Positions 1 through 64,000 of a DNA stretch of 64,000 nucleotides are shown one piece after another. The stretch's first letter is position 1; the number at the start of each line of letters is the position of its first letter. The notes below the pieces were generated by a model. The model saw nothing but the letters and a program-made list of their open reading frames with translations, did no database searches and was not told the origin of the DNA. The position numbers and the translations under genes are program-made. Source of the DNA: Myxococcota bacterium (GTDB taxonomy: Bacteria; Myxococcota_A; UBA9160; UBA6930); assembly GCA_965223705.1 (NCBI GenBank), contig OZ245015.1, positions 2,368,001 through 2,432,000 on the forward strand, read 5' to 3'.

Positions 1-2
1 AT

Positions 3-368
3 TCGAGTGAGTCCATGCTGTTCTACTACATGGCGGGAAGCCTGCTCGCGACGAGCGCGGCCCTTCCTTGGTTCGACACGCTCCCTGTATGGGAGCACGC
101 GACGGCGTTCCTCGTCACCGCCGTCGCGGGAACGGCCGGCCATTGGTTGATGGCGCAGGCGTTTCGATACGGAGAAGTTTCGTTGCTCGCGCCCTATGAA
201 TACTTCGCGATCATCGCGGCGCTGGCGTTGGGCTACCTCATCTGGGGGGACATCCCGGCCCCGCTCACCCTCGCCGGAACGGGTTTGATCGTCGCGAGCG
301 GCGTCTATTCCGCCCGGGTGGAAGCACGGCGGCCGCTCCTGGCGCAGTCGTTATCTTCGAAGGCGTGA
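3..368 (+). CDS. DMT/EamA family transporter, C-terminal part (5' truncated by window edge)
   Basis: Frame open to the window edge; hydrophobic helices and the EamA-type stretch AQAFRYGEVSLLAPYEYFAIIAALALGYLIWGDIP. Confidence 0.85.
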   Translation, partial: SSESMLFYYMAGSLLATSAALPWFDTLPVWEHATAFLVTAVAGTAGHWLMAQAFRYGEVSLLAPYEYFAIIAALALGYLIWGDIPAPLTLAGTGLIVASGVYSARVEARRPLLAQSLSSKA

Positions 369-2149
369 CTTCCGAACCCGATTGGGACCTGACGCCGTAT
401 TTCTCAGAGCTCGGCGGAGCGGACTATCGAGCGTTCTGGCGAGAGCTTCGCCGAGACCTCGATACGCTGCGCGAGCGGGCCAGCGGACTGGGTGCGATCG
501 CCGAAGACCGCGAGGCGTGGGTCGCGTTCTTGCGCGATTTCGAGGGGGTTTCCGAACGCGGCCAGCACCTAGGCTCCTATCTCTCGTGCTTTACGGCGGC
601 GAATTCCGCGGACGAGGCCGGTCAGCGCGAAGAAGCCTCGTTGGCTGCGCTTCAAGCCTCGCTCCAAAAGCTCTGGATCTTCGTCCGCAGCGCGTTCCGG
701 GCTGCCGATGACGGTGCGTTCCGCGACCTCGTCGAGACGCCCGTGCTCGAACCGGTCCGCTACCTCCTCGACCGAACCCGACGACGCGCCGAGGCGGACA
801 TGCGTCCAGAACTCGAAGAACTGAATGCCGACCTCGCCGTCAATGGAATCGACGCTTGGGGGCGCCTCTACGACCGGATTTCCGGCTCGCTTCGTTTCGA
901 ACTCGAGCGACCCGGCCGACCCGCGGAGAGCCACCCGGTCTCGATGGCGAGAACCTTCCAAGAGGACGCCGACCCCGAAATCAGGCGCGCCGCGATGCGA
1001 GGCAGCGGACGAGCCTGGGAATCGGCGAGCGACTCGGTCGCGGCTTGCCTGAACGCCATCGCGGGCACGCGCCTCACCCTCTACGAGCGGCGGGGGATCG
1101 ATCATTTTCTCGAGCCGGCACTTTTCGACGCGGGCATCGAGCGTGAGACCCTCGATACGATGTGGGCGACCGTGCGCCGCCGGCAGGAGATCCCCCGACG
1201 CTACCTGCGGAAAAAGGCGCAGTTGCTGAGCCTCCCGTGCCTCGGTTTCCAAGATCGCATGGCGCCGGTGGGAAGTCTGGGGAAAGCGCGCATCCCTTGG
1301 GAAGACGCCAAGGCGCAGGTTGCGGGCGCGTTCGGCGCCTCGTATGAGCGCCTGCGCGCCTTTGCCGAGCGCGCTTTCGCACGCCGCTGGATCGACTACC
1401 GCCCCCGCGAAGCGAAACGCCCGGGCGGTTTCTGTTCGAGTTCGAGCCTGCTCGGCGAGTCGCGGATCTTCATGACCTACAACGGCGCGCCGGGTGACGT
1501 ACAAACCCTCGCGCACGAGCTGGGACACGGATTCCACAGCTCACTCATGGGCGATCTGCGCCCGTGGCAGCGCCGCTACCCGATGACGCTCGCCGAGACC
1601 GCCTCGACCTTTGCCGAAAAACTCGTCACCGACGCAGCCTTGGCCGCGCCGAATCTGTCGGACGAGACGCGCCTCGGCCTCATCGATGCGCGACTACAAG
1701 ATGCCGACGCGTTTCTGCTCGATATTCCGATGCGGTTCGACTTCGAGTGCGCACTGTATTCGGCGCGTGCAGAGGGGGAGCTCTCCGTCGGCGAGTTGAA
1801 AGAGCTGATGCTCGAGGCGCAGCGTGCGAACTACGGGGACGCCCTGGATCCGCAACAGCTCGACCCCTGGTTCTGGGCCTCGAAGCTCCACTTCTACATC
1901 ACCGGTCTTTCCTTCTACAATTTTCCGTACACCTTCGGGTACTTGTTCAGCATGGGCCTGTACGCCCGCGCGAAGGCCGAAGGTCCGAGTTTTCTACCGC
2001 GCTACGAGGCGCTCCTCCGAGCGACTGGAAGCGCAGGAGCCGAACGGGTCGCGGCCGATGCGCTCGGCGTCGACCTGCGCGAAGAGGCCTTTTGGGATGC
2101 ATCCATCGACCTCGTCGAGGAGGATCTCGAAGCCTATCTAGCCTGCTGA
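365..2149 (+). CDS. M3 family oligoendopeptidase (PepF-like)
   Basis: HELGH zinc motif, MTLAETAST, KRPGGFC and FYNFPYTFG motifs; GTGA overlap with the upstream stop. Confidence 0.92.
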   Translation: MTSEPDWDLTPYFSELGGADYRAFWRELRRDLDTLRERASGLGAIAEDREAWVAFLRDFEGVSERGQHLGSYLSCFTAANSADEAGQREEASLAALQASLQKLWIFVRSAFRAADDGAFRDLVETPVLEPVRYLLDRTRRRAEADMRPELEELNADLAVNGIDAWGRLYDRISGSLRFELERPGRPAESHPVSMARTFQEDADPEIRRAAMRGSGRAWESASDSVAACLNAIAGTRLTLYERRGIDHFLEPALFDAGIERETLDTMWATVRRRQEIPRRYLRKKAQLLSLPCLGFQDRMAPVGSLGKARIPWEDAKAQVAGAFGASYERLRAFAERAFARRWIDYRPREAKRPGGFCSSSSLLGESRIFMTYNGAPGDVQTLAHELGHGFHSSLMGDLRPWQRRYPMTLAETASTFAEKLVTDAALAAPNLSDETRLGLIDARLQDADAFLLDIPMRFDFECALYSARAEGELSVGELKELMLEAQRANYGDALDPQQLDPWFWASKLHFYITGLSFYNFPYTFGYLFSMGLYARAKAEGPSFLPRYEALLRATGSAGAERVAADALGVDLREEAFWDASIDLVEEDLEAYLAC

Positions 2150-2180
2150 GCGCGGTTTTCGTGCGATACTCGTCGCCGCG

Positions 2181-3038
2181 ATGGAAACTTCCGCGCTGCA
2201 TCCGCGTTTCGCCGCCGAAGTCACGGGCATGACTCTCCACGGCTCGCTCGCGAGCGAGGAGCGGATCGCCCTCGAGCGGGCGCTCGACCGCTACGCGGTC
2301 CTGGTGTTTCGAGATCAGCGCCTGAGCGAAGAGCAGCAGATGGCGCTGACCCGCAGCCTGGGTCCGATCGATATGGGCCTGCTCAAGGTGCTCACGAAGC
2401 ACACGAGTTCGAACCATCCGGGCCTGATCGCCATTTCAAACGTCGACGCTTCGGGCGCGTTGATCGATCGCGAGGACAATCGCCTGATGGCACTTTACGC
2501 GAACCAGCTCTGGCACAGCGACAGCTCTTTCAAGGCGCCTTCGGCGAAGTATTCCCTGCTCCTCGCTCTGACGCTTCCGGCCGCAGGCGGCGAGACCGAG
2601 TTCGCCGATATGCGCGCAGCCTACGACGATCTGACCGAGGAGCGACGAGCCGCCCTGGAAGGCGTCGTGGCGGAGCACTCCGCATTTTATTCGCGCATGC
2701 AGCTCGGGGACGCCCAGTACACGCAGGCGGATCTCGATGCGTATCCGACGGTTAGATGGCCCGTCGTTCGGAAAAACGCGAGCTCTGGGAGGAAATCGTT
2801 GTTCATCGGCGCGCACGCGATGCGCGTCGTCGGTCAACCGATTCCCGAGGGCCGGCTCATGCTTGGGGACCTACTCGAGCACGCGACACAACGCGAGTAC
2901 GTCTACCGCCATGTCTGGAGCGAGGGAGATCTCGTGATCTGGGACAACCGCTCAGTGCTTCACCGGGGCAGGCCATACGATCTCGCAAAGAAGCGTCGAC
3001 TCCGGCGCAGCACCGTTGAAGACGCTGCCCTGGCCTAG
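2181..3038 (+). CDS. TauD/TfdA family Fe(II)/2-oxoglutarate dioxygenase (TfdA-like)
   Basis: NQLWHSDSSF (HxD), GGETEFADMRAAYD and WDNRSVLHRG motifs. Confidence 0.92.
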   Translation: METSALHPRFAAEVTGMTLHGSLASEERIALERALDRYAVLVFRDQRLSEEQQMALTRSLGPIDMGLLKVLTKHTSSNHPGLIAISNVDASGALIDREDNRLMALYANQLWHSDSSFKAPSAKYSLLLALTLPAAGGETEFADMRAAYDDLTEERRAALEGVVAEHSAFYSRMQLGDAQYTQADLDAYPTVRWPVVRKNASSGRKSLFIGAHAMRVVGQPIPEGRLMLGDLLEHATQREYVYRHVWSEGDLVIWDNRSVLHRGRPYDLAKKRRLRRSTVEDAALA

Positions 3039-3093
3039 ATAGCTGGGCTGGGCGTTGCCCCGGCCCGGCTTCGGTCTGTCGCGCGGGTACTTC

Positions 3094-3489
3094 TTAGGGC
3101 TCGCAGAGCACCTCGTTCGCGTGCATCGTATCCAAGTACTCCCGCACTGCTTGGATCTTGCCGTCGCGGACTTCGATCGCGAAGTGGTACTGGTTGTTGT
3201 AGACCCGGCCGTTCGAAATCTCCGCGTGGGAATCGGCTTCCATTGCCACGCGGTCGCCTTCGGCGGTAAAGCTCTTGGGCGTCACTTGAATACCGTTCGG
3301 GGCCATCGGACCTACCTGCGCTAGAAGCTCCGCGAATTCCGATTTCGAGCGAAGGCCGGAAAGCGGAAAATCTCCCGCGACCCACCACGTGGCGTCGTCC
3401 GCCATGAGGGCGAGCGCATCCTCGTACTTGCCCGCGGAAAACGCCTCCCAAAACTTTGTTACGAGCTGCTTGTTGGCTTCGGCACTCAT
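3094..3489 (-). CDS. SnoaL/NTF2-like (ketosteroid isomerase-like) protein
   Basis: 131 aa; ADDATWW, AEGDRVA, YNNQYHF and VREYLDT pattern. Confidence 0.88.
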   Translation of the reverse strand: MSAEANKQLVTKFWEAFSAGKYEDALALMADDATWWVAGDFPLSGLRSKSEFAELLAQVGPMAPNGIQVTPKSFTAEGDRVAMEADSHAEISNGRVYNNQYHFAIEVRDGKIQAVREYLDTMHANEVLCEP

Positions 3490-3527
3490 CGCGATCTCCT
3501 CGTTGTTCCCTCGAGTCTATGAGCTTG

Positions 3528-4295
3528 CTACGGCGATGTCACGGAGCCGCCCGACGTCACGTAGGTCTGGCCTGTGATGAAGCTCGCGGCGTCACTCAGG
3601 AGGAAATGGGTGAGCGCCGCGACGTCTTCGGGCGTGCCCGTCCGGCGCAGGGGCGTGGCTGCGATGATCCGTTGGCGCACCTCGTCGGTCATGTCCTTCG
3701 TCATGTCGGTGTCGATGAGCCCTGGGGCGATGCAGTTGACACGAATTTCGGGCCCCAATGCGGCTGCGCAGTTGCGGGAGAACCCGATGACGGCCGCCTT
3801 CGACGTCCCGTAGGCGATCAGACGATCCGAGCGGATTCGGCTCGGAACGAGGCCTCCGACGGAAGAGATGCAGACGATATTTCCGTAGCCCCGCTCTCGC
3901 ATCCCGTCTTTCGCGCGCCATACGCTGTGGAACGTGCCGTTCAAGTTGACCGAGAGGATTTCGTTCCAGAGGTCGACGGACATATCGACGTCGTCTTGAA
4001 ATGAGGCGATGCCGGCGTTCGCGACGAGCATGTCGACGGGTCCGAGTTCGGCTTCGACCCTGTCGAACATGGCGTCCGTCGCCTCGAAGGAGGAAACGTC
4101 CGCGCGAACGACCAGGCCGCTTACCCCCTCGTCACGCACCCGGGCCAGCGTCTCTTGCGCGGCGTCGTCGCTCGAGGAGTGATTGATGGCGACGTTGGCG
4201 CCCGCTCGGGCCAAGCGCACGCAAATGGCCCGTCCGATGCCGCGGGAACCTCCGGTGACAAGCGCCGTCCGCCCGGAAAAATCCGCCTCCGTCAT
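3528..4295 (-). CDS. SDR oxidoreductase (FabG-like)
   Basis: TGGSRGIG, VANAG and YGTSK motifs; start re-picked at MTEADF, 4 nt after the upstream SDR stop. Confidence 0.9.
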   Translation of the reverse strand: MTEADFSGRTALVTGGSRGIGRAICVRLARAGANVAINHSSSDDAAQETLARVRDEGVSGLVVRADVSSFEATDAMFDRVEAELGPVDMLVANAGIASFQDDVDMSVDLWNEILSVNLNGTFHSVWRAKDGMRERGYGNIVCISSVGGLVPSRIRSDRLIAYGTSKAAVIGFSRNCAAALGPEIRVNCIAPGLIDTDMTKDMTDEVRQRIIAATPLRRTGTPEDVAALTHFLLSDAASFITGQTYVTSGGSVTSP

Positions 4296-4299
4296 GTTG

Positions 4300-5064
4300 C
4301 TAGTGGTTCCACCAGGGCCGATCGGAAAACGCCCGGAGATCCAACTCATGGGTCCACGCCGAGCGGTGTTGCTTCGCGAGGTGCACGTAGGTTTCCGCGA
4401 TTTCCTTGGGTAGCAGCAGTCCGTCGTGCTCCAACCCGCGCGACTTACGGAGCGCCTGGAACTTCTCGGGACCGAGCATCTTGCCCAAGGTGTCGGGGGC
4501 ATCGACGGCGCCGTCCACGATGATGTGCGCGACGTGGATCCCCTTGGGAGAGAACTCCGCGTTCAGCGACTGACAGAGCAACCGCCTGCCGCCCATGGCC
4601 GCCGCGTGAGAGTGCTGGCCCGCGTTCCCCCGTACGGCGGCCGTCGCCGATGTGACGAGGATAGTGCCCTTCCCTCTCTGCTCCATCAGCGGACACACCG
4701 CGGAAGCCAGGCGGAACAGGCCGAAGGTCGCCATCCGCCAGCCCATCTCGAAAGCTTTGTAGGTCGTGTCGGAGAGAGCGCGATCACCGATCTGGGCCCC
4801 GAGGTTGTACACCACGACTTCGATCGGACCGACATTCGCCTCGATGTCGGCTACGCGGTCCTCGATGCTGTTCTCCTCGACCGCGTTGAGCAAAAAACCC
4901 GTCGCCTCGTTGCCGTCACCCTCAATCTCTGAGACCAGTCGATCGAGACCCGGGCGGTCCGTTCGTCGACACAAGCAGGCGTGATAGCCCTCAGCGGCAA
5001 AACGCCTCGCCACCGTTCCACCGATGCCGGCGCCGGCTCCCAGCACCAAACAAACAGAAGTCAT
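4300..5064 (-). CDS. SDR family oxidoreductase (atypical; lacks YxxxK)
   Basis: GAGAGIG Rossmann motif, GIHVAHIIVDGAVD and WTHELDLR motifs of this subfamily. Confidence 0.88.
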   Translation of the reverse strand: MTSVCLVLGAGAGIGGTVARRFAAEGYHACLCRRTDRPGLDRLVSEIEGDGNEATGFLLNAVEENSIEDRVADIEANVGPIEVVVYNLGAQIGDRALSDTTYKAFEMGWRMATFGLFRLASAVCPLMEQRGKGTILVTSATAAVRGNAGQHSHAAAMGGRRLLCQSLNAEFSPKGIHVAHIIVDGAVDAPDTLGKMLGPEKFQALRKSRGLEHDGLLLPKEIAETYVHLAKQHRSAWTHELDLRAFSDRPWWNH

Positions 5065-5172
5065 TGCAGTTCCTCACGAGTCGATGTCGGTCGGGACCTT
5101 GCCAGAACGCTATTTCGACCGCCGGGGCCCATCTTCGCGTAGGCTCTTGGTGCGAGTTCGCGAGGAGGACCT

Positions 5173-6696
5173 ATGGGGGTTCGTACAGGCACAGAATACC
5201 TGACCGGGTTGCGAGACGGTCGAGAGATCTTTGTCGACGGAGAATGTGTTTCCGACGTCGTGGACCATCCCGCATTCTCGCGCGCCGCACACGAGCTCGC
5301 ACGCGTCTACGACTTTCAGCACGAACCCGACTACCGCGAACGCCTGACGTTTGCGTCCCCAGACGACGGATCCCCGGTCAGCGTTTCGTTCCTCATGGCC
5401 ACAACGAGAGAAGAGGTTGAGCGACGCGTGCGCGGTGAGAGCTTGCGCGCAGACCTCACCTACGGGTTGATGGGCCGCCTGCCCGATTACATGAACGCAT
5501 TCGTCACCGATTTCGCTGCGATCGCCGATCTCGTCGGGAAGGCCAGCCCCGAGTACGGCGAAAACGTGCTGCGATACTGGCAGCTCACGCGGGACCGCGA
5601 CCTCGCCCTGACGCACGTTCTCGTCGATCCGCACGTCGACAAGAGCCGGGGCGTCGAAGCCCAGAACGCGATGCGCGTTGTCGAGGAGAGCTCCGAGGGC
5701 CTCATCGTTGCGGGTTGCAAGATGTTGTCGACCCTCGCGCCTCTGTCCGACGAAGTCATGATCGCGCCCTATATGCCGCGCCAGCCCGGCGAAGAGGCCT
5801 ATACGCTGATCGCCTCGATCCCGGTCGCTTCGCCGGGATTGAAGTTCATTTCGAGGCAGTCGTACGACACCGGTGCAAGCCGCTTCGATCGTCCTCTCAG
5901 CTCGCGCTTCGACGAGCAAGACAGTCTGGCGGTCTTCGACCGGGTTTGTGTGCCGTGGGATCGTGTCTTCCTGTATCGCGATATCGAAATCTACAACCTG
6001 ACCTCACCCGCCTACCCCGGCTACCTCCTCCTGCAAGCTGCCGTGAGAGCCACTGCGAAGCTCCAATTCGTCGCCGGGGTGTGCGCCCTTGTGGCCGAAA
6101 CCAACGGCCGCGCCGCGATCAGCCGGTATCAAGAGCTCGTCGGTGAGCTGTTGGGTTTTTTGGAGATCGCCGAAGGTCTCATCGACGCGATCGGCCAGGA
6201 AGTGGTCCGCAACGTCCACAACCCGCTTCTGCCCGGCGCGGCAGAAGCGGAAGAACGCAAGGCCGCTGTTCCAGGACTCGCGACACTGTTCGGAGGCGTG
6301 GGGCGGACCGCTCTCGGAATCACTACGATTCGCCTGTTCTTCCCGATGGTTCACCAGAAGGCGGCCGAAGCCCTCCGACTCATCGGGAGCAGCGGTCTCA
6401 TCATGACGCCAACAGAGGCGGACTTCCGGAACGAGGCGCTCAGGCCGTATCTCGATCGTTATCTGCAAGGGCGCGATGGGCTCGCCGCGAAAGATCGCAC
6501 GCGCGTCTTCAAGCTCGCATGGGATCTGCTGGGAGAAGCGTTCGGGAGTCGCAGCCTTCTCTACGAACATTTCTTCGCCGGCGATCCCATCAACAACCGA
6601 CTCCTCTACTGGAATCTTCCGAAGAAGGCACACGCTCAGGCCATGGCGGAACGTATGCTCGAGGAGATCATCGCTTCGGAGGCCGAAACACCGTGA
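5173..6696 (+). CDS. 4-hydroxyphenylacetate 3-monooxygenase family, oxygenase component (HpaB-like)
   Basis: RTGTEYL..LRDGRE, MGRLPDY, SSRFDEQD and FGSRSLLYE motifs; GAGGAGG SD. Confidence 0.9.
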   Translation: MGVRTGTEYLTGLRDGREIFVDGECVSDVVDHPAFSRAAHELARVYDFQHEPDYRERLTFASPDDGSPVSVSFLMATTREEVERRVRGESLRADLTYGLMGRLPDYMNAFVTDFAAIADLVGKASPEYGENVLRYWQLTRDRDLALTHVLVDPHVDKSRGVEAQNAMRVVEESSEGLIVAGCKMLSTLAPLSDEVMIAPYMPRQPGEEAYTLIASIPVASPGLKFISRQSYDTGASRFDRPLSSRFDEQDSLAVFDRVCVPWDRVFLYRDIEIYNLTSPAYPGYLLLQAAVRATAKLQFVAGVCALVAETNGRAAISRYQELVGELLGFLEIAEGLIDAIGQEVVRNVHNPLLPGAAEAEERKAAVPGLATLFGGVGRTALGITTIRLFFPMVHQKAAEALRLIGSSGLIMTPTEADFRNEALRPYLDRYLQGRDGLAAKDRTRVFKLAWDLLGEAFGSRSLLYEHFFAGDPINNRLLYWNLPKKAHAQAMAERMLEEIIASEAETP

Positions 6697-6730
6697 GCGT
6701 GCGGAGGTATTCGATCGTCGCGGGCGACCT

Positions 6731-7162
6731 CTAGGCCCAGCCTTCCCTGAGCGGCGCGAGAAAAAACATCTCGACGCGTCGGGTCGCGAACTTCCACTCC
6801 CCGCCGACACGCGCGAAGGTGTCGTGGAGCCGCCCCGAGCCGATCATGCTCGTTCCGTCGCGGGTCGCGCGGTTGTCGAGCGCGCACGTCCCGGAAGCGC
6901 GGTCTCCTTCGACTTCGATGATGTGGTTGCTGAAATACGGCTTTACATCGAGCGGCCAAGTGCCGCGGTAAAAGGTCCTGAGTGCATCGTGGCCCTGGAT
7001 CACGCCCCAACCGAGCGAGGAAAAATCGACGGAGCCGTCTTCGGTGAAAAGACTCGCCATATAGTCCTCGTCCTTCGCCTCGATGGCCATCCCGTAGGCG
7101 TGCGTCAGTTCTTTGATTTTCTCTCGATCCCAGAGTTCCTGAACCATCGCTTCGAGTTTCAC
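6731..7162 (-). CDS. SnoaL-like/NTF2 family protein
   Basis: LWDREKIKEL..AY, LFTEDG and GEWKFATR pattern; GTG overlaps the SDR stop (TAGTG). Confidence 0.82.
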   Translation of the reverse strand: MKLEAMVQELWDREKIKELTHAYGMAIEAKDEDYMASLFTEDGSVDFSSLGWGVIQGHDALRTFYRGTWPLDVKPYFSNHIIEVEGDRASGTCALDNRATRDGTSMIGSGRLHDTFARVGGEWKFATRRVEMFFLAPLREGWA

Positions 7163-7908
7163 TAGCGCCCGCCTCCGATGTCGTAGATCACGGTCGTGAC
7201 GTAGGACGCTTCCTCGCCGCACATCCAGACCGCTAGATTCGCGACTTCTTCGGGCTCGCAGATGCGGCGAAGGACCGTCTGCTTCTTCGCGATCTCTTCG
7301 GCCGCTTCGATCCCGATACTGGCTTCGAAGATCTCGGTTCGGGTAACACCGGGCCGTACGCAGGCGACGCGAATGCCCTCCGGCCCGACTTCGCGCGACA
7401 GTCCCAACGTGAAGGAATCGAGGGCTCCCTTGCTCGCTGCGTAAACGACGTCGCCGGGCAATCCACCGTATCGCGCCGCGATCGAGCCGATATTCACAAT
7501 CACACCGCCACGGCCACCGCGGGCGGTCGACATGCGCTTGATGGCTTCCCGCGAGCTCACGAAGACACTGAAGATATTCAGATCGAAGACGCGATGGATT
7601 CTCGCGAGGTCGGCATCCACGATGCTCGTCTCGTAGTCGATCGCCGCGTTGTTTACCAGAGCGGTCACGGGCCCCAACGCCTCATCGGTCTGGCGAAACA
7701 GTTCGACGACGTCTTCCTCGCGACTGACATCGGCCTGCACCGCGATGGCGCGTCGGCCTTTCCGCTGGATCGACTCGACGACCGCGTCGGCGCGATCTTT
7801 TGCGCGGACGTAGTTCACCGCGACGTCGAAGCCGCTCGCTGCGGCTTTTTCGGAAATCGCCGCGCCGATGCCGCGACTACCCCCCGTAACGATCATGACG
7901 CCCGGCAA
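7162..7908 (-). CDS. SDR oxidoreductase
   Basis: TGGSRGIG, VNNA and YAASKGA motifs; TTG start with AGGAG SD. Confidence 0.9.
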   Translation of the reverse strand: MPGVMIVTGGSRGIGAAISEKAAASGFDVAVNYVRAKDRADAVVESIQRKGRRAIAVQADVSREEDVVELFRQTDEALGPVTALVNNAAIDYETSIVDADLARIHRVFDLNIFSVFVSSREAIKRMSTARGGRGGVIVNIGSIAARYGGLPGDVVYAASKGALDSFTLGLSREVGPEGIRVACVRPGVTRTEIFEASIGIEAAEEIAKKQTVLRRICEPEEVANLAVWMCGEEASYVTTVIYDIGGGR

Positions 7909-7917
7909 GTCTTCTCC

Positions 7918-9282
7918 TTAGGACTCTTCGTCCATGATCTCGTCGAGGGTCTCGTGCATCACCTGGATGACCGTGTCGATCTCGTCGCGCTCGATGATGT
8001 AGGGCGGGCAGACGGCGATCCCCGAAACACCTGCAGCCCGCGCCACAACGCCCTTCGTCAACATGCGTCGGTACAGTCGAAGCGGGAGCTTGCGGGCGGG
8101 GTCGAAGGGCTTCCTCGTCTCGCGGCTCTCCACCACGTCGATGGCGGCGATGAGACCCAGGCCCCGGACTTCGCCGACGTGCGGATGATCCGCGAACTCG
8201 GCGCGCAGCCGCGCTTGGAGATACTCGCCGGTCTCGGCCGCCCGTTCTTGCAGCGATTCGTTCTCCATGATGTCGAGGTTCGCGTGTGCTGCCGCCGTGC
8301 TGATGGGGTGGCCGCTGTAGGTTTGCCCGTGGTTGAACTGCGGGATGACGTCGCCCGCTTCCTCGATGACCGACCAGATCTTCTCGGAAACGAGGGACGC
8401 CGAGAGCGGCGCATAGCCGCTGGTCAGCCCTTTCGCGATGGTCACGAGGTCGGGTTCGATGCCGAGCGCCATGCTGCCCCACGGCTTCCCGAGGCGGCCG
8501 AATCCGCAGATGACTTCGTCGGCGATAAACAAGATGTCGTGTCGACGCAGGACTTCTTGCATGGCCGGGAAGTAGCCCTCGGGCGGAACCACGACGCCGC
8601 CGGCGCCCATCACCGGTTCTGCGATGAACGCCGCTACGGTGTCGGCGCCTTCGCGGTGGATGGTTTCTTCGAGCTCGGCCACCAATTGATTGACGAACTC
8701 CCCCTCGCTCATCCCCGGAGGCGCTTCGCGGTAGTAGTGCGGCATGCCGAGGTGCAAGAACCCCGGGAGGGGCAAGTTCATCTTCGCGTGGACCGTGGGC
8801 AGGCCCGTCAGGTTGGACGCCCCAATCGTGATCCCGTGGTAGGCCATGTGCCGGCTCAGGATCTTCGTCTTCTTCGGGCGCCCCAACAGGTTGTTGTAGA
8901 GCCACACGAACTTGATTTGGGTGTCGTTCGCATCGGACCCGGAGAGCCCGAAGAAGACCCGCGCCATCGGCCACGGCATCATCTTCTTGAGCCGATCCGC
9001 CAGCCGGATGGAGGGCTCGTTCGCCATCCCGAAGAATGTGTGGAAGAAGGCCATCTGGCGCGCCTGGTCGGCGATGGCCGACGCGATTTCCTGCCGGCCG
9101 TAACCCACGTCGACGCACCACAACCCCGCGAGGGCATCGATGTATTCGCGACCGTGGATATCGGTCACGCGAACCCCGTGCGCTCCTTTCATCACCAGCG
9201 CTCCGTGCTCCGCGATGTCTTCGAAGTTCGTGTACGGATGAAGGAGGGATTCGAGGTCCATTTCGCGAAGGTCGTCAGCCAT
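7918..9282 (-). CDS. Class III PLP aminotransferase (omega-amino acid/putrescine type)
   Basis: SGSDANDT, AYHG, FIADEVICGFGR, AKGLTSGY and HGQTYSGHP motifs. Confidence 0.93.
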   Translation of the reverse strand: MADDLREMDLESLLHPYTNFEDIAEHGALVMKGAHGVRVTDIHGREYIDALAGLWCVDVGYGRQEIASAIADQARQMAFFHTFFGMANEPSIRLADRLKKMMPWPMARVFFGLSGSDANDTQIKFVWLYNNLLGRPKKTKILSRHMAYHGITIGASNLTGLPTVHAKMNLPLPGFLHLGMPHYYREAPPGMSEGEFVNQLVAELEETIHREGADTVAAFIAEPVMGAGGVVVPPEGYFPAMQEVLRRHDILFIADEVICGFGRLGKPWGSMALGIEPDLVTIAKGLTSGYAPLSASLVSEKIWSVIEEAGDVIPQFNHGQTYSGHPISTAAAHANLDIMENESLQERAAETGEYLQARLRAEFADHPHVGEVRGLGLIAAIDVVESRETRKPFDPARKLPLRLYRRMLTKGVVARAAGVSGIAVCPPYIIERDEIDTVIQVMHETLDEIMDEES

Positions 9283-9310
9283 GGTGTCTCCTGGTTGCCC
9301 TGCGGCTCCG

Positions 9311-11374
9311 TTATAACGCGATCGTGATGAGAGAGCTGCCGTCGGCCTGGACTGTCAGCACGTCGCCGGGGCTCACCACCACCGTGGTGGTCGGGAACTC
9401 GACGATCGCGGGCCCCGTGAGCTTATCGCCGAAAGTGAGATCCTCGCCCCGGAAGATCTCCGTCTCGACCTCGGCGTTGACCGCCGCCATGTAAGCGACG
9501 CGACGCCCTGTCGGTACGGCCCCGGTGGCGTTCGAGCGAAGGCGACCTTGGGGCGCCTTGCGGCTTCCCGTCGCCGCGATTCGCCAGTGGATGCATTCGA
9601 TCGGTTGATCTCGCATGCAGTAGGTAAAGCGGCGCTCGTGCTCGTCGTGAAAGTCGAGTTCGAGCTGGGCGAGGAGTTCCCTTGAGATCGGCCCTTCGGG
9701 CAGGGGCACGGTCAAGTTGTGCACCTGGCCGGGATAGCGCCCCTCGACGTAGCGCGTGAAGCGGATCTCTTCGGGCTTGAACCCATCGGCTTCGAGGTGT
9801 TTCTGGCCGGTTGCGATGAGCTCGTCGAACACGCCCGTGATGTCTGCGACGGTGCTCTCCGCGTCGGAGTTGCAGTGGAACAATCGCACGTAGTCGTGCC
9901 GAACCGGCGTCACCGCCATTCCGAAGGCGCACAACCCGCCCGCGGACCGGGGGATCAGGACTTCGCCGATCTCGAGCATTCGGGCGAGCTCGGCGGCGTG
10001 GAGGCCCCCGGCACCTCCGCCGGCCACCATCACGTAATCCCGGGGATCGATGCCGCGCTCGATCGAGATCGCTCGGATGGCCGACGCCATGTTCGCGTTG
10101 ACGATGGTGATGATGCCCGCCGCCGCGTCACGCACAGACATCCCAAGGGGCTTTGCGACGCGCTCCTCGATGGCCCGCTCGGCGAGGCTCTCGTCGAGGG
10201 AGCGGCGTCCGCCCAGGAACGCCCCCGCGGCCATGCGACCGACCGCCAGGTTCGCGTCGGTCACCGCCGGCTCGCGCCCACCGCGCCCGTAGCACGCCGG
10301 GCCCGGTTGGGAGCCGGCGCTTCGCGGCCCCACGCGCAGAGACTTGCCGCTGTCGATCCAGGCGATCGAACCGCCTCCGGCGCCCACGGAAAGCACTTCG
10401 ACACCGTTCACCCCGATCGGCTGGTTTTCGACCTGAATGTCCGTCGACATCACCGGCTCGCCGTCGCGGAGCATGCAGACGTCGAAACTCGTTCCGCCCA
10501 TATCGACGATGATGAGACGATCCGGCGATTTCGTGTTGGCGGCATAGTGCGCACCGGCCGCAGGACCCGCCGCGGGACCGGAGGCCACCGCGTTCACCGG
10601 GCGGGCCAGAAGATCCGGGACCGACGCGCAGCCGCCGTTCACCTGCATGATCTGGGGCGCGTGGGGCAGCCCGCCCGCCTGCATCTCTTTTTCGAAGGCG
10701 CGTAGGTAATCGCCGATGATCGGCGCGATATAAGCGGATAGCACCGTCGCGGACGTTCTCTCCCACTCGCGAATCTCGGGTAGGACATCCGAGGAACACA
10801 GGACGTCGACTCCGGGGAGTTCTTCTCGGACGATTTCCGCTGTCCGCTGCTCGTGACGCGGATCGATGATCGACCAGAGATAAGCCACCGCTACGGCCTT
10901 CACGCCGTGTGCTCCGAAATACCGCGCCGCTTCTCGCACCGCGTTTTCGTCGAGGGGCTCGACCTCCGTGCCGTCGGCACCGATTCGTTCAGGAATGCCC
11001 AGCCGCAGATACCGCGGAACGAAATCTTCGGGCTTCTTCAGGTGGATGTTGAAACGTTCGGGCTTCCCACCGCGACCGAGGTAGGTGATATCCCGGAACC
11101 CCTTCGTCGCGAGCAGACCGATCACCGGACCGTTGCGCTGGATGAGCGCGTTCGTCGCCATCGTCTGGCCGTGGACGAGGAACTCGGTGTCGCGAAGGAG
11201 CTCCGAGACGTTCGTCCCCGCCTGATCGGCGAGGCCGGCCAACCCTCGTGTAATGGCGAGGAGCGGTTCGTCCGGCGTCGAGTCCTCCTTGTAGACGTGA
11301 AACTCGCCGTCGTCCCGCAGGAGTACGAGATCGGTAAACGTGCCCCCGATATCGATGCCGACGCGGTGTCCCAT
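9311..11374 (-). CDS. Hydantoinase A/oxoprolinase family subunit (ATP-binding)
   Basis: GIDIGGTFTD, SGPAAG, DMGGTSFD, GAGGGS and VTDA motifs; start re-picked at MGHRVG. Confidence 0.93.
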   Translation of the reverse strand: MGHRVGIDIGGTFTDLVLLRDDGEFHVYKEDSTPDEPLLAITRGLAGLADQAGTNVSELLRDTEFLVHGQTMATNALIQRNGPVIGLLATKGFRDITYLGRGGKPERFNIHLKKPEDFVPRYLRLGIPERIGADGTEVEPLDENAVREAARYFGAHGVKAVAVAYLWSIIDPRHEQRTAEIVREELPGVDVLCSSDVLPEIREWERTSATVLSAYIAPIIGDYLRAFEKEMQAGGLPHAPQIMQVNGGCASVPDLLARPVNAVASGPAAGPAAGAHYAANTKSPDRLIIVDMGGTSFDVCMLRDGEPVMSTDIQVENQPIGVNGVEVLSVGAGGGSIAWIDSGKSLRVGPRSAGSQPGPACYGRGGREPAVTDANLAVGRMAAGAFLGGRRSLDESLAERAIEERVAKPLGMSVRDAAAGIITIVNANMASAIRAISIERGIDPRDYVMVAGGGAGGLHAAELARMLEIGEVLIPRSAGGLCAFGMAVTPVRHDYVRLFHCNSDAESTVADITGVFDELIATGQKHLEADGFKPEEIRFTRYVEGRYPGQVHNLTVPLPEGPISRELLAQLELDFHDEHERRFTYCMRDQPIECIHWRIAATGSRKAPQGRLRSNATGAVPTGRRVAYMAAVNAEVETEIFRGEDLTFGDKLTGPAIVEFPTTTVVVSPGDVLTVQADGSSLITIAL

Positions 11375-11376
11375 GA

Positions 11377-13275
11377 CTACGCCTCGGTCTCGTCGAAGTC
11401 CCGCGCCGTCGGGGCCTCGATGTAGCGATCGCGCGGACCCATGTTGCGCGCCGTCCAGGTCCCCGCCGCCGGTGCGGTGGGCTCGATCATCGGTCTCGGG
11501 TTCGCGCGCAGCTCGGCGCGGCGGGCCGCGGTCGCCGTCTCGTCGACGGTGCGCTCGAGATCGTCCCGGACGACGACACCGTACACGTCGCGCGCGGTCT
11601 CCTCGCTGATCCACTCGTCGCGGAGATCGCGTCGCACCTGCTCGGCCTCGCGGTCGAGGGGGTTCCCCCAGCCGCCGCCACCCGAAGAAACGCCTTCCCA
11701 GAACTCACCTTCTCGAATCGGCACCTGACCCGCGGAAGACGTAAACGTCCGGCTGCCGTCCGCGTGCTCGATGAAGATTCCGCCGCCGGGGCTCATCGTG
11801 CCGCCATTCACGCCGTGGGGCGGGTTCTTCAGCCCCTCGCCGAACCCGTGCCATTCCATCCCGCCGGCGATGGGCCGATAACGCGTGCGGAGACCGGGGC
11901 CGCCGATCCACTGGCCGGCGCCCATGGCGTCGGTCTCGATCTCGTTTTGCTCGACCCGGATGGGATAGAGCAACTCGATCTCTTCAATCGCCGCCGAGGT
12001 CAGTCCGCCCATCCCCGCGATCGTGCAGAACACCGGCCAACCGTCCGCGTCCTTCGCAGCTCCCGAGCCGCCACCGCTGTTGAAGAGCATGCAACCCCAT
12101 TCCTCGCCCGTTCTCGAATCGACGCCGTTGAAGTTCGGGATGTGCGATGTGTGAGCCCCGCCCGCCGGGACCCGGTCGGGAATGGCCTCGGCCATGGCGA
12201 TGTTGATGACCTCATGCATGGGGTCCGCCGGGTTCTGCGTGGCGCCGCCGACCGCTGCGGGCCATTTCGCGCGACAGATCGTCCCTTCATCTGCATCCGC
12301 GGTAATGTGCTTTAAAACCCCGTGATTGTGGGGAATATCCGAGTCGATGTAGTACAAGAACGGAATCGTCGACGTCGCCATCATCACCGCGTAGGTCGCG
12401 TTGAAGGAACCGGTTGACGGCGGTCCGCCGGTGTAGTGCACGTGAATGTCGGCGCCCTTCTTGGTGATGGTCGCCCGGATCGGAATGTCCGTAGCGCCGT
12501 TCCCGTCGGTGTCGGTCCAGGTCTCCCCCTCGAACACGCCGTCGGGAATTTTCATGAACTCTTCGGTGGCGCGCTGATCGGCGTAGTCCATCAGCCCGTC
12601 GCTGTAGCGGACGACCTCGTCGCGCCCGTACTGCTCGCACAGTTCCATCAACCCCTTCCGGGCGACCCCGCACGCGCCGAGCTGCGCGCGCAAGTCGCCA
12701 TTCAACGCGTCGCGGTAGCGCACGTTCGAGAGGTAGAGCTCGATGATGTCGTGCCGCTCGACGCCGCGGTCGACGAGCTTCGTCGGCGGAATGACGATGC
12801 CTTCCTGGAAGATGGTCTTGGCGGAGGGCACGATGCTCGACGCCTCGATGGCACCCGTGTCGAGCTGGTGACCGCGCGCCACCGTCCAAAAGACCTGACG
12901 ACCGTCGACAAAGACCGGCTGCGCCGTCACGAGATCCGGAACGTGGGTGTTCCCGCGATACGGATCATTGGACATGTAGACGTCGCCGTCGTGGATGTCG
13001 TCGCCGAACACCTTGACGATCTCCATCAGCAGCGTGCGGATGCTGTTGCAGTGAATGGGCAGACAGTCCGCCATCGTCACCTGCCGCGGACCGCTTTCGT
13101 GTGCGTCGTAGATCATGCACGAGTAGTCGCGTGCGAGAGCGATCACCGATGTCCAGGCCGTCTGTTCCATCGCCAGGGTCATTTCCTGGCCGATCGCTTC
13201 GAAGCGATTCCGGATCACGCTGAAGGTGATGGGGTCAAAATCCTTCGTGATGTCGGTCTGTACGGCGGTGGCCAC
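11377..13275 (-). CDS. Hydantoinase B/oxoprolinase family subunit
   Basis: DPITFSVI, NDPYRGNTHVPD, HQLDTG and GGGGWGNP..R motifs. Confidence 0.93.
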   Translation of the reverse strand: MATAVQTDITKDFDPITFSVIRNRFEAIGQEMTLAMEQTAWTSVIALARDYSCMIYDAHESGPRQVTMADCLPIHCNSIRTLLMEIVKVFGDDIHDGDVYMSNDPYRGNTHVPDLVTAQPVFVDGRQVFWTVARGHQLDTGAIEASSIVPSAKTIFQEGIVIPPTKLVDRGVERHDIIELYLSNVRYRDALNGDLRAQLGACGVARKGLMELCEQYGRDEVVRYSDGLMDYADQRATEEFMKIPDGVFEGETWTDTDGNGATDIPIRATITKKGADIHVHYTGGPPSTGSFNATYAVMMATSTIPFLYYIDSDIPHNHGVLKHITADADEGTICRAKWPAAVGGATQNPADPMHEVINIAMAEAIPDRVPAGGAHTSHIPNFNGVDSRTGEEWGCMLFNSGGGSGAAKDADGWPVFCTIAGMGGLTSAAIEEIELLYPIRVEQNEIETDAMGAGQWIGGPGLRTRYRPIAGGMEWHGFGEGLKNPPHGVNGGTMSPGGGIFIEHADGSRTFTSSAGQVPIREGEFWEGVSSGGGGWGNPLDREAEQVRRDLRDEWISEETARDVYGVVVRDDLERTVDETATAARRAELRANPRPMIEPTAPAAGTWTARNMGPRDRYIEAPTARDFDETEA

Positions 13276-13318
13276 GGCGGTACCTCCATGGGAAGGCCCG
13301 ACACTGGGCCTGGTTCGG

Positions 13319-13348
13319 ATTCTCCGTCTCTCGGTCGAGCAAAGTCAA
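13319..13348 (-). promoter_or_regulatory. Possible sigma70 promoter for the hydantoinase operon
   Basis: Minus strand TTGACT-N18-GAGAAT upstream of the hydantoinase B start. Confidence 0.35.
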
Positions 13349-14568
13349 TGGGCGGTTGGTTCTCCCGCATCGAGGCGGCGATGCGCAGTCGAGAAGCTCC
13401 ACGCGGCACCGAAAACGAGAAGTGCCGGCACCGTCAGCTGCCACGCGAGCGATGCCGGAAGGCAGGCCAACGCGCCGAGTAACGCCAAGATCGAGCAGCC
13501 GAGTATCGCCACGCCGGAACAGCCCGCGAGTGCGCTTCCCACGGCCAGCGCGAGCATGTGCAACGCGTATCGCCCCACTCCGGTCGGCTCGAAGATTCTC
13601 CCGGGTAGCCAGACTTCAATGGACGGAAAGAGCATCGGAACGTATTGCAGCATCGCTGCGACGGCGTCCATGGAGCACGCGAGAAGAATCGAGAAGAGCA
13701 CCCAGTGACGCCAGCCGGGCGCGCCCGCCTGTTCGTGGACCCCAAATGCGAGGAGCCCGTACACCGCCGCCGTATACCAGGCCGTCATGTTCCCGAAATG
13801 GTCGAGATCGGTGAGGTGAGCGAAGTAACCGAGCGTCGCCATGAGCTGGGCCATCCATGCGGCGGTGATCAGCGGGCCGAGGTACAGCATCCGGCTCGGG
13901 CGAGGCAGCGCTGCGCGCCAGCCCAAGCGATCGGACCGGGATCCTGTCGAGATGACGGCGCCCAGGATGAGAAACATCCCGAGGAGCTCCGTGCCCTCCT
14001 CCACGCCCGCGCGAATTCCGGTCAACCAAGTCGGCCACCGGGTCGAATGTTCGAGAACTTCTTGCAACGCGACGCTGCCGAACAATGCGAATCCAGCGGA
14101 GAGCCAGAGGAGGGGCTTCTTTCGCGTCCCTTGCTTCCAGGCGAGCCCGATGGCGTAACCGAGCAGCAGAACACCCACGATGCCAAGAGGGATCTGGGCC
14201 GCTGGCGCCACGAGGCCGATTCGCTCGTGAACCGAGGCGATTTCGTCGCAGGAGAGCCCGACCAAGATCAGAGCGAGGACGAAAGCCGAAGGCTTCGGTA
14301 GGTCACCGCTTCCATCGACCTGCTGGTAAGCGAGCAGACCGGCTGTAAAGAGGAGCAGACCCGACCACCAGGCCGCGATGTTGTGTTCCCGGGCCAGGCT
14401 GAGAGGTTCGAGGATCGGCCAGCCCGCACCGTTTTCGGTGTAGAAGAGCGGAATCGGGAGCTCGGGCAAGTGGAAGTTCACAGCCGTGAGAGCGACGAGC
14501 GTCGCACTCACGCAACCGACGAGGCGACTCCAGGGAACTCCCGCCGTCTCCCCCGAGGCGGTCGTCAA
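13345..14568 (-). CDS. Multi-pass integral membrane protein of unknown function
   Basis: About 10-11 hydrophobic segments with DEIASVHE and EEGTELLG motifs; probable TTG start overlapping the upstream TGA (TTGA). Confidence 0.7.
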   Translation of the reverse strand: MTTASGETAGVPWSRLVGCVSATLVALTAVNFHLPELPIPLFYTENGAGWPILEPLSLAREHNIAAWWSGLLLFTAGLLAYQQVDGSGDLPKPSAFVLALILVGLSCDEIASVHERIGLVAPAAQIPLGIVGVLLLGYAIGLAWKQGTRKKPLLWLSAGFALFGSVALQEVLEHSTRWPTWLTGIRAGVEEGTELLGMFLILGAVISTGSRSDRLGWRAALPRPSRMLYLGPLITAAWMAQLMATLGYFAHLTDLDHFGNMTAWYTAAVYGLLAFGVHEQAGAPGWRHWVLFSILLACSMDAVAAMLQYVPMLFPSIEVWLPGRIFEPTGVGRYALHMLALAVGSALAGCSGVAILGCSILALLGALACLPASLAWQLTVPALLVFGAAWSFSTAHRRLDAGEPTAH

Positions 14569-15134
14569 GCACCCCGCCCCAGCGTGTAGAACTCGGGATT
14601 CGGTTTGAGATCGATCAGGTGCGCCATGCGGTTCGAGAGAGCGAAAAAAGCGGTGATCGCACCGATATCCCAAACATCCTCGCGGTCGAGTCCGTGCACT
14701 TCGAGAGCTTCGTAGTCCGCTTCGTTCACTTCTTCTGCGCGCGTCGCCACCTTGAGCGCGAAATCGAGGATCGCCCGTTGGCGCGGCTCGAGATCGGCGG
14801 AGCGGTAGTTGACCGCGACCTGGTCCGAGATCAACGGGTCCTTCGCCCGGATTCGCAGGATCGCACCGTGGGCGACGACGCAGTAAGGGCACTGATTGAC
14901 CGCGCTCGTAGCGACGACGATCATTTCTTTCTCGGCCTTGGTGAGGTTCCCTTTCCGCTCGAGGATCGCGTCGTGGTAGTTGAAAAACGCGCGAAATTCG
15001 TCCGGGCGGTGGGCCAAGCCGAGAAAGATATTCGGCACGAACCCCGAGCGCTCCTGCACCTTCTGGATCATCTCGCGGATATCGTCCGGTAGCTCGCTCA
15101 GTTCGGGGATCGGGAAGCGGGAAATGTCGGTCAT
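14565..15134 (-). CDS. Peroxidase-related enzyme, AhpD/carboxymuconolactone decarboxylase family
   Basis: GFVPNIF, EMIVVATSAVNQCPYCVVAHGA motif; GAGGAG SD before MTDISRF. Confidence 0.92.
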   Translation of the reverse strand: MTDISRFPIPELSELPDDIREMIQKVQERSGFVPNIFLGLAHRPDEFRAFFNYHDAILERKGNLTKAEKEMIVVATSAVNQCPYCVVAHGAILRIRAKDPLISDQVAVNYRSADLEPRQRAILDFALKVATRAEEVNEADYEALEVHGLDREDVWDIGAITAFFALSNRMAHLIDLKPNPEFYTLGRGA

Positions 15135-15251
15135 GGGGACTCCTCGTACAGGCAAGGTATCGCGTCCTCCGGAGGAGGCCCTGTCGGGGCTTTGCGGTAC
15201 CCTGGGGGAGTAGCCGTCAGGGCGGCTCGGGAGGCGAGGAGGAGACACGCG

Positions 15252-16874
15252 ATGGGTGTAGAAGCAAAAACAGACTATGAGGCGATCGTCATCGGCGCCG
15301 GCGTCGCCGGGATCTATCAGATCAAACGGCTGACCGACATGGGAATCGACGCAACGGTACTCGATTCCGCAGGTGACCTCGGCGGGACCTGGTACTGGAA
15401 CCGCTACCCCGGCGCGCGGTTCGACTCCGAGAGTTACACCTACGGCTACTCCTTCTCGCGCGAACTCCTCGACGAGTGGCACTGGAAGGAGCGCTTCTCC
15501 GGGCAGCCCGAGAATCTCCGCTACCTGAATTTCGTCGCCGACAAGTTCGACTTGCGCAAGTACATGCAGTTCAACTGTCAGGTCGAGTCCGCTCACTTCG
15601 ATGAAGAGCGAAATCGCTGGCGACTCCGGATTTCGGATGGGCGCACCCTGACCTGCCGGTTCGTCATCATGGCTGTCGGACTCCTCTCGGCGCCCACCCC
15701 GCCTCGTATCGAGGGCATGGAGACGTTCCAAGGGGAGTCCTTCCACACCTTCTACTGGCCCCATGAGCCCGTCGAGATGGCGGGCAAGAAGGTCGCGGTG
15801 ATCGGCACCGGGGCGACCGGGATTCAAGTGATCGGCGAAATCGCGGACAAAGTCGGCGAACTCGTCGTCTTCCAGCGCCGTCCCAATTGGAGCGCACCAC
15901 TCAACAACGGGCCGATCTCGGAAGAAGAGATGGACGAGATCCGCGCGCGCTACGACGAGATCTTTGCCACCTGCGCGCGGACGCCCGGGGGGTTCGAGCA
16001 CGAACCGGATCGCCGGGGCTTCTACGAGGTGACCCCCGAGGAGCGGCGAGCGCTCTGGGACCGACTCTACGACGAGCCCGGATTCGGCATCTGGTTGCAG
16101 AACTTCCGCGAGATCTTCACCGAAGAAGAAGCGAACGAGGAAATCTCGGAGTACATCGCCGAGCGCATCCGCGAGCGCGTCCACGATCCCGAGACCGCCG
16201 AGAAGCTCATCCCGCGAGACCACGGTTTCGGTGTCCAGCGCGTGCCCCTCGAAACGAATTACTTCGAGGCCTACAACCGCGACAACGTCTCTCTGGTCGA
16301 CATCAGTGAGACTCCGATCGAGGCGATCACCGAGACGGGTCTGCGCACCAGCGAACGCGAGTTCGATTTCGACATCATCGTGTACGCGACGGGCTTCGAC
16401 GCGATTACGGGCTCCTTCGATCGCATCGATATTCGCGGCACCGGGGGGCGAAAACTACGCGATGTGTGGAAAGATGGCCCTACGACCTACCTCGGCATGA
16501 TGATCCACGGTTTTCCGAACCTGTTGATGCCCTCCGGGCCGCAGAGCGGCTCCGCCTCCACGAACTATCCGCGTGGCATCGAGACCGGCGTCAATTGGTG
16601 TACGGAACTGTTCGCCTACATGTGGGAGAACGGGCTCGTACGCGCCGAGGCCGAACTCGACGCGGAGCAGAACTGGACGGCTCACGTGACGAAGATGTAC
16701 TCGACCATGCTCATGCGGAAAGCGAAGTCTTGGTTCACCGGATACAACTCGAACGTCGAAGGCCACGAGGAAGGGACGATTCGCTACCTCGTCTACAACG
16801 GCGGAACGCCCAAGTACGTCCGCCGCATCAACGAAGTCGTCGAGCGCGGCTATGAGGGCATTCGTCTGGACTAG
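15252..16874 (+). CDS. Type I Baeyer-Villiger monooxygenase (cyclohexanone monooxygenase-like)
   Basis: GAGVAG, GGTWYWNRYPGARFD, fingerprint FQGESFHTFYWP and GTGATG; GGAGGAG SD. Confidence 0.93.
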   Translation: MGVEAKTDYEAIVIGAGVAGIYQIKRLTDMGIDATVLDSAGDLGGTWYWNRYPGARFDSESYTYGYSFSRELLDEWHWKERFSGQPENLRYLNFVADKFDLRKYMQFNCQVESAHFDEERNRWRLRISDGRTLTCRFVIMAVGLLSAPTPPRIEGMETFQGESFHTFYWPHEPVEMAGKKVAVIGTGATGIQVIGEIADKVGELVVFQRRPNWSAPLNNGPISEEEMDEIRARYDEIFATCARTPGGFEHEPDRRGFYEVTPEERRALWDRLYDEPGFGIWLQNFREIFTEEEANEEISEYIAERIRERVHDPETAEKLIPRDHGFGVQRVPLETNYFEAYNRDNVSLVDISETPIEAITETGLRTSEREFDFDIIVYATGFDAITGSFDRIDIRGTGGRKLRDVWKDGPTTYLGMMIHGFPNLLMPSGPQSGSASTNYPRGIETGVNWCTELFAYMWENGLVRAEAELDAEQNWTAHVTKMYSTMLMRKAKSWFTGYNSNVEGHEEGTIRYLVYNGGTPKYVRRINEVVERGYEGIRLD

Positions 16875-16891
16875 GGTGCGCCCTCGCCCGC

Positions 16892-17350
16892 TCAGGCTTT
16901 GGGTTCGAGGACCACCACCGGGATCTGTCGAGGGTCTGCCGCTTTCTGGTACTCCGCGAACGGCGGATACATATCCACCATCTGCGCCCAGACCTTCTCG
17001 CGCTCGGCTCCTGCAAGCTCGCGCGTGGTGGCCGGGAACTCGTCGTTCGCGACCTTCACCTTGACTTCGTCCTGGGCGTTCAGGTTGTGATACCAGCCCG
17101 GATGCTTCGGGTGACCACCCTTCGAAGCGATGATCGCGTAGCCGGTGCCCGTCTTGCCGTAGAGCAGGGGCATGATGCTCTCCTTGCCGGACTTCCGGCC
17201 CTTCGTGAACAAGAGGAGCGTCGGCAGCGGGCCGGGGCCTCCCCCTACGGTCGAATCCCACAGGTGAGCCGCCTCACCATCTTCAAGGTAAAGCTTGCGG
17301 TGCTTGGCAATCCAACCGGTTTCACTGGCTTCTACGATGGGGTCACTCAT
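16892..17350 (-). CDS. Deazaflavin (F420H2)-dependent nitroreductase family protein (DDN/FDOR-A)
   Basis: LLLFTKGRKSG, ASKGG..HPGWYHNL and YQ...RQIPVVVL motifs. Confidence 0.92.
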   Translation of the reverse strand: MSDPIVEASETGWIAKHRKLYLEDGEAAHLWDSTVGGGPGPLPTLLLFTKGRKSGKESIMPLLYGKTGTGYAIIASKGGHPKHPGWYHNLNAQDEVKVKVANDEFPATTRELAGAEREKVWAQMVDMYPPFAEYQKAADPRQIPVVVLEPKA

Positions 17351-17466
17351 CGGATCGGGCTCCTCTTCGGGCTTGCTCGGGTTTGTGGCGAGCCGATGCT
17401 ACGTCAGCGAGGCTCCCGGATCCATCGTGGCTTTCCCGCGTCGACCCGGATGATATGGTCCCCGCT

Positions 17467-17961
17467 ATGAGTGCAACCGACGACCTTGTTAAGAACAATG
17501 ACGACTACGCGAGCCGTTTCTCGAAAGGCGACTTGCAGTCTCCGCCTGCAAAGCACGTCGCCGTCGTTGCTTGCATGGATGCACGGCTCGATGTGGCGGC
17601 CCTGCTCGGGCTCACCGAGGGCGACGCCCACGTCATCCGGAACGCGGGAGGTGTCGTGACGGACGACGTGATCCGCTCCCTGGTGATTTCTCAAAGACTC
17701 TTGGGAACCCGAGAGATCGTGCTGATCCACCACACCGACTGCGGAATGATGAGTTTCAGAGACGACGACCTCAAGGCGAGCATCGAAGCGGAGACCGGCA
17801 TCCGCCCCGCGTTCGCTATGGAGGCGTTCGGCGATCTCGAGGGCGATGTCCGGCAATCGATAGCGCGGATCAAAGCGAGCCCCTTCATCCCGACGAAGGA
17901 CGCGATTCGCGGCTTCGTCTATCAGGTCGAGACGGGATCGCTGCGCGAGGTCGCCGCGTAA
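17467..17961 (+). CDS. Beta-class carbonic anhydrase
   Basis: CMDAR, RNAGG and HHTDCG zinc ligand motifs. Confidence 0.93.
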   Translation: MSATDDLVKNNDDYASRFSKGDLQSPPAKHVAVVACMDARLDVAALLGLTEGDAHVIRNAGGVVTDDVIRSLVISQRLLGTREIVLIHHTDCGMMSFRDDDLKASIEAETGIRPAFAMEAFGDLEGDVRQSIARIKASPFIPTKDAIRGFVYQVETGSLREVAA

Positions 17962-17988
17962 CCGCTCCAGGGCGACGATCGCAACCGC

Positions 17989-18876
17989 TCACTCCGCCTT
18001 CGGCTCGTCGATCGTGATCTCGAGGTCTTTGCGACGGTCGTAGACTTTCTTGAGCCGCCGCTGGCGTTCCATCTCGATGCGCAGCTCTTGAAGGACCGCC
18101 TCTTCGGAGATCTCTCGCTCGCGAACGGTCATCTGGAGGTCCGTACACGCGGCGACCATGTACGGCCCGCACGCCGGGCTCGCGCAGCAGTAGCCGGCGA
18201 ACGCCTCGAAGGTCTGGGGCGTCTCGGGCAACTTCGCGACGTTGATGGTCGAGATCATCTCGGGGTAGCGATCCTTCAGGGTTTTGAATTTCCGATTCGC
18301 GCCGGCGACGTCGCCTTCTCTCCACCGGATCAACATTTCGTTGAAGACGTGCGCGCTGAACGGCGCCCCTTTGCGCAGCCCGAGGTCATTCCAGTCGTAC
18401 GCTTGTTGGATCGCACCGCGGTAGATCAGGATCTCGGCGATGTTGGTGTACGCCACGCCGGAAGGATTCAGCTTGCGCGCGTTGTTGAAGCCTCGAAGGG
18501 CGGCGTCGAGATCGCCTCGATACGCATCGATGACGGCGAGATAGAAATGCGGTTGGCTGTTGCGCGGATCGAGCTCGACTGCCGCGACGAACTCTTCCGT
18601 CGCGCGCTCGAGGTAAGCGAGATATTCCGCTTCGTTGCGATCTCCATCGAGCGCTTCTCGCGCGCGCTTGTAGTACGTCTCTCCGAGGGCGATCCGTACG
18701 CCGGCAGAATCCGGACGGGCATCCCGGCGGCTCTCGAGTGTGGTCTCCGCCGCTTCGAGATCGCCCGCATCGACCTGACGCTTGGCCTCCTGAGTCGATC
18801 CCGCACAAGCCAGAACAATGAGCGCGGCGCAAGCGAGAAGAACCCGGGGCGTCAGGCGGCAACTAGCGAAGATCAT
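17989..18876 (-). CDS. Tetratricopeptide-repeat lipoprotein
   Basis: N-terminal hydrophobic stretch ending in a LAC lipobox; TPR-like helices (AVELDP, ARKLNP); C-terminal Cys cluster and coiled coil. Confidence 0.75.
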   Translation of the reverse strand: MIFASCRLTPRVLLACAALIVLACAGSTQEAKRQVDAGDLEAAETTLESRRDARPDSAGVRIALGETYYKRAREALDGDRNEAEYLAYLERATEEFVAAVELDPRNSQPHFYLAVIDAYRGDLDAALRGFNNARKLNPSGVAYTNIAEILIYRGAIQQAYDWNDLGLRKGAPFSAHVFNEMLIRWREGDVAGANRKFKTLKDRYPEMISTINVAKLPETPQTFEAFAGYCCASPACGPYMVAACTDLQMTVREREISEEAVLQELRIEMERQRRLKKVYDRRKDLEITIDEPKAE

Positions 18877-18929
18877 CGATGAAAGGCCCTCCTAAACGCA
18901 CTCCCGTTCGTCCAGTCATGAGCCACCGC

Positions 18930-19772
18930 CTAGTCCACCGGGACAGCGCGCGCAGTGCCAATCGCCGCGAGGCGGTTGTCCTGGCCGGAATCGATGAGCT
19001 CGACCCGACATTGGACACCGGTCGGCGAGGCGTCGAGTACTTCAGCGTCCAGCCGGAACGGTCCGACGCGCGCCTGCGCGGTGTAGCTGAAATGCAGGTC
19101 GACGGTTCGCGCAGGAGCGCCCAGGTGCCGTTCTCCGGCGAGGGTCGCCACCCGCGCCAGGAGACTCCCCATGGCGCCACCCTGGATGGAGCCGAAGCTG
19201 TTGTAGATGCGCTCGTGATGATCGAGTTCGATCTCGGCTGCCTCGGTATCAAAGCGGAGCCCGAGGTATTCATCGAATGGGATACGGGGCTCCTCCTCCT
19301 CGCTGCGGTAGCGGGTCCACCCGAGCTCGTGGTCTGGGCTCGGGTTCTCCTCTCGTCGCGGCAACCGCGTGAAGGTCACCCAGGCGCCGCCGACAGGCCT
19401 GCCGTTCGCGTCGCTGAGTCGACTCTCGGAGAGCACGGTGTTGCGGCCGACTCGCAGCGGTCGGCAGGCACCCTGGACCGAACCCTCGCGGAGTCTACCG
19501 GGGAAAAGCAACTTGAAGTCCAAGGTCGCGACCCAATCCGGCGCCACCGCACGCGCGGCGAGACTGCCCGCCATGAGGTCGCACATCGGAGCGACAGCTC
19601 CGATCGACAGCGCATCGCCGGCGCCGAGAAGATCGGGTAGGACCGGCATCCGGGCGCGAACCGTGCCGTCTGCGCGCATCTCTTGCTCGATCCGCAAATA
19701 GCGGAGGATCGATCGCGGTCCCGGGTAGATCCGCGGTCGGTCGGTTCCAGAAGTCGAGGAATCGGCAGGCAA
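18930..19772 (-). CDS. Double hot-dog (PaaI-like) thioesterase family protein
   Basis: Two hot-dog units (VATLDFKL..LRVGRNT and NSFGSIQGG..TVDLHFSY); start uncertain (TTG chosen). Confidence 0.75.
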   Translation of the reverse strand: MPADSSTSGTDRPRIYPGPRSILRYLRIEQEMRADGTVRARMPVLPDLLGAGDALSIGAVAPMCDLMAGSLAARAVAPDWVATLDFKLLFPGRLREGSVQGACRPLRVGRNTVLSESRLSDANGRPVGGAWVTFTRLPRREENPSPDHELGWTRYRSEEEEPRIPFDEYLGLRFDTEAAEIELDHHERIYNSFGSIQGGAMGSLLARVATLAGERHLGAPARTVDLHFSYTAQARVGPFRLDAEVLDASPTGVQCRVELIDSGQDNRLAAIGTARAVPVD

Positions 19773-19777
19773 GGCGG

Positions 19778-20752
19778 TCAGGCGTAGAGCACCGCGCAAC
19801 GGACCTCGATGCTCCACCGCTCCGGAGCGTCCTCCGGTGTGTTGGGGTCGTCGAATGCGGTGTGGAAGCTGAACGTGCACGGCGACGCTGCATCGTCTCC
19901 CCGTTGTCCGGCGCTGCGTGCCAACACTCCGGCGGAATCCCACTGCTTGATCAGGAGGACTTCGTCGCGGGTCATCTCGGGATAGAAGTACCAGCCGTGG
20001 TTCGGTGCGTGCTTTGCGAAATAGTTCTCGCCGACGCGGTCCTGGTAGTGGATCTCGAACACGACGAGGTCCGCCGGCGCAACGGTCAGGCCGTCGCAGA
20101 GCGCGAGTGGATGAGTCGCGACGGGCTCCGGCGCAATGTTGCGCCAGACATTGATGATCGCGAAGCGGCCCTCGGGAGCGAGCGCCGCGGCCGCGGCCTC
20201 GGGATCGATCAGCGATTCGCCCGGCTCGAGCACGACGCGAAACGTGTCGTTGCCGCCGGGCGGCTTCGCGAGCTGTTGGATCCTTTCGGGCGCACTTCGC
20301 AATGTGTAGTCGCCGTGCACGACGTGGGCCGGACCTTGGACCTGCTGACCGCCGCGGATCTCCCGCGAGCTGCTCTTACCCGCTGCGGAACGGATGTTGT
20401 GGTCGAAAGCGAACACGTGTGAGGCTCCGGTGCGCTCGCTCACGAACTCGAGGCATTCGGGGTAGTAGTGGTCGACGACTTCTCGATGATCGAAGAAGTC
20501 GAGCTCCGGGCGTCCCGACCGGTGCGCCGCGAGTTCGAAGCCATGCGCTCCGAGTGTTCTTCGATTCGTCTCGCCGAGGCGGCGACCGTTGTGAACGGTC
20601 ATCGTGCGTTCTTCGAGGTCGACGCCTTCGGTTCCCGCGTCGCTTCCGGCCGAATCTCGCCGCGTCAGCACCCGGCCGTTGCGATAGAGCGAGGAGAGCA
20701 CAGAAGCCCGGAGGTAGTTGAAAGCGCCGCGCCGGTCGTCTCGCCCCGTCAT
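19778..20752 (-). CDS. CmcJ/NvfI-like Fe(II)/2OG-type oxidoreductase
   Basis: FDHNIRS, HVVHGDYT, INVWRNI..PLALCD, FHTAF and RWSIEVRC motifs. Confidence 0.82.
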   Translation of the reverse strand: MTGRDDRRGAFNYLRASVLSSLYRNGRVLTRRDSAGSDAGTEGVDLEERTMTVHNGRRLGETNRRTLGAHGFELAAHRSGRPELDFFDHREVVDHYYPECLEFVSERTGASHVFAFDHNIRSAAGKSSSREIRGGQQVQGPAHVVHGDYTLRSAPERIQQLAKPPGGNDTFRVVLEPGESLIDPEAAAAALAPEGRFAIINVWRNIAPEPVATHPLALCDGLTVAPADLVVFEIHYQDRVGENYFAKHAPNHGWYFYPEMTRDEVLLIKQWDSAGVLARSAGQRGDDAASPCTFSFHTAFDDPNTPEDAPERWSIEVRCAVLYA

Positions 20753-20800
20753 CGGAATCGTCGCCCTTTCGCAGTTTGGCCAGGTCCGAGCATAGCCCCG

Positions 20801-22267
20801 CTAGGTGCCACAGAAAGTGCGCGTCACCCGCTCGTGGGGCTCCGGGGGATCGGCATAAGCGAGCTTGTCCCGAGGTACCTCAAACGGAGACGCCAGAGCC
20901 GCCAGAAGCTCCTCGAAAGGTCCGAGCCGACCCTGATCGACGGCCGCGCGGATGGCGCGCTCGACCTGGTGGTTGCGGGGAATCACCGCGGGATTCTCGC
21001 GACCCATGCGTCGTTTCGCTGTGGCGAGGTCGTTCGCCCCGCCGCTCATGCGCGCTTGCCAACGCCTCTTCCAAGCGCGGATCGTTTCGTTCTCGACGAG
21101 CGGTGGCGCATCGCCGTCAATCGCGTCGGTCGCTAGCCCGCGAAAAGTCGCCGTGAAATCGGCCTTCGCAGCGGCCATGGCGTCGAGCAGTTCCTGGGCG
21201 AGCTCGAGATCGCCTTCTCGGGCGTCGACGATCCCGATCTTCCGGAGCAGACCCGCTTCGTAGTGCGCGGCGAAGCGCCGCGGGAATTCGCCGAGCGCTT
21301 CTTCTGCCCACGCGATGGCGTCTTCTTCGGCCGGGGCGAGCCACGGAAGGAGGGTTTCCGCAAACCGGTACAAGTTCCAGTGGGCGATCGCCGGCTGATT
21401 ACCGTAGGCGTAGCGTCCCTGTTGGTCGATCGAGCTGAAGACCTTCTTCGGATCGTACTCGTCGAGAAACGCACAGGGTCCGTAGTCGATGGTTTCCCCG
21501 GAGATCGCCGTGTTGTCCGTGTTCATGACGCCGTGGATGAACCCGACGAGCATCCACTGCGCCACGAGCCGTGCCTGGCGCTCGATGAGATCGCGGAGGA
21601 GCTTTCGGTAGGGCTCGTCGCTCTCGGCCGGATCGATCCGCTCGATCACGTGATCGGCCAAGGTCCGCACGGCCTCTCGCTCGCCGCGGTGGTGGAAGTA
21701 CTGGAAGGTGCCGACACGGACGTGACTGCGGGCTACGCGGGTCAGGATCGCGCCGGGCTCGGGCTGCTCTCGCAGGATCGCTTCGCCGGTCGCCACCATC
21801 GCGAGGGAGCGGGTCGTGGGTATGCCCAACGCGGCCATCGCCTCGCTGAGCAGGTACTCCCGCATGACCGGGCCCAGGCCTGCGCGGCCGTCACCCTGTC
21901 TCGAAAACGGCGTCCGCCCCGCGCCTTTCAGCTGGACTTCCCGGACCTGCCCGCTTTGATCGACGACTTCGCCGAGGAGCACAGCACGCCCGTCACCGAG
22001 ACGTGGGACCCAGTGACCGAACTGATGCCCGCCATAGACCATGGCGAGCGGCGACGCGTCGTCCGGGACCCGGTTGCCACTCAGAATCTCGAGGCCTGCC
22101 TCGCTTCCGAGAAACGCGGGATCGAGGCCGAGCTCGCGGGCCAGCGCGGCGTTTACGTGCAGCAGAGCCGGCTTGGCAACCGGTGTCGGATCCACCCGCG
22201 CGTAGAACGCGTCGGGCAGGGTCGCGTACTCGCTGAGCAGGGTGAACCCCGAGGCGTGCTCACTCAT
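20801..22267 (-). CDS. selO: Protein adenylyltransferase SelO (YdiU)
   Basis: YGGHQFG..LGDGRA, LKGAGRTPFSR.GDGR, GFIHGVMNTDN, IDYGP and C-terminal TFCGT. Confidence 0.95.
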   Translation of the reverse strand: MSEHASGFTLLSEYATLPDAFYARVDPTPVAKPALLHVNAALARELGLDPAFLGSEAGLEILSGNRVPDDASPLAMVYGGHQFGHWVPRLGDGRAVLLGEVVDQSGQVREVQLKGAGRTPFSRQGDGRAGLGPVMREYLLSEAMAALGIPTTRSLAMVATGEAILREQPEPGAILTRVARSHVRVGTFQYFHHRGEREAVRTLADHVIERIDPAESDEPYRKLLRDLIERQARLVAQWMLVGFIHGVMNTDNTAISGETIDYGPCAFLDEYDPKKVFSSIDQQGRYAYGNQPAIAHWNLYRFAETLLPWLAPAEEDAIAWAEEALGEFPRRFAAHYEAGLLRKIGIVDAREGDLELAQELLDAMAAAKADFTATFRGLATDAIDGDAPPLVENETIRAWKRRWQARMSGGANDLATAKRRMGRENPAVIPRNHQVERAIRAAVDQGRLGPFEELLAALASPFEVPRDKLAYADPPEPHERVTRTFCGT

Positions 22268-22285
22268 CCGCGCGCCCTGCGCGCC

Positions 22286-22579
22286 CTACCCGTCGAACTT
22301 GTCGAAGTACGAGAACTTCGGCGCGCCGGTCAGGAACTTGCCCAGGTTTTCGACGAGCCCGGTCTCGGTGCGCCACGCGAGGTATTTCTCCTGCTGATCT
22401 CTCGAATCCCAGATCTCGTAGAAGACGACGCGGCCCGGGACGTCTTGGTCGGTGTAGATATCGAACAGCTGGCATCCGTCATAGGCTCGGGTGTCCGGCG
22501 CGATGCCTTTGATGAACTCCAAGAACTCCGTGGTGCGGTTGGGATCGACCGGAAGGTCGATCGTCAGTGCGATGCTCAT
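22286..22579 (-). CDS. Antibiotic biosynthesis monooxygenase (ABM) domain protein
   Basis: 97 aa; DTRAYDGC, YEIWDS and YLAWR pattern; AAGGAG SD. Confidence 0.88.
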   Translation of the reverse strand: MSIALTIDLPVDPNRTTEFLEFIKGIAPDTRAYDGCQLFDIYTDQDVPGRVVFYEIWDSRDQQEKYLAWRTETGLVENLGKFLTGAPKFSYFDKFDG

Positions 22580-22612
22580 GTTCTCTCCTTTGCGCAGAGC
22601 TGCGATGGTATC

Positions 22613-23332
22613 TCAGGGTGACTTGAGGAGGATACGCCCGCAGCCGTCGCAGTGAACGACTTCGCCGCTCCCCTCGAGTGCGGTGAGCGCCATCTCGCGG
22701 ACGGTCAGACCACACCGCCCACAATTGCGACCCTTGAGTTCGCTGAGGACACGGCCGGCGAGACCCTTGTGTGTGCGGAGGCGCTCGTAGGGTTCTCGGA
22801 GCGGCTCCGGAACGGCTCGCACGAGACCGACCCGGCGGGTCTCGCGATCCGCGATTTCCCGATCGAGCGCATTTTCCCGCGCTTCGAGTCGGGCGGCGAG
22901 CTCTGCCCGCTCGCATTCGAGCGCTGCGATCTGCTCCTCGCAGGCACGGACGTCGCCCTTCCTTTCTTCCTCCGCCTCCATCAGCGCGAGCTGCTCCTCT
23001 TCGATGGAGCTTCGCCGCGCCTTCAGGCCTTGGACCTCTCCTTGGAGCCCCTCGAGCTCTTTCGCCACGGTGACCGCACCGGAATAGAGCTTCGCTTCCT
23101 CGGTTTCGATGCGTTGCGAAAGTCGATTCGTTTCGGCCTCTCGTTCGGCGATTTGTTCGCCGAGCGCCGCGCAACGGGCTCGCGCGGCCTCTGCGGCCCC
23201 TCGCTCGCCGGCCATCGTCTCGGTGCAGCGCGCGATCGCGCTTCGCTCGGGGAGGGTCCGTCTCTCCTCCTCGAGTTCTCGCACTTCGAGATCGAGACCT
23301 TGAAGCGCGAAGAGCGGGTGATCCGGAGCCAT
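22613..23332 (-). CDS. Coiled-coil protein with C4 zinc ribbon (DUF164-like)
   Basis: LQGLD N-terminus, long coiled coil, CGRC...CDGCGRIL. Confidence 0.87.
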   Translation of the reverse strand: MAPDHPLFALQGLDLEVRELEEERRTLPERSAIARCTETMAGERGAAEAARARCAALGEQIAEREAETNRLSQRIETEEAKLYSGAVTVAKELEGLQGEVQGLKARRSSIEEEQLALMEAEEERKGDVRACEEQIAALECERAELAARLEARENALDREIADRETRRVGLVRAVPEPLREPYERLRTHKGLAGRVLSELKGRNCGRCGLTVREMALTALEGSGEVVHCDGCGRILLKSP

Positions 23333-23369
23333 CGCGCCGGAGCCTATCAGGGGATGATACCCTGCGCCG

Positions 23370-23804
23370 ATGGCCGCCGTTCGCAAAGCCCGCCCCGACG
23401 ACCTCGAAGCTGTCATCGAACTGCTCAAGACTTTTCCCGACGATCCGGAGCTCAAGGACATCGACTGGAACGACGGCCGGCGCATCTACGCCGATCTCCT
23501 ATCGGGCGATCGCGGAGCCATCTTCGTCGCCGATGCCGACGGCGTCGTGGTCGGGATCGTGACCCTGGGCTTCTCCGTGGCGATGCGGTTCGGGGGCCCC
23601 TACGCAATGATCGAGGAGTTCTTGATTTCCGAGCAGGCGCGGGGGCAAGGCCTAGCGCGCCCCCTGCTCCGCGCGGCGCGCGAAGAAGCCGAAGCGCGCG
23701 GGTGCCGCGAGCTTCAGGTCAACGGCCCAAGCCCGGAGGGCACCCCGGTCTACTTGCGGAACGGCTTTCACGAGGCTGGAAGTCATCTCAAGATTTGGCT
23801 GTAG
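23370..23804 (+). CDS. GNAT family N-acetyltransferase
   Basis: VRKARPDD N-terminus, ARGQGLA acetyl-CoA motif, YLRNGF. Confidence 0.87.
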   Translation: MAAVRKARPDDLEAVIELLKTFPDDPELKDIDWNDGRRIYADLLSGDRGAIFVADADGVVVGIVTLGFSVAMRFGGPYAMIEEFLISEQARGQGLARPLLRAAREEAEARGCRELQVNGPSPEGTPVYLRNGFHEAGSHLKIWL

Positions 23805-23806
23805 TC

Positions 23807-24415
23807 GTGCGCGTGATTCACTACTTCGACTACAAGAGCCCCTACGCCTACATCGCTCAGGAAGACACCTTCGCCCTGGCCGCGCGACCCGGGATCGAGG
23901 TCGAGTGGCGACCCTACACACTGGATATTCCCCAGTATCTTGGGTCCGCTCGGGTGGGAGACGACGGCGCCGTCGTCGAAGAAAGCCGCAACGCGCACCA
24001 ATGGCGCCGCGTGAAGTACGCGTACATGGACTGCCGTCGCGAGGCGAATCGACGCGGCTTGACCGTGCTCGGACCCCGCAAGATCTTCGATTCAACGATC
24101 GCCCACGTGGGTTTCTTGTTCGCCAGGGACGCGGGGAATTTCGAGGACTACCACAACCGGGTGTATCGCTCGTTCTGGAAGCGCGAGCTCGACATCGAAG
24201 ATCCCGCTCTGATCGAGGAGACGCTGGCGGCTTGCGGGGTCCCGGCCGACGGATTTCGCGCGTACCTCGAGGGCGAGGGCCGTCGGGCCCTCGAGGCCGC
24301 GCAGCGCGAAGCCGAAGACGCTGGCGTTTTCGGCGTGCCGAGCTACCGCGTCGGTAGCGAGCTCTACTGGGGGCTCGAGCGATTGCCTCGGGTGCTCGAG
24401 CACGTGGGCAGCTAG
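23807..24415 (+). CDS. DsbA family, kappa-GST/2-hydroxychromene-2-carboxylate isomerase-like protein
   Basis: YFDYKSPYAY and GVFGVPSY..ELYWG.ERL motifs; start re-picked at GTG 23807. Confidence 0.87.
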   Translation: MRVIHYFDYKSPYAYIAQEDTFALAARPGIEVEWRPYTLDIPQYLGSARVGDDGAVVEESRNAHQWRRVKYAYMDCRREANRRGLTVLGPRKIFDSTIAHVGFLFARDAGNFEDYHNRVYRSFWKRELDIEDPALIEETLAACGVPADGFRAYLEGEGRRALEAAQREAEDAGVFGVPSYRVGSELYWGLERLPRVLEHVGS

Positions 24416-25023
24416 GTAGCGTTCCCGTCGTTGGCCAGTGCCTCGTGCACCTTGCCCACCATCTTGGCGGACGGTTTGAGGGTGAGATCCCCTTCCTCGT
24501 TCCAGCCCGATGGGATCCCTTCGTTCTTCTTGGCCACGTAGAGGGCCGCCTTGAACTTCCGCATCAGTTCATCGACGTTGCGCCCGACATTGAGAAAGTT
24601 CACTTCCGAGAACAGCAGCGTGCCCTCGGGGCTGATGATATAGGTCCCGCGCAGCGACAACCCCGCGTCTTCGAGGTAGATGCCGAACCTGCGCGCGAGA
24701 TCGCCGGTCTTGTCGGAACCCATCTTGAAGGCGACGTCGCGCAGCTCCTTCTCCACCGTGTGCCATGCAAGGTGCGTGAAGTGCGTGTCGCAACTGACGG
24801 TGATGAGCTCGGCGCCCATCTTTTCGAACCGGTCTTGCAGCCCTGCCAGGGCCGCGAATTCGGTCGCTCAGACGAACGTGAAATCCGCCGGATAGAAAAA
24901 CAGGATGGTCCATTTACCGGCAGCTTTGAGCTCGGAGAGTCCGATCGAACCGAACTCTCCGGTCTTGGGCTCGTAGGTATTCAGCGTGAAGTCTTCGACT
25001 TCCGATCCCACTTGAACGGTCAA
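24412..25023 (-). CDS. Selenocysteine-containing peroxiredoxin (AhpC/Prx1 type), in-frame UGA at 24868-24870
   Basis: ORFs 24868..25140 and 24412..24819 are in the same frame; read-through gives FFYPADFTFV-U-ATEF (canonical FTFVCPTE), then LRGTYIISPEG and GRNVDE; TTG start with AAGGAG SD. Confidence 0.88.
24837..24855 (-). promoter_or_regulatory. Putative bacterial SECIS hairpin
   Basis: mRNA GCGGCCCU-GGC-AGGGCUGC: 8-bp stem starting 13 nt after the UGA, G-containing apical loop 21 nt downstream. Confidence 0.7.
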
Positions 25024-25081
25024 GGCGTACTCCTTTTGAGTGAAACGGTCGCCGAAGTTAGCGGCTACAATGCGAAGCACC

Positions 25082-27037
25082 ATGACTGAGTCCGTTCCGA
25101 CCGGGGGCTTCCGACCGGATCGGCAGGAGCGCCTCCGCAACTGGACCGAAGAGCGTTTCGCCGAGGCTTACCAGTGCGACCGGTTCACGGCCACGGTGCT
25201 GGGCAATCGCCTCCGCTACGCCGTCTCGCACATGGGAACGGGGCTCATGGTGGGCTCTTTCTCCCCGATCATCAGCGATTGGTACGACTTCGCCATCACG
25301 ATCTCAGGGCCCCCGGACATGGATTATCCCATGCCGGCGGTCAACAGCAGCCTGCTGGTATTCCTGGGGACGATGGAAGATGCGGTTCGCAACATCGTCG
25401 GCGAATACGGGCCGGAGAACTTGAAGCCCGGCGACGTGTTGATTTGCAATGACCCGTACCGCAACGGGCGCCACGTCAACGACGTGTGTTTCATCCGTCC
25501 GGTGTTTCACGAGGGCCAGCTGGCGGCATTCGTGAACGTATGCGCGCACCAGCTCGACATGGGCGGCATCGTGCCGGGTGGTTTCAGCGGAACCAAAGCG
25601 AACGTGTTCGAGAACGGCTTGGTCCTTTGCCCCATGCTCCTTTTCGAAAACGATGCGCTTGTCACCCCGACGATGAGTTTGATCTTCGACAACACCCGTT
25701 TCGGCGGCCTGCTCCACGCGGATTTCCTGACGATGTTTCGCCAGCTCAAGCTCGGCGAACGCCTCGTCGAGGGCAACATCGATCGGTACGGAATCGAAGC
25801 GTTTCGCGGGACGGTGCGTTACTGCTGCGACGCTTCGGCCGAGTTGCTTCGCGACGCCATGGAGGAGTTGCCCGACGGCACCTATCACGGGGAGGAGCGG
25901 CTCGATGCCGATGGCGCCGGCGACGATGAAGAGATCGTCGTCCGAGCGAAAATCACGAAAGCGAACGGTCGAGTGGAGGTCGATCTCAGCGGTTCCTCTC
26001 GGCAAGCGCGCACGTGTATCAATGCCGGGCCGCTCGATGCCAAGACGGCCGTAGGGGCCGCGTTCAAGATCCTCTTCGACCGGACGTCCCCTTTCACTTC
26101 GGGGATCTTCCGGCATGTCGACGTGGTCGTTCCGCCTGGCACGATCCTGTCCGCGATGCCCCCGGACGGCGCGATCATGCTCTACTGGGAAGTCACCCAG
26201 ACGCTCCTGTCGGCCATCGTCGAAGCGCTGGGCGCGACGCTCGGCGACCGCGCGGTGGGCGGCGAGTACGGGGCGATGGGTGCGCACAACGCACACGGCA
26301 CCCGCGCGGACGGCACGCCCTGGTCGAACATCGGCAATTGCGGAGGCGAACACGGGCCCTGGGGCGCGGATCGCGACCACGACGGGGACAGCTACTGCCT
26401 GACCTCGCTGGTGAACGCCATCGATCCGCCGACCGAGACCATGGAGCAGGAATCGCCGGTCCTCTTGATGCGAAAAGAATTTGTCATCGATACCGCCGGC
26501 CCCGGCGAAAACCGCGGCGGAGCGGCGGTCGCCAAGGACAGCCTCTGGCGCGAGCCGGCGGAGCATTACAGCATGCCGCTCCGCTTGAAGCGGCCGACGG
26601 GCTTTGGAGCGCAACGTGGCGAGGCCGGACGCACCGGCGCGGTCTGGCTGTTTCCGCCGGAAAGCGTCCCCGACTCGGGGCTCGTCCCGCTCGCGCCCGC
26701 GGCGTATCGCGCCTCGACGCCTGTGGCGGGCGTGCTCCACCCCGATACCAAGGAGCCCGACCCGAACGGCCGCTACTTCTATTTCGCTCGCGAAGCGGTG
26801 TGGCGCTCGGAACCCGGCGCCTACGCGCGCTACGTCACGAACGGAGGCGGCGGGTTCGGTTCGCCCCGTGATCGGGATCCGGAGCGCGTTCTCGCCGACG
26901 TCCGCAACGGTTACGTAAGCCCCAACCACGCTCGCGAAGCCTACGGAGTCGTGATCCACGGCGACCCGTCGTCGGACCCCGAGGGCCTCCGGATCGACGA
27001 AGCCGCAACGCGAGCGCTTCGTCAGCGGGGTTCCTGA
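25082..27037 (+). CDS. Hydantoinase B/oxoprolinase family protein (second copy)
   Basis: DRFTATVL, NDPYRNGRHVND, HQLDMGG and GGGGFGSP..RDPERV..DV motifs. Confidence 0.92.
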   Translation: MTESVPTGGFRPDRQERLRNWTEERFAEAYQCDRFTATVLGNRLRYAVSHMGTGLMVGSFSPIISDWYDFAITISGPPDMDYPMPAVNSSLLVFLGTMEDAVRNIVGEYGPENLKPGDVLICNDPYRNGRHVNDVCFIRPVFHEGQLAAFVNVCAHQLDMGGIVPGGFSGTKANVFENGLVLCPMLLFENDALVTPTMSLIFDNTRFGGLLHADFLTMFRQLKLGERLVEGNIDRYGIEAFRGTVRYCCDASAELLRDAMEELPDGTYHGEERLDADGAGDDEEIVVRAKITKANGRVEVDLSGSSRQARTCINAGPLDAKTAVGAAFKILFDRTSPFTSGIFRHVDVVVPPGTILSAMPPDGAIMLYWEVTQTLLSAIVEALGATLGDRAVGGEYGAMGAHNAHGTRADGTPWSNIGNCGGEHGPWGADRDHDGDSYCLTSLVNAIDPPTETMEQESPVLLMRKEFVIDTAGPGENRGGAAVAKDSLWREPAEHYSMPLRLKRPTGFGAQRGEAGRTGAVWLFPPESVPDSGLVPLAPAAYRASTPVAGVLHPDTKEPDPNGRYFYFAREAVWRSEPGAYARYVTNGGGGFGSPRDRDPERVLADVRNGYVSPNHAREAYGVVIHGDPSSDPEGLRIDEAATRALRQRGS

Positions 27038-27128
27038 ATCCGGCGCCTCCTTTTCTGACGATGGGTGTCGCGATGGACGTTGGACAAACGACGGACCTGC
27101 GAGATCAGACGCACAGAAAGGAGCGCTC

Positions 27129-27527
27129 ATGACCTTGCCGATCACGGCTCTCTACGCGGGAATCCTGGCCTTGCTGCTGGTTGCCCTCAGCATTCGTGTG
27201 GTGGTCCTCGTCCGCGCGAAAGCGGCGGTCAATTTCGGCGATGCGGGCGACCCCGAGAACGCGCGTATTGTTCGCGCCCAGGGCAACTTCATCGAGTACG
27301 TCCCGATGGCCCTGCTCCTGTTGGCGGTGGCCGAGCACAACGGGGCGTCTCCGACGTGGCTCCACGCACTCGGCGCGGGACTCGTCGTAGCGCGTCTCAT
27401 CCACCCCACCGGTCTACGCCCGGTCGGGGGACCGAACGTCGCTCGGGTCGTCGGGACCAGCGCGACCTGGCTGGTGCTCGCAGCAGGCGGCGCACTCGTC
27501 ATCCATCAGGCGCTGACGATGCACTAA
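27129..27527 (+). CDS. MAPEG family membrane protein
   Basis: ITALYAG, RAQGNFIEYVP and ARLIH motifs; AAGGAG SD. Confidence 0.9.
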   Translation: MTLPITALYAGILALLLVALSIRVVVLVRAKAAVNFGDAGDPENARIVRAQGNFIEYVPMALLLLAVAEHNGASPTWLHALGAGLVVARLIHPTGLRPVGGPNVARVVGTSATWLVLAAGGALVIHQALTMH

Positions 27528-29422
27528 TCGGGCGCCTCGCGGACGTTCGCTTGCTCGCGCACGATCTGCAGGAGCCCGTCGCCGAAACGCTTCGCCTTGG
27601 TCGGCCCGATTCCGTGGATGAGGCGGAGGGCTTCCGCGCTCTCCGGCCGAAGCCGTGCAATCTCGCGCAAGGTCCGGTCGCTGGCGACGACATACGGCGG
27701 CGTGCCGAGACGCTGCGATACCTCGAGGCGGTGCTGCCGGAGAGCGTTGAACAGCGCCTCGGAGGCCTCGTCGAGTGGAGCCTCGCCTCCGCTTCGAGCC
27801 CGGCGGTCGACCGTCACCGGTGCCGTTTTGGGTAGGGTTCGGATGCCCACCGGAAGCAGCAGGTTCGCCGGCGCTTCACCGCGCATGACGGCGGCACCCT
27901 CTTCCGTGAGCACGACCACGGGACGATCGCCTCCGACAAAGTCGACCCAACCCGCCGTCACGCAACGGCGCAACAACCGCGTCAGCCACAAGTCCGGGTG
28001 CTCTCCGAGGGCGCCAAAGGTCGGCGTCAAGTGCAAGCCCGCGGACTCCAGGCGAGCGTCGGAGGCACCGCGGAGGAGCTTCGCCGCAGCCTGTAAACCG
28101 AAGCGGCCATGAACCCGAGCCACCGCCGAAAGCGCTTTTCTGACGGTGAGCGTCGCCGTCTCTTTGTCGACCTGAGGCTGCTTCACCTGGTCGCGGCAGA
28201 CGTCGCAACGCCCGCACCCCGCGAGTGTCTCCGCCTCGTCACCGAAATAGCGCAAAATGGCGTCGTGCCGGCAGCTTCCGCCCTCGGTCCAGCGCATGAG
28301 TTCGAGAAACAGGTTCCACTTGTGCTGGACCACGTCTTCGCCCGACGCGCGACCGTCGGAATCGCCCTCGATCAGGCGGCGCCGCAGAGGCATATCACCG
28401 GCTGACGTCAGAAGCTGTCCAATCGCGGGGTCGCCGTCGCGCCCGGCCCGACCCACTTCCTGGTAATAAGCTTCGATCGAACTCGGCGGCGCGAGGTGGA
28501 TCACCGCACGGACGTCCGAGCGATCGATCCCCATTCCGAAGGCGTTCGTGGCGACCACGACCTCGGTATCGCCGTTCCGAAAGCTCTCGCTCACGCGCTC
28601 GCGGACGTCCCCCCGAAGCCCCGCGTGATAGACCTCGGTCCGGTAACCGAGACGCCCGAGTCGGCCGGCTTCCATTTCTGTCGACTTTCGCGTCGGCGCG
28701 TAAACGATGGCGCATCCTTTGGCGCCGCCCGGCGCTCCTATGGCTTCGAGGAGCGTCGCGTCGACGGCGTGGCCGCGCTCCTTGGAAGACGCCACCTCGT
28801 TCGCGCGGAGGGCCAGGTTCGGGCGCGCGAAGCCGTGCACCAGCTGAGGGGTGTCCGCGGGGAGTCCCAGACGCGACAAGATTTCGTCCCGGACCACCGG
28901 CGTCGCCGTCGCCGTGCACGCCAGTACCCGGGCGGGGCGCACCTCGTCGAGCACTCGACCGATTTGGAGATAATCGGGCCTAAAATCATGCCCCCACTCA
29001 CTAATACAGTGAGCCTCATCCACCGCGACGAGCGGGCAATCGAGATCGGCAAGGAGGCTTCGAAAGCCGGGAAACGAGAGCCGTTCGGGCGCGACGTACA
29101 GGAGACGGTACGCGCCGCTCGCGATGGTGCGCATGCGCTCCCGCAACACGTCGGGTTCGAGAGTCGCCGCGAGGAAGGTCGCCGGGACGCCCACGTCTTC
29201 GAGACTTCCCACCTGATCGTGCATCAACGAAACCAGGGGTGAGATGACGACGCTCGTGCCGTCGAAGAGCGCCGCGGGAAGCTGGTACACGAGGCTCTTC
29301 CCTCCGCCGGTCGGGGCGACGAGGAGCGCGCGGCCGCCGCGCAGGAGCTCTTCCATCGCCTCTCGCTGGCCCGGTCGGAAATGGGCCAAACCGAAACGCC
29401 GTAAGCCGGATTCGAGGTCCAA
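27524..29422 (-). CDS. recQ: ATP-dependent DNA helicase RecQ
   Basis: PTGGGKS, VDEAHCISEWGHDFRPDY, ATNAFGMGID, QEVGRAGRDG, Zn ligands CR..CGRCDVC, then RQC and HRDC domains. Confidence 0.95.
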   Translation of the reverse strand: MDLESGLRRFGLAHFRPGQREAMEELLRGGRALLVAPTGGGKSLVYQLPAALFDGTSVVISPLVSLMHDQVGSLEDVGVPATFLAATLEPDVLRERMRTIASGAYRLLYVAPERLSFPGFRSLLADLDCPLVAVDEAHCISEWGHDFRPDYLQIGRVLDEVRPARVLACTATATPVVRDEILSRLGLPADTPQLVHGFARPNLALRANEVASSKERGHAVDATLLEAIGAPGGAKGCAIVYAPTRKSTEMEAGRLGRLGYRTEVYHAGLRGDVRERVSESFRNGDTEVVVATNAFGMGIDRSDVRAVIHLAPPSSIEAYYQEVGRAGRDGDPAIGQLLTSAGDMPLRRRLIEGDSDGRASGEDVVQHKWNLFLELMRWTEGGSCRHDAILRYFGDEAETLAGCGRCDVCRDQVKQPQVDKETATLTVRKALSAVARVHGRFGLQAAAKLLRGASDARLESAGLHLTPTFGALGEHPDLWLTRLLRRCVTAGWVDFVGGDRPVVVLTEEGAAVMRGEAPANLLLPVGIRTLPKTAPVTVDRRARSGGEAPLDEASEALFNALRQHRLEVSQRLGTPPYVVASDRTLREIARLRPESAEALRLIHGIGPTKAKRFGDGLLQIVREQANVREAPD

Positions 29423-29458
29423 CTCGTCGATGAGATCGCTCCTCGAGTTCGCGGGGCC

Positions 29459-30610
29459 CTAGAGGCGGTAGATTCGTCGGACGTTGCCTCCGAGCACCGC
29501 GTTGCGGCTCGACTCGGAGAGCGGCGCGACGAAGTTCTCGAGCGCGGGCACCCAGGTACTGGGGTGATCGGGGTGGGGATAATCCGTCGCCCACATGAAG
29601 CAGTGCGCACCGACGTGATCGATCACGTGGGGAGCGGCCGTTTCGTCGGGATCGCCCGAAATGAAGCACTGGCGGCGGAAGATGTCCGAGGGTCGATGGT
29701 TCAAAGCGACGCCTTTGGCGATGATCGTCTCGAAGACCGCGTCCATACGGTCGAGAAAAGAGCCGATCCAACCGCAGCCCGCTTCGAGCACACCGAGGCG
29801 AAGCGCCGGAAAACGCTCCAGCGCGCCCTGCGTGAAGAACGACAGAAGGGCCTGTTGCGAACCCTGGCGCACCATCACGTTGTAGAAATATTCTCGTTGG
29901 CGGCCCAAGGCACTCGCCGCGAAGCGTACGGGCGCGGCCCAATCCGGCTCGAAAGTCGGGTGAATGGCGATCGGGACGTCGAGTTCGCAGGCCTTCGCGT
30001 ACAACGCATCATGGTCGGGATGACCGTGAGGCTTTTTCGTGTGGGTGAACGGCGCGAGAAAGCCCCCCCGACAGCCCTCTCCCACCGCGCGTTCGAGCTC
30101 CTTCGCGGCGCCTTCGGGGTCGAGAAGTGACACGTGGGCGATCGGCACGAGGCGACCGCCCGAACCGCGACAGAAATCGGCGATCCACCGGTTGTACGCG
30201 CGTTGGTAGGCGAGCGTGAGCTCCGGGTCCTCGACTTCGCATTCCCACAGGAGCCCCAAGGTCGGGTAGAGCACCGTCTGCTCGAGGTTCTCACGGTCGA
30301 GGAGTTCGATCCGCTCGCCCGGGTTCCCGCCGCCGAAGGGGATGTGATCCATGTAGCGGCGGTCCGGGCTGCGCTTCGGCTGATCCTCCCCCATCGCACC
30401 GAGCAGACCCGGAAATCCTTTCGTCGTACGCTGCGAAGGGCGTCCGTCGAGCTCGAGATACTCGAGACCTTCTTCATCCGTGCGAATACGCATCGCCCGC
30501 GGGCGGTACTTCTCCTCGAGGTACTCTTCCCAGAGAGTCTCCGGTTCAAGCACGTGACCGTCGGCATCTACCGTGCCGTCGTAGGGGAAGCGAACGATTT
30601 CGTAGGGCAT
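29459..30610 (-). CDS. Amidohydrolase family 2 protein
   Basis: DADGH, AYNRWIADFC, IAIHP and WATDYPHPD motifs. Confidence 0.9.
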   Translation of the reverse strand: MPYEIVRFPYDGTVDADGHVLEPETLWEEYLEEKYRPRAMRIRTDEEGLEYLELDGRPSQRTTKGFPGLLGAMGEDQPKRSPDRRYMDHIPFGGGNPGERIELLDRENLEQTVLYPTLGLLWECEVEDPELTLAYQRAYNRWIADFCRGSGGRLVPIAHVSLLDPEGAAKELERAVGEGCRGGFLAPFTHTKKPHGHPDHDALYAKACELDVPIAIHPTFEPDWAAPVRFAASALGRQREYFYNVMVRQGSQQALLSFFTQGALERFPALRLGVLEAGCGWIGSFLDRMDAVFETIIAKGVALNHRPSDIFRRQCFISGDPDETAAPHVIDHVGAHCFMWATDYPHPDHPSTWVPALENFVAPLSESSRNAVLGGNVRRIYRL

Positions 30611-30654
30611 GGTCTCCTCTATTCTACCCCGAATCCTATGGCCCGGAGGCGCTC

Positions 30655-31485
30655 ATGCCCGACGATCGCGAACTGACCGTCCACTACAGCCCTGGTGATC
30701 TGCTGAAAAACATCGAAGCCGGCGTCCGCGCGATGGGGCGCACGCCAAAGACGATTACGATCGACGAGCTCGCCTCCGTCGACGAGTTCCACATCGGCGG
30801 ACGCGAAGCCTCCGAGGCTTTTCTTTCGCAGCTCGCACTCTCGGAGCGCGATCGCGTTCTCGACGTCGGGTCGGGGCTCGGCGGCGGCGCGCGTTGGGTG
30901 GCGCAACGCTACGGCGCACGCGTGACGGGGATCGACTTGACACCGGAATTCGTCGAGGTCGGTCGGGCTTTGTGCGAATGGGTCGGGCTCGAGGAGCAAG
31001 TCGAGCTTCACGCCGGTAGCGCGCTCGCCATGCCCTTCTCCGACGACCAGTTCGACGCCGCATACATCATGCATGTCGGTATGAACATCGCCGAGAAGCC
31101 GGCCCTCATGCGAGAGCTCGGTCGTGTCCTCCGCCGATCGAGCCGAATCGGCATCTACGACGTCATGCGGACGGGTCCGGGTGAACTCGCGTTCCCGGTC
31201 CCGTGGGCGACGAGGCCGGAAGATAGCGCCGTGGATTCGCCTGACGCTTACCGTGCGGCGCTAGAGGCGGCGGGCTTTACCGTCACGGCGGAGCGCGACC
31301 GGAGGGACTTCGCCATCGCGTTCTTCGACGCGATGCGGGAGCGCGCCGCAAGCGCGGACGGGCCACCTCCCCTGGGTCTTCATCTGCTGCTCGGTGAGAC
31401 GCGAGCGCAGAAAATGGAGAACGTCGTCGCGAACATTCGAGCCGGACGCCTCGCCCCGGTCGAAATCATCGCGGAGCGTGGGTGA
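30655..31485 (+). CDS. Class I SAM-dependent methyltransferase
   Basis: VDEFHIGG, VLDVGSGLGG and HVGMNI motifs. Confidence 0.9.
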   Translation: MPDDRELTVHYSPGDLLKNIEAGVRAMGRTPKTITIDELASVDEFHIGGREASEAFLSQLALSERDRVLDVGSGLGGGARWVAQRYGARVTGIDLTPEFVEVGRALCEWVGLEEQVELHAGSALAMPFSDDQFDAAYIMHVGMNIAEKPALMRELGRVLRRSSRIGIYDVMRTGPGELAFPVPWATRPEDSAVDSPDAYRAALEAAGFTVTAERDRRDFAIAFFDAMRERAASADGPPPLGLHLLLGETRAQKMENVVANIRAGRLAPVEIIAERG

Positions 31486-31501
31486 CGCAGCCCTCGCAAG
31501 C

Positions 31502-33091
31502 TCAGCTAAACCGGAAGCCCTCGTAGTCGTTTTCGACGACGGAATTGCACTTCTCGACGTACGTCGGGTAGCCGAGATAGGGCATGAACACCCGAGGCTT
31601 GCCGGGGACGTTCGCTCCGAGGTACCAGGAGTTGCAACCGAGGAGCAAGGTGCTTGCCGCGACCTCGTTCACATGGTCGACCCAGGCGTCCTCGGCTTCG
31701 AGCGTGGCTTCGACTCTCGAGAGTTTACGCTCGCGCATGTACTGCACGCAGTCCGCGATGAATTCCACGTGTTGCTCGATCGACGCGATCATGTTCGTCA
31801 GGACCGAGGGGCTCCCCGGGCCGCTGATGACAAACAGGTTCGGAAACCCGGCCGTCGTCAGGCCGAGGAAGGTCCGCGGGCCCGCCGACCACTTTTCGCG
31901 GAGTGGCACACCGCCGTTCCCGCGGATGTCGATGCGGTCGAGTGAGCCCGTCATGGCGTCGAAGCCCGTCGCGGAGATGATCGCGTCGACTTCCCAAGAC
32001 CGGTCACCCACACGCAGGCCGCTCGGCAAGATTTCGTCGATCGGTGTCTTGCTGATGTCGACGAGTGTGACGTTGTCCCGGTTGAACGTTTCGTAGTAGC
32101 CCGTGTCGGCGCAGACCCGCTTGCAGCCAAACACGGTGTCGGGGCACAAGAGCTCCGCGACTTCCGGGTCGTCGACCTTTTCGCGGATCTTGTCGCGGAC
32201 GAACTCCGAGACGATGTCGTTCGCTTCCTGGTTGATCAGCATGTCCGAGAACGTTCCGTAGAAATAGAGCCCCCCGATTTGCCAGCGGCGCTCGCACTCG
32301 GCGCGGATCTCCTCCTCGGTCATCTCGGCGGCCGTCTTCTCGTTCATGAGAACGTCCCAGGCGATCAACTGGTCGCGCTTCTCGACGCGATATTCCGGGT
32401 ATCGGGCCTTGATGTCAGAGACGTATTTCTCTCCGAGGTACTCGTTCTGTGCTGGGACGGAATAGTTGGGCGTCCGCTGGAAGACGTAGAGGTGCTCGGC
32501 CTGTTCCGCGATGATGGGAATCGCCTGAATCGCCGAGGATCCCGTTCCGATGATGGCCGCCCGCTTCCCCGTGAAATCGACGCCTTCATGGGGCCAACGT
32601 CCTGTGTGGTACCAGTCGCCTTCGAAGGACTCGCGTCCCGGGAACTTCGGATCGTTCGCGGTCGAGAGACAGCCCGTCGCCATGATGCAGTACTCGGCGA
32701 CGAAGGTTTCCCCCGCCTCGCTGGTCACCGTCCAAGCATTGTTCGCTTCATCGAAGTGGGCGGATGCGACGCGGGTGTTGAACTGGATATGCGGGCCGAG
32801 ATTGAAGCGCTCTACCACGTGCTTCGCGTAGTCCATGATGTCGGCCTGGGGCGAGTAGCGCTCCTTCCAGTCCCACTCCTTCTGGAGATCGTCGGAAAAC
32901 GCGTAGGAGTACTCCATGCTCGGGACGTCACAACGGGCGCCGGGGTAGCGGTTCCAATACCAGGTCCCGCCGACGCCGCCCCCGGCTTCGAGGATCCGAG
33001 CGCTGAAGCCCTCGCTCCGCAGCTTGTGCAGCATGTACAAGCCCGCGAAGCCAGCTCCCACGATCACCGCGTCCAACGATTTCTTCGACAA
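31502..33091 (-). CDS. Type I Baeyer-Villiger monooxygenase (phenylacetone/cyclohexanone monooxygenase-like)
   Basis: GAGFAG, GGTWYWNRYPGARCD, FEGDWYHTGRWP, GTGSS and SWYLGANVPGKPR. Confidence 0.94.
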   Translation of the reverse strand: MSKKSLDAVIVGAGFAGLYMLHKLRSEGFSARILEAGGGVGGTWYWNRYPGARCDVPSMEYSYAFSDDLQKEWDWKERYSPQADIMDYAKHVVERFNLGPHIQFNTRVASAHFDEANNAWTVTSEAGETFVAEYCIMATGCLSTANDPKFPGRESFEGDWYHTGRWPHEGVDFTGKRAAIIGTGSSAIQAIPIIAEQAEHLYVFQRTPNYSVPAQNEYLGEKYVSDIKARYPEYRVEKRDQLIAWDVLMNEKTAAEMTEEEIRAECERRWQIGGLYFYGTFSDMLINQEANDIVSEFVRDKIREKVDDPEVAELLCPDTVFGCKRVCADTGYYETFNRDNVTLVDISKTPIDEILPSGLRVGDRSWEVDAIISATGFDAMTGSLDRIDIRGNGGVPLREKWSAGPRTFLGLTTAGFPNLFVISGPGSPSVLTNMIASIEQHVEFIADCVQYMRERKLSRVEATLEAEDAWVDHVNEVAASTLLLGCNSWYLGANVPGKPRVFMPYLGYPTYVEKCNSVVENDYEGFRFS

Positions 33092-33230
33092 ATCCCGTCC
33101 TCCTGGTAGGCGGTGGAAGTATTGCCCGGTTGAACGGATTCTTCCGCCCTCGAGTGAAGCGTTTCCCCGTGGGGTCTCCCGGTTCGGTCCAGTCTGGGCA
33201 TAATGCTGTCCGAAAAACGAGGAGATCCGT

Positions 33231-34172
33231 GTGACTGGAGTGGAGTTCGGGATTTCGCTGAGACGCTACGACGATATCGCGTCCGAGGCGCGGGAAGCCG
33301 AGGCGCAGGGCTACGCGTTCCTGACGTCTGGCGAGCACGTCTTTTTCTACACGCCGACCACGAACGGCCTCGTCGCCCTGGCTGTCGCCGCCGGCGCCAC
33401 AGAGCGCATCAAGCTCATGACGAGCATCACGCTCATCCCCCTCTACCCGGCCGCGTTGCTGGCAAAGCAAGTCGCGAGCCTCGATTTCGCGTCGGGCGGG
33501 CGCTTTGCGTTGGGCGTCGGCGTCGGAGGCGAATTCGCGAAGGAGTTCGAGGCGTGCGGGGTCCCGCGGGAGGAACGCGGCGCGCGAACCGACGAAGCGC
33601 TCGATCTGATGCGGCGGCTCTGGACCGAAGACGACGTGACGTTCAAGGGACGTTTCACCACGACGAACGGGGTGACGCTGCAGCCGAAACCGGCGCAGAA
33701 GCCCCATCCGCCGATCTGGGTCTCCGGCCGAAGCGATGCGGCGATGCGCCGGACCGCGCAGTACGGGACCGGCTGGCTCCCCTACATGTATACCCCGGAG
33801 ATGCTGACCGAGAGCCTCGCGAAGATCGGTGCCTACGACTACCCCCGAGAATCGCCGGTCGCTCCGGGTCTCTTCATCTTCTTCGCGGTGCACGAAGACC
33901 GCGATCGAGCCCGAAAGATGGCCATCGACCGGCTCTCGTTGCAGTACAACCAAGATTTCTCGAGGCTGGTCGACCGGTACGCGCTCGCGGGGAACCCGGA
34001 TGACTGCAAGGCGCGATTGCGCGAGTACGTCGACGCGGGGGCCGAGACGGTCATTCTCGCTTCGGTCTGCCCCAACGACTACATGCAGGAGAACCAGCGC
34101 GTTCTCGCCGAGCAGGTTCTCCCCGCGTTCCGGGACGCCGTCGACGTATCCGATCCACGGGAACTTCGCTAG
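33231..34172 (+). CDS. LLM class flavin-dependent oxidoreductase
   Basis: GEHV, LAKQVASLD..SGGR..LGVGVG and PKPAQKPHPPIWV motifs. Confidence 0.9.
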   Translation: MTGVEFGISLRRYDDIASEAREAEAQGYAFLTSGEHVFFYTPTTNGLVALAVAAGATERIKLMTSITLIPLYPAALLAKQVASLDFASGGRFALGVGVGGEFAKEFEACGVPREERGARTDEALDLMRRLWTEDDVTFKGRFTTTNGVTLQPKPAQKPHPPIWVSGRSDAAMRRTAQYGTGWLPYMYTPEMLTESLAKIGAYDYPRESPVAPGLFIFFAVHEDRDRARKMAIDRLSLQYNQDFSRLVDRYALAGNPDDCKARLREYVDAGAETVILASVCPNDYMQENQRVLAEQVLPAFRDAVDVSDPRELR

Positions 34173-34370
34173 CCTAGAGGCGAGAGGTGATTGGCGATCG
34201 GCCTCGATGCCGCCTCGCGGCGCACTCGTTCCTATCGACTGTCCTTCCGAATGTTTCGGCGGCGATGCCGTCGAACCTCACGTGAGCATTCGTTTCCGGA
34301 TGTACTTGGATCGGATGTGCGCATTGGCCGGCGAGAAACCCGAAGGGACAGCCGGCATGGATCATGAGCT

Positions 34371-34649
34371 TTGAGCAAGAAACTGTATGTAGGCAATATC
34401 CCCTTTACGACGACCGAAGATGAGCTGCGCGACGTCTTCGCACAGCACGGTACCGTCGACAGCGTCGCCGTCATCACCGATCGCGAGACGGGCCGTCCTC
34501 GCGGCTTCGCCTTCGTCGAGATGGCGGACGATGACGCTGCGGGAAGCGCGATGCGATCGCTCGACGGCAGCGACCTCGGCGGTCGGAGTCTGCGTGTAAA
34601 CGAGGCCCAAGAACGTCGAGGCGGTGGCGGTGGTCGCGGCCGCTACTAG
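34371..34649 (+). CDS. RNA-binding protein, single RRM with Gly/Arg tail
   Basis: RNP2 LYVGNI, RNP1 RGFAFVEM, RGGGGGRGRY tail; TTG start. Confidence 0.95.
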   Translation: MSKKLYVGNIPFTTTEDELRDVFAQHGTVDSVAVITDRETGRPRGFAFVEMADDDAAGSAMRSLDGSDLGGRSLRVNEAQERRGGGGGRGRY

Positions 34650-34658
34650 TTGAGTTTC

Positions 34659-34703
34659 GAGGTGGCGTCGGAGCCCCCCGGCGCCGCCTCCGAGTCCCTT
34701 TTT
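34659..34703 (+). terminator. Strong hairpin after the RRM gene (weak terminator or mRNA-stabilising stem)
   Basis: GAGGTGGCGTCGG-AGCCCC-CCGGCGCCGCCTC 13-bp stem; T5 tract 8 nt downstream. Confidence 0.5.
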
Positions 34704-34750
34704 CGTCCCCTTGAATCCCGTCCCCCTCAATCCCTATTTGGAGGTCGCCG

Positions 34751-34948
34751 GTGGCAGGTAGAAGCAAAGCGACGTTCGCGAAGCGTCAGCGTGAGAAGAA
34801 GAAGGCCGAGCGCGCGAGCGAAAAGCGCGAGAAGCGCGCCGAGCGGGACGGCCCGCGCGAGAGCTACAGCGTCGCGGACGCCGACGACCTCGCCGCCTTC
34901 GGGATCGAGGTCGAGGGCGAAGCCGAGGGCGACCCAGCCGCGGACTAG
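34751..34948 (+). CDS. Small protein with basic N-half and acidic C-half
   Basis: GGAGGT SD, GTG start; MAGRSKATFAKRQREKKKAER... fills the intergenic gap. Confidence 0.78.
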   Translation: MAGRSKATFAKRQREKKKAERASEKREKRAERDGPRESYSVADADDLAAFGIEVEGEAEGDPAAD

Positions 34949-34973
34949 TCAACGCCGTTCACGGCCTGGCGCG

Positions 34974-35627
34974 CTAGGAGGCAACCTCCGGCAGGAATTT
35001 CGCGAGCGCGCGCTGCATCGGATCGTCGACTTCGCGAACACTCGGGCGGTCGGCGAGCTGTTTCAGATAATCCGCCAATCGGGGAAGCTCCTCGGTGATG
35101 TCCCACTGATACACCCGTGTCGTGTGAAGATTCACGAACTGCAGATGGAAATAGGCCGCAATGTCGGCAAAGGTGAAGCTTTCTCCCGCGATGTAGGGCG
35201 AAAAGCGTGCCAGCTGTTCGAGACTCTTCAATCCGAGCTCGAGCGCCGGCCGCACTTCTTTTTCGGCGACGGGGTCCACCGGTCGCCCGAAGTAGACCGC
35301 GGGAAGGAGCCGGCGCGCCGGGGCATCGAGATAGAGTTCGATCGAACGAATCAGCTCCTTCGTCTTCGCTCGTTCCCAGGGATCGCTCGGGTAGAGAGGC
35401 GGCTCGGGCCTGAGATCCTCCAAGTAGTCGAAGATCGCGTGGACCTCGGATAACCAGAGACCGTCGCGCTCGATAAAGGGGACCTTCCCCATCGGGCTCC
35501 CGCGAAGAACGGCGGGATCGCGACTCGGCATCACGGAAACTTCCTCGAACGGCACGCCCTTTTCGACGAGCGCGAGCTTCGCGCAGTTGTGGAAATTGCT
35601 GATGAGGGTTCCGTGGAGCTTGATCAT
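34974..35627 (-). CDS. Glutathione S-transferase family protein
   Basis: SNFH..KLALVEKG, SPMGKVP, LSE..AIFDYLE and FTFADI motifs. Confidence 0.92.
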   Translation of the reverse strand: MIKLHGTLISNFHNCAKLALVEKGVPFEEVSVMPSRDPAVLRGSPMGKVPFIERDGLWLSEVHAIFDYLEDLRPEPPLYPSDPWERAKTKELIRSIELYLDAPARRLLPAVYFGRPVDPVAEKEVRPALELGLKSLEQLARFSPYIAGESFTFADIAAYFHLQFVNLHTTRVYQWDITEELPRLADYLKQLADRPSVREVDDPMQRALAKFLPEVAS

Positions 35628-35636
35628 CGCTCCACG

Positions 35637-36437
35637 TTATCCGGTCCGGACGCCCGGCGCCGGGGGATCGGAGGCCGCTCCGGCGAAGCACTGAGCGATC
35701 GCCATCCACCTCGCAGCAATCGGCCCGGTCACTTCGAGGCCGGTGTCCACGACGTTTCGGCCCTGGGTGACCACGTGACAAAAGTCGACCGCCGAGCCTT
35801 CGACGCGCTCATCACCGCGTTCCGGATTGTAGGACCACACCGCGCCCGACGGGGCGGTGAGCACGACGTGAGGGATCTCGTCGGGGACCGGCAAGCCGCG
35901 ATTGACGAAAGTCCAACCGAACGTCTTGACGCCGATCACGACGATGTTTTCGATGCGATCGTGCGCGTCGCGCGGGCGCTCGAGGAGATCGTAGATGTCT
36001 TGCCCGTGTGCCCAGGTTTCCATCTGGCGCGCGGTGGTGAACATCCGCGCACCCATGGAAGGCCCGTACCACGGAATGCGCGCCTTCGGCTCGACGGTGT
36101 CGATCTGCGCGCAGAGCTCCTGACCGACTTCGCGCCAGCGCGCCTCGAGCGTTCTAGGCGCGAAATCGGCGAGCTGTTGCCGCGTGTAGTCGATCAGCGA
36201 CGCGCCTTGGGAGGCGGCTTTCCGCATGGCTTCGGTTGCCGCCGCGAAGGCGTTGGGATCACTGAGTGCGAGCGACGCTTGCCGGTCCGTCCAGTGAAGG
36301 TGCGCGACGACGTCCCACACCGTCCAGCGTTTGAACGGTGTCTCCCGCCGCCAATCTTCGACGGAGAGCGTCTGTAGCAAGTCAGCGAGCTCGTCGATTT
36401 CATCGCGAAAGGCTTGTATTTCGGGACGCACGGCCAA
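35637..36437 (-). CDS. TIGR03084-like metal-binding protein (MDMPI/DinB superfamily)
   Basis: WTVWDVVAHL, ARQMETWAHGQD and IAQCFAG motifs. Confidence 0.88.
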   Translation of the reverse strand: MAVRPEIQAFRDEIDELADLLQTLSVEDWRRETPFKRWTVWDVVAHLHWTDRQASLALSDPNAFAAATEAMRKAASQGASLIDYTRQQLADFAPRTLEARWREVGQELCAQIDTVEPKARIPWYGPSMGARMFTTARQMETWAHGQDIYDLLERPRDAHDRIENIVVIGVKTFGWTFVNRGLPVPDEIPHVVLTAPSGAVWSYNPERGDERVEGSAVDFCHVVTQGRNVVDTGLEVTGPIAARWMAIAQCFAGAASDPPAPGVRTG

Positions 36438-36440
36438 AAC

Positions 36441-37271
36441 CTACCTGGGAACCTGTTCCTGGATCTCACGGAGCTTGTCGAGATGCGCCTTGGGCTCGAG
36501 TCCGCCGCCGAGTGTCCGCAAACAGAGGTGTGTCAGACCCATGTCGCGCCAGCCGCGCACGCGATCCCGCCACTCCGCTTCGCGCGGGCCCACGACGGCG
36601 ACGCCCGCCTCGGTGCCGATGGCGTCGGCCGGTCGACCGACCTGGGCCGCACGCTCCTCGATGTCGGCCCGGATCGCGGGAAATTCCTCGGGTGACGCGA
36701 GCACGAACCAACCGTCCGCGCGGCAGGCGATCCGTTCTCGTACTGGCTGGCTCGGCGCCGCTTTCGCCCCAATCCAGACCGGTATCGGGCGCTGGATGGG
36801 CAGCGGGTCGAGGCCGGCGTCGTCGATCTGATCGAAGCGCCCCTTGAAGGAGACTGTCTCCTCCGTCCAGAGGCGATGTAGCAACGCGAGCTGCTCGTCA
36901 CACCGCGCCCCCCGCGTCCGGAAATCGACGCCTAGCGCGCCGTACTCATCTTGACTGGCGCCGACACCCACGCCCATGCGCACGCGACCCCCGGAGAGCC
37001 GGTCGAGCTCCGCCATCTGCTTGGCGATCAGAGCGGTCGGGCGCAGCGGGAGAATGATCACCGAAGGCACGAGCTCGATCCGCTGGGTCACCGCGGCGAT
37101 GTAAGAGAGCAGGAGCAACGGCTCGTGGAGATGGCCGCTCTCGGGGCGGAGAATCTGGTCGGGTACACGCAGATGCGTGTACCCGAGCTCTTCCGCGAGC
37201 ACGGCAAACTCCCGGATTGCGCCGAGGTCGTCCCGCATCTCGCGCACCGGGAGGGAGACGCCGATTTTCAT
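36441..37271 (-). CDS. LLM class (probably F420-dependent) oxidoreductase
   Basis: HEPLLLLSYIAAVT, AKQMAELD.LSGGR and PIQRPIPVWIG motifs. Confidence 0.88.
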   Translation of the reverse strand: MKIGVSLPVREMRDDLGAIREFAVLAEELGYTHLRVPDQILRPESGHLHEPLLLLSYIAAVTQRIELVPSVIILPLRPTALIAKQMAELDRLSGGRVRMGVGVGASQDEYGALGVDFRTRGARCDEQLALLHRLWTEETVSFKGRFDQIDDAGLDPLPIQRPIPVWIGAKAAPSQPVRERIACRADGWFVLASPEEFPAIRADIEERAAQVGRPADAIGTEAGVAVVGPREAEWRDRVRGWRDMGLTHLCLRTLGGGLEPKAHLDKLREIQEQVPR

Positions 37272-37279
37272 CGGACGCG

Positions 37280-38248
37280 CTACCGAATGGCGACGGGGTT
37301 GATCACCATCTGCACGGCGCCCTTGAACCGCGCCTGGCCGAGGACGAACAGGAACTCCCAGGCTTCATCGGCGACGAGCTCCGTGGTGACCATGTTCTCG
37401 AGGATGTAGATCCCGCGCTTGGCGATGAGCTCCTGGTGCACCGGCACGAACTCGCCTTCCTTTTCCGCGGGGTAGGCTTCGGTTCCGATCGTGTCGCCGC
37501 CCACAGCGACCGGATTGTAGGTCGCCAGGTAACGCGCTCCTTCGACCCCGATCCCGGGCCAAGTTTTCACGCTCTCCGCGGGATCGAGCTCTTGCATCTT
37601 CATGTAGCCCGTATGGATCAAGATCACGTCCCCGGATTGGAATGTGATGCCTTGGCGAGCGGCCGCGCCGTCGAGCTCGGCTTTGTTGACGGCCGTTCCG
37701 CCCTTCAGCATCTCGACGCCTCCGCGGGTAACCACCGCGCTCGATCCCTGCGATTTCAGGTAACCGACCATGTCGAGCACGACGCCTCGGGCGACCATCG
37801 GGGGAATGCCCTCGATCCCGAATTTCGTCAGGCCCTGTGCGTGGTAGAAATCCTTCGACGTGAGGCCGTTGTAGAAGTGGTCCCCGATCGCGGCGTGACC
37901 CAGCCCATCGATCTGCGACCCGACGCCCATATGCGTCAGCATCCAGTCATCGAAATAGCGAAAATTGTTGGTGCCGAGTGGCGCGCCGAGCCCGTCCGCC
38001 CCGTCGCTGAAGACGAAGAGTTCGTGGGTACGAGAGCCGGCCGCGGGTGTCTCCCGGCTCGTGACTTGACCGAGGGCGTACCGCTTGCCTTTCGTCACGA
38101 GCTTGACGGCGGAGAGAATGCTCTCCGAGGTGATCTCGTTGACCGATCCCAACGTGTCATCGGCGCCCCACTTCGACGGGAACCAATCTTCGGCAAGAGA
38201 TCCGGACGGGAACAGAACGAGGGCAGCGAGTAAGACAAAGCGGTCCAT
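37280..38248 (-). CDS. Cyclase family (kynurenine formamidase-like) metal hydrolase with signal peptide
   Basis: SKWGADD.LG, GSQIDGLGH, RGVVLD, GDVILIHTG and GIYILEN motifs; AAGGAAG SD; hydrophobic N-terminus. Confidence 0.88.
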   Translation of the reverse strand: MDRFVLLAALVLFPSGSLAEDWFPSKWGADDTLGSVNEITSESILSAVKLVTKGKRYALGQVTSRETPAAGSRTHELFVFSDGADGLGAPLGTNNFRYFDDWMLTHMGVGSQIDGLGHAAIGDHFYNGLTSKDFYHAQGLTKFGIEGIPPMVARGVVLDMVGYLKSQGSSAVVTRGGVEMLKGGTAVNKAELDGAAARQGITFQSGDVILIHTGYMKMQELDPAESVKTWPGIGVEGARYLATYNPVAVGGDTIGTEAYPAEKEGEFVPVHQELIAKRGIYILENMVTTELVADEAWEFLFVLGQARFKGAVQMVINPVAIR

Positions 38249-38437
38249 GGTGGCTTCCTTCCGAGGGTGCGTTGCGTGCCGCATTCTACGGCGGCTCGGG
38301 TCTTCCCGTCTATCCGCTGCTGAGACGGGCTGGCTCGGCGATCGGCAACTTGCTGGCAACTTCTCTCGGTACACGTTCCGGTGACAACTTGGCTAAAGTG
38401 TCGGGGTCAATTCCCCGCTCCCCAAGGAGATTCGAGC

Positions 38438-39526
38438 GTGAGACTTACTCCCCGCCGCGCGTCGCTCGTCGCCGCCCTGTTCCTCTCCGTGCTGTTCCTG
38501 TCCCCGGTCGCTCTGGCCGCCGATCATCGCGATTCTCCGACGATCGCGGGCGATCCCGAAGCCGATATCGCGGACTTCTTCGCTTTCAAGGACCCGAACA
38601 ACCCCGACGACCTCGTCATGATCATGACGGTGAGCCCGTTCTCACAGTCATCCGTCGCGACGTCCTACGCGTTCGACCGTGCTGTCCTCTACCGGTTCAA
38701 CATCGACAACGACGGAGACGCGATCGCCGACGCGGTCGTGGACGTCACGGTCCGTCCGGCACCGGGCCCCGGACAAATCGTGCGCGGCGTCTTTCCGGGA
38801 AGCGTCGTCGTGGAAGGCCCGGTCACGGCGCCGACGATCGGCATCGTCGCGAACCCGCCGGTCGTGACGTCTGACGCCGGGATGCGCATTTTCGCGGGGC
38901 CTCGAGACGATCCGTTCTACTTTGATGCCGCGGGTTTTGAACGCGTCGTAGCCGGGACCGGGAACTTCCTCGCCGGCCGCGACGGGCACGCGGGAATGAA
39001 CGTTCTGGCGATCGCGGTCGCTTTGCCGCTCGACGCCGTCACCAACGGAGCCACGGAACTGCAGCTGTGGGCAGAAACGCATCGTACGTTCGCCACGGTG
39101 CGCCAGCTCGGCTTCCGGGGGAGCATCGAACAACAATTCGGCGCCTTCCAGCGGGTCGATCGCGCCGGCAACCCGGCTCTCGTCCAGTCGTTGCTCTCCG
39201 ATGTCGAACGCGATCTCTACAACATCGGTGATCCCGCCGATGACGCCGCCAATTTCGCTGCACCGATCGAGAGCGCACTGGTAGCGATCGGCACCGAGCA
39301 GGCCGATATCGACTCCCTGCTCGGCATCCTCGTCCCGGATACGCTGAAGCTCGATCTCACGCAAGCGGCGCTGTACCCCAATGGGCGAACTCCCGAAGAC
39401 GATGTCGTCGATACGTTGTTGTCGTTGCTGTTCGACGCGCCGGGGCCGACCTCGGATCTGGTCAATTTCAACGATGCCCCTCCCGAAGGAAGCTTCCCCT
39501 TCCTCGCCGTCCCGCATCAGCCGTAG
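38438..39526 (+). CDS. DUF4331 family secreted protein
   Basis: Signal peptide, then ADHRDSP..DIADFFAF, FAGPRDDPFYFD, DRAGNPA, PNGR..DDVVD and FPFLA.P motifs; AAGGAG SD. Confidence 0.88.
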   Translation: MRLTPRRASLVAALFLSVLFLSPVALAADHRDSPTIAGDPEADIADFFAFKDPNNPDDLVMIMTVSPFSQSSVATSYAFDRAVLYRFNIDNDGDAIADAVVDVTVRPAPGPGQIVRGVFPGSVVVEGPVTAPTIGIVANPPVVTSDAGMRIFAGPRDDPFYFDAAGFERVVAGTGNFLAGRDGHAGMNVLAIAVALPLDAVTNGATELQLWAETHRTFATVRQLGFRGSIEQQFGAFQRVDRAGNPALVQSLLSDVERDLYNIGDPADDAANFAAPIESALVAIGTEQADIDSLLGILVPDTLKLDLTQAALYPNGRTPEDDVVDTLLSLLFDAPGPTSDLVNFNDAPPEGSFPFLAVPHQP

Positions 39527-39549
39527 TACTCGCTGACTGGAGAGCCCCG

Positions 39550-40425
39550 ATGCGCACGCTGCTGGTGAGCGGCGGAAACAGCGGCCTAGGCAAGGACCTC
39601 GCATTGCGCTTCGCGCGCGGTGGCTACCGCGTCTTCGCGGGCGCGCGAGATCTGGCAGGCGCGGAAGAGCTCGTTTCCGAATCGCGACGCGAAAACCTCG
39701 CCGTGGAAGTCGTGCAGCTCGACGTGGACGATCCGGATTCCGTCGAGCGGACGGCCAAAACGGTTCTCGGCGCGACCGACCGGCTCGACGTCCTCGTGAA
39801 CAACGCCGGGATCGGTGTCTTCGGGGTCGCGGAAGAGGTGCGCTTCGAGGAAATCGCCCGAGTGATGGAGACGAACTTCTTCGGAGCCGTGCGTCTGACC
39901 CAGGCCTTTTTGCCGCATTTCCGGGAGGCCGAGAACGGCGTCATCGCGTTCATGTCGTCGTGGATGGGCCGCGTGCCGCTGCCCGGAATGCTCACCTACG
40001 CCTGTTCCAAGGCCGCCCTCGAGACCTTTGCCGAAACACTGGCGCAAGAAGTCCTCCGATTCGGCGTGCGCGTCTATATCCTCGAGCCGGGCTACGCGCG
40101 GACGCCGATGCACCGCAAGGCCCCCCGCTACGAGCTTCCGGAAAACTCCCCCTACGCCGATCTCTACCGGAACTGGCGAGCGCACTGGCGAACCGGGCGA
40201 GACCAGCCCACCGAGCCGGCTGAGGTTTCCGAAGCGTTGTTCGATGCCGTCGAAACCGGGTCGCCGGCCTTGCGTCTGGTCGTGGGGGAGGACTCCGCAC
40301 AGTGGATCGAGGCGCGGAAGCGTCATTCCGACGAAGTATGGCGTGAGGCGGGGCGTCCCCGTGAGCTCGACGCGTTCTTGGCCTGGGCGGAGGAGACTTA
40401 CGGTCCGGGCTTGTTTCGAGGCTAG
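39550..40425 (+). CDS. SDR oxidoreductase (17beta-HSD-like subfamily)
   Basis: SGGNSGLG, VNNAG, YACSKAA and ILEPG motifs. Confidence 0.9.
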   Translation: MRTLLVSGGNSGLGKDLALRFARGGYRVFAGARDLAGAEELVSESRRENLAVEVVQLDVDDPDSVERTAKTVLGATDRLDVLVNNAGIGVFGVAEEVRFEEIARVMETNFFGAVRLTQAFLPHFREAENGVIAFMSSWMGRVPLPGMLTYACSKAALETFAETLAQEVLRFGVRVYILEPGYARTPMHRKAPRYELPENSPYADLYRNWRAHWRTGRDQPTEPAEVSEALFDAVETGSPALRLVVGEDSAQWIEARKRHSDEVWREAGRPRELDAFLAWAEETYGPGLFRG

Positions 40426-40434
40426 ACTCTGGGC

Positions 40435-41790
40435 GTGCAACTCGGTTATTTCACAGAGCGCCCCTACCGGCATCTCGACGAAGACGTGATCCTGCGCAAC
40501 CGCGCATTCTTCGGCATCTCGAACGCGCAGTTCGATCGCGAAGCCGCCGCCGACGACTACAACTACTACCTCGACGAATACTGCTTTGCGGAGGAGCTGG
40601 GCTTCGACGTGCTCGCGCTGAACGAGCATCACGGCAATCCCATTTGCATGGGCAACGTCATGAACGTCGAGGCGTCGATACTCGCGCGGATCACGTCCCG
40701 CGCTCGGATTGCGCTGATCGGGAACCCGTTGCCCGTGATCAAGCACCCGCTGCGAATGGCGGAAGAGCTGGCCACGATCGACCTGATCTCCCGCGGGCGG
40801 TTGATCGCCGGCTGGGTTCGAGGCGCGGGAGCCGAGCAGTTCTTCAACAACGCGAACCCCGCCTACAACCGCGAGATGTTCAACGAAGCGCACGATTTCA
40901 TCGTGCGCGCTTGGACGGAGCCCGGCCCGTGGCGTTACGAGGGCACGCATTTTCACTACCGCCACGTCAATCCGTGGGCGCTTCCCTATCAGAAGCCCCA
41001 CCCGCCCATGTGGATTCCCGGCGTCCTCAGTCCGGAGACGATTCGCTGGGCGGCCGAGCACCGCTACCCCTACATCGGGCTGGGGACGCACCTCCTCGCC
41101 ACGTGCGACATGTGGGACCTCTACGCGGACGTCGCTGCCGAGAACGGCTGGCAGGCCGGCTCAGAGAACTTCGGGTATCTGATGCCGGTGTTCGTGGCGG
41201 ACACCGAAGAGAAAGCACAGGACGTGGGACGCGGCTTCGTTTACGGAGGCGGCCAGAACGCGTTTTCGGCTCCGCAATTCATGATGCCGCCGGGCTACAA
41301 CTCGAAGAACGCCATTCGGCAGCTCGCGAAATCGTCCGCCGCGGGCGGCAGCTGGGTCGGCCTCAGTCGCGACAAACTCGTGGCCCAGGCCGAAGGAGAA
41401 AAGACCCAGAGCACGGATCTCGACGTCGTTCGCGGCAAGCTGCAAGCGGCGTTCGAGCGGGCCCAGCGCCAGTATCAGATCGTGGTCGGGACTCCCGAGT
41501 CCGTCACCGAGCGGCTGCGGCATATCCTCTCCGTGATTCGACCCGGCGCGTTCATCGTCCTGCACATCCAAGGGGCGGCCTCGAACGCGGATCGGATGCG
41601 AAGCGTTCAGCTGCTGGGAGAAGAAGTGATGCCCGCGTTGCGGAGGCACGCGGAGAAGATCGGCCTGATCGACCAATTCGAGCGCGAGCCGGGGTCGGTT
41701 CCCCTGCGGCCCAGTGCCACCCGAGCGCCGGTCATCGACCGGGCGCCCCTTGCCGACATGGGCTTGGCCTCTGGTACCCTAGCGTCATGA
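40435..41790 (+). CDS. LLM class flavin-dependent oxidoreductase (NEHH subfamily)
   Basis: LNEHHG, PLRMAEELATID.ISRGR and PYQKPHPPMWIPG motifs. Confidence 0.9.
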   Translation: MQLGYFTERPYRHLDEDVILRNRAFFGISNAQFDREAAADDYNYYLDEYCFAEELGFDVLALNEHHGNPICMGNVMNVEASILARITSRARIALIGNPLPVIKHPLRMAEELATIDLISRGRLIAGWVRGAGAEQFFNNANPAYNREMFNEAHDFIVRAWTEPGPWRYEGTHFHYRHVNPWALPYQKPHPPMWIPGVLSPETIRWAAEHRYPYIGLGTHLLATCDMWDLYADVAAENGWQAGSENFGYLMPVFVADTEEKAQDVGRGFVYGGGQNAFSAPQFMMPPGYNSKNAIRQLAKSSAAGGSWVGLSRDKLVAQAEGEKTQSTDLDVVRGKLQAAFERAQRQYQIVVGTPESVTERLRHILSVIRPGAFIVLHIQGAASNADRMRSVQLLGEEVMPALRRHAEKIGLIDQFEREPGSVPLRPSATRAPVIDRAPLADMGLASGTLAS

Positions 41791-41912
41791 AAACTCGCTG
41801 CTGCAAGAGCTTCAAGCGCAAGGGGAAGCCCTGCAAGAAGTGCCCGAAGTTCGCGAACGCGACTTCGAAGGACGCGAAGAAGCGGCGGAAATCCAAGAAA
41901 CAAGCGAGCTAG
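41787..41912 (+). CDS. 41-aa Cys/Lys-rich small protein (not called separately by the ORF track)
   Basis: MKTRCCKSFKRKGKPCKKCPKFANATSKDAKKRRKSKKQAS; ATGA overlap with the upstream stop; ends 8 nt before the next GTG; codons mostly end in G/C. Confidence 0.72.
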   Translation: MKTRCCKSFKRKGKPCKKCPKFANATSKDAKKRRKSKKQAS

Positions 41913-41920
41913 GGGGCGCT

Positions 41921-42781
41921 GTGACGGCGATCGGAGTCATCGGATTCCCGACGGACCAAACCATCGACCCCGCCGCCTTGGGTCCGGAGCTCGAAGCGCG
42001 CGGCTTCGAGTCGATCTTCTACGCGGAACATACGCACATCCCGACGAGCCGACGCTCCCCGTTTCCGGTCGGCGGCGAGCTGCCCGAGATGTATTGGCGA
42101 TCCCACGACCAATTCGTGGCGCTCTCCATGGTTGCGGCGGTCACGAAGACGCTCAAGCTCGGCACCGGCATCACACTCGTGCCAGAACACGATCCGATCA
42201 ACCTCGCGAAGCGCGTCGCGTCGCTCGATCGGTTGTCCGGCGGGCGTGTTCTCTTCGGAATCGGCGCGGGCTGGAATGCCGAAGAAATGGAAGATCACGG
42301 CGTCGCCTTCCAAGACCGCTGGAAAGTGACGCGGGAGCGGGTTCTCGCCATGCGCGCGATCTGGACCGAAGACGAGCCCTCGTTCCACGGCGAGTTCGTG
42401 GATCTGCCCCCGATGTGGTGCTGGCCGAAACCGGTTCAGCCGGGCGGCCCGCCGGTCATTCTCGGCGCTTGGTCGAAGTGGACGCCCGCGCGAATCGCCG
42501 AGTATTGCGACGGCTGGATGCCCATCGAGGGCCAGGGCGACATCGAGAGTTCACTGCGGGCGATTCGCGCCGCCTACAAAGACGCCGGTCGCCCCGCCGA
42601 CGGACTCGATGTCACGATGCTCGCGGCCTCGAGCCCCGACCGCGGACCGGATCTACGCCGTCTTGCCCAGTGCGCCGAACAGGGAGTCGGTCGGGTTCTC
42701 CTGCCCATTCCGAACGAGCCGCGCGACGCGGTCCTCAAGGTCCTCGACAGTTATTCGGAAATTCTCGAGCGCTTCCACTAA
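41921..42781 (+). CDS. LLM class F420-dependent oxidoreductase
   Basis: FPTD, GFESIFYAEHTHIPTSR and LAKRVASLDRLSGGR..GWNAEEM motifs. Confidence 0.9.
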   Translation: MTAIGVIGFPTDQTIDPAALGPELEARGFESIFYAEHTHIPTSRRSPFPVGGELPEMYWRSHDQFVALSMVAAVTKTLKLGTGITLVPEHDPINLAKRVASLDRLSGGRVLFGIGAGWNAEEMEDHGVAFQDRWKVTRERVLAMRAIWTEDEPSFHGEFVDLPPMWCWPKPVQPGGPPVILGAWSKWTPARIAEYCDGWMPIEGQGDIESSLRAIRAAYKDAGRPADGLDVTMLAASSPDRGPDLRRLAQCAEQGVGRVLLPIPNEPRDAVLKVLDSYSEILERFH

Positions 42782-44007
42782 GCGCGCTGCCGCTTCTCGA
42801 AATCCTCGACCCATTTGACCACCGAGTAATGCTGGTAGCGCAGGGCCAACTCGTGGTCGTGGAACGTGAACGTCTCGCACAGGCCTTCGGAGATCGCGGT
42901 CTGTATGCGCTCTAGCGTGTTGCAATCTTCGCGTACGGCATCGCGGAGCTCGACGATCGCGTTCTCCTGGCCGAAGCGTTGGGCGGCATTGCTCGCCGGC
43001 TGCAGGTAGCCGTGCATCTGCCACTGCACTTCGCCCGGCCCGAGCGGCCACATCGTGTGGGTGAAGAACATTCCCGGTCCGATGATCAGCACGACGTTTG
43101 GAAAGAAGACGTGGAGATCGAGGGTCCACGCGGGGTGACGCGCCGGATTCACTCCGACGGGAAGGCTCTCGATCTGCGACGCGTCGCTTCCCCCGCTCGT
43201 GACCGGTGGTCCGGCGGCGAACTGCCAGGCCAGACCTTGCACGGGAAAGGGTTTGTAGTCGGGGTTTCCGGCCAGCGTTGCCGTGCGGTGCGGATACTTC
43301 GGGTAGAAGTCGATCAGCCGCCCCGTCGGGTTGTCCGGACCGCAGATCGATTCCGCCACCGACCGTTTGTGCAGGAACGGCACGTGGTAGATCTCCGTAA
43401 AGGAGTCGATCATCAGCTTCCAGTTGGTCTTGATGCGCGCCTGGAACTCGAACTCCGCGTTCCGTTGGCCGAACTGCCAGAAGCCGGCGAGCTCTCGGCC
43501 CTGGGCCCCTAAGTAGTCGGCCAAGGACTGCTCGGGCGCAGGGTTCAGATTGATAAAGATGAACCCCTCCCAGACGTCGGTCGCCACCGGAGGTAGACCG
43601 CGCTTCTCCCGGTCGAGGTCGTAGAAAGCCTTCTGATCCGGAACACCTTGGAGCTCCCCTTCGAGGTTGTACGCCCAGCCGTGGAACGGGCACTGGAACA
43701 GGTTGCAGTTCCCCTTCTCGCGAAGCTCGACGATCGTGCCGCGATGCTGGCAGACATTGTGGAACCCGCGAACCACGCCGTCTTTTCCCCGAGCCAGGAT
43801 GATCGAGAGTGCAAACGTCGGGAGCTCTTGGGTCACGAAGTCGCCGGCTTCGGGAATCCGATCTTCGCGACCCACGCAGAGCCAGGCCTGCCGAAAGATC
43901 GCGGCGAGCTCGCGCTGGTAGAACTCTTCTCTCCAGTACACGTCCGTCGAAACCGGGCCGGTGCCGACTTCGGGATGGCGCTGGGTGAGGCCTGTCGGGC
44001 TCGTCAT
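42778..44007 (-). CDS. Rieske non-haem iron oxygenase alpha subunit 1
   Basis: CQHRG...CPFHGW Rieske ligands; NWK..DSFTEIYHVPFLH and ED mononuclear Fe site; ATGA overlap with upstream small gene. Confidence 0.93.
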   Translation of the reverse strand: MTSPTGLTQRHPEVGTGPVSTDVYWREEFYQRELAAIFRQAWLCVGREDRIPEAGDFVTQELPTFALSIILARGKDGVVRGFHNVCQHRGTIVELREKGNCNLFQCPFHGWAYNLEGELQGVPDQKAFYDLDREKRGLPPVATDVWEGFIFINLNPAPEQSLADYLGAQGRELAGFWQFGQRNAEFEFQARIKTNWKLMIDSFTEIYHVPFLHKRSVAESICGPDNPTGRLIDFYPKYPHRTATLAGNPDYKPFPVQGLAWQFAAGPPVTSGGSDASQIESLPVGVNPARHPAWTLDLHVFFPNVVLIIGPGMFFTHTMWPLGPGEVQWQMHGYLQPASNAAQRFGQENAIVELRDAVREDCNTLERIQTAISEGLCETFTFHDHELALRYQHYSVVKWVEDFEKRQRA

Positions 44008-44366
44008 GACGGCTCCTGAGCTTCTAGATCCGCGAGCGGGACGGTCATTGGAAAGCGCTCGTGAGGCAATCCATCCACCACATTGGGCTGGTCGTACCAC
44101 TCGACGGCGGGACCGACCTCGGCCAAGGACAGGAGTAGCTTGAGCAGGCACTCCCAGGGCGGCGTGAGCTCGCCGAGTTTTCGTTGCGATAGATCCTCGA
44201 GTGCCTTGGGAGCGATGTCGATCATCGCCTCGTAGAAAGCGCGGATCTCTTGGATGGAGCGCGTGTGGCGCGCTGCGGTCCGCTCGCCGCTGCCGCCGAG
44301 TGCCCACACCGCGGCAAACGGCTCGAGGGTTTCGTAACCGGCGGGAAGCTCGAAACCCGCCGTCAC
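44004..44366 (-). CDS. Uncharacterised ~120-aa Rieske-associated protein, paralogue 1
   Basis: Overlaps both neighbours by 4 nt; shares the LP..L..F...W...R...R...FY.A...LL.L...E..PAV..Y.QP.V...ERF pattern with two paralogues. Confidence 0.85.
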   Translation of the reverse strand: MTAGFELPAGYETLEPFAAVWALGGSGERTAARHTRSIQEIRAFYEAMIDIAPKALEDLSQRKLGELTPPWECLLKLLLSLAEVGPAVEWYDQPNVVDGLPHERFPMTVPLADLEAQEPS

Positions 44367-45598
44367 GAGCCGGCGCTCGCTAATCCCTCATCGATCAGAC
44401 GCTTGACGACCGCGTACTGGTGGCGACAGGGAACTTCCATATCGGCGAAATGAATCTCCTTGAGGGATCCCGACATGATTCCGGCTTGGGAGCCTTCACT
44501 CGTCGCGATGTCTTCGCGAAACGCGTCGCGCAGGAGCGCAATCGATTGCTCCTGTGCGATCCGTTGTGACGGCGTCTCCGGCGGCACGAAATAGAGCGAC
44601 GCCTCCCAGCGCGTGGTCGCCGCATCGATCGGCCAGAACTCGTGGATGAAGAAGAAGCCCGCCGACGTGTCGAGTAGCCAGTTCGGGAAGATCGCGTTGA
44701 TGTCGAAGGAGTAGTAGGGATCGTCATCGGGGTTCGTGCCGGGGAGCTTCTTCGCGAGTGCGGCCTCACCTTGACTGAGGGACTCGCCGATCTGCACGGC
44801 GAAACGCTCGGAGGGATGAGGCTCGAAGTCGGGGTTGAACGAAAACGACATCGCGCGGTTCCGCTCGTACAGCTCGAGGTGATACGGGCGGCATCCCGGG
44901 TTGCGCCCGCCCGTGAAGTATTCGCCGATCGTGCCGGCGTGCACGGTCGCAACGTGGTAGCCCTCTTGGAAGGCGTCGAGAAATAGCTTCCAGTTCGCCT
45001 TCAAGGTGGCGCCCCAACGGCCGGCCACAGACATCGACTCGAAGGGGAAGCCTGTGAGCTTCTCGCCGATCTCCGCGAGTTGCTCTTCGAGCGTTTCGCG
45101 GGGTGTCTCGTCGAAGTTCACGAAGATGAAGTCTTTCCACGTCTCGCAGTGGACCGCATCGAGATTCAAGCGGCTCTTGTCGAGCTCGTAGAACTGAGAC
45201 TCCTCGGGGACGTCGCGGATATTTCCCTCGGTGTCGTAGACCCAACCGTGAAAGCGACAGGTGAAGTACTTACAGTTCCCCGCCCCTTCCGCGACGTTCG
45301 TGCCGCGATGCCGGCACACATTGTGGAACGCTCGAATCTCGCCATCTTTGCCGCGCACGACGATGATGCTCTTGCCGAGAATCTCGACCTTCTTGACGAA
45401 GTAGTCGCCCTTGCCCGGGACCTGGTCTGCCCGGCCCACCATGAGCCACAGACGCGAAAAAATGTGGTCGCGCTCGAGCGCGAGATGCTCCGGCGAGACA
45501 AAAGGCGCCACCGATACGGGCCCGGTCCCCAACTCGGGGTAGCGCTCGGCGTTGCGGTGGTCTTTCGACGTGAGATCGAGGGTCTGTGCGGCGCTCAT
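44363..45598 (-). CDS. Rieske non-haem iron oxygenase alpha subunit 2
   Basis: CRHRG...CRFHGW; NWK..DAFQEGYHVATVH and REDI motifs. Confidence 0.93.
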   Translation of the reverse strand: MSAAQTLDLTSKDHRNAERYPELGTGPVSVAPFVSPEHLALERDHIFSRLWLMVGRADQVPGKGDYFVKKVEILGKSIIVVRGKDGEIRAFHNVCRHRGTNVAEGAGNCKYFTCRFHGWVYDTEGNIRDVPEESQFYELDKSRLNLDAVHCETWKDFIFVNFDETPRETLEEQLAEIGEKLTGFPFESMSVAGRWGATLKANWKLFLDAFQEGYHVATVHAGTIGEYFTGGRNPGCRPYHLELYERNRAMSFSFNPDFEPHPSERFAVQIGESLSQGEAALAKKLPGTNPDDDPYYSFDINAIFPNWLLDTSAGFFFIHEFWPIDAATTRWEASLYFVPPETPSQRIAQEQSIALLRDAFREDIATSEGSQAGIMSGSLKEIHFADMEVPCRHQYAVVKRLIDEGLASAGS

Positions 45599-45960
45599 GA
45601 CGGCATTCCTCCATCGACGACGCGGTAGCGCCTCGGCGCGGGAAGGATCTCAAATTTCTCGTAGGCAACCGAGTGCGGGACGTCGGGGGCCTGGTAGTAC
45701 TCGATCGCGGGAGCGATCTCCATCGTCATGAGCGCGAGCTCGAGGAGATTCGCCGCGTCTCGGGGCAGCGCGTCGAGTGTGTGCCGATCGAGTGCCCGGG
45801 CGATCTCCCTCATGCGCGGCATGGTGGCGTCGTAGAAGTCTCGGAGTTTTTCGATGGGTTGACCGACCCGGAAAGCATTGCGCTCCCGCTCGGTGCCGTG
45901 AACCCATTCTGGCACGAACCGTGCCAGCGACTCGAACCCTTCGGGAAGAACCTGACTCAT
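45595..45960 (-). CDS. Uncharacterised ~120-aa Rieske-associated protein, paralogue 2
   Basis: MSQVLPEGFESLARFVPEW...; same pattern as paralogues 1 and 3; ATGA overlap with alpha 2. Confidence 0.85.
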   Translation of the reverse strand: MSQVLPEGFESLARFVPEWVHGTERERNAFRVGQPIEKLRDFYDATMPRMREIARALDRHTLDALPRDAANLLELALMTMEIAPAIEYYQAPDVPHSVAYEKFEILPAPRRYRVVDGGMPS

Positions 45961-45982
45961 CCCCACAATTTACCACCCGGGC

Positions 45983-46303
45983 TTACAGTTCCGGCATCTC
46001 GACATAGAGGTAGCCGTCTTCTCCGACCGTCACCGGGTAGCTCGCCACCGGGGTCACGCAGGGCGCGCCGGTGACCGCGCCCGTCCGGATGTCGAATGTT
46101 CCGTCGTGAAACGGACAGACGATGTCGTTGCCCTCGATGTCGCCTTCGGACAGGAATGCTGCCCCGTGGGTACACACGTCGTCGGTCGCGTAGAACGCCC
46201 CCCCGACCTTGTAGACCGCGACGGGTTCTCGGCCGTCGATCTCGACTTGTTTGACAGAATCGTCCGACAGTTCGCCCGCGGGAATTGTTCGCAGTAGAGC
46301 CAT
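45983..46303 (-). CDS. Rieske-type [2Fe-2S] ferredoxin (dioxygenase ferredoxin subunit)
   Basis: 106 aa; CTHG...CPFHDGTFDIRTG. Confidence 0.93.
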   Translation of the reverse strand: MALLRTIPAGELSDDSVKQVEIDGREPVAVYKVGGAFYATDDVCTHGAAFLSEGDIEGNDIVCPFHDGTFDIRTGAVTGAPCVTPVASYPVTVGEDGYLYVEMPEL

Positions 46304-46314
46304 ACCCGCAACGT

Positions 46315-46324
46315 ATCGTAGAAT
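46315..46324. promoter_or_regulatory. Overlapping back-to-back -10 hexamers (candidate bidirectional promoter)
   Basis: TAGAAT (+, 46319-46324) and TACGAT (-, 46320-46315) in the 47-bp divergent gap. Confidence 0.5.
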
Positions 46325-46350
46325 CACACGAAATCATGCCGAGGAGCCCT

Positions 46351-46701
46351 ATGCCGCGTTCTCTGCCCGAAAAGTTTGCCGAACTCGAGCGCTTCGTCCC
46401 CGAATGGGTGATCGATTCCGAAGCGGATCGATACACCTTCCGCGTGAATCGCACGATCGAGGAGCTCGACGCGTTCTACGGGGCCGTCTTCCCTCGCATC
46501 GACGACCTCGCAAACCACATCGATCAGTATCCGCTCGACGGTATGCCCAGGGACGCCGTCAATCTGCTCCGCCTGGGTCAGATGCTGATGGAGGTCTCTC
46601 CGGCGGTCGGCGTCTACCGACAGCCCGATGTTCCGAACTCGACTCCGTTTGAACGCTTCACGGTGATTTCCCCGCAGGAACCGATCCGCGTCCTCGATTG
46701 A
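46351..46701 (+). CDS. Uncharacterised ~120-aa Rieske-associated protein, paralogue 3
   Basis: GAGGAG SD; MPRSLPEKFAELERFVPEW...EVSPAVGVYRQPDVP..FERF. Confidence 0.85.
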   Translation: MPRSLPEKFAELERFVPEWVIDSEADRYTFRVNRTIEELDAFYGAVFPRIDDLANHIDQYPLDGMPRDAVNLLRLGQMLMEVSPAVGVYRQPDVPNSTPFERFTVISPQEPIRVLD

Positions 46702-46712
46702 TTGGAGAACGA

Positions 46713-47990
46713 ATGAGCACCCAAATCGAAAACCGACCCGAAGCCCGTCTGCCCGACTGGGACAACACCAACCCCGTCAAGGAGCGCTATCCGGAAATCG
46801 ATACACCTCCGATTCCCATCGAAGCCTATGTCTCCGAAGACTTCTTCGAAGCGGAGCGCGAGAAGATCTTCAAGAAGAAATGGCTCTACGCCGGTCGCAT
46901 GGAACGGCTGCAGAAGCCCGGCGACTACTTCGTCAACACCATGGAGGTGCTCCGCACGAAGAAGGACGGGACCTACCCGTCGTTCGTGATCACCCGTGAC
47001 GATCACGGCGAAGTCCGGGCGTTCTACAACGCGTGCAAGCACCGCGGCACCAAGGTTTGCTGGGACGACTCCGAGACCTGGGAGAGCAGCAACCGCAAGT
47101 ACTTCACCTGTCGTTTCCACGGCTGGGTGTACGGAAACGACGGCAGCCTCAAACACGTTCCCGACGAGAATCAGTTCTTCGATCTCAACAAGGCGGAACG
47201 CGGCCTCACGCCGGTGCACTGCGCGGTATGGAAGGACTTCATCTTCATCAATGTCGACCCCGCTCCGAGCCAAACGCTCGAAGAGCAGCTCGGCCCGCAC
47301 GCGACGAACTTGAAGGATTTCCCGTTCGAGCGACTCCGCAAGACCGGCATCTGGACCGCGGTGATGGACTGCAACTGGAAAGTCGCGATCGACGCGTTCC
47401 AAGAGGGCTACCACGTCGCGACCGTGCACGCGGGAACCATGCCCAACGCGTTCAACGGCTCGCTGAACCCCTACTGCCGGCCCACTTCGGTGCGCGTCTA
47501 TCCCGGCGGCAACCGCTCGATCACGTTTATGGTGTCGCCCGAGTACAAACCGGACGAGCTCGAAATGTGGGTGCGCCAGCGCGGAGCGAACTGGTACGCC
47601 GCTGCCGAAGACGGTTCCACGAACGACTTCGTCGGCGTGAACCCCGAGAACGATCCCTTCTTCGCGTTCGACTGCCACGGGATCTTCCCGAATTTGCTGG
47701 TCGATCCGTTCATCGGTGGGTTCTACGGTCATGAGTTCTGGCCGATCACGGTCAACAAAACGCGCTGGATCGGAAGCATCAACTTCCTCGCCCCGCAGAA
47801 ACCGAGCGACATTCTGTCGAACGAGCACGGGAAGATCTTGCTGCGTGATGCGTTCCGCGAGGACACCGTCACCCTCGACGCGTCTCAGGAAGGGATCGAG
47901 TCCGGAGGCCTCACCGACGTCATCATGTGCGACCACGAGATGGCGCCCCGCCACCTGTACAACGCGGTGGTCGAGATGGTGAACTCGTGA
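46713..47990 (+). CDS. Rieske non-haem iron oxygenase alpha subunit 3
   Basis: CKHRG...CRFHGW; NWK..DAFQEGYHVATVH and REDT motifs; GGAG SD. Confidence 0.93.
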   Translation: MSTQIENRPEARLPDWDNTNPVKERYPEIDTPPIPIEAYVSEDFFEAEREKIFKKKWLYAGRMERLQKPGDYFVNTMEVLRTKKDGTYPSFVITRDDHGEVRAFYNACKHRGTKVCWDDSETWESSNRKYFTCRFHGWVYGNDGSLKHVPDENQFFDLNKAERGLTPVHCAVWKDFIFINVDPAPSQTLEEQLGPHATNLKDFPFERLRKTGIWTAVMDCNWKVAIDAFQEGYHVATVHAGTMPNAFNGSLNPYCRPTSVRVYPGGNRSITFMVSPEYKPDELEMWVRQRGANWYAAAEDGSTNDFVGVNPENDPFFAFDCHGIFPNLLVDPFIGGFYGHEFWPITVNKTRWIGSINFLAPQKPSDILSNEHGKILLRDAFREDTVTLDASQEGIESGGLTDVIMCDHEMAPRHLYNAVVEMVNS

Positions 47991-49753
47991 GACGAGCCTC
48001 GAGGTTTCTTTTCGCGTGCGCGCTGCTCGCGGCGGCGAACCTCGCCGAGGCGGGTCAGGTCAGCGGCAGCGTTGTCGACGAGCAAGGCCAGCCGATCCCC
48101 TTCGTGCGCATCCTCGTTGCGATTCCCGGAGGATCGCCCGCAACCGTCTCGGTGTGGAGCGCTGCCGACGGGAGTTTCGCCTCGCCGCCGCTGTCGGTGT
48201 CCGGCGACGCGATCCAGGCCTCCTCGTTCCGGATCGGCTGGGAGGAGACCTCGCGAGATCGCACGACGACCGGGGACGACGTGACGCTCAAGATCGCGAT
48301 GAAGCGGATCGGCAACGTCGCGCACCAGGTCCCCGCATCGGCGTGGATACCGGGCGAACCCGGCGAACGGGCCTACCACACCCTGGTCCACGAGTGCTCG
48401 AACTGTCACCAGATGAGCGCCGACCGCGTTCGCCGCTTCGCGTCGACCCTGGCGGAGGCCGACGAGCAGGCTCGCACCCTCGCTTGGGAGGGTATCGTCC
48501 AGATGATGCGCGGTGTGGCCTTCACCATGGGCCCCTCTGGCCAGGCCCAGCTCCGCTGGGGCCTCACGCCGGAGTCACCGGACTACCAAGCCGCGCTCGC
48601 GCCCGAGACGAGCTTCTTCCTGCCGAAGGATATGGATCTCGTGGTGCCGCTCTTGGCAAAATCCTTCCCTTCGAGTTTCGACGAGCTGACGGGGTACGAC
48701 GACGTCAACGAACTCGGCGACTACGGCGTCACGAAAAACACCGTCGTCGAAGAATTCGTCTTGCCGAGCTTTGGCTGGACGCGGGAGGTGGCCATCGCTC
48801 CTGGATCGCCTCTCGTCTGGTTCGTCGAGCTCGACGGCGACCGGTTGGGAAGCCTCGATCCGAAGACGGGCGAGGTCAATTGGTACGACGTGCCGGGTGA
48901 AGGGCCGCAGGGACCGCACACGATCAACGCCGACGCCGAGGGCGGCCTGTGGATCGCGCTCGAAGAGAGCTACGGGATTGCGCGTTTCGACACGAAGACC
49001 ACGCAATGGAAGGTCTACCCGCCGCCTCCGGACGTCAAGTTCGCCATCACCCACGACACGGCGTTCAACGAGTTGCGCCAGATCGAGATCGATTCCGAGC
49101 GGAAGATCTGGCTCACCCTGATCGGGATCAATGAGCTTTGGAGCGTTCACGTCGACAGCGGAAAGATCGAGCGGTATCCCATGCCGCTTCCCGAAGACGA
49201 GGAGCTCTTTCATGTGTTCCTCTACGGAGCGGTGATGGAGCCGGGCGGGAAGCGGGTCTGGTGGTCTCAACTCCACGGCAGTGTCGGCGCCTTCAACACC
49301 GAAACGAAAGAGGTCGACCGGCTGATCCCGCTCCCCCAGGGTGCCGCACCCCGGCGTATGGCGATTCAAGCGGACGGCATGCTCTGGGTGCCGCTCTTCG
49401 GCGAAGGCCAGCTTCTCAAGCTCGACACCAACACGGGCGAGGAAGTCGCCCGCTATGACCTGCCCGATCGCGCCGCGGCGTCGTATTCCGTGACGATCGA
49501 TCCCAAGCGGAAGGCGATCTGGGTGGGGACGACGAACTCCGATCGGATCTACCGCTTCGACATCGCCGACGCGCGCTGGCGACAATACCCGCTCCCGCGC
49601 AAAGAGGCGTATCTCCGATCGATCGAGCTCGATCACGAGACCGGCGACCTATGGACGAGTTACGCGAACCTGCCGGTCGGAAAACGCGATCCCGAAGTGT
49701 TTGGCTCCGAGAGCGCAAACAACATGATCGTACGACTGCGGCCGGGTGACTAG
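47987..49753 (+). CDS. Secreted protein: carboxypeptidase-regulatory-like beta-sandwich, haem c site and Vgb (streptogramin lyase)-like beta-propeller
   Basis: Signal peptide; VSGSVVDEQGQPIP domain; CSNCH at 48395-48409; repeated blades (WF.E..G.LDP.TG, P....D..G.LW); GTGA overlap with alpha 3. Confidence 0.8.
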   Translation: MRRASRFLFACALLAAANLAEAGQVSGSVVDEQGQPIPFVRILVAIPGGSPATVSVWSAADGSFASPPLSVSGDAIQASSFRIGWEETSRDRTTTGDDVTLKIAMKRIGNVAHQVPASAWIPGEPGERAYHTLVHECSNCHQMSADRVRRFASTLAEADEQARTLAWEGIVQMMRGVAFTMGPSGQAQLRWGLTPESPDYQAALAPETSFFLPKDMDLVVPLLAKSFPSSFDELTGYDDVNELGDYGVTKNTVVEEFVLPSFGWTREVAIAPGSPLVWFVELDGDRLGSLDPKTGEVNWYDVPGEGPQGPHTINADAEGGLWIALEESYGIARFDTKTTQWKVYPPPPDVKFAITHDTAFNELRQIEIDSERKIWLTLIGINELWSVHVDSGKIERYPMPLPEDEELFHVFLYGAVMEPGGKRVWWSQLHGSVGAFNTETKEVDRLIPLPQGAAPRRMAIQADGMLWVPLFGEGQLLKLDTNTGEEVARYDLPDRAAASYSVTIDPKRKAIWVGTTNSDRIYRFDIADARWRQYPLPRKEAYLRSIELDHETGDLWTSYANLPVGKRDPEVFGSESANNMIVRLRPGD

Positions 49754-50306
49754 AGCGCACCGGTTCGCGTGGGCGTCTTTCGCCCTACTCCTCACGTTCT
49801 CGGCGCTTTCGGCGCGGGGCGAAGGAGAAGCTTCTGAAATCATCGAGCTCGGCAACCTGCGCCTCGAGGACGTGTGGATCAGGTCCGCGATCGGAAGCCG
49901 TCACGCGAAACTCTTCTTTACGTTTCGCAACCTCGGCCCCGACGACCGCTTGATCGTCGTCCGGTCGCAGCACGCATCGGGCCCCACGTTCTTCCGCACC
50001 GTCCGTCGCGGCCCATCGGGTCGCGAAGTCCGCACCGCGGAAGCAATCCCGATTCCGAGCACCCACCGTCCCTACGAGCTGAGCGAAGTCGGCCATTACG
50101 TGGAACTCACGGACCTCGAAAGGCCGCTCGTCATGGGCAGCCAACTGCCGGTGAGGCTCGAATTCGAGGGTGCTGGAAGCGTGACTCTCGACGTGACGAA
50201 CCGCTTCCACTCGCCGAGGCTCGCACGGCGGATTCGCGAGGCCATTCGCGCGAACGATGTCGAGAAATTGCGCGCGCTTCAGGAAGGCGAGAGGCCAGCG
50301 CGCTGA
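49746..50306 (+). CDS. Periplasmic PCuAC (copper chaperone)-fold protein with degenerate metal ligands
   Basis: Signal peptide; L.LEDVWIR, F..RN.G.DDRL, IPIP and L..L..PL..G..LPV.LEFEGAG.V pattern of PCuAC; His/Met ligand set not evident. Confidence 0.68.
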   Translation: MTRAHRFAWASFALLLTFSALSARGEGEASEIIELGNLRLEDVWIRSAIGSRHAKLFFTFRNLGPDDRLIVVRSQHASGPTFFRTVRRGPSGREVRTAEAIPIPSTHRPYELSEVGHYVELTDLERPLVMGSQLPVRLEFEGAGSVTLDVTNRFHSPRLARRIREAIRANDVEKLRALQEGERPAR

Positions 50307-50827
50307 TCGCTCTCTGGGCCGAGAGCTCCCTCGTGGCGCAAGAGCCAACGTTTGCGCTCGATTCCGCCGCCGTAGCCCGTGAGATCGCCGCGCGCCCCGA
50401 CGACCCGATGGCAAGGCACAACGATGGCGACGGGGTTCGCACCGTTGGCGGCCCCCACGGCCCGTACCGCTTTTCTGTGCCCGATACGGGCGGCCAGGGC
50501 GCTGTAACTGACGGAGGAGCCGACCGGAATCTCGCGCAGGGCGTCCCAGACGCGCTGTTGAAAGGGTGTGCCGACCGCTGCGACCTCGACCCGGGCGAGC
50601 GCCGCGAAGTCTCCTTCGAAGTACGCCTCGATGGCCTCTCGCGCGCTCGAGGGCGTCGCCACGGGGGCGGGTTCCTCCAGCCCCCAACGCCTCATCCATT
50701 TGTTCAAGCGATTGTTGAAGTCTTCGAATTCGAGCGCCAACAACCGCTCCTCGTCATTGTGAACCGCGACCACCCGGCCGATCGGAGTCTCGATCTTCTC
50801 GATCCAACAGACCTCAGGCTGCCGCAC
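50279..50827 (-). CDS. ogt: Methylated-DNA-protein-cysteine S-methyltransferase
   Basis: GTPFQQRVW, RAVGAANG.NP..IVVPCHRV and LTGYGGG motifs. Confidence 0.94.
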   Translation of the reverse strand: MRQPEVCWIEKIETPIGRVVAVHNDEERLLALEFEDFNNRLNKWMRRWGLEEPAPVATPSSAREAIEAYFEGDFAALARVEVAAVGTPFQQRVWDALREIPVGSSVSYSALAARIGHRKAVRAVGAANGANPVAIVVPCHRVVGARGDLTGYGGGIERKRWLLRHEGALGPESDQRAGLSPS

Positions 50828-52292
50828 GTCCCCCCCCTTTGCGCTCGCCGAGATGGGACCAGAGGTGTAGCGCCGCGTAGGCGCGCCAGGGACGCCAGGC
50901 CTCTGCACGCGTTCGCAGCGCCGCCGTTTTCGGCCGCGGGGCCTCGCCGACGCGTAGCGCTTCCTGAAGGCCGATGTCTCCCGCCGGGAAGGCGTCGCGA
51001 TCTCGGAGCGCTCGCATGGCGATGTACTGGGCGGTCCAGTCGCCAACGCCGGGAATTTCGCGAAGCCGTGGGATGACCCGATCAGGGTTTTCTGTTCCCG
51101 AGAGGAGGCCTGGGGCATCGAGGGCTGCCTGGGCTAGGCCAGCGAGTGCCTGGGCGCGCGCCCGCGGAATTCCGATGACCCGAAGATCCACGCCGGTGAG
51201 ACGCTCCGGAGAGGGAAAACGATGCGTCAGCCCCCCTCCTGCGTCCCGCTGCCGCGTGCCAAAGCGCGCCACAAGTCGACCCGATAGCGTCGTCGCGCCG
51301 GCGACGGTGACTTGCTGGCCCAGCAACGCACGAACGGCGAGCTCGAACCCCTCCCACGCGCCGGGGACCCGCAGTCCCGGACGCCGCTCGACGAGCGGAG
51401 CCAGTGCCGGATCTCGAGCGAGGTCACGGGAGATAGCCTCGGGATCGGCCCGGAGATCGAAGAGATCGCGAACACGCTCGACGATCTCATGGAGTGCGGC
51501 CACCTCCGGGAAGTGCACGTCGAGGAGAAGACCCTGACGGTTCTCGGCGTGACGTACGCAGATTTCTCCGACCGAACGATCGAGCGCGATGGTTCGGCGA
51601 TACGACTCGCTCGCTTCAACGCACTCGACACCGGGAATGGCGCGCTTGGCCAGGAACTCGAGCACGCCGTACCAATCGTAAGGTGGGACATAGGGGAGAA
51701 AAATCGACACGCCGAGCGCCGCTTTCGCGCGGCCCGCCATTCCTCGGCGAAGCTCTCGCGGGGTGCGGCCATAGAGATCACGCATCGCCGAGTTGAACCG
51801 GCGCACGCTCCCATAGCCCGCCGCGGATGCGACTTCGACCAGGGGCAACGCGGTCTCGGTGACCAACTGCTTGGCGAAGAGCGCCCGGCGAGTCGCAGCG
51901 ACCGTGTGCGGCGATGCCCCGAGGTGCTTCCGAAACAAGCGGCGCAGTTGCCGCTCGCCGACGCCGACCCGTTCGGACAACGCCGGCACATCCCCGTGAT
52001 CGAGCGCTCCGATCGCGATGAGCTTGAGCGCCCGGGAAACGGTTCGCGCCGTGCCCACCCAACCTGCGAGCTCTGGTGAGCGCTCGGGGCGGCAGCGAAG
52101 ACAGGGGCGGAAACCCGCGCCCTGCGCGGCCGCCGCACTCGGGACGAACACCACGTGTTCTGCCTTCGGCGTGCGGGCCGGGCAGATTGGACGGCAGTAG
52201 ATTCCGGTTGTTGTAACGCAGGCGAAGAAACGACCGTCAAAGCGCGGATCCCGGCTTTGCAGCACGCGGTAGCAAGCGGCGGCGTCGAGCAT
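50814..52292 (-). CDS. alkA: Ada Zn/AraC-AlkA fusion (DNA-3-methyladenine glycosylase 2)
   Basis: TTGIYCRPICPA, FRPCLRCRPE, AraC HTH, AlkA_N region, GQQVTV and HhH PGVGDWTA..FP..D. Confidence 0.93.
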   Translation of the reverse strand: MLDAAACYRVLQSRDPRFDGRFFACVTTTGIYCRPICPARTPKAEHVVFVPSAAAAQGAGFRPCLRCRPERSPELAGWVGTARTVSRALKLIAIGALDHGDVPALSERVGVGERQLRRLFRKHLGASPHTVAATRRALFAKQLVTETALPLVEVASAAGYGSVRRFNSAMRDLYGRTPRELRRGMAGRAKAALGVSIFLPYVPPYDWYGVLEFLAKRAIPGVECVEASESYRRTIALDRSVGEICVRHAENRQGLLLDVHFPEVAALHEIVERVRDLFDLRADPEAISRDLARDPALAPLVERRPGLRVPGAWEGFELAVRALLGQQVTVAGATTLSGRLVARFGTRQRDAGGGLTHRFPSPERLTGVDLRVIGIPRARAQALAGLAQAALDAPGLLSGTENPDRVIPRLREIPGVGDWTAQYIAMRALRDRDAFPAGDIGLQEALRVGEAPRPKTAALRTRAEAWRPWRAYAALHLWSHLGERKGGGRAAA

Positions 52293-52402
52293 CAACCGAA
52301 ATATGTCAGATAGCGGCAATCCCGTCTGGCCGTTTTCGGACCCCGTGAACGGAGCGTCTCGGGCAGTGGTACGCTTTCGGGAACCTCCCGAGGAGAGTTC
52401 TA

Positions 52403-52852
52403 ATGAATGATGAGACGCGACGCCTCGTTGACGAAGCCGCCATCCGAGGCGTGATCGATCGCTACTGCCACGCGGTAGATCGCGGGACCGCAGAAGAGGT
52501 CGCCACCCTCTTCCATCCGGAAGGCACGCTCGTCGCGACCTGGGAGGACGATGGCCTCTACAAGGGACGGGCCGCCGTCCACGGCTGGTACGACAACTAC
52601 ATGAAGAATTTTCGCTCCCAGCTCTCTCATCTCCGACACAAGATTTCAAACGTCCTGATCGACCTCGAAGGCGATGAGGCACGCGCCGTGTCGTACCTCG
52701 ACGCCGACGCCATTGTTGCGGGCGAGACCGAGCCCGAGACGTGCATCGGGCGCTACGACGACCGATTCATTCGCGACGGCGGTACGTGGACGTTCAAAGA
52801 GCGTGCAATCGTGATCTACCACGCCACGCCCGGAATCAGCGACCGGCTGTAG
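52403..52852 (+). CDS. SnoaL-like/NTF2 family protein
   Basis: LVDEAAI..RYCHAVD, H.ISN, GRYDD and WTFKER pattern; GAGGAG SD. Confidence 0.88.
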   Translation: MNDETRRLVDEAAIRGVIDRYCHAVDRGTAEEVATLFHPEGTLVATWEDDGLYKGRAAVHGWYDNYMKNFRSQLSHLRHKISNVLIDLEGDEARAVSYLDADAIVAGETEPETCIGRYDDRFIRDGGTWTFKERAIVIYHATPGISDRL

Positions 52853-53318
52853 GCTCCTCGCGTCGAACGCCGGTCTCGGTTCGGATGAGGCCCGGGTCGC
52901 GGCGAACCAATGCGTCGAAGAACGCCGGCTTGTCGTGCACGGCGATGAAGATCCGTCCGTCGGGTCCGTAGTCGATGCGCAGGCGGTCGAACGAAGCGGC
53001 GTGAGACGAACGCGGATCGCGACTCGGCTCGACGGAGCGAATCGCCGCGATGGACGTGATCCTGCCGGCGAAGGGCCATCCTCCCTGCGCATCGAGGTAG
53101 CCGTCGCCGGTCAAGACGTACCGGACCGATGAAACATGCGAAGGAACGGCCACGAAGAGCACACCCAGAAAGCCGAGGAGGATCGCGCCGAGGGGGCCCC
53201 GCTTGAGGACGCTGCCCGTGGTCCGCTTCCAGGCGAAGGGCGCCCCGAAAAGCATGGCGAGCCCTGCCCCGTAGAAGACGAGCGAAAACCACAAGTCGAC
53301 TTTCGCGGGGAAGACCAT
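52836..53318 (-). CDS. Membrane-anchored bacterial PH-domain protein
   Basis: F.AKVDLW, two TM segments, AASFDRLRIDYG motif. Confidence 0.75.
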   Translation of the reverse strand: MVFPAKVDLWFSLVFYGAGLAMLFGAPFAWKRTTGSVLKRGPLGAILLGFLGVLFVAVPSHVSSVRYVLTGDGYLDAQGGWPFAGRITSIAAIRSVEPSRDPRSSHAASFDRLRIDYGPDGRIFIAVHDKPAFFDALVRRDPGLIRTETGVRREEPTAGR

Positions 53319-53343
53319 CCGGGCCGACTTCTTGTGCCGTCAG

Positions 53344-54147
53344 CTACGCGAGAAAGTCGAGTACTGCGGGCGTTGCCGTCTCGGGGGCTTCCAGTGTCGG
53401 GCAGTGGCCGGTGTCGGGGATCATGAGCACCTGGCTCTCGGGCAAGTACTTCGCGAACTCCTTCGCGTAGACCGACGAGATCAGGCTGTCCTTCTCGCCC
53501 CACACGACGAGTGATGGCGCCGTGACCCGGTGGATTCTCTTCGCGAGTCCCTTGTCGGGAATCGGCCAGATGACCTTGCTCGTGCAGGCCAGCGTCCAGA
53601 CCAGGGAGATCTCGGCATCCGCTTTCCCCGCCGGATCGTCGGGCATCGCGAGGTATTTCACGACTTCGGGGGCGTCGAGCTTGTGGAAGAGCACTTTCGG
53701 GAGATCTTCCGCCGGGACCGCCGTGTACGTGGCGCAGGAATAAGGCGCCTCCTCGAGCCACAGGCCGATCGGCGTGATGACGACCAGCTTCTTGACCGCC
53801 TCACGACGCTGCGCGGCCAGCTCGCACGCGAGCATGCCACCGAACGAATGGCCCACCAGGTGGATCGGGCCCAGGTCGAGCTCGTTCAATAAATCGTCGT
53901 AGGCGAGCACGGCGTCCCAGAGGTCGTCGATGCGTTCGATCGCCTGGGGGTCCGACGCATGGGTTCCGGGAAAATACGGCGCGTAGACCGTGTAGTTCTC
54001 GGCGAGCGATCCCATGAAGGAATCCCATTTGAGGCCTCCCGCGCTGTGCAGGTAGAGGAGCGGCGGGCCGCTGCCCGCGACCTCGACCCGGATCGTGAGG
54101 TCGCCTCCGAGAACGTCGACGTTGCGCGTTGTGGGGGTGGTCATCAT
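53344..54147 (-). CDS. Alpha/beta fold hydrolase
   Basis: GSGPPLLYLH, GHSFGG nucleophile elbow, WGEKD and GH catalytic residues; ATGA overlap with upstream LLM. Confidence 0.9.
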   Translation of the reverse strand: MMTTPTTRNVDVLGGDLTIRVEVAGSGPPLLYLHSAGGLKWDSFMGSLAENYTVYAPYFPGTHASDPQAIERIDDLWDAVLAYDDLLNELDLGPIHLVGHSFGGMLACELAAQRREAVKKLVVITPIGLWLEEAPYSCATYTAVPAEDLPKVLFHKLDAPEVVKYLAMPDDPAGKADAEISLVWTLACTSKVIWPIPDKGLAKRIHRVTAPSLVVWGEKDSLISSVYAKEFAKYLPESQVLMIPDTGHCPTLEAPETATPAVLDFLA

Positions 54148-55373
54148 TCGTCCCCCTCGCTCGGCCGCACGGCGCCCGACGGCCACCAGCGGTTTTCCCA
54201 GCCCTCATCGCGCCACATCGGCCGCAATTTCGGCATCACCTTCTCCCCGAAGAGCCGGATATTTTCTTTCGTCACTTCGTGGTTCATCGAGCCGAACTGC
54301 AGAAGCACCATGAGGTTTCCGATGCGCAGTCGCTGCGAGATTTCGCTCAATTGCTCGAGCACGCTGTCGGGGCTGCCGGTCACGAGGAAGCCCTGATCCT
54401 TGAAGTAGCCGTAGTCGTGCTCGGCGAAGCTCAGGTAGGAGGGAATCGGGCGCTTCTTGATGAACGTGCGGAGGCTCTCGTAGGTCATGTGACCCGGAGG
54501 GGCCGCCATCTCGTCCGGGAGCCGGAGCATCTTCTGATAGAAGTACTCCGCGGCCGGTCCGTAGATTCGGTCGGCCTCCTCGTCAGTTGCGGCCACGCCC
54601 ACAGGCAGCATGAAGCCCAATCGGTACGGGTTCTGGTCCCTGCCCTTCTTCGCGACCGTGTCCCAATAGCCTTCGACGTAGTGCTCGGCGCCGGCGGCCC
54701 CGAAGTAGGTCAGGGCCGCGTAGAGGTAGTCGTTCTCGGCGGTGAAGTCCCAGGTCGACGGACTGGCGACACCGGGAATCCAGATCGGCGGGTGCGGCTG
54801 CTGGACCGGGCGCGGCCACATGTTCACCATGGGTAGCTGATAGTACTTGCCGTTCCAGGCGAAGATCTCTTCTTCGGTCCACGCCTTCTTCATCAGATCG
54901 TGGGCCTCGCGGTAGCGCCCGCGCTGTTCCACCGGCGTTTTTCCGTAGCTGAAAGCGAAGTCGCCGCCGAGGCCGACCGGGAGCCCTGCAACAACGCGGC
55001 CGTTGCTGATGCAGTCGAGCATCGCGTATTCCTCGGCGGCCCGGATCGGCGGATCCATGAAGGGCTGCGTGACCCCGAGTTGCACCAACGCGGTCCCCAA
55101 CTTCTCGGTCATCTTGGCGAGGGCGGTGCCCATCATGTTCGGGTTCACCATGAAGCCGTAGCAGTTCTGGTGGTGCTCGTTGACGCAGACACCGTCGAAA
55201 CCGACCTCTGCGGCGTAGGCGAGCTCGTCGAGGGTCCAGTTGTAGTACTGCACCACCTTCTGCGGATCGGCGAAGTCGGCCCACTTGATGTCGAACCACG
55301 CGGAGCGGTAGCGCTTCTCGAAATCGTCGGGCACGTCGCGGTAGGGCATGAGGTGAAACATCGAGATCTTCAT
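54144..55373 (-). CDS. LLM class flavin-dependent oxidoreductase (NEHH subfamily)
   Basis: FHLMPY, VNEHHQ, AEEYAMLD..SNGR and WPRPVQQPHPPIWIPG motifs; AGGAGG SD. Confidence 0.92.
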   Translation of the reverse strand: MKISMFHLMPYRDVPDDFEKRYRSAWFDIKWADFADPQKVVQYYNWTLDELAYAAEVGFDGVCVNEHHQNCYGFMVNPNMMGTALAKMTEKLGTALVQLGVTQPFMDPPIRAAEEYAMLDCISNGRVVAGLPVGLGGDFAFSYGKTPVEQRGRYREAHDLMKKAWTEEEIFAWNGKYYQLPMVNMWPRPVQQPHPPIWIPGVASPSTWDFTAENDYLYAALTYFGAAGAEHYVEGYWDTVAKKGRDQNPYRLGFMLPVGVAATDEEADRIYGPAAEYFYQKMLRLPDEMAAPPGHMTYESLRTFIKKRPIPSYLSFAEHDYGYFKDQGFLVTGSPDSVLEQLSEISQRLRIGNLMVLLQFGSMNHEVTKENIRLFGEKVMPKLRPMWRDEGWENRWWPSGAVRPSEGDE

Positions 55374-55473
55374 GAGTCGTTCCTCCTAGACCGGCTGGCG
55401 CGTGAATATAGACGATCGGGAGAGCCCGGTCCCCGAGCGGAGCGTCCGATAGACTCAGGGGATCGGAGGTCCC

Positions 55474-56352
55474 ATGCAGTCGCTGCCCCTCGGCGTCATC
55501 ACCTTTACCGACACCATGACCCGCCAGGCGATGTCCTCGTTCGCTTTGGAACTCGAGGATCTGGGCTACGAGTCACTCTGGATCCCGGAGCTCTTCGGCC
55601 GTGAGCCGATTGCCACCTGCGGCTACCTGCTCGCGCAAACGAGTCGCTTGAAGATCGCGACGGGCATCGCCGTACTCTACGCGCGCGGTGCCTACACCGC
55701 GGGGCAGGCGCGCCACACGCTCGGCGAACTCGGCGGGGGCCGGTTCCTGATGGGCCTCGGCGTGTCGCACCCCGATCTCGTCGCGCCGCGCGACGTCGCG
55801 TGGGAGCCGCCGGTCGAGAAAGCCATCGCATATCTCCAGGCGATGGAGAAAGTCGAACCCCAGAGCCCGGCCCCGGCGGAGCGTGTTCCCACGCTGCTCG
55901 CCGCGCACGGCCCCAAGTTGCTGCGTGTCGCCGCGGAGTACGCCGACGGCGCGCACATGTACCTGGTCACCCCGGAACGGGTACGCCTCGGTCGGGAGAT
56001 CCTCGGCCCCGAGAAGCAGCTGCGGGCCTGCGTGCTCTCCTGTATGTGTGATGACCTCGAACGCGCCCGGGCGACAGCGCGCAAGATGCTCGCCTTTTAC
56101 ATCCGGTTTCCCGCGTACCACCGCCAGTGGCGACAATCGGGATTCGACGAGAGCGACTGGCAGGGCGCCGGAAGTGACCGGCTCGTCGATCACATCTTCG
56201 CGCTCGGATCCCGCGACGCGCTGCTCGAACGCTACGCCGAATACATCGAAGCCGGCGCCAACCAAGTGCTCGTCTCCACGGTCTCACCACGCGAGGACGT
56301 GACGGGGCCCGACCTCGAGGCGCTGCGCGCCTTGGCACCCGGGAAGGCGTAG
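55474..56352 (+). CDS. LLM class F420-dependent oxidoreductase (TIGR03620-like)
   Basis: GYESLWIPE, ATGIA, GRFLMGLGVSH, LAAHGPK and GAHMYLVTPE motifs. Confidence 0.88.
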   Translation: MQSLPLGVITFTDTMTRQAMSSFALELEDLGYESLWIPELFGREPIATCGYLLAQTSRLKIATGIAVLYARGAYTAGQARHTLGELGGGRFLMGLGVSHPDLVAPRDVAWEPPVEKAIAYLQAMEKVEPQSPAPAERVPTLLAAHGPKLLRVAAEYADGAHMYLVTPERVRLGREILGPEKQLRACVLSCMCDDLERARATARKMLAFYIRFPAYHRQWRQSGFDESDWQGAGSDRLVDHIFALGSRDALLERYAEYIEAGANQVLVSTVSPREDVTGPDLEALRALAPGKA

Positions 56353-56362
56353 ACCGACCGCG

Positions 56363-57247
56363 ATGAAATACGGAATCCATCTCGCCGGGGGAGCGGCCAT
56401 CTGCGATCGGCAGGTCTTGCGGGACGTCGCGCAGTGCGCCGAGGACGAAGGTTTCGATGTCATCATGGCGGGCGATCACGCCGTCCTCCCGATGCACATC
56501 GAGTCGCCGTGGCCCTACGAGGAGTGGAACGGCGGAAAACCGTTCTACGACGTGTACACGCAGATTCCCTGGGCGGACATGTTCACGGTGCTGTCTTTCG
56601 CGGCCGCCTACACAGAGACGGTCCGGATCGCCACCGGGGTGATGATCGTCCCCTACCGCAATCCCTTCGACGTCGCGCGCCGCCTGGCCACCTTGGACGT
56701 CTTGTCGGGCGGGAGGCTCGTCGTCGGGTGCGGGGCCGGGTGGATGAAAGAGGAATTCGATCTGCTGGGCGTACCGTTCGAGCGCCGGGGCCGGCGAACC
56801 GACGAGTACGTGGAAGCGATGAAGGCGATGTGGACCCAGGCCGATCCCCGCTACAGCGGGGAGTTCGTGAAGCTCGATGTCCCGACCAATCCACATCCAC
56901 AGCCGCTGCAGAAGCCCCACCCACCGATCTGGATCGGCGGGGAGTCGAAGGCCGCGATGCGTCGCGTCGCGAGGGTCGGCGACGGATGGCACGTGGCGCT
57001 TCTCACCGAGCGCCAGTTCCGGGAGCTCTACGGGGAGCTCGAGCGCCAGATGGAAGCCGCGGGGCGCGATCTCTCGGAGCTAGAGCTCACAACGATGGTG
57101 GAGCCCACGCGCATGGAGCCCTCCACCTTGAAGTTCGCCGCCGACCACGGAGTCAGCACGCTGATCTTGACACCGCTCGCACCCGATCCCGCGGGTTTCG
57201 TACGCGAGATGCGGGAATTCGCCAAGTGGGTGCGTGACGGCGCCTGA
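56363..57247 (+). CDS. LLM class F420-dependent oxidoreductase (TIGR03619-like)
   Basis: GDHAVLP, PYRNP..ATLDVLSGGR..GAGWMKEEF and PHPPIWIGGES motifs. Confidence 0.9.
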   Translation: MKYGIHLAGGAAICDRQVLRDVAQCAEDEGFDVIMAGDHAVLPMHIESPWPYEEWNGGKPFYDVYTQIPWADMFTVLSFAAAYTETVRIATGVMIVPYRNPFDVARRLATLDVLSGGRLVVGCGAGWMKEEFDLLGVPFERRGRRTDEYVEAMKAMWTQADPRYSGEFVKLDVPTNPHPQPLQKPHPPIWIGGESKAAMRRVARVGDGWHVALLTERQFRELYGELERQMEAAGRDLSELELTTMVEPTRMEPSTLKFAADHGVSTLILTPLAPDPAGFVREMREFAKWVRDGA

Positions 57248-57977
57248 CCCGATCCGGCGCGCCGGGCTCCTCGGAGACATCCACGCGGAGGACGAGCTCC
57301 TGGCGCGCGCCCTCGATTGGTTCGACCGCCAGCGTGTCGACGCAATCTTGTGTACAGGAGACATCGCGGATGGCGGGGGCGACCTCGGTCGAGCGTGCGC
57401 TCTCCTGCAACAAGCCGACGTGCGCACCGTCCGCGGCAACCACGACCGCTGGCTCTTGGAAGGCCGCTTGCGAGGCGTCCCGGACGCCCACCACCGTTCC
57501 GACCAGGACGCGGAGACGCTGGCCTTCCTCGGGGCGTTGCCCGCCACGATTGAGATCGAGACCGCGCGCGGGCACCTCATGTTGTGCCACGGCGTCGCTC
57601 GGAACGATATGCGCAAAGTGTGGCCCGGAACGGAGCGACTCGAAGCGAAGCGCAGCCCTGAACTCGATGCGCTGCTCCACGAAGGCCACTACCGGTTCCT
57701 CATCCAGGGCCACTCGCACTACCGTGTCCTCGTCGATTTCCCGCAGTTCCTCGTCATCAACGCCGGGACGCTCGTGCCGAGACACCGGCCGGGCGTTTCG
57801 ATCGTCGACTTCGAAGCGGGGTCTATCGCCTGCTACGAGTTCCAGGACGGTCATCTCGGGCCGCTGGCCATCGAAGAACCCCTCGACCCGGGGCCCAGCC
57901 GACGCGTATGGGCCAACACCGAGGCCTTCGACGGCAACTGGACGGCGGTCGCTCTGTACGGCGAGCCGCTGCCCTAG
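57234..57977 (+). CDS. Metallophosphoesterase (calcineurin-like) family protein
   Basis: GDIH, GDIAD, GNHD, HG and GHSH motifs. Confidence 0.9.
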   Translation: MTAPDPIRRAGLLGDIHAEDELLARALDWFDRQRVDAILCTGDIADGGGDLGRACALLQQADVRTVRGNHDRWLLEGRLRGVPDAHHRSDQDAETLAFLGALPATIEIETARGHLMLCHGVARNDMRKVWPGTERLEAKRSPELDALLHEGHYRFLIQGHSHYRVLVDFPQFLVINAGTLVPRHRPGVSIVDFEAGSIACYEFQDGHLGPLAIEEPLDPGPSRRVWANTEAFDGNWTAVALYGEPLP

Positions 57978-58834
57978 CGGAACGGCGCGATCGCGGCGAC
58001 GTACTCGTCGAGGATCGAAAGCGTCTCGTCCCGGGGAAAATCCGCCATCGGCAACAGCACCCGATTGGCCCCCGAACCGAGCATGCTCTCGAGGCGCTTC
58101 GGGTCGACGCCCCGGCGCCGACTCACTTCCGGCAACACCGTGATGTCGAGCTCGTCCATCTTGCGGCCGCGCGCCTCCATCGCGTCGCGAATGGCTGCGA
58201 GATCAGCCTGCATGTCGCCCGCGCCGTCGATCGGCATCCAGCCGTCGCAGTACTCTGCGATCCGCGCCGGCGTCCACTTCGAATAAGCGCCCATCAACAC
58301 CGGCGGGCCGCCCGCCTGAACGGGCTTCGGCCAGCACCAGATGGGATCGAAGTCGACAAAGTCGCCGTGAAATTCCGCTTCGTCTTCGGTCCAGATGGCG
58401 CGCATCGCCAGCACGCGCTCGCGCGTGATCTTCCAGCGGTCCTTGAACACGGTTCCGTGGTTCTCCATCTCTTCGGCGTTCCAACCCGCGCCGATGCCGA
58501 AGAGGACCCGGCCGCCGGACAGACGATCGAGCGATGCGACCCGCTTCGCGGTGCTGATCGGATCGTGTTCCGTGACCAGCGTGATGCCGGTCCCGAGCTT
58601 CAGCCGCTCCGTAACCGCCGCCGCCATCGCCAGCGCCACGAATTGATCGTGGCAGCGCCAATACATGTCGGGCAGCTCACTACCGGCGATGAAGGGCGTC
58701 TTGCGACTGGTAGGAATGTGCGTGTGCTCCGCGACGAAGAGCGACTCGAACCCCCGTTCCTCGAGGGCCCGCGCGAGCTCGTCCGGCGCGATGCCGGTGT
58801 CGGTCGGAAACGTGATCAGTCCAAAATCGAGCAT
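57974..58834 (-). CDS. LLM class F420-dependent oxidoreductase (close paralogue of 41921..42781)
   Basis: FPTD, EHTHIPTSR; long identical stretches with the 41921 gene. Confidence 0.9.
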   Translation of the reverse strand: MLDFGLITFPTDTGIAPDELARALEERGFESLFVAEHTHIPTSRKTPFIAGSELPDMYWRCHDQFVALAMAAAVTERLKLGTGITLVTEHDPISTAKRVASLDRLSGGRVLFGIGAGWNAEEMENHGTVFKDRWKITRERVLAMRAIWTEDEAEFHGDFVDFDPIWCWPKPVQAGGPPVLMGAYSKWTPARIAEYCDGWMPIDGAGDMQADLAAIRDAMEARGRKMDELDITVLPEVSRRRGVDPKRLESMLGSGANRVLLPMADFPRDETLSILDEYVAAIAPFR

Positions 58835-58837
58835 GAC

Positions 58838-59356
58838 TTACCTCGGCGCCTGGGCGTTCATGATCCAGTGGATGACATCGCTCGAGTCGCGGGCGCCCCA
58901 AACGGCCCCTTCGCCGCGACCTCGCGCGCCCGTAACGGGATCGACGCGCCGCCACTCGGTCGATACGACTCGGTGGCCGATCTTCCACACGCCGTCGCGT
59001 TTCTCGAAACGGTCGACGTAGCGGATGCCCATCACGTCGTCCTTGCCATTGCCCGCTTCGTCTTCTCTGCGGTGGTACGCGACAGCGTAGGTCTCGGCGC
59101 GCGCGCGATCGCCGTCGACCTCGATCAACATGTTGCCCATGAAATGCTGCGTGGCCGTCCAACGCGGCAGCCAACCCTCGGCCGCGGTGATGAACGCATC
59201 GACGTCGCCCTTGAACGCGCCGTGGTCGTCGTACGCATCCGGGTGGTAGCAGGAACGCACGAGGTCGAAGTCGAGACGGTCGATGCCTCGCGCGTATCGA
59301 AAGATGACGTCCGCGATCTCCTGCCGCGCGAGAAGGTCTTCGACAGACAAGCTCAT
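58838..59356 (-). CDS. SnoaL-like/NTF2 family protein
   Basis: RYARGIDRLD..YHPDAYDDHG, TQHFMGN and RYVDRFEKR.G.WKI motifs. Confidence 0.9.
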   Translation of the reverse strand: MSLSVEDLLARQEIADVIFRYARGIDRLDFDLVRSCYHPDAYDDHGAFKGDVDAFITAAEGWLPRWTATQHFMGNMLIEVDGDRARAETYAVAYHRREDEAGNGKDDVMGIRYVDRFEKRDGVWKIGHRVVSTEWRRVDPVTGARGRGEGAVWGARDSSDVIHWIMNAQAPR

Positions 59357-59366
59357 GATGTACGCC

Positions 59367-59741
59367 TCAAATGCTGAGCCCCGTGCCTTCGCGGAACTGG
59401 TTCATGCAGAAATAGTCCCTCCACTCGGTGATCTTGCCGTCTTTCACGACGAAGGCACCGGCGACGGGAAGACCGAACTTCTTTCCCTCCGGCGGGTCGA
59501 AGGTGTCGATCCGTTCGTTCATGACGAAATCGCCCGAAGCGGTCTGCTTGAGCGTCTCGATGTGCACGGGACCCGTCGTTTGGAAGAAACCGTTCAGTAC
59601 TTCCTTCACAGCGGCCGGGCCCGTGACGGGTGGGAACGGCATGTTTTGGTAAACGCAATCGTCCGCGAGGTATTGCAGCGACTCATCGATACTCTTGTTG
59701 AGCGATTCACAGAACGCAGTGACGATTTCGTCGGGGGACAT
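59367..59741 (-). CDS. Limonene-1,2-epoxide hydrolase family protein
   Basis: Y.N.P, NERIDTF, LPVAG.F and ITEWRDYF motifs. Confidence 0.88.
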   Translation of the reverse strand: MSPDEIVTAFCESLNKSIDESLQYLADDCVYQNMPFPPVTGPAAVKEVLNGFFQTTGPVHIETLKQTASGDFVMNERIDTFDPPEGKKFGLPVAGAFVVKDGKITEWRDYFCMNQFREGTGLSI

Positions 59742-59836
59742 CGGTTGCCTCCATCCTGATGGATTTCAGTGGGGCCCTATTGTACGTTGCGGATGCCCCG
59801 GAGGAAAAGAACGGAACACTCAACGAGGAGACCGCC

Positions 59837-60688
59837 ATGGATATCGGCGTGATGATCTTCCCCACCGACAAGTCGATGCAACCCATCCCCCTGGCCAAGG
59901 CCTGCGAGGAGCGCGGCTTCGAATCCCTTTGGTTCCCTGAGCACAGCCACATTCCGACGAGTCGCGAGACGCCTTGGGGTGGCCGCGAGGGTGCACCTCC
60001 GCTGCCCGAGGAGTACTGGCGGACCCACGATCAGTTCGTCGCGCTGGCTGCGTGCGCCGCGGTGACGGAGAAGCTGAAGCTCGGCACCGGGATCACCCTC
60101 GTTTCGCAGCGCGATCCGATCTGGCTCGCCAAGGAAGTGGCGAGCCTCGACATGATCTCGAACGGCCGCTTCCAGTTCGGCATCGGCTACGGCTGGTGCA
60201 AAGAAGAGATGCGCAACCACGGGCTCGATTACGGCAAGCGGCGCGACATCCTCCGCGAGAACATCCTGCTCTGCAAAGAGCTTTGGACGAAGGACCAGGC
60301 GGCGTACAGCGGCTCGCACACGAAGTTCGAAGAGAGCTGGGCATGGCCCAAGCCCGCGCAGAAGCCCCACCCGCCCGTCATCATGGGCGGCGCCATCGGG
60401 CCGAAGACGTGCCAACACGTGGTCGAATTCTGCGACGGGTGGATGCCCATCGGCGGCGCGCACAACATCCCCAAGGGTTGGAAGATGCTCGAGCAGGCTT
60501 GCAAAGAGGCCGGCCGAGACATCAGCACCCTCGAGCTCGGGGTGTTCTACGGCGCCCCCGTCCCCGTGAGCGAGGACGACCTCAAGGGCTTCGCCGATCT
60601 CGGCGCGAAGCGCGTCGTGCTAGGCCTACCCTCGGCGCCGGAATCGAAGGTCATGCCCAAGCTCGACGAGTACGCAAAGCACCTCTAG
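59837..60688 (+). CDS. LLM class F420-dependent oxidoreductase (same subfamily as 41921 and 57974)
   Basis: FPTD, GFESLWFPEHSHIPTSR and HDQFVAL motifs; GAGGAG SD. Confidence 0.9.
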   Translation: MDIGVMIFPTDKSMQPIPLAKACEERGFESLWFPEHSHIPTSRETPWGGREGAPPLPEEYWRTHDQFVALAACAAVTEKLKLGTGITLVSQRDPIWLAKEVASLDMISNGRFQFGIGYGWCKEEMRNHGLDYGKRRDILRENILLCKELWTKDQAAYSGSHTKFEESWAWPKPAQKPHPPVIMGGAIGPKTCQHVVEFCDGWMPIGGAHNIPKGWKMLEQACKEAGRDISTLELGVFYGAPVPVSEDDLKGFADLGAKRVVLGLPSAPESKVMPKLDEYAKHL

Positions 60689-61593
60689 GGAGCGGCGATC
60701 GCGGACTCGAGCGAGGCGTGGACGCGTCTGTGCCACGCGAAGTCTGGCTCCCCGAGACAGACCAGGTCGTGGCCCGCCCGAAGAGCAGCGGCCGCCGCGT
60801 CGTCATCTCCGGCGAGAGCGCCCATCTCGAGGGCGTCGGTGATGACCCGGCCTCGGAAGCCGAGTCCGCCTCGCAACAGATGTCGGACGATCCGGTCGGA
60901 GAACGTCGCCGGGCGCTCGTCGGTATCCGCGACGACGAGGTGCGTCGTCATGACGAGAGGCGCGCCAGCCGCAATCCCCACGCGAAACGGGACCAACGAC
61001 TCGGGTCGAATCGGTCCGTCGATCCGTGCCAGCGCCTCGTGAGGATCGTTCGCCGCGCCCCCTAGGCCCGGGAAGTGCTTCAGCGTGGGCCACACGCCAC
61101 CGCGCAGATAGCCGGCGACGCTCGCCCCGACGAGTGCGGCCACAATCGATGGCTCGGTCCCGAAGCAGCGCTCGCGAAGCGCCGGGTTTTGCGGGTCCGC
61201 ACCGAGATCCGCGACCGGCGCGAAGTTCACGTCGACGCCGAGCGCGCGGAGCTCTCGACCAGCCGCCTCGCAGCGTCGCTCGACGTCGCGAAGCGACGCC
61301 TCGAGATCGACGCAGGCGCGCTCGCCGAGCTCCGCGGCCGACGGCATCTCACTCACCCCGCAGCCGAAGCGTTGAATGCGGCCGCCCTCTTGGTCGACGG
61401 CTATGTGCAGCTCGCCACGAGACAGGCGTCGAAGTTCCGCACAGAGATCAACGACTTGTGAACGATTTACGATATTTCGCTCGAAGAGAATGATGCCACC
61501 TGGCTCGACCGTCTCCAGATGCCGACGGGTGGCCTCGTCGACGCGCGGCCCGGGAATCCCGATCCACAGACGTTCTCCGACTCGTTCCCTCAT
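60685..61593 (-). CDS. nagZ: Beta-N-acetylhexosaminidase (GH3)
   Basis: GGIILFERN, DQEGG, NFAPVAD, KHFPGLG...DPH and TDALEM motifs; ATGA overlap. Confidence 0.9.
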   Translation of the reverse strand: MRERVGERLWIGIPGPRVDEATRRHLETVEPGGIILFERNIVNRSQVVDLCAELRRLSRGELHIAVDQEGGRIQRFGCGVSEMPSAAELGERACVDLEASLRDVERRCEAAGRELRALGVDVNFAPVADLGADPQNPALRERCFGTEPSIVAALVGASVAGYLRGGVWPTLKHFPGLGGAANDPHEALARIDGPIRPESLVPFRVGIAAGAPLVMTTHLVVADTDERPATFSDRIVRHLLRGGLGFRGRVITDALEMGALAGDDDAAAAALRAGHDLVCLGEPDFAWHRRVHASLESAIAAP

Positions 61594-63083
61594 GCCCCTT
61601 CCCCACGAGTTGCGGCCGCCACGACGAAGGCGATGGTCGCCGCAATCGGAATCCACCAAGGCCACGCCACAACCGTCGTTTCGGCCCAACCGAGCGCACG
61701 GAACAGCGGGACTTGGAGGAACAACAGCGCGCCGACGAAAGCGCCGCTGGCCAAGCCGGCGAGCGCGCTCGCTTCACCTCCCCTCGTGCGCGTCGAAATG
61801 CCGAGCGCAAAAACGCCGAGGAGCCCGCCGTACACAATCGTCATGGCAGAGAGCGCCAGCTCGACGAGGTTGATAGCCCCGCCGAGCCCGTGTTCCGCGT
61901 ACGCGGCCATTCCGAGCGCCGTCGCTACGAGACCGCTCGTCACCCACACCGAGGCTGTCCGCGTGCGGCGCCGCGAATGTTCTTTCGCCGGCGCGAGATC
62001 TCGCAGCATGCTCGCGACGATCGCGCAGATTGCCGAGTCGAGACTCGACATCGCCGCGGCGAAAACGCCCGCGAAGACCAGGCCGCGTGCACCGACGGCC
62101 AATTCGTGGCGCGCGAAGAATGCCAGTACGCTGCGACCGTCACCCAGCGGTGTCGCAGCGACCTCGGCATTCGCATAGAACCACGCGAGGCCCGTCCCGA
62201 TCGATAGGAAGAGAAGCGTCAAGGGGAGGTTCAGCACCGCGGACGCCAGGAGAGCACGTCCCCCCCGCCTGCCGTCCGGCGCCGCGAGAAGGCGCTGCAC
62301 CATGTCGTGATCCGTCGCGTGGGTGGCCAGAGTGAGAAAACAGCCGCCGATGAGCGCGGCCCAGAGACTCCGACCATCGCTCAAAAAGTCGGCGAGCCCG
62401 TCGAACCCGGGGAGTGAGAAGACCCTCGTTCGGTCGCCCGTAGCGGCCCATTCCCAGGCAGCCGGCAGGCCCCCCTCGCCGCCTGAGCCGATTGCGATGA
62501 GGACGCCGCATGCCGCCGTAAGGAACACCGCGGCCTGCGCGGCGTCGGTCCACACCACGGCGCGTAGACCGCCGAGTCGCGTGTAGGTCCCGGCCAAGAG
62601 AGCGCAAGCGACGATCGTCGCAGGCAAACCGACTCCTGTGAGCACCGCAAGCGCTAGCGCTGCGATATAGAGACGGACGCCCGAGGCGAGCAGGCGGCCG
62701 CAGACGAACAAGCCGGCAGAGGCTCGCTGCACGCGAGGCCCGAAGCGCAGTCCCGCGAAGCCGTAGACGGTTTCGACACCGAGCTCGTGGTAATGCGGGA
62801 TGAACGTGCGGGAGACGATCCACTTGCCGAGCAGGGCCCCGAAAGCGAATTGGAGGTACGTCCAATCTCCGCTGTAGGCGGCATGCGGAACCCCGATGAA
62901 GGTCGCCGCCGAGAGTTCCGTCGCGACCATCGAGGCGAGTACAGCGCCCGTCGAAAGACTGCGGCCGGCGAGCATCCACTCGCTGTCCCCCTCTACGCCG
63001 TCGGTGCGGCGGGAGGCCTTCGCACCGATCCAGAGGACCAACAGCGCGTAAGCGGCCACCACCAGCCAGTCGATGGTTGTAAC
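61590..63083 (-). CDS. Sodium:solute symporter family transporter
   Basis: LAGRS, ATELSA.TFIG.P, GGLRAVVWTD..Q, DHDMVQRLL and AAAMSSLDS motifs; start uncertain (see findings). Confidence 0.88.
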   Translation of the reverse strand, partial: VTTIDWLVVAAYALLVLWIGAKASRRTDGVEGDSEWMLAGRSLSTGAVLASMVATELSAATFIGVPHAAYSGDWTYLQFAFGALLGKWIVSRTFIPHYHELGVETVYGFAGLRFGPRVQRASAGLFVCGRLLASGVRLYIAALALAVLTGVGLPATIVACALLAGTYTRLGGLRAVVWTDAAQAAVFLTAACGVLIAIGSGGEGGLPAAWEWAATGDRTRVFSLPGFDGLADFLSDGRSLWAALIGGCFLTLATHATDHDMVQRLLAAPDGRRGGRALLASAVLNLPLTLLFLSIGTGLAWFYANAEVAATPLGDGRSVLAFFARHELAVGARGLVFAGVFAAAMSSLDSAICAIVASMLRDLAPAKEHSRRRTRTASVWVTSGLVATALGMAAYAEHGLGGAINLVELALSAMTIVYGGLLGVFALGISTRTRGGEASALAGLASGAFVGALLFLQVPLFRALGWAETTVVAWPWWIPIAATIAFVVAAATRGEGA

Positions 63084-63115
63084 GGTCCCCTCCTCTCTGT
63101 GCGATGCTCGCGGGC

Positions 63116-63805
63116 ATGTCGGAAGCATTCAAGGGTTTCAAGCCGAGCCTGCTCCAGTTTCTGGCGGAGCTCGAATCGAACAATGACCGCGAGTGGTTTC
63201 AGGAAAACCGCGAGCGGTACGAGAGTGACGTGCGGGAGCCGGCGCGCGCGTTTATCCGCCATATGAGCGAGCCGTTGGCGAAGATCTCGAAGCGCGTTAC
63301 CGCGAGCGACAAGAAAGTCGGCGGTTCACTGATGCGCGTTCATCGCGACTTGCGCTTCGCGAAGGACCAGCAGCCGTACAAGACCAACGTCGGCATTCAG
63401 TTTCGGCATACCGCCGGGAAAGATGTCCACGCCCCGGGCCTCTACGTCCATATCGCGCTCGATTCGTGCTTTCTCGGAGCGGGTCTGTGGCGCCCGGAGC
63501 GCGAAGCGTTGGCCGGCATTCGCAACGGCATCGCGGACCGGCCCGCCGCCTGGACGAAGCTCTGGAAAGGCAAGTCCGTCGCTGGCTGGCGCCTGGGCGG
63601 CGACACACTGAAGCGACCGCCGCGGGGCTTCGATCCCGAACATCCGCTGATCGAAGAGCTCAAGCGCAAGGACTTCATCGCGGTCTACGACCTCGATCAC
63701 GATCGGGTGCTCTCGCGCACGTTCCCGCGTTTCGTCGCCGACCGCTTCCGGAGCATGACGCCGCTCATGCGGTTCCTGTCGAAATCGATTGGACTCGACT
63801 ACTAG
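63116..63805 (+). CDS. DUF2461 (TIGR02453) family protein
   Basis: FLAEL..NN.REWF, RVHRDLRFAKD..PYKT and LKRPPRGF..HP motifs. Confidence 0.9.
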   Translation: MSEAFKGFKPSLLQFLAELESNNDREWFQENRERYESDVREPARAFIRHMSEPLAKISKRVTASDKKVGGSLMRVHRDLRFAKDQQPYKTNVGIQFRHTAGKDVHAPGLYVHIALDSCFLGAGLWRPEREALAGIRNGIADRPAAWTKLWKGKSVAGWRLGGDTLKRPPRGFDPEHPLIEELKRKDFIAVYDLDHDRVLSRTFPRFVADRFRSMTPLMRFLSKSIGLDY

Positions 63806-63999
63806 CCGGCCGAAGCCCTCCGCTGTGGCCTCGGGAGCCCGAGATTTTCTCGGAGGGTCTTGCCTTCGTAGCGCGTGCGAAACAGTCCGCGTCGTTGCAG
63901 TTCGGGCACGACGCGCTCGACAAAGTCATCGAGCCCGCCGGGTAGGTACGGGAACATGATGTTGAAGCCGTCGCAGGCCTCGCCGTCGAGCCAGATCTC
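63802..63999 (-). CDS. NtaA/DmoA/SnaA-type LLM monooxygenase, C-terminal end (truncated by window edge)
   Basis: Minus-strand translation EIWLDGEACDGFNIMFPYLPGGLDDFVERVVPELQRRGLFRTRYEGKTLRENLGLPRP...*. Confidence 0.88.
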   Translation of the reverse strand, partial: EIWLDGEACDGFNIMFPYLPGGLDDFVERVVPELQRRGLFRTRYEGKTLRENLGLPRPQRRASAG

Positions 64000-64000
64000 C

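What the first reader, a model, noticed from the sequence alone, without database searches (positions are those of the whole stretch)
42778..47990. Three Rieske oxygenases, each paired 1:1 with an uncharacterised ~120-aa partner: candidate new oxygenase subunit or partner family
Seen: the order [small]-[alpha] occurs three times (45960>45595 before alpha 2, 44366>44004 before alpha 1, 46351>46701 before alpha 3). Two pairs are coupled by ATGA overlaps and the third has an 11-nt gap. The small proteins share LP..(F/Y)..L..F...W......R...R......(L/I)..FY.A...LL.L....E..PA(V/I)..Y..P.V......E(R/K)F and look mostly helical. The alphas share an N-terminal (Y/H)PE(L/V/I).T.P(V/I) motif. Established: classical Rieske beta subunits are NTF2-fold proteins, usually ~160-200 aa, and these lack that pattern. 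Inference: the gene pair duplicated as a unit, so the small protein may be a dedicated non-canonical subunit, assembly factor or electron-transfer adaptor. I recall similar pairs annotated only as hypothetical in actinobacterial genomes but cannot verify this.
Basis: partly seen in the sequence, partly recalled or inferred. Interest (0 to 1): 0.88.

Follow-up and report, generated by a model that had tools for sequence, protein, structure and literature searches.

The report
Helical partner subunit of Rieske oxygenases
One branch of the Rieske oxygenases, iron enzymes that bacteria use to attack tough organic molecules, nearly always carries a gene for a small unnamed helical protein in place of the textbook small subunit, and a structure model places that protein on the enzyme's catalytic domain, so it is probably an undescribed subunit.

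Summary
Confirmed. Three intact Rieske alpha genes each follow a 116-121-aa gene; a Rieske ferredoxin heads the run. The small proteins match no Pfam, NCBIfam or PDB entry searched, model as an all-helical fold, and belong to a family of 1,275 clusters. 105 of 117 homologues abut an alpha gene. The 90 paired alphas form one clade, and the two trees mirror each other (r 0.76). In four genomes, 0 of 23 clade alphas had a classical beta gene nearby and 20 had the small gene; of 56 other alphas, 32 had a beta and none the small gene. Where the genes are unlinked, cognate partners persist. Complex model: score 0.93, best control 0.00 (mark reached by 116 of 157 solved complexes, 2 of 215 mismatched pairs), on the helix bearing the iron ligand Asp361. 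Best reading: a stable non-NTF2 subunit (0.62); a transient assembly factor is the rival. Binding, stoichiometry and substrate are untested. Nine literature searches found no description. This scan's notes report what appears to be the same pairing on other DNA six times.

The parts
42778..44007 (-). Rieske oxygenase alpha 1 (409 aa): C86, H88, C106, H109; bridging E205; iron ligands H208, H213, D361
44004..44366 (-). Small helical partner S1 (120 aa, GTG start); overlaps the stop of alpha 2 and the start of alpha 1; cognate to alpha 1 by tree; modelled bound to alpha 1
44363..45598 (-). Rieske oxygenase alpha 2 (411 aa)
45595..45960 (-). Small helical partner S2 (121 aa); AlphaFold model with mean pLDDT 89, four helices
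45983..46303 (-). Rieske-type ferredoxin (106 aa), the only one of its type found in the genome; probable shared electron donor
46304..46350 (.). 47-nt spacer between the divergent ferredoxin and S3 starts; no sigma-70-like site found
46351..46701 (+). Small helical partner S3 (116 aa)
46713..47990 (+). Rieske oxygenase alpha 3 (425 aa)

Best explanation
The small protein is a dedicated, stably bound, non-catalytic subunit of one clade of Rieske oxygenases, taking the place that the NTF2-fold beta subunit has in classical enzymes. Shown: gene pairing, restriction to one clade, mirrored trees, mutual exclusion with the beta gene, intact catalytic residues. Modelled: its helical hairpin packs on the alpha catalytic domain, along helix 341-363 (which carries iron ligand Asp361), helix 254-263 and strand 184-192. 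Inferred: its C-terminal tail adds an antiparallel strand to that sheet; it braces the active-site helix and keeps the alpha folded and active, probably at 1:1 in an alpha3-partner3 assembly; electrons come from a reductase encoded elsewhere through the adjacent ferredoxin to the Rieske cluster, then across Glu205 to the mononuclear iron. The substrate is unknown.
For: Adjacency in 105 of 117, with gene order switching at least 10 times on the alpha tree. The 90 paired alphas are monophyletic against 51 others, support 0.94; 0 of 49 non-clade neighbourhoods hold a small gene. The same 12 of 151 Sphingomonadaceae-centred genomes hold both genes, and the same 5 of about 300 Gammaproteobacteria-centred genomes. 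Beta exclusion: 0 of 23 clade alphas against 32 of 56 others. Mirror r 0.76 on 90 pairs, 0.67 on 60 dereplicated pairs, permutation maxima 0.16 and 0.18. Unlinked but cognate partners in G316, G407 and G430. Complex score 0.93 with best of 3 controls 0.00; the mark was reached by 116 of 157 solved complexes and 2 of 215 mismatched pairs (counts hold only roughly, as my own alignments were used); the runs agree in at least 96% of contacts, partner pLDDT at least 91, 129-131 contacts. No like complex was found in the PDB, so a pass from memory is less likely. The tail that contacts the alpha is the less confident part of the lone S2 model (pLDDT 72-80 against 92-98).
Against: No experiment. A model cannot tell a permanent subunit from a transient chaperone. 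10 of 117 small genes have no alpha nearby (3 of them at contig ends). G313 has 3 clade alphas with no adjacent small gene and one unlinked small gene. Within G674 the small and alpha distances do not correlate (r -0.11, n 7). Linked genes give mirrored trees through co-inheritance alone. The top structural matches of the alpha include CntA, which works without a second subunit (recalled). The invariant R29 and R33 are not among the listed interface residues, so part of the conservation is unexplained.
Confidence: 0.62

Rival explanations
1. A private assembly or maturation factor: it binds the alpha catalytic domain transiently, to help folding, trimer formation or loading of the mononuclear iron, and is then released.
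For: The same linkage, clade restriction and modelled interface. The interface lies on the helix with the iron ligand and touches residues 215-216, next to His213. Fewer small genes than alphas in G313 would suit a shared helper. The proteins are acidic (mean net charge -6.8).
Against: Translational coupling and one copy per alpha in most genomes (6 and 6 in G000, 8 and 8 in G674) suggest equal amounts. A 130-contact interface with probable strand addition looks permanent (inference).
Confidence: 0.22
2. A bound effector: it stays on the enzyme but gates substrate access or couples electron delivery to turnover, like the regulatory proteins of di-iron monooxygenases (comparison recalled).
For: It is modelled on the catalytic domain near the iron-bearing helix; invariant R29 and R33 are free for a second partner or ligand; its sequence tracks the alpha subclade.
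Against: It has no cofactor ligands. It is retained with different electron chains, which argues against a ferredoxin adaptor. No Rieske-domain residue is in the modelled interface.
Confidence: 0.11
3. A separate small enzyme or binding protein of the same pathways, acting on the oxygenase product, with no physical role in the oxygenase.
For: Conserved Arg, Tyr, Trp and Glu residues; in two Myxococcota-type loci it lies before a DsbA/HCCA-isomerase-like gene rather than an alpha.
Against: It follows the alpha clade through very different gene contexts, and the complex model passes with controls at 0.00.
Confidence: 0.05

Closest known systems
Beta subunit of alpha3beta3 Rieske ring-hydroxylating oxygenases (Pfam PF00866; naphthalene, biphenyl, toluene and terephthalate dioxygenases)
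   Same: Small, cofactor-free, encoded beside an alpha gene, clade-specific; probably structural.
   Different: No PF00866 match; helical model rather than NTF2; about 120 aa; found on either side of the alpha gene; mutually exclusive with PF00866 in the genomes counted.
CntA carnitine monooxygenase and stachydrine demethylase (PDB 6Y9C, 3VCA); glycine betaine monooxygenase GbcA
   Same: Among the best sequence and fold matches of the alphas; a Glu at the bridging position (E205 in 80 of 84; aligned with CntA).
   Different: Only about 19% identity in the fold alignment and far below the curated cut-off (about 110 against 670 bits for GbcA); these enzymes have no such partner (recalled). No member of this alpha clade was found in the PDB: best 193 bits against 403-611 for members.
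NdmE of the caffeine demethylase complex NdmCDE (recalled, not tested)
   Same: A non-canonical, non-catalytic structural partner of a Rieske system.
   Different: NdmE is GST-like (recalled); none of 149 members of this family matches a GST family at E 0.01.
Skatole-induced cluster of Acinetobacter piscicola p38 (PMC11434297; table passages seen)
   Same: gene1684 (alpha), gene1687 (styrene monooxygenase) and gene1690 (ferredoxin) are listed as induced, with the spacing of locus L013: alpha, small gene, NTF2, monooxygenase, flavin reductase, SDR, ferredoxin.
   Different: The match is by gene order only; gene1685 is not named in the main text; supplements were not read.

Membership tests
Rieske oxygenase alpha subunit | Rieske C-x-H...C-x-x-H motif | tested here: met
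   invariant in 84 of 84; Pfam PF00355
Rieske oxygenase alpha subunit | 2-His-1-Asp iron triad and bridging carboxylate | tested here: met
   H208, H213, D361 in 84 of 84; E or D at 205 in 84 of 84; PF00848
Rieske oxygenase alpha subunit | O2-dependent activity on a substrate | not testable with these tools
   no assay; substrate unknown
Classical beta subunit (PF00866) | Match to the PF00866 profile | tested here: not met
   0 of 3 window proteins, 0 of 149 members
Classical beta subunit (PF00866) | NTF2-like alpha+beta fold | tested here: not met
   the confident model (pLDDT 89) has four helices and no strand of 3 or more residues
Classical beta subunit (PF00866) | Gene adjacent to an alpha gene | tested here: met
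   105 of 117
Classical beta subunit (PF00866) | Stable stoichiometric complex with the alpha | tested here: inconclusive
   the model supports a binary complex, 0.93 against best control 0.00; stability and stoichiometry not tested
Iron-sulfur or other electron carrier | Conserved Cys or His ligands | tested here: not met
   only one column has Cys plus His above 20% (His in 33 of 84)
Any solved fold | Structural match in the PDB | tested here: inconclusive
   Foldseek no E under 0.001; VIA-align best Z 4.4

The most novel reading that the evidence does not exclude
A third quaternary architecture of Rieske oxygenases: a widespread clade in which an all-helical subunit, unrelated to the NTF2 beta subunit, is obligatory, clamps the helix that holds the catalytic iron and is matched to its own alpha. 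This would mean these alphas cannot be assayed without their small neighbour gene.
Probability: 0.5. Interest if true: 0.82.

Novelty: new variant of a known kind. Interest (0 to 1): 0.72.

Why it matters
Rieske oxygenases are usually sorted into alpha-only and alpha-beta forms (established). A large clade with a different partner would extend that scheme, name a family of over a thousand 50%-identity clusters now labelled hypothetical, and give a practical rule: express the small neighbour gene with the alpha. The clade occurs in catabolic clusters of sphingomonads, Acinetobacter, Burkholderiales, Rhodococcus and Streptomyces, so uncharacterised degradation steps and biocatalysts may become testable.

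Tried and rejected
Known identity for the small protein: none in Pfam, NCBIfam, PDB sequence or fold searches; the Atlas gave only unnamed clusters, with a recognition value below its mark. Fusion to an alpha: none among proteins of 257-2000 aa, weak evidence; the 476-aa open frame in G057 is only a long stop-to-stop frame. Clade-specific alpha positions in the modelled interface: 3 of 17 (E348, R355, E360) against about 2 expected, so not used as support. No RNA holder listed. No promoter-like site. Locus scans with broad alignments or S1 alone found nothing usable, so those scans rest on the S1 subclade. Literature leads rejected from passages read: PicB2 (10.1101/530550: 35-45% identical to classical components); Chol11 steroid monooxygenases (10.1101/2021.06.24.449856: KshA homologues); SktZ/SkaZ clusters (10.1101/2024.12.29.630347, PMC13101512: beside a classical alpha-beta pair; sequences not compared); PMC13599519 and PMC11957808 (nothing relevant in the passages). 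NTF2/SnoaL genes near some pairs are not always present and were not tested as subunits. S1 as partner of alpha 2: rejected by tree.
Full report
Observation. The three small genes and three alpha genes are at the stated coordinates, with two ATGA overlaps and one 11-nt gap. S1 also overlaps the stop of alpha 2, so the minus-strand run reads ferredoxin, S2, alpha 2, S1, alpha 1. S3 and alpha 3 run the other way from a 47-nt spacer. The alphas carry PF00355 and PF00848 but lie far below every NCBIfam cut-off. The small proteins match nothing in either library. Among 47 further window proteins scanned, none was a beta subunit or a ferredoxin reductase. The genome has one ferredoxin of this type, the one here, and one PF14759 reductase about 180 kb away. 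The closest named relatives are Myxococcota-labelled assemblies.

The family. A profile search found 1,275 clusters at 50% identity with E up to 0.001, 865 at 1e-10. None of 149 members shares a Pfam family with another. The S2 model is confident (mean pLDDT 89): four helices and a less ordered C-terminal tail. It has no PDB match by sequence or fold, which does not prove a new fold. Conserved positions are P, W, two Arg, Tyr, Leu and Glu; there are no conserved Cys or His; the proteins are acidic.

Small gene to alpha. In this genome 6 of 6 small genes abut the six top-scoring alphas, four before and two after. Across loci L001-L142, 117 distinct homologues passed my filter (40 bits, 75 profile positions; shorter partial matches were dropped). 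105 lay within 150 nt of a same-strand alpha, 2 within 1.5 kb, and 10 had none, three of those at contig ends. 53 loci came from scans seeded on the S1 subclade, so the sample is uneven, and kin are not independent.

Alpha to small gene. The 90 paired alphas formed one clade (support 0.94) against 51 other alphas from six genomes, and 0 of 49 neighbourhoods of those others held a small gene above 8 bits. In 151 genomes of the family of a Novosphingobium assembly, the same 12 held the small gene and a clade alpha. In a class-wide sample the same 5 held both (300 and 301 genomes scored). The tool scores a limited number of candidates per genome, and I set the alpha cut-off (E 1e-90) with a profile built from paired alphas, so the blanks are soft. 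Of the 24 plasmid records hit by alpha 2 I opened 10 not already seen: 8 had an adjacent small gene, one was a non-clade alpha and one was cut by IS6100.

Exclusion of the classical beta. In G316, G400, G407 and G674, 0 of 23 clade alphas had PF00866 within 1.5 kb and 20 had the small gene within 200 nt; 32 of 56 other alphas had PF00866 and none the small gene. G313 was left out of that table as it has no PF00866 match; it has 7 clade alphas, 4 with an adjacent small gene, and one unlinked small gene. In the own genome four of five PF00866 matches adjoin non-clade alphas and none a clade alpha.

Matched history. Tree distances correlate at r 0.76 over 90 pairs (permutation maximum 0.16); nearest neighbours agree in 48 of 90. 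After dereplication r is 0.67 over 60. Linkage alone can give this, so the unlinked cases matter more. In G316 the S1 relative (58% identical) and the alpha 1 relative (73%) lie on different contigs, each without an adjacent partner. In G407 an unlinked small gene and an alpha 1 Mb away are both nearest the same pairs, though that alpha lies just before another pair. In G430 they lie 4.5 kb apart and again match. Gene order switches at least 10 times on the alpha tree while adjacency is kept. Against: within G674 the correlation is -0.11 over 7 pairs (G000 0.87, G400 0.64, G316 0.41).

Complex model. Alpha 1 with S1, each with an 84-row alignment in matching order, scored 0.93 in three runs; the best of three controls scored 0.00. 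The mark was reached by 116 of 157 solved complexes and 2 of 215 mismatched pairs, counts that hold only roughly with my own alignments. The runs agree in at least 96% of contacts and partner pLDDT is at least 91. This supports binding but does not show it, and no non-cognate family member was among the controls. The interface is all on the catalytic domain: 184-192 (a strand), 215-216, 254-263 and 330-363, the last including the helix that bears Asp361. The contact series 186-109, 187-108, 188-107 suggests that the small protein's tail adds an antiparallel strand (inference). R29 and R33 are not listed in the interface.

Mechanism. The alphas are catalytically complete. The likely chain is reductase, ferredoxin, Rieske cluster, Glu205, mononuclear iron (established scheme; partners inferred). 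The small protein has no redox ligands and is kept beside ferredoxin-type and PDR/VanB-type chains alike, so it is unlikely to carry electrons. I read it as a stable subunit bracing the catalytic domain (0.62), ahead of a transient assembly factor (0.22), a bound effector (0.11) and a separate enzyme (0.05). The substrate here is unknown; the window is rich in luciferase-like monooxygenases, dehydrogenases and hydrolases.

Literature and novelty. Nine searches of the held library gave no paper describing this partner. I read search listings and passages of seven papers, no whole text and no supplements; subscription journals are mostly not held, so a description could have been missed. The only functional lead is the skatole-induced Acinetobacter cluster, matched by gene order. 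My reading was set before I consulted the scan's notes; six notes on other genomes describe what appears to be the same pairing, unchecked and not independent support. Verdict: real, a new variant of a known enzyme kind, interest 0.72.

Noticed in passing
window 47990-50306 (+): Directly after alpha 3: a probable exported protein with a carboxypeptidase-regulatory-like domain, a CxxCH motif and a Vgb-like propeller, overlapping a PCuAC copper-chaperone gene; only a weak match (E 0.05) to the lactonase-type N2O reductase model. Possibly a haem- and copper-dependent enzyme.
   Followed up: partly
window 46304-46350: Only 47 nt separate two divergent start codons; no sigma-70-like site. Both promoters must overlap genes or the spacer, or the block was recently rearranged.
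   Followed up: partly
window 22652-24412 (+); L025, L106: A DsbA/HCCA-isomerase-like gene 20 kb upstream is 57% identical to the gene that follows the unlinked S1 relative in G316, which may tie it to the alpha 1 pathway.
   Followed up: partly
window 33231-60685: Nine luciferase-like (flavin or F420-type) monooxygenase genes and an F420H2-dependent reductase gene at 16895-17350.
   Followed up: no
L083 (G379:C72): Two small genes in tandem before one alpha.
   Followed up: no
L145, L146: A shared block of alpha, small gene, two cupins, NTF2 protein, ferredoxin and asparaginase-like gene in Azospirillum and Paroceanicella plasmids, one beside catechol-pathway genes; substrate unknown.
   Followed up: no
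L144: In Variovorax WDL1 the pair lies with 2,5-dihydroxypyridine dioxygenase genes, suggesting a pyridine substrate.
   Followed up: no
G674: 49 Rieske alpha matches and 28 classical beta matches in a 3.1-Mb genome.
   Followed up: partly
G313: 28 alpha matches but no PF00866 match; one clade alpha (C18) is in two pieces.
   Followed up: no
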